The notes beneath the pieces were generated by a model that was given only the letters and a program-made list of their open reading frames with translations, was not told the origin of the DNA and did no database searches. From Eledone cirrhosa (taxonomy: Eukaryota), in assembly GCA_964016885.1 (NCBI GenBank), contig CAXHJY010000069.1, forward strand, positions 1 through 50,022: 50,022 nt of DNA. Reading direction: 5' to 3'. Position 1 is the stretch's first letter, and each line of letters begins with the position of its first letter. This document shows positions 1-50,022 of this stretch, piece after piece. Position numbers and translations under genes: made by a program.

Positions 1-22486: not shown

Positions 22487-22905
22487 GTTGGTGCTACTGG
22501 TAACATGTATCCCAGTACAACCTGTCTCAGAATTCTAGGAGAAGGAAAACTCTGATATAACACCTGCAACCCTGATGGTATCCAATGATGTTGACTTGTT
22601 CTTCTTTTTGGTAAATATCATCTTGGTTAAGAGAGTGGGACTGGCTTTGTGCAGTGCCTTTGCTCACTATAAAAGCTTCACGGCACAGGCATTGCTTTAT
22701 ATCTGGAGATCTCTCTGCACTTGTCCTCACATGGTACCATGGGCCCAGCACTATGTGTCAATAATTGTCACAAGTGTAGTGTTTGTACCAGAGGTTTCAA
22801 GTCGCTGGCTGGACAAAAAAGTTACACTCGTTCAGCGCATCCGTAGGGGTTCTCCTACATGGATATAAAGTAGTGGCCGTACTCGAAAACGAGTTGGCAG
22901 CCACC
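22487..22905 (+). mobile_element. Possible decayed 3' end of an RTE-clade LINE
   Basis: Manual translation CSVCTRGFKSLAGQKSYTRSAHP* (~22775-22846) resembles the terminal C2H2-like finger of RTE ORFs. A short tail runs into (TA)n. Confidence 0.4.
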
Positions 22906-22941
22906 ATATATATATATATATATGATATATATATATATATA

Positions 22942-22994
<53 letters not shown>

Positions 22995-23009
22995 ATATAT
23001 ATATATATA

Positions 23010-23155
<146 letters not shown>

Positions 23156-23656
23156 ATATATATATATATATATTGTTATATATATATATATGATATATAT
23201 ATATATATATGATATATATATATATATTGTTATATATATATGATATATATATATATATATATGATATATATATATATATTGTTATATATATATGATATAT
23301 ATATATATATATATATGATATATATATATATATTGTTATATATATATATATATATGATATATATATATATTGTTATATATATATATATATATGATATATA
23401 TATATATTGTTATATATATATATGATATATATATATTGTTATATATATATATATGATATATATATATATTGTTATATATATATATATATATATATATGAT
23501 ATATATATATATTGTTATATATATATATATATGATATATATATATATATATATATCATATATATATATTGTTATATATATATATATATATATATATGATA
23601 TATATATATATTGTTATATATATATATATATATATATATGATATATATATATATCG

Positions 23657-23689
<33 letters not shown>

Positions 23690-23704
23690 ATATATATATA
23701 TTGT

Positions 23705-23737
<33 letters not shown>

Positions 23738-23988
23738 ATATAGTTATGTAATAAACAACATAAGGCAATTATTCCATTTACCAATGTTCTTTAAAAGCAA
23801 AAGATTTTGCTTTCAATCATCAGAATGAAAGAGTCCTCGTCTTTTTATTGAATTTGGATTTTAAAAACAAAAATGCAATCTATATGAAAGTGAGGCTGGA
23901 GAAGGAAGATGGAAAGGAAACATTAAATAAAACTACACATGCAACCACACACACATAAACACGCACACTCACACACAAAAGCATACAT

Positions 23989-24036
<48 letters not shown>

Positions 24037-24070
24037 GTATACATATATATATACATATACATACACTCAT

Positions 24071-24109
<39 letters not shown>

Positions 24110-24515
24110 CACACATACATACACATAGAAACATAAATATAAATACATATACATACACGCATATATACACACATATATGTGTATATAAATACACACAAAC
24201 ACATACATATACATATACATACACTCATACATACACACACACATATACATACATATATGTGTATATAAATACACACAAACATACATATACACATATATAC
24301 ATACGCACATAAATATCAACACATCCATACATACACATGCATATATACAACCACACACACATATATACTCACATACACATAGAAACATAAATATAAATAC
24401 ATATACATACACACATATACATACGTATATATATATATACATATACATATATATATATGTCTACAAGCATACACATACACAAACATAGCCATACACACAT
24501 ACATATACATACATA
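23738..24515 (-). mobile_element. PLE-type 3' region, family F (diverged copy, degenerate HHR at ~23772-23830)
   Basis: Reverse complement of ~45590-45797, plus a similar compound CA/TA region. GAAA box is altered. Confidence 0.65.
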
Positions 24516-24843
24516 TGACAGGAAATAGTATAGAGTATCTGTTCTATCTCTAATGTCAAAGAGTTAAAATTAGATGGATAAAGAGTAGTCTCCCTTTAAA
24601 AGGAGGGGTTTTTTTGTTGTTTTTTTATATATATGCCTGTTTAAGTCTGTGGGAGAAGGCATGAAGGTGTAAGTATGTGAGTGTGTGTGTGTGAGTGTGA
24701 GAAGATAAGTATATTCGTAAATGTGGGGGATAGGTGTTATCTGCTGTTATAACTGGTTTTGTGTGTGTATGTGTGAGAGAGTATAAGTGGAGGTGTAAGC
24801 ATGTGTGTGTGTGGGGTGTGTAAATATGGGGCTAGGAGCCCTA

Positions 24844-25507
24844 TCAGGTTATAAATTTGGTGTTGAGTTCTAGTCTATTATTGATTGGTGGTTGTGTTTT
24901 ATCTATAATTAGTGCTTCCTTAATTCTAAGATTGCCGAGGTTTCTTTCCTTAGTTTCTATCCTAACTGTTATGGTTTTGTCGGTGTTTTTGCATTTAACT
25001 AGGTGTTTCTTAAATGAGGAAGCGTTAGTATTGAGGTGTTCTTTTATTCTTATGTGGAGTGGTCGGGTGGTGCTACCTACGTAGAAGTTGTTGCATTTGT
25101 CACACTCTAGTCTGTATACGACGTAAGCCTGGTGGCATAGGTCTGTGTCGTTGATGAGGCAGTTGGCTAGTCTGCTGCAGTTGTCATGTCTGGTGGAGTG
25201 TCTTTTGGTTAGCTCTCCGTGTAGAGAAGGACCTGAGTGGGCCAGTTGGATATCTAGTCCCTCTCGTCTGATGGCTCTGCGGATGGCTGTTGTTGTTTCT
25301 TCACTGAAGTGTGGGAACTTCAGGAAGCAAGTGTTAGTGCCTCGGGTGTGGTGTCCTCTGTTCTTTCTGGCACGGTTTGTGGTGGATGTCGTGTATCCGT
25401 TTAGTTTGAGTACTTTCAGGAAATGTGTGGTGTGTGTGTCTCGGTCTCTTGCGTCGGTGCATTTGTTCTGGATACGTGCCAGTTCGTTCTTTATGTATCC
25501 GAACTTG
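24844..25507 (-). pseudogene. PLE C-terminal thumb/linker + GIY-YIG endonuclease fragment
   Basis: Manual translation LKLNGY...FLKFPHFSEE...VVYRLECDKCNNFYVGST...FIT*. One frameshift near 25430. Confidence 0.88.
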
Positions 25508-25508
25508 G

Positions 25509-25971
25509 CAGTGAAGAAACAACAACAGCCATCCGCAGAGCCATCAGACGAGAGGGACTAGATATCCAACTGGCCCACTCAGGTCCTTCTCTACGCGGAC
25601 AGCTAACCAAAAGACACTCCACCAGACATGACAACTGCTGCAGACTAGCCAACTGCCCCATCAACGACACAGACCTATGACACCAGGCTTACGTCGTATA
25701 CAGACTAGAGTGTGACAAATGCAACAACTTCTACGTAGGTAGCACCACCCGACCACTCCACATAAGAATAAAAGAACACCTCAATACTAACGCTTCCTCA
25801 TTTAAGAAACACCTAGTTAAATGCAAAAACACCGACAAAACCATAACAGTTAGGATAGAAACTAAGGAAAGAAACCTCGGCAATCTTAGAATTAAGGAAG
25901 CACTAATTATAGATAAAACACAACCACCAATCAATAATAGACTAGAACTCAACACCCAATTTATAACCTGA
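25509..25971 (+). pseudogene. Inverted duplicate of the GIY-YIG fragment with a premature TGA (25678-25680)
   Basis: Same peptide as the left arm, with TGC>TGA. Confidence 0.88.
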
Positions 25972-26352
25972 TAAGGCTCCTAGCCCCATATTTACACACC
26001 CTACACACACACATGCTTACACATCCACTTATTCTCTCTCACACATACACACACAAAACCAGTTCTAACACCAGATAACACCTATCCCCCACATTTACGA
26101 ATAGACTTATCTTCTCACACTCACACACACACACATACTTACACCTTCATGCCTTCTCCCACACACTTAAAGAGGCATATATATTTAAAAAAAATAAAAT
26201 AAACCCTAAACAAACCCCTTTTAAAGGGAGACTACTCTTTATCCATCTAATTTTAACTCTTTGACATTAGAGATAGAACAGATACTCTATACTATTTCCT
26301 GTCAGCGTGGCTTGGCAAGATATCTAGATGGCTGGTTTGAGACCTTTATTTC

Positions 26353-26387
26353 CCTCTGAAGAAGAGATATTACCTCGAAAATTAAGG
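26353..26387 (+). ncRNA. Ultra-minimal or degenerate hammerhead, family G
   Basis: CCT-CTGAAGA-A-GAG(ATATTAC)CTC-GAA-AATT-A-AGG, at the expected position downstream of the GIY-YIG ORF. Confidence 0.55.
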
Positions 26388-26501
26388 ACATTTAAATAGA
26401 TCTAAGGTAAAAGACGATTTGTCAACAATATCTTTTGCATTTGCATTCATTTTTCTATGTCCATACCTGCATTGTTTTGGCTTTATTATACATATTCAAA
26501 C

Positions 26502-29573
<3,072 letters not shown>

Positions 29574-29584
29574 TAAATATATAT

Positions 29585-29681
<97 letters not shown>

Positions 29682-30026
29682 TTTATATATATATATATAT
29701 ATATATATAAATATTTATATATATATAAATATATATATATAAATATTTATATATATATAAATATTATATATAAAATATTTATATATATATAAATATATAT
29801 ATATAAATATTTATATATATATAAATATATATATATATAAATATATAAATAAATACAATATCGGAGAAAGCTTTTTAGCGATACTCCGGCCAAATTCCAA
29901 CTCACTCAACAAACATTAGGAAATAAGTGACTATATTCCCAATTAAGCGTTCGGGGTGCTAAATAAAAGTATTGCGTGGAAAATTGGCTGTATTATTTCA
30001 TATAAGACATATCTAACATATCTCTT

Positions 30027-30150
30027 CCAGAGGACGTCTCGTTTCATTATAGGATTCCTACAATTTGGGTGAAATTATACCAATTTTTGTCGGAGCTTGT
30101 ATACCATCAATAGATATATATTCAAGTGGGCTCCTATAATTCATCAGTGG
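30027..30150 (-). ncRNA. Degenerate type I hammerhead, family H
   Basis: CCA-CTGATGA-ATTATAGGA(long loop)TCCTATAAT-GAAA-CGAGACGTCC-TC-TGG. Perfect 9-bp stem II, imperfect stems I and III. Confidence 0.55.
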
Positions 30151-30482
30151 GTGCCCCATTAATACTAATATTGATAATCTAACCAACATCAGAATTTAGC
30201 GATAATCATCATCCTCTGTGCTTGAGGTATCCGTGAGGTTGCCAGTGCAGCAGTTTTAAAGAAATGCTCAAACTGATTCAAATAATGAGGAAGTAAATTA
30301 CCGCCAAAAAAAAAATACATGCGCATGACAATGAATTCTGAAAGGAATTCAGACCCCGTGCTAAGGAACTCAATTGGAAATTGAAAAAATATCTATGTGT
30401 GTACAACATTGATGACACACACAGATATTTTCTCGGGCAAAATAACAGAATGATATATATATATATATATATATATAGATAT

Positions 30483-30536
30483 ATGTAAGTATGTATGTAT
30501 ACGTACATACATTATGTATACAGACGTACAGTAGCA

Positions 30537-30623
<87 letters not shown>

Positions 30624-30719
30624 TATATATACATACACATACACATATGCATACAGGTACACATACATATATGCACGCATCAGTTTAGCCGACGTTTATT
30701 ATAACGCGTGCTTTGTTCG
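30483..30719 (-). repeat. Inverted 5' arm of the retrozyme-like array
   Basis: Reverse complement of ~30826-31034 of the first array unit. Confidence 0.92.
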
Positions 30720-30918
30720 CTTGAAACTAGTACATCGTTCCTGTGTCAGTGTTGAACAAAAAGTGACGTGGTTGCCTTAACACTGTATGGCATAAATTCA
30801 GGCTGTTCGATTTGTTGACAAACAAACGAACAAAGCACGCGTTATAATAAACGTCGGCTAAACTGATGCGTGCATATATGTATGTGTACCTGTATGCATA
30901 TGTGTATGTGTATGTATA

Positions 30919-30970
<52 letters not shown>

Positions 30971-31436
30971 TATATGCATGCTACTGTACCGTCTGTATAC
31001 ATATATGTATGTACGTATACATACATACTTACATTTAGGTAAGTGCCATACTAAGAGTGAGAAATGAAATTTCGTTTTTCATTTTCAACTTATCGTTCTC
31101 GGTATGCCTGACCGATTTAACTCACTCAATATGCAAATTAGGCTGCTCAGCCGTTAATTTTCATAAGGAAAGTATATACTTTCGAACGTTCAACTATCTG
31201 GCAGATGGGTAAACGGTGCTAATGATAGCTAACAAGCTTGAAACTAGTACATCGTTCCTGTGTCAGTGTTGAACAAAAAGGTGACGTGGTTGCCTTAACA
31301 CTGTATGGCATAAATTCAGGCTGTTCGATTTGTTGACAAACAAAAGAACAAAGCACGCGTTATAATAAACGTCGGCTAAACTGATGCGTGCATATATGTA
31401 TGTGTACCTGTATGCATATGTGTATGTGTATGTATA

Positions 31437-31512
<76 letters not shown>

Positions 31513-31983
31513 TATATGCATGCTACTGTACGTCTGTATACATATATGTATGTACGTATACATACATACTTACATTTAAGTAAGTGCCATACTAAGAGTG
31601 AGAAATGAAATTTCGTTTTCATTTTTTTCAACTTATCGTTCTCGTATGCCTGACCGATTTAACTCACTCAATATGCAAATTAGGCTGCTCAGCCGTTAAT
31701 TTTCATAAGGAAAGCATATACTTTCGAACGTTCAACTATCTGGCAGATGGGTAAACGGTGCTGATGATAGCTAACAAGCTTGAAACTGTACATCGTTCCT
31801 GTGTCAGTGTTGAACAAACAGGTGACGTGGTTGCCTTAACACTGTATGGCATAAATTCAGGCTGTTCGATTTGTTGACAAACAAACGAACAAAGCACGCG
31901 TTATAATAAACGTCGGCTAAACTGATGCGTGCATATATGTATGTGTACCTGTATGCATATGTGTATGTGTATGTATATATATG

Positions 31984-32077
<94 letters not shown>

Positions 32078-32543
32078 TATGCATGCTACTGTAGGTCTGT
32101 ATACATGTATGTATGTACGTATACATACATACTTACATTTAAGTAAGTGCCATACTAAGAGTGAGAAATGAAATTTCGTTTTCATTTTTTTCAACTTATC
32201 GTTCTCGGTATGCCTGACCGATTTAACTCACTCAATATGCAAATTAGGCTGCTCAGCCGTTAATTTTCATAAGGAAAGTATATACTTTCGAACGTTCAAC
32301 TATCTGGCAGATGGGTAAACGGTGCTGATGATAGCTAACAAGCTTGAAACTAGTACATCGTTCCTGTGTCAGTGTTGAACAAAAAGGTGACGTGGTTGCC
32401 TTAACACTGTATGGCATAAATTCAGGCTGTTCGATTTGTTGACAACAAACGAACAAAGCACGCGTTATAATAAACGTCGGCTAAACTGATGCGTGCATAT
32501 ATGTAATGTGTACCTGTATGCATATGTGTATGTGTATGTATAT

Positions 32544-32595
<52 letters not shown>

Positions 32596-33060
32596 TATGC
32601 ATGCTACTGTACGTCTGTATACATATATGTATGTACGTATACATACATACTTACATTTAAGTAAGTGCCATACTAAGAGTGAGAAATGAAATTTCGTTTT
32701 CATTTTTTTCAACTTATCGTTCTCGGTATGCCTGACCGATTTAACTCACTCAATATGCAAATTAGGCTGCTCAGCCGTTAATTTTCATAAGGAAAGTATA
32801 TACTTTCGAACGTTCAACTATCTGGCAGATGGGTAAACGGTGCTGATGATAGCTAACAAGCTTGAAACTAGTACATCGTTCCTGTGTCAGTGTTGAACAA
32901 AAAGGTGACGTGGTTGCCTTAACACTGTATGGCATAAATTCAGGCTGTTCGATTTGTTGACAAACAAACGAACAAAGCACGCGTTATAATAAACGTCGGC
33001 TAAACTGATGCGTGCATATATGTATGTGTACCTGTATGCATATGTGTATGTGTATGTATA

Positions 33061-33118
<58 letters not shown>

Positions 33119-33585
33119 TATATGCATGCTACTGTACGTCTGTATACATATATGTATGTACGTATACATACATACTTACATTTAAGTAAGTGCCATACTA
33201 AGAGTGAGAAATGAAATTTCGTTTTCATTTTTTTCAACTTATCGTCCTCGGTATGCCTGACCGATTTAACTCACTCAATATGCAAATTAGGCTGCTCAGC
33301 CGTTAATTTTCATACGGAAAGTATATACTTTCGAACGTTCAACTATCTGGCAGATGGGTAAACGGTGCTGATGATAGCTAACAAGCTTGAAACTAGTACA
33401 TCGTTCCTGTGTCAGTGTTGAACAAAAATGTGACGTGGTTGCCTTAACACTGTATGGCATAAATTCAGGCTGTTCGATTTGTTGACAAACAAACGAACAA
33501 AGCACGCGTTATAATAAACGTCGGCTAAACTGATGCGTGCATATATGTATGTGTACCTGTATGCATATGTGTATGTGTATGTATA

Positions 33586-33647
<62 letters not shown>

Positions 33648-34114
33648 TATATGCATGCTACTGTACGTCTGTATACATATATGTATGTACGTATACATAC
33701 ATACTTACATTTAAGTAAGTGCCATACTAAGAGTGAGAAATGAAATTTCGTTTTCATTTTTTTCAACTTATCGTTCTCGGTATGCCTGACCGATTTAACT
33801 CACTCAATATGCAAATTAGGCTGCTCAGCCGTTAATTTTCATAAGGAAAGTATATACTTTCGAACGTTCAACTATCTGGCAGATGGGTAAACGGTGCTGA
33901 TGATAGCTAACAAGCTTGAAACTAGTACATCGTTCCTGTGTCAGTGTTGAACAAAAAGGTGACGTGGTTGCCTTAACACTGTATGGCATAAATTCAGGCT
34001 GTTCGATTTGTTGACAAACAAACGAACAAAGCACGCGTTATAATAAACGTAGGCTAAACTGATGCGTGCATATATGTATGTGTACCTGTATGCATATGTG
34101 TATGTGTATGTATA

Positions 34115-34186
<72 letters not shown>

Positions 34187-34653
34187 TATATGCATGCTAC
34201 TGTACGTCTGTATACATATATGTATGTACGTATACATACATACTTACATTTAAGTAAGTGCCATACTAAGAGTGAGAAATGAATTTTCGTTTTCATTTTT
34301 TTCAACTTATCGTTCTCGGTATGCCTGACCGATTTAACTCACTCAATATGCAAATTAGGCTGCTCAGCCGTTAATTTTCATAAGGAAAGTATATACTTTC
34401 GAACGTTCAACTATCTGGCAGATGGGTAAACGGTGCTGATGATAGCTAACAAGCTTGAAACTAGTACATCGTTCCTGTGTCAGTGTTGAACAAAAAGGTG
34501 ACGTGGTTGCCTTAACACTGTATGGCATAAATTCAGGCTGTTCGATTTGTTGACAAACAAACGAACAAAGCACGCGTTATAATAAATGTCGGCTAAACTG
34601 ATGCGTGCATATATGTATGTGTACCTGTATGCATATGTGTATGTGTATGTTTA

Positions 34654-34708
<55 letters not shown>

Positions 34709-35196
34709 ATATATATATGTATATATATGCATGCTACTGTACGTCTGTATACATATATGTATGTACGTATACATACATACTTACATTTAAGTAAGTGCCA
34801 TACTAAGAGTGAGAAATGAAATTTCGTTTTCATTTTTTTCAACTTATCGTTCTCGGTATGCCTGACCGATTTAACTCACTCAATATGCAAATTAGGCTGC
34901 TCAGCCGTTAATTTTCATAAGGAAAGTATATTCTTTCGAACGTTCAACTATCTGGCAGATGGGTAAACGGTGCTGATGATAGCTAACAAGCTTGAAACTA
35001 GTACATCGTTCCTGTGTCAGTGTTGAACAAAAAGATGATGTGGTTGCCTTAACACTGTATGGCATAAATTCAGGCTGTGCGATTTGTTGACAAACAAACG
35101 AACAAAGCACGCGTTATAATAAACGTCGGCGAAACTGATGCGTGCATATATGTATGTGTACCTGTATGCATATGTGTATGTGTATGTATATATATG

Positions 35197-35245
<49 letters not shown>

Positions 35246-35713
35246 GCATGCTACTGTACGTCTGTATACGTATATGTATGTACGTATACATACATACTTA
35301 CATTTAAGTAAGTGCCATACTAAGAGTGAGAAATGAAATTTCGTTTTCATTTTTTTCAACTTATCGTTCTCGGTATGCCTGACCGATTTAACTCACTCAA
35401 TATGCAAATTAGGCTGCTCAGCCGTTAATTTTCATAAGGAAAGTATATACTTTCGAACGTTCAACTATCTGGCAGATGGGTAAACGGTGCTGATGATAGC
35501 TAACAAGCTTGAAACTAGTACATCGTTCCTGTGTCAGTGTTGAACAAAAAGGTGACGTGGTTGCCTTAACACTGTATGGCATAAATTCAGGCTGTTCGAT
35601 TTGTTGACAAACAAACGAACAAAGCACGCGTTATAATAAACGTCGGCTAAACTGATGCGTGCATATATGTATGTGTACCTGTATGCATATGTGTATGTGT
35701 ATGTATATATATG

Positions 35714-35774
<61 letters not shown>

Positions 35775-36241
35775 TTTATGCATGCTACTGTACGTCTGTA
35801 TACATATATGTATGTACGTATACATACATACTTACATTTAAGTAAGTGCCATACTAAGAGTGAGAAATGAAATTTCGTTTTCATTTTTTTCAACTTATCG
35901 TTCTCGGTATGCCTGACCGATTTAACTCACTCAATATGCAAATTAGGCTGCTCAGCCGTTAATTTTCATAAGGAAAGTATATACTTTCGAACGTTCAACT
36001 ATCTGGCAGATGGGTAAAAGGTGCTGATGATAGCTAACAAGCTTGAAACTAGTACATCGTTCCTGTGTCAGTGTTGAACAAAAAGGTGACGTGGTTGCCT
36101 TAACACTGTATGGCATAAATTCAGGCTGTTCGATTTGTTGACAAACAAACGAACAAAGCACGCGTTATAATAAACGTCGGCTAAACTGATGCGTGCATAT
36201 ATGTATGTGTACCTGTATGCATATGTGTATGTGTATGTATA

Positions 36242-36313
<72 letters not shown>

Positions 36314-36780
36314 TATATGCATGCTACTGTACGTCTGTATACATATATGTATGTACGTATACATACATACTTACATTTAAGTAAGTGAAATACTAAGAGT
36401 GAGAAATGAAATTTCGTTTTCATTTTTTTCAACTTATCGTTCTCGGTATGCCTGACCGATTTAACTCACTCAATATGCAAATTAGGCTGCTCAGCCGTTA
36501 ATTTTCATAAGGAAAGTATATACTTTCGAACGTTCAACTATGTGGCAGATGGGTAAACGGTGCTGATGATAGCTAACAAGCTTGAAACTAGTACATCGTT
36601 CCTGTGTCAGTGTTGAACAAAAAGGTGACGTGGTTGCCTTAACACTGTATGGCATAAATTCAGGCTGTTCGATTTGTTGACAAACAAACGAACAAAGCAC
36701 GCGTTATAATAAACGTCGGCTAAACTGATGCGTGCATATATGTATGTGTACCTGTATGCATATGTGTATGTGTATGTATA

Positions 36781-36858
<78 letters not shown>

Positions 36859-37331
36859 TATATGCATGCTACTGTACGTCTGTATACATATATGTATGTA
36901 CGTATACATACATACTTATATTTAAGTAAGTGCCATACTAAGAGTGAGAAATGAAATTTCGTTTTCATTTTTTTCAACTTATCGTTCTCGGTATGCCTGA
37001 CCGATTTAACTCACTCAATATGCAAATTAGGCTGCTCAGCCGTTAATTTTCATAAGGAAAGTATATACTTTCGAACGCTCAACTATCTGGCAGATGGGTA
37101 AACGGTGCTGATGATAGCTAACAAGCTTGAAAGTAGTACATCGTTCCTGTGTCAGTGTTGAACAAAAAGGTGACGTGGTTGCCTTAACACTGTATGGCAT
37201 AAATTCAGGCTGTTCGATTTGTTGACAAACAAACGAACAAAGCACGCGTTATAATAAACGTCGGCTAAACTGATGCGTGCATATATGTATGTGTACCTGT
37301 ATGCATATGTGTATGTGTATGTATATATATG

Positions 37332-37390
<59 letters not shown>

Positions 37391-37852
37391 GCATGCTACT
37401 GTACGTCTGTATACATATATGTATGTACGTATACATACATACATACATTTAAGTAAGTGCCATACTAAGAGTGAGAAATGAAATTTCGTTTTCATTTTTT
37501 TCAACTTATCGTTCTCGGTATGCCTGACCGATTTAACTCACTCAATATGCAAATTAGGCTGCTCAGCCGTTAATTTTCATAAGGAAAGTATATTCTTTCA
37601 AACGTTCAACTATCTGGCAGATGGGTAAACGGTGCTGATGATAGCTAACAAGCTTGAAACTAGTACATCGTTCCTGTGTCAGTGTTGAACAAAAAGATGA
37701 TGTGGTTGCCTTAACACTGTATGGCATAAATTCAGGCTGTTCGATTTGTTGACAAACAAACGAACAAAGCACGCGTTATAATAAACGTCGGCGAAACTGA
37801 TGCGTGCATATATGTATGTGTACCTGTATGCATATGTGTATGTGTATGTATA

Positions 37853-37921
<69 letters not shown>

Positions 37922-38393
37922 GTATATATATGCATGCTACTGTACGTCTGTATACATATATGTATGTACGTATACATACATACTTACATTTAAGTAAGTG
38001 CCATACTAAGAGTGAGAAATGAAATTTCGTTTTCATTTTTTTCAACTTATCGTTCTCGGTATGCCTGACCGATTTAACTCACTCAATATGCAAATTAGGC
38101 TGCTCAGCCGTTAATTTTCATAAGGAAAGTATATTCTTTCGAACGTTCAACTATCTGGCAGATGGGTAAACGGTGCTGATGATAGCTAACAAGCTTGAAA
38201 CTAGTACATCGTTCCTGTGTCAGTGTTGAACAAAAAGATGATGTGGTTGCCTTAACACTGTATGGCATAAATTCAGGCTGTTCGATTTGTTGACAAACAA
38301 ACGAACAAAGCACGCGTTATAATAAACGTCGGCGAAACTGATGCGTGCATATATGTATGTGTACCTGTATGCATATGTGTATGTGTATGTATA

Positions 38394-38451
<58 letters not shown>

Positions 38452-38918
38452 TATATGCATGCTACTGTACGTCTGTATACGTATATGTATGTACGTATAC
38501 ATACATACTTACATTTAAGTAAGTGCCATACTAAGAGTGAGAAATGAAATTTCGTTTTCATTTTTTTCAACTTATCGTTCTCGGTATGCCTGACCGATTT
38601 AACTCACTCAATATGCAAATTAGGCTGCTCAGCCGTTAATTTTCATAAGGAAAGTATATACTTTCGAACGTTCAACTATCTGGCAGATGGGTAAACGGTG
38701 CTGATGATAGCTAACAAGGTTGAAACTAGTACATCGTTCCTGTGTCAGTGTTGAACAAAAAGGTGACGTGGTTGCCTTAACACTCTATGGCATAAATTCA
38801 GGCTGTTCGATTTGTTGACAAACAAACGAACAAAGCACGCGTTATAATAAACGTCGGCTAAACTGATGCGTGCATATATGTATGTGTACCTGTATGCATA
38901 TGTGTATGTGTATGTATA

Positions 38919-38983
<65 letters not shown>

Positions 38984-39445
38984 GCATGCTACTGTACGTC
39001 TGTATACATATATGTATGTACGTATACATACATACTTACATTTAAGTAAGTGCCATACTAAGAGTGAGAAATGAAATTTCGTTTTCATTTTTTTCAACTT
39101 ATCGTTCTCGGTATGCCTGACCGATTTAACTCACTCAATATGCAAATTAGGCTGCTCAGCCGTTAATTTTCATAAGGAAAGTATATACTTTCGAACGTTC
39201 AACTATCTGGCAGATGGGTAAACGGTGCTGATGATAGCTAACAAGCTTGAAACTAGTACATCGTTCCTGTGTCAGTGTTGAACAAAAAGGTGACGTGGTT
39301 GCCTTAACACTGTATGGCATAAATTCAGGCTGTTCGATTTGTTGACAAACAAACGAACAAAGCACGCGTTATAATAAACGTCGGCTAAACTGATGCGTGC
39401 ATATATGTATGTGTACCTGTATGCATATGTGTATGTGTATGTATA

Positions 39446-39500
<55 letters not shown>

Positions 39501-39972
39501 GTATATATATGCATGCTACTGTACGTCTGTATACATATATGTATGTACGTATACATACATACTTACATTTAAGTAAGTGCCATACTAAGAGTGAGAAATG
39601 AAATTTCGTTTTCATTTTTTTCAACTTATCGTTCTCGGTATGCCTGACCGATTTAACTCACTCAATATGCAAATTAGGCTGCTCAGCCGTTAATTTTCAT
39701 AAGGAAAGTATATTCTTTCGAACGTTCAACTATCTGGCAGATGGGTAAACGGTGCTGATGATAGCTAACAAGCTTGAAACTAGTACATCGTTCCTGTGTC
39801 AGTGTTGAACAAAAAGATGATGTGGTTGCCTTAACACTGTATGGCATAAATTCAGGCTGTTCGATTTGTTGACAAACAAACGAACAAAGCACGCGTTATA
39901 ATAAACGTCGGCGAAACTGATGCGTGCATATATGTATGTGTACCTGTATGCATATGTGTATGTGTATGTATA

Positions 39973-40026
<54 letters not shown>

Positions 40027-40493
40027 TATATGCATGCTACTGTACGTCTGTATACGTATATGTATGTACGTATACATACATACTTACATTTAAGTAAGTG
40101 CCATACTAAGAGTGAGAAATGAAATTTCGTTTTCATTTTTTTCAACTTATCGTTCTCGGTATGCCTGACCGATTTAACTCACTCAATATGCAAATTAGGC
40201 TGCTCAGCCGTTAATTTTCATAAGGAAAGTATATACTTTCGAACGTTCAACTATCTGGCAGATGGGTAAACGGTGCTGATGATAGCTAACAAGCTTGAAA
40301 CTAGTACATCGTTCCTGTGTCAGTGTTGAACAAAAAGGTGACGTGGTTGCCTTAACACTGTATGGCATAAATTCAGGCTGTTCGATTTGTTGACAAACAA
40401 ACGAACAAAGCACGCGTTATAATAAACGTCGGCTAAACTGATGCGTGCATATATGTATGTGTACCTGTATGCATATGTGTATGTGTATGTATA

Positions 40494-40573
<80 letters not shown>

Positions 40574-41038
40574 TATGCATGCTACTGTACGTCTGTATAC
40601 ATATATGTATGTACGTATACATACATACTTACATTTAAGTAAGTGCCATACTAAGAGTGAGAAATGAAATTTCGTTTTCATTTTTTTCAACTTATCGTTC
40701 TCGGTATGCCTGACCGATTTAACTCACTCAATATGCAAATTAGGCTGCTCAGCCGTTAATTTTCATAAGGAAAGTATATACTTTCGAACGTTCAACTATC
40801 TGGCAGATGGGTAAACGGTGCTGATGATAGCTAACAAGCTTGAAACTAGTACATCCTTCTTGTGTCAGTTTTGAACAAAAAGGTGACGTGGTTGCCTTAA
40901 CACTGTATGGCATAAATTCAGGCTGTTCGATTTGTTGACAAACAAACGAACCAAGCACGCGTTATAATAAACGTCGGCTAAACTGATGCGTGCATATATG
41001 TATGTGTACCTGTATGCATATGTGTATGTGTATGTATA

Positions 41039-41094
<56 letters not shown>

Positions 41095-41553
41095 TGCTAC
41101 TGTACGTCTGTATACATATATGTATGTACGTATACATACATACTTACATTTAAGTAAGTGCCATACTAAGAGTGAGAAATGAAATTTCGTTTTCATTTTT
41201 TTCAACTTATCGTTCTCGGTATGCCTGACCGATTTAACTCACTCAATATGCAAATTAGGCTGCTCAGCCGTTAATTTTCATAAGGAAAGTATATACTTTC
41301 GAACGTTCAACTATCTGGCAGATGGGTAAACGGTGCTGATGATAGCTAACAAGCTTGAAACTAGTACATCGTTCCTGTGTCAGTGTTGAACAAAAAGGTG
41401 ACGTGGTTGCCTTAACACTGTATGGCATAAATTCAGGCTGTTCGATTTGTTGACAAACAAACGAACAAAGCACGCGTTATAATAAACGTCGGCTAAACTG
41501 ATGCGTGCATATATGTATGTGTACCTGTATGCATATGTGTATGTGTATGTATA

Positions 41554-41636
<83 letters not shown>

Positions 41637-42098
41637 GCATGCTACTGTACGTCTGTATACATATATGCATGTACGTATACATACATACTTACATTTAAGT
41701 AAGTGCCATACTAAGAGTGAGAAATGAAATTTCGTTTTCATTTTTTTCAACTTATCGTTCTCGGTATGCCTGACCGATTTAACTCACTCAATATGCAAAT
41801 TAGGCTGCTCAGCCGTTAATTTTCATAAGGAAAGTATATACTTTCGAACGTTCAACTATCTGGCAGATGGGTAAACGGTGCTGATGATAGCTAACAAGCT
41901 TGAAACTAGTACATCGTTCCTGTGTCAGTGTTGAACAAAAAGATGACGTGGTTGCCTTAACACTGTATGGCATAAATTCAGGCTGTTCGATTTGTTGACA
42001 AACAAACGAACAAAGCACGCGTTATAATAAACGTCGGCTAAACTGATGCGTGCATATATGTATGTGTACCTGTATGCATATGTGTATATGTATGTATA

Positions 42099-42178
<80 letters not shown>

Positions 42179-42645
42179 TATATGCATGCTACTGTACGTT
42201 TGTATACATATATGTATGTACGTATACATACATACTTACATTTAAGTAAGTGCCATACTAAGAGTGAGAAATTAAATTTCGTTTTCATTTTATTCAACTT
42301 ATCGTTCTCGGTATGCCTGACCGATTTAACTCACTCAATATGCAAATTAGGCTGCTCAGCCGTTAATTTTCACAAGGAAAGTATATACTTTCGAACGTTC
42401 AACTATCTGGCAGATGGGTAAACGGTGCTGATGATAGCTAACAAGCTTGAAACTAGTACATCGTTCCTGTGTCAGTGTTGAACAAAAAGGTGACGTGGTT
42501 GCCTTAACACTGTATGGCATAAATTCAGGCTGTTCGATTTGTTGACAAACAAACGAACAAAGCACGCGTTATAATAAACGTCGGCTAAACTGATGCGTGC
42601 ATATATGTATGTGTACCTGTATGCATATGTGTATGTGTATGTATA

Positions 42646-42722
<77 letters not shown>

Positions 42723-43176
42723 GCATGCTACTGTACGTCTGTATACATATATGTATGTACGTATACATACATACTTACATTTAAGTAAGTGCCATACTAA
42801 GAGTGAGAAATGAAATTTCGTTTTCATTTTTTTCAACTTATCGTTCTCGGTATGCCTGACCGATTTAACTCACTCAATATGCAAATTAGGCTGCTCAGCC
42901 GTTAATTTTCATAAGGAAAGTATATACTTTCGAACGTTCAACTATCTGGCAGATGGGTAAACGGTGCTGATGATAGCTAACAAGCTTGAAACTAGTACAT
43001 CGTTCCTGTGTCAGTGTTGAACAAAAAGGTGACGTGGCTGCCTTAACACTGTATGGCATAAGTTCAGGCTGTTCGATTTGTTGACAAACAAACGAACAAA
43101 GCACGCGTTATAATAAACGTCGGCTAAACTGATGCGTGCATATATGTATGTGTACCTGTATGCATATGTGTATGTG

Positions 43177-43247
<71 letters not shown>

Positions 43248-43715
43248 GCATGCTACTGTACGTCTGTATACATATATGTATGTACGTATACATACATACT
43301 TACATTTAAGTAAGTGCCATACTAAGAGTGAGAAATGAAATTTCGTTTTCATTTTTTTCAACTTATCGTTCTCGGTATGCCTGACCGATTTAACTCACTC
43401 AATATGCAAATTAGGCTGCTCGGCCGTTAATTTTCATAAGGAAAGTATATACTTTCGAACGTTCAACTATCTGGCAGATGGGTAAACGGTGCTGATGATA
43501 GCTAACAAGCTTGAAACTAGTACATCGTTCCTGTGTCAGTGTTGAACAAAAAGGTGACGTGGTTGCCTTAACACTGTATGGCATAAATTCAGGCTGTTCG
43601 ATTTGTTGACAAACAAACGAACAAAGCACGCGTTATAATAAACGTCGGCTAAACTGATGCGTGCATATATGTATGTGTACCTGTATGCATATGTGTATGT
43701 GTATGTATATATATG

Positions 43716-43785
<70 letters not shown>

Positions 43786-43898
43786 TGCTACTGTACGTCT
43801 GTATACATATATGTATGTACGTATACATACATACTTACATTTAAGTAAGTGCCATACTAAGAGTGAGAAATGAAATTTCGTTTTCATTTTTTTCAACT

Positions 43899-43901
<3 letters not shown>
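30719..43901 (+). mobile_element. Retrozyme-like tandem array: ~24.7 x ~530-bp non-coding units, one hammerhead each
   Basis: HHR cores at 31219, 31761, 32325, 32843, 33368, 33897, 34436, 34973, 35490, 36024, 36563, 37108, 37635, 38176, 38701, 39228, 39755, 40276, 40821, 41336, 41881, 42428, 42967 and 43492. Unit length varies mainly by its internal (TA)n. Confidence 0.88.
32836..32880 (+). ncRNA. Minimal type I hammerhead of the array (representative of 24 copies)
   Basis: AACGGTG-CTGATGA-T-AGCT(AACA)AGCT-T-GAA-ACTAGT-A-CATCGTT: 7-bp stem I, canonical core, palindromic stem III, GUA triplet. Confidence 0.9.
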
Positions 43902-45589
<1,688 letters not shown>

Positions 45590-45600
<11 letters not shown>

Positions 45601-45797
45601 TGTGTGTTTTAATTTTCCTTTCCTTCTTCCTTTTCCAGCCTCACTTTCATATAGATTATATTTTTGCTTTTAAAATCCAACGCCAATAAATACACCAGGA
45701 TTTTTTTCATTCTGATGATTGAAAGCAATATTTTTTTGCTTTTAAGAAACCACTGGTAAATGAAATAATTGCCTCATGTTGTTTATTACATAACTAT
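45590..45797 (+). mobile_element. PLE-type 3' terminus, family F
   Basis: Homologous to 23738-23950 (inverted). Contains a canonical HHR and ends in (TA)n. Confidence 0.7.
45705..45765 (+). ncRNA. Type I hammerhead, family F (canonical core)
   Basis: TTTCATT-CTGATGA-TTGAAAGCAA(loop)TTGCTTTTAA-GAA-ACCACTGGT-A-AATGAAA. Confidence 0.9.
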
Positions 45798-45799
45798 AT

Positions 45800-45860
<61 letters not shown>

Positions 45861-45984
45861 TATATATATAATATATATATAAATATATATATATATAAAT
45901 ATATATATATAAATATATATTTATATAAATAGAAATATATATATATATAAATATATATATATAAATGTATATTTATATAAATAG

Positions 45985-46053
<69 letters not shown>

Positions 46054-46084
46054 TATATATATATAAATATATATATATATAAAT

Positions 46085-46259
<175 letters not shown>

Positions 46260-46260
46260 A

Positions 46261-46291
<31 letters not shown>

Positions 46292-46292
46292 A

Positions 46293-46370
<78 letters not shown>

Positions 46371-46502
46371 GTGAGGTTTTTTTTTACAAAATGAAAAATA
46401 ACCGAGGTGTCCTACACGAGTGGAAGTATAAAGAAAAAGGGATGAAATCGAAAATGCAACTGAAGTCTTATTTTTTTTAAAAATATATATATTTATTTGG
46501 TT

Positions 46503-46540
46503 CCTTTACCGGTTTCGCAGTTCTTCTGCTTTTCAAAAGG
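46503..46540 (-). ncRNA. Minimal hammerhead, family E
   Basis: Same motif as 21994-22031, on the minus strand. Confidence 0.82.
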
Positions 46541-46992
46541 TCAGTTGAGATGGAGGGTCTGTGGTTTTTCTCACATCTGGTTGGTCTCTAAATGTTACTT
46601 GTTTTATATGGAAAAACTGGCTCGAAAACCAGGTTTTTCGAGAAGTAATTTGATTGGTTTGTCAATAATTGTAATAAATTTCGCGCCAGTTCGCGTTACA
46701 ATAGTTCTTCAAATAAGAGAGGGGGGGGGGGGTTGTCACAGGTTATTTTTTCATATATGAGTGTTTGAATTTCTTTTTACTTGAAAAAATGAGGCTCACG
46801 AAGGCTTTTTTTTTGGTTGGTTATAAATGAAATTTGGCTGTCACGTGAACAAGTTTTCATTACATTTTTGCGGAAAGGAAAGGAAAGGAAAAATAAAAAC
46901 ACACATGCAAAAACACACACACACCCATAGATATATACATACACATATATATATATATACATACACACATACATACACACACACAAAAAGCA

Positions 46993-47394
46993 AAAAAATG
47001 TGGTCGCTCTAATTGTGGAACCTGCACTCACCTCATTGAAGGCAACACGTATACATTTAAATCAGGACAAAATTTTACTGTAAAAAATCACTTCACTTGC
47101 TCATCAAAAAATCTAATTTATGCCATTAAATGTAAAGGATGCAATGAAGATTATATAGGACAAACTAAACTCACACTCAGAAACAGAATGACAGTTCATC
47201 GCCAACAATTACGAGATCCAACCACGAGACAAATACCACTAAGTGCACATCTAGACATTTGCGCAAGTAATAAGACACCCAAATTCCAAGTCTTCCCATT
47301 TTACCTTTGCGCTAACAATACAACAGAACAAATGCGAATAAATAAGGAAAATATGTTTATTCAAAAATATAGACCAACATTAAATAAGGTTTAA
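46993..47394 (+). pseudogene. Uninterrupted but 5'-truncated Neptune-type Cys linker + GIY-YIG endonuclease
   Basis: KKCGRSNCGTC...FTCSSKNLIYAIKCKGCNEDYIGQT...RMTVHRQQ...KENMFIQKYRPTLNKV*, in frame with ORF 47188-47394. Confidence 0.92.
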
Positions 47395-47599
47395 TATACA
47401 TTATGTCAACACCACAATATGACATACACACACACACATAACACCTACTTTAGAAAATAAAAACCCGAACTAAATAAACCTTAAACATACGTTTGCACTG
47501 GCAATACAACAGCAAACACGAAAAAGTCAGGAAAATATGTTCATTCAAAAATATTCCTACTAAAGGAATCATTTTCCTACACACACACATACACACACA

Positions 47600-47631
<32 letters not shown>

Positions 47632-48440
47632 TCTCTTCATCTTAACATGCTAACCATACTCCCACACACATAACACCCATACACACACATAAAAAACCCC
47701 ACACCTACAACACCCTCCCCATTTCTACTAATAGAACCACTTTCCTACACACATATATATATACACACACACAAAAAATATATATTCTCTCTATCTAACA
47801 TACTCGCACACACACACATAACACCCATATACACACACACACAACTCCCTCCCCCATCTCTACTAATAGAATCATCTTCCAATACACACATACACACACA
47901 TACACACACATATACACACACACAAGCACACAAATAAACACATATCTTCAGTCTCAATAGAAAATCTGAACTCTGACACCTGAACTCTGACAGCTGGCCA
48001 TATTCACTGAACCAGAACATTTCTCCCAATCCCTTTTCCCTTGACCACTATCTCTCCATTGTCATAACATTCACTATAAAGACTACAGAATAGTTTTCCA
48101 AATAAGGGCGCAAAAATGTAATGAAAACTTGTTCACGTGACAGCCAAATTTCATTTATAACCAATCCCAAAAAAGCCTTCGCCAGCCTCATTTTTTCAAG
48201 TAAAAAGAAATTCAAACACTCATATATGAAAAAACAACCTGTGACAACATCCCCCCCCCCTCTCTTATTTGAAGAACTATTGTAACGCGAACTGGCGCGA
48301 AATTTATTATAATTATTGACAAACCAATCAAATTACTTCTCGAAAAACCTGGTTTTCGAGCCAGTTTTTCCATATAAAACAAGTAACATTTAGAGACCAA
48401 CCAGATGTGGGAAAAACCACAGACCCTCCATCTCAACTCA

Positions 48441-48478
48441 CCTTTTGAAAAGCAGAAGAACTGCGAAACCGGTAAAGG
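48441..48478 (+). ncRNA. Minimal hammerhead, family E
   Basis: CCTT-TTGAAAA-GCAGAAGAACTGC-GAA-ACCGGT-A-AAGG, sense to and downstream of the GIY-YIG ORF. Confidence 0.84.
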
Positions 48479-48546
48479 AACCAAATAAATATATATATTT
48501 AAAAAAAAAATAAGACTTCAGTTGCATTTTCGATTTCATCCCTTTT

Positions 48547-48605
<59 letters not shown>

Positions 48606-48621
48606 AATATATATATATATA

Positions 48622-48655
<34 letters not shown>

Positions 48656-48686
48656 AATATATATATATAAATATATATATATATAA

Positions 48687-48717
<31 letters not shown>

Positions 48718-48743
48718 AATATATATATATAAATATATATAAG

Positions 48744-48987
<244 letters not shown>

Positions 48988-49009
48988 TATATATATAAAT
49001 ATATATATA

Positions 49010-49219
<210 letters not shown>

Positions 49220-49223
49220 TATA

Positions 49224-49265
<42 letters not shown>

Positions 49266-49268
49266 TAT

Positions 49269-49299
<31 letters not shown>

Positions 49300-49320
49300 A
49301 ATATATATCTATATATATAA

Positions 49321-49358
<38 letters not shown>

Positions 49359-49359
<1 letters not shown>

Positions 49360-50022
49360 CTCTTTTACTCTTTTACCTGTTTCAGCCATCCGGCTGAGGC
49401 CATGCTGGGGCACCGCCCTTGTTGCTACACATTTTATCTCCAGCCTGTATAGGTTGGCCACTGGTGTAGGAGGGAGTTTGTTGCTGCTGCCCTTAGGTTT
49501 CCCTCGTGTCTTGCTGTGGGCTCATCCGGGATCCTGGATAACAAGGTGTCGAGATGTTTCTTAAAGACATCCACCTCCACGTCATGCAAGTCTCGCAGAT
49601 GCCTCGACAGCCTGTTGAAGAGTTGAGGGCCCTTGAATCCCAGGCTATTGCAATACCTGCTCCTTATTCTAGATGTGGAAGACGGGACCTTTGGCACCAC
49701 ACAGTGACGTCCTGTTCGACGGTTGGTCCAGCTCCCAATGCCAAAGTTTGGTGCTAGTCCCTCCAGGATTTTCCACATGTAGATCACTGCGTATCTCTCC
49801 CGTCTTCGCTCCAAGGAGTAGAGGTTCAGTTCCTTCAGCCTCTCCCAGTAGCTTGTCTCCCTCATCTTGGCAATCCTCTTGGTGTAGCTTCGCTGGATTG
49901 CCTCAAGCTCTGTGGTTAGTTTGACACTATGGGGTGACCACAGCTGGGAGCAGTAGTCCAGGCGGCTTAGGACAAAAGTCCTCCACAGTGTCAACATGGT
50001 GTCTCGATCTCTTGTAAGGAAA
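49359..50022 (-). mobile_element. CR1-group LINE 3' end, family L-a, copy 2 (runs off the window)
   Basis: Near-identical to 1539-2210. ORF 49434-49997 is open to its natural stop. Confidence 0.93.

Follow-up and report, generated by a model that had tools for sequence, protein, structure and literature searches.

The window described here, a 50,022-nt stretch of Eledone cirrhosa DNA, contains a hammerhead-bearing repeat that was probably inserted into a TA microsatellite by the enzyme of a PLE, with priming on both target strands and with a template that was probably a circular RNA. A forward array (30719-43901) and a short inverted arm (30483-30718) form a single insertion inside (TA)n, and across the family the outer ends of such insertions fall at two fixed positions of the unit, one for each arm. 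The parts of the insertion are given below, with unit position 1 taken as the first base after cleavage.

30453 to 30482, no strand assigned: left half of the (TA)n target, from the sequence; the same flank is present on contig C3.
30483 to 30718, minus strand: inverted arm, unit position ~98 to 310, with its outer end at fixed site 1 (CTTACAT, then the TA repeat).
30719 to 30732, plus strand: the long arm's inner start, lying 14 nt ahead of the predicted cleavage site that comes first; C3 has this junction as well, and the arms overlap here by 1 nt.
30719 to 43901, plus strand: long arm with 25 predicted hammerhead sites, each unit with an internal (TA)n.
43485 to 43529, plus strand: last copy of the type I hammerhead-like motif, read by eye from the sequence, with a predicted cut after 43522.
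43841 to 43901, plus strand: the 61-nt 'tail' between the fixed ends, present at one end only, with its outer end at fixed site 2 (CAACTTAT, then the TA repeat).
43902 to 43932, no strand assigned: right half of the (TA)n target, from the sequence.

The first-pass annotation of this DNA had described much of this anatomy, and its description holds: the array starts 14 nt before the first predicted cleavage site (30719, GCTTGAAACTAGTA, site 30732/30733), it is preceded by an inverted piece of the unit, here measured as 236 nt and as the reverse complement of unit positions ~98-310, and it stops in mid-unit within (TA)n, at CAACTTAT (43901). Both outer ends lie away from the cleavage site, as had been claimed, and the proposal of one insertion stands as well, with array and inverted arm bounded by the two (TA)n halves and the same junction, ends and flanks found on C3. 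The 25 predicted sites of the long arm represent 24 full units and a partial last unit, in an array of ~13 kb. The tandem, non-coding unit has a GC content of about 0.32 and a length of ~527 nt (range 515-565 nt), with the length differences lying mostly in the internal TA tract. Since a 527-nt unit is too short to house an ORF for RT and GIY-YIG, and the arms consist of unit sequence only, the repeat is not an autonomous PLE. At the inversion junction the two arms share an exact overlap of 1 nt, with 4 of 5 nt alike. The flanks of the array (29856-30452 and 43948-44081) belong to other dispersed repeat families, and copies of the left-hand family stand in tandem at some loci, at a spacing of about 700 nt.

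Each unit reads as carrying a putative type I hammerhead. The motif has a 7-bp helix I (AACGGTG/CATCGTT), the core CTGATGA and GAAA, a 4-bp helix II and a palindromic minimal helix III, a feature that has been described for such hammerheads (PMC4209133). There are 25 copies of the cleavage motif, from 30733 to 43523, and core and helices I-II are present in all 25, a few having point changes. The assignment depends upon recognition of the core and helices by eye and lies below the Rfam cut-off, the search of the window returning no hammerhead at the gathering score (best HH9, 18.5 vs 52 bits, E 0.057); in the minimum free energy fold helix II is present and the active fold is absent.

With these properties the element fits a non-LTR retrozyme. 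The metazoan members of this group (Cervera and de la Pena 2020, PMC7229834; bioRxiv 10.64898/2026.07.22.740005) are likewise described as low-GC, tandem, non-coding units of a few hundred nucleotides with one type I hammerhead each, occurring as monomers to long multimers in genomes that also contain PLEs, and it is proposed there that they move through a circRNA with a PLE enzyme. Circular RNA templates and PLE mobilisation have been put forward for metazoan retrozymes (PMC7229834, PMC4209133), to which a kinship between retrozymes and PLE pLTRs has been added (Li, Clavereau and Pollet, bioRxiv 10.64898/2026.07.22.740005). The Eledone unit differs in its length of 527 nt with its own (TA)n tract and in being known from sequence alone, whereas expression, cleavage and circles are reported for the earlier elements. 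It differs also in its mapped ends, which reveal an inverted arm, a tail and the use of one site per arm, whereas the accessible text of those papers holds no mapping of ends. A literature search of freely readable texts, bioRxiv supplements apart, returned neither boundary mapping of retrozymes nor rolling-circle insertion. New here are the finding of a PLE signature on a retrozyme, the rule of one site per arm and a two-arm locus with alternating units.

Is the inversion junction real? The window is the whole of an unplaced 50,022-nt contig whose end resembles its start, a circumstance that might suggest a fold-back read or a mis-joined contig. Such an assembly artefact is nonetheless highly improbable given that the junction and ends recur in a diverged copy and that the same anatomy is seen at dozens of chromosomal loci with differing inner junctions. 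The second copy, on the minus strand of contig C3 (134.036-134.040 Mb), shares the inversion junction, both ends and the flanks, with 6 sites vs 25, and the window segment is collinear with C3 across about 34 kb. The non-repetitive flanks of the two differ by 60 substitutions in 8,251 aligned nt (0.73%), a figure that omits one of nine blocks, misaligned on inverted repeats, and becomes 1.42% with that block included. As two diverged copies share the junction, its origin in a single chimeric read is unlikely. An empty (TA)n allele was not found, both copies of the locus carrying the insertion and both flanks being repeat families. Separately, 49360-50022 repeats a LINE-like piece at 1540-2208 (2 substitutions in 662 nt) where C3 has other sequence, a possible tandem duplication or assembly loop.

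Outer ends were also mapped in the wider family, which numbers 14,256 exact matches to a 31-nt motif across the cut in the 3.0 Gb genome (reversed control 0) and which, at the loci mapped, ranges from monomers to multimers without terminal direct LTRs. Two samples were taken: 60 stretches chosen by the cleavage motif, comprising most of the first 100 matches listed (sample 1), and the first 64 matches on C1 among 415 to the 371 end, for which spanning the cut was not required (sample 2). If the array had been copied from a circularly permuted template its outer ends should be scattered over the unit, as the first-pass annotation predicted; instead, the 60 loci of sample 1 have outer ends clustered at ~310-313 and at 371, adjoining TA-type repeats. 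The youngest subfamily has 415 ends at 371 vs 1,192 read-throughs, and in older subfamilies with a variant tail the second outer end lies at 358-368 rather than 371. When both ends of a two-arm insertion could be resolved, 28 of 29 such insertions, read by eye, pair 310 with 371 (p 5.6e-8 vs independent choice), five further two-arm loci being left out of this count. An adjacent inverted arm is present at 42 of the 64 loci of sample 2 and absent from 22; among these 42 arms the outer end is at 303-317 in 36, at 333 in one (L160) and interrupted or unclear in five, and none ends at 371. Apart from L160, the exception to the pairing is L086, where 310 is paired with 310. One locus, L173, has a clear target duplication, which flanks a 310/371 insertion on either side and takes in about 11 non-repeat bases.

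With the outer ends confined to two positions that are fixed throughout the family, the inverted arm is best read as the product of a second priming, at whichever site the long arm does not use. For the same reason the TTAT at which the annotation had placed priming by chance microhomology is a programmed start site, so that internal priming is upheld and the chance element is not. In a separate observation, locus L187 (608-8791; G000:C1:282.137-282.146 Mb) holds a second two-arm insertion, of about 5+13 units and with ends at 371 and 310, that lies within another copy's TA tract; the retrozyme unit thus carries its own target.

It is this pattern of ends that points to a PLE enzyme. PLEs are described as having an inverted truncated copy and a tail of 30-40 nt at one end (PMC8557442, PMC3846280), and how such tails and inverted copies are formed has been named an open question (PMC8557442). 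In vitro, a purified PLE enzyme, for which a dimer is predicted, both cuts and extends the two strands, and it initiates at two internal sites of the RNA by which the tail is defined (PMC11167929). The 61 nt between 310 and 371 would fit such a tail by analogy. Around the start sites a structure is also predicted by folding, for which unit 17 serves as the example.

39558 to 39663, plus strand: predicted structure around the start sites in unit 17.

In the predicted fold ~310 lies in the loop of a 7-bp hairpin and 371 in a single-stranded, U-rich linker, the stem closing this linker requiring RNA beyond 371. The region is more stable than expected (z -3.9), with 1 of 200 shuffles equally stable; covariation is weak, with a double change in 1 of 24 pairs, and conservation here is biased by the anchors used to pick the sequences.

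The annotation had also seen the inverted-arm signature in the GIY-YIG PLEs of the window, and inverted arm pairs are indeed present in these PLE remnants. For the GIY-YIG domain, the Pfam cut-off is exceeded by 24847-25557 and 46993-47388, and 19010-19405 narrowly misses it. [quoted passage not shown] As a candidate driver of the retrozyme it was rejected, its tail being similar in length and its sequence bearing no likeness to the unit (score 26, with 34% of shuffles as high; one higher score is TA repeat only). No likeness of the unit to the other PLE remnants of the window was found, the full comparison covering the one active family. Further inverted-arm pairs in TA repeats, at 11243-12673, 15761-16675, 24516-26505 and 28726-29575, belong to other families and have different end offsets.

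The inner ends of the arms behave quite differently from the outer ones. In 61 of the 64 sample-2 loci there are 88 callable inner breakpoints, the TA-rich zone being left out, and these are scattered and not enriched at the cleavage site: none lies within 3 nt of the cut and two lie within 10 nt, vs 4.4 expected. The 14-nt offset at which the window array starts was accordingly rejected as having a special role. As inner ends do not pile up at the cut, copying does not stop by reaching a 5' end left by cleavage, and the earlier claim that the cleavage site was read through is supported. The accompanying claim of rolling-circle reverse transcription through ligated junctions fares less well, in that read-through alone is no proof of a ligated circle, an uncleaved multimer giving the same result. 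At the junctions between arms, 10 of 35 have inserted or unresolved bases; the other 25 overlap by at least 2 nt in 16 cases (17.7% by chance) and by at least 4 nt in seven (2.2% by chance).

This microhomology would also suit an inverted arm that arose when a single cDNA, or an antisense RNA, folded back and primed itself, along the lines of the self-priming on an antisense template proposed for PLE inversions (PMC3846280), as would the short arm of the window, which lies wholly within the long arm, and the junction of L041, which is inside a 16-nt palindrome. In at least nine loci (L031, L039, L127, L131, L136, L154, L157, L165 and L191), however, the arms are not nested, each holding sequence absent from the other, so there neither arm was copied from the other and fold-back is refuted as a general rule; at the window locus, taken alone, the nested arms would be compatible with fold-back copying. 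The inverted arm, moreover, has a fixed end site of its own, and the inner breakpoints of both arms lie within 50 nt of each other in 11 of 35 cases against 7.9 expected (p 0.15), leaving fold-back very improbable beside a second priming event.

What, then, was the shape of the template? Circular RNA is favoured, with somewhat better than even confidence. The same twin priming by a PLE enzyme could instead have used a linear transcript, uncleaved and read through from a tandem array already present, which we regard as possible though clearly the less probable. In its favour, minimal type I hammerheads are reported to cleave poorly (PMC4209133), and with an anole PLE in vitro cleavage was dispensable and uncleaved RNA was the main template (PMC11167929); in addition, long source arrays exist, and locus L179 holds unlike units in non-periodic order. 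A linear multimer has more difficulty with the 29 distinct variants that are each fixed in all units of one sampled insertion, as is expected if a single unit was read repeatedly, and with a perfect alternation of two unit types in both arms of a locus for which the assembly holds no alternating parent. Arrays carry their own signature throughout, both arms included, and in 17 of the 29 insertions with at least four units no variant is common to a subset of units.

The alternating locus, L129 (G000:C1:125825363-125835300, C1:125.83 Mb), is a near-perfect palindrome of 3.7 kb in which 7+7 units alternate perfectly between types A and B and both arms end with type A. Some 25 nt past the cut site every A unit has an expanded A run of 13-27 nt or longer, and the B marker has eight matches, six at L129 and two at one other locus, where the order is X,X,B,B,A and an A-to-B join is lacking. 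Most simply, the alternation is that of a two-unit circle read repeatedly; L129 could also descend from an alternating parent array missing from the assembly. Caution is needed, as in-place duplication can mimic alternation, for instance at L175, where it extends over part of one arm only. As a direct parent of L129, L179 was rejected, its A-like unit stopping at 310 and its TA tract differing. In the TA tracts of the units, across all loci, interruptions on the sense strand are far more often TG than CA (modal 45 vs 0), which may reflect inheritance. An imprint of A-to-I editing was considered and is not supported, with these interruptions treated as inherited and non-independent and with fixed substitutions symmetric (A>G 13, T>C 12).

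The length of the window array is not purely a product of reverse transcription, part of it having changed after insertion. This follows from the 6 sites of the C3 copy and from a two-unit variant block that is repeated within the array.

34467 to 35520, plus strand: units 8-9, the variant block of two units; it recurs at units 14-15 and 17-18 and, in part, at 13-14.
37666 to 38731, plus strand: units 14-15, copy of the variant block.
39259 to 40306, plus strand: units 17-18, copy of the variant block.

The marker of this block occurs four times in the genome, always in the window array, and with its shared substitutions so confined a few units were likely added in place. Could the whole array have grown in this manner, from a short PLE-type insertion of 1-2 units to 25 by unequal crossing-over alone, a model proposed for tandem retrozymes (bioRxiv 10.64898/2026.07.22.740005)? 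The disparity between 6 sites on C3 and 25 in the window, the private block duplicated in place and the higher-order repeats seen in old arrays (27 kb and over 30 kb) would all be accommodated. Most window units, by contrast, have private substitutions only, 38 in about 11,300 nt (0.34%), and have therefore long been separate, while very young insertions already have at least 11 near-identical units, some in both arms; growth by crossing-over alone is thus unlikely. The value of 0.34% is near half of the 0.73% flank divergence, so that the window units have been separate for about as long as the two copies of the locus, and the C3 units are similar, with 10 substitutions in about 2,400 nt. Most window units were likely present early, by these substitution counts, the C3 copy having shrunk or been collapsed, with rapid early growth of the array as a possible alternative. 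Among the older arrays, L180-L182 (C2:383.0 Mb) extends over more than 30 kb and L183-L186 (C3:356.47-356.49 Mb) over about 27 kb, the latter keeping its inverted arm and two-arm boundaries despite higher-order repeats.

With insertion by a PLE enzyme from a probably circular template as the preferred reading, events might have run as follows. The enzyme would nick both target strands, and reverse transcription would be primed at each of the two RNA sites. One target strand would prime with its 3' end at 371 and be extended upstream through many units, generating the long arm, and the opposite strand would prime at ~310, generating the inverted arm. Both cDNAs would pass the hammerhead site and stop at random points, after which their two ends would be joined via a few shared bases and filled in. 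Later unequal exchange and slippage would have gained and lost units and altered TA lengths inside the original boundaries.

In L1 twin priming one primer anneals to the poly(A) tail and the other to an arbitrary internal site, and the resulting pieces barely overlap. The Eledone insertions are alike in that cDNA primed by the two target strands would give an inverted segment and a microhomology join; they are unlike in that neither site is arbitrary, both being fixed and internal, and in that the arms overlap or extend over many units. Closer parallels are the EN+ PLEs (PMC8557442, PMC3846280; Poseidon PAc in vitro, PMC11167929), for which an inverted, 5'-truncated copy lying head-to-head, a tail confined to one end, targets that are (TA)n or AT-rich, and two internal start sites downstream of a hammerhead are reported. 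The Eledone unit differs from these in its lack of an ORF, its tail of 61 nt vs 30-40 and its arms of short-unit multimers; the EN+ PLE tail, moreover, is called optional or one-end, whereas one site per arm is near-obligatory in the two-arm insertions of Eledone. Non-autonomous Chlamys elements such as MRC1 (PMC8557442) are similar as non-autonomous partners of PLEs with multicopy head-to-tail insertions. They share 3' sequence with an autonomous family, whereas no sequence-related partner was found for the Eledone unit in the one family compared, and the Chlamys clade is described as being without canonical hammerheads, whereas the Eledone unit has a putative one.

A more specific proposal, to which we give even chances, is that the insertions are a rolling-circle footprint, in which a two-subunit PLE enzyme would act on a hammerhead-made circle, either monomer or dimer, with each subunit priming one strand at its own fixed site, so that multi-kb arrays would arise in one step and later become satellites. 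If true, this would explain the PLE tail and the inverted arm as one event and would supply the missing connection between PLEs and retrozyme circRNAs. That PLEs move animal retrozymes by way of circles has previously been proposed on the basis of shared ribozymes, co-occurrence and pLTR trees. The thousands of short non-coding copies in Eledone give a sharp rule, with two fixed start sites, one per arm, and free passage of the ribozyme site, a rule that is testable with the existing PLE in vitro assay, and the family illustrates how one insertion can lead on to satellite DNA.
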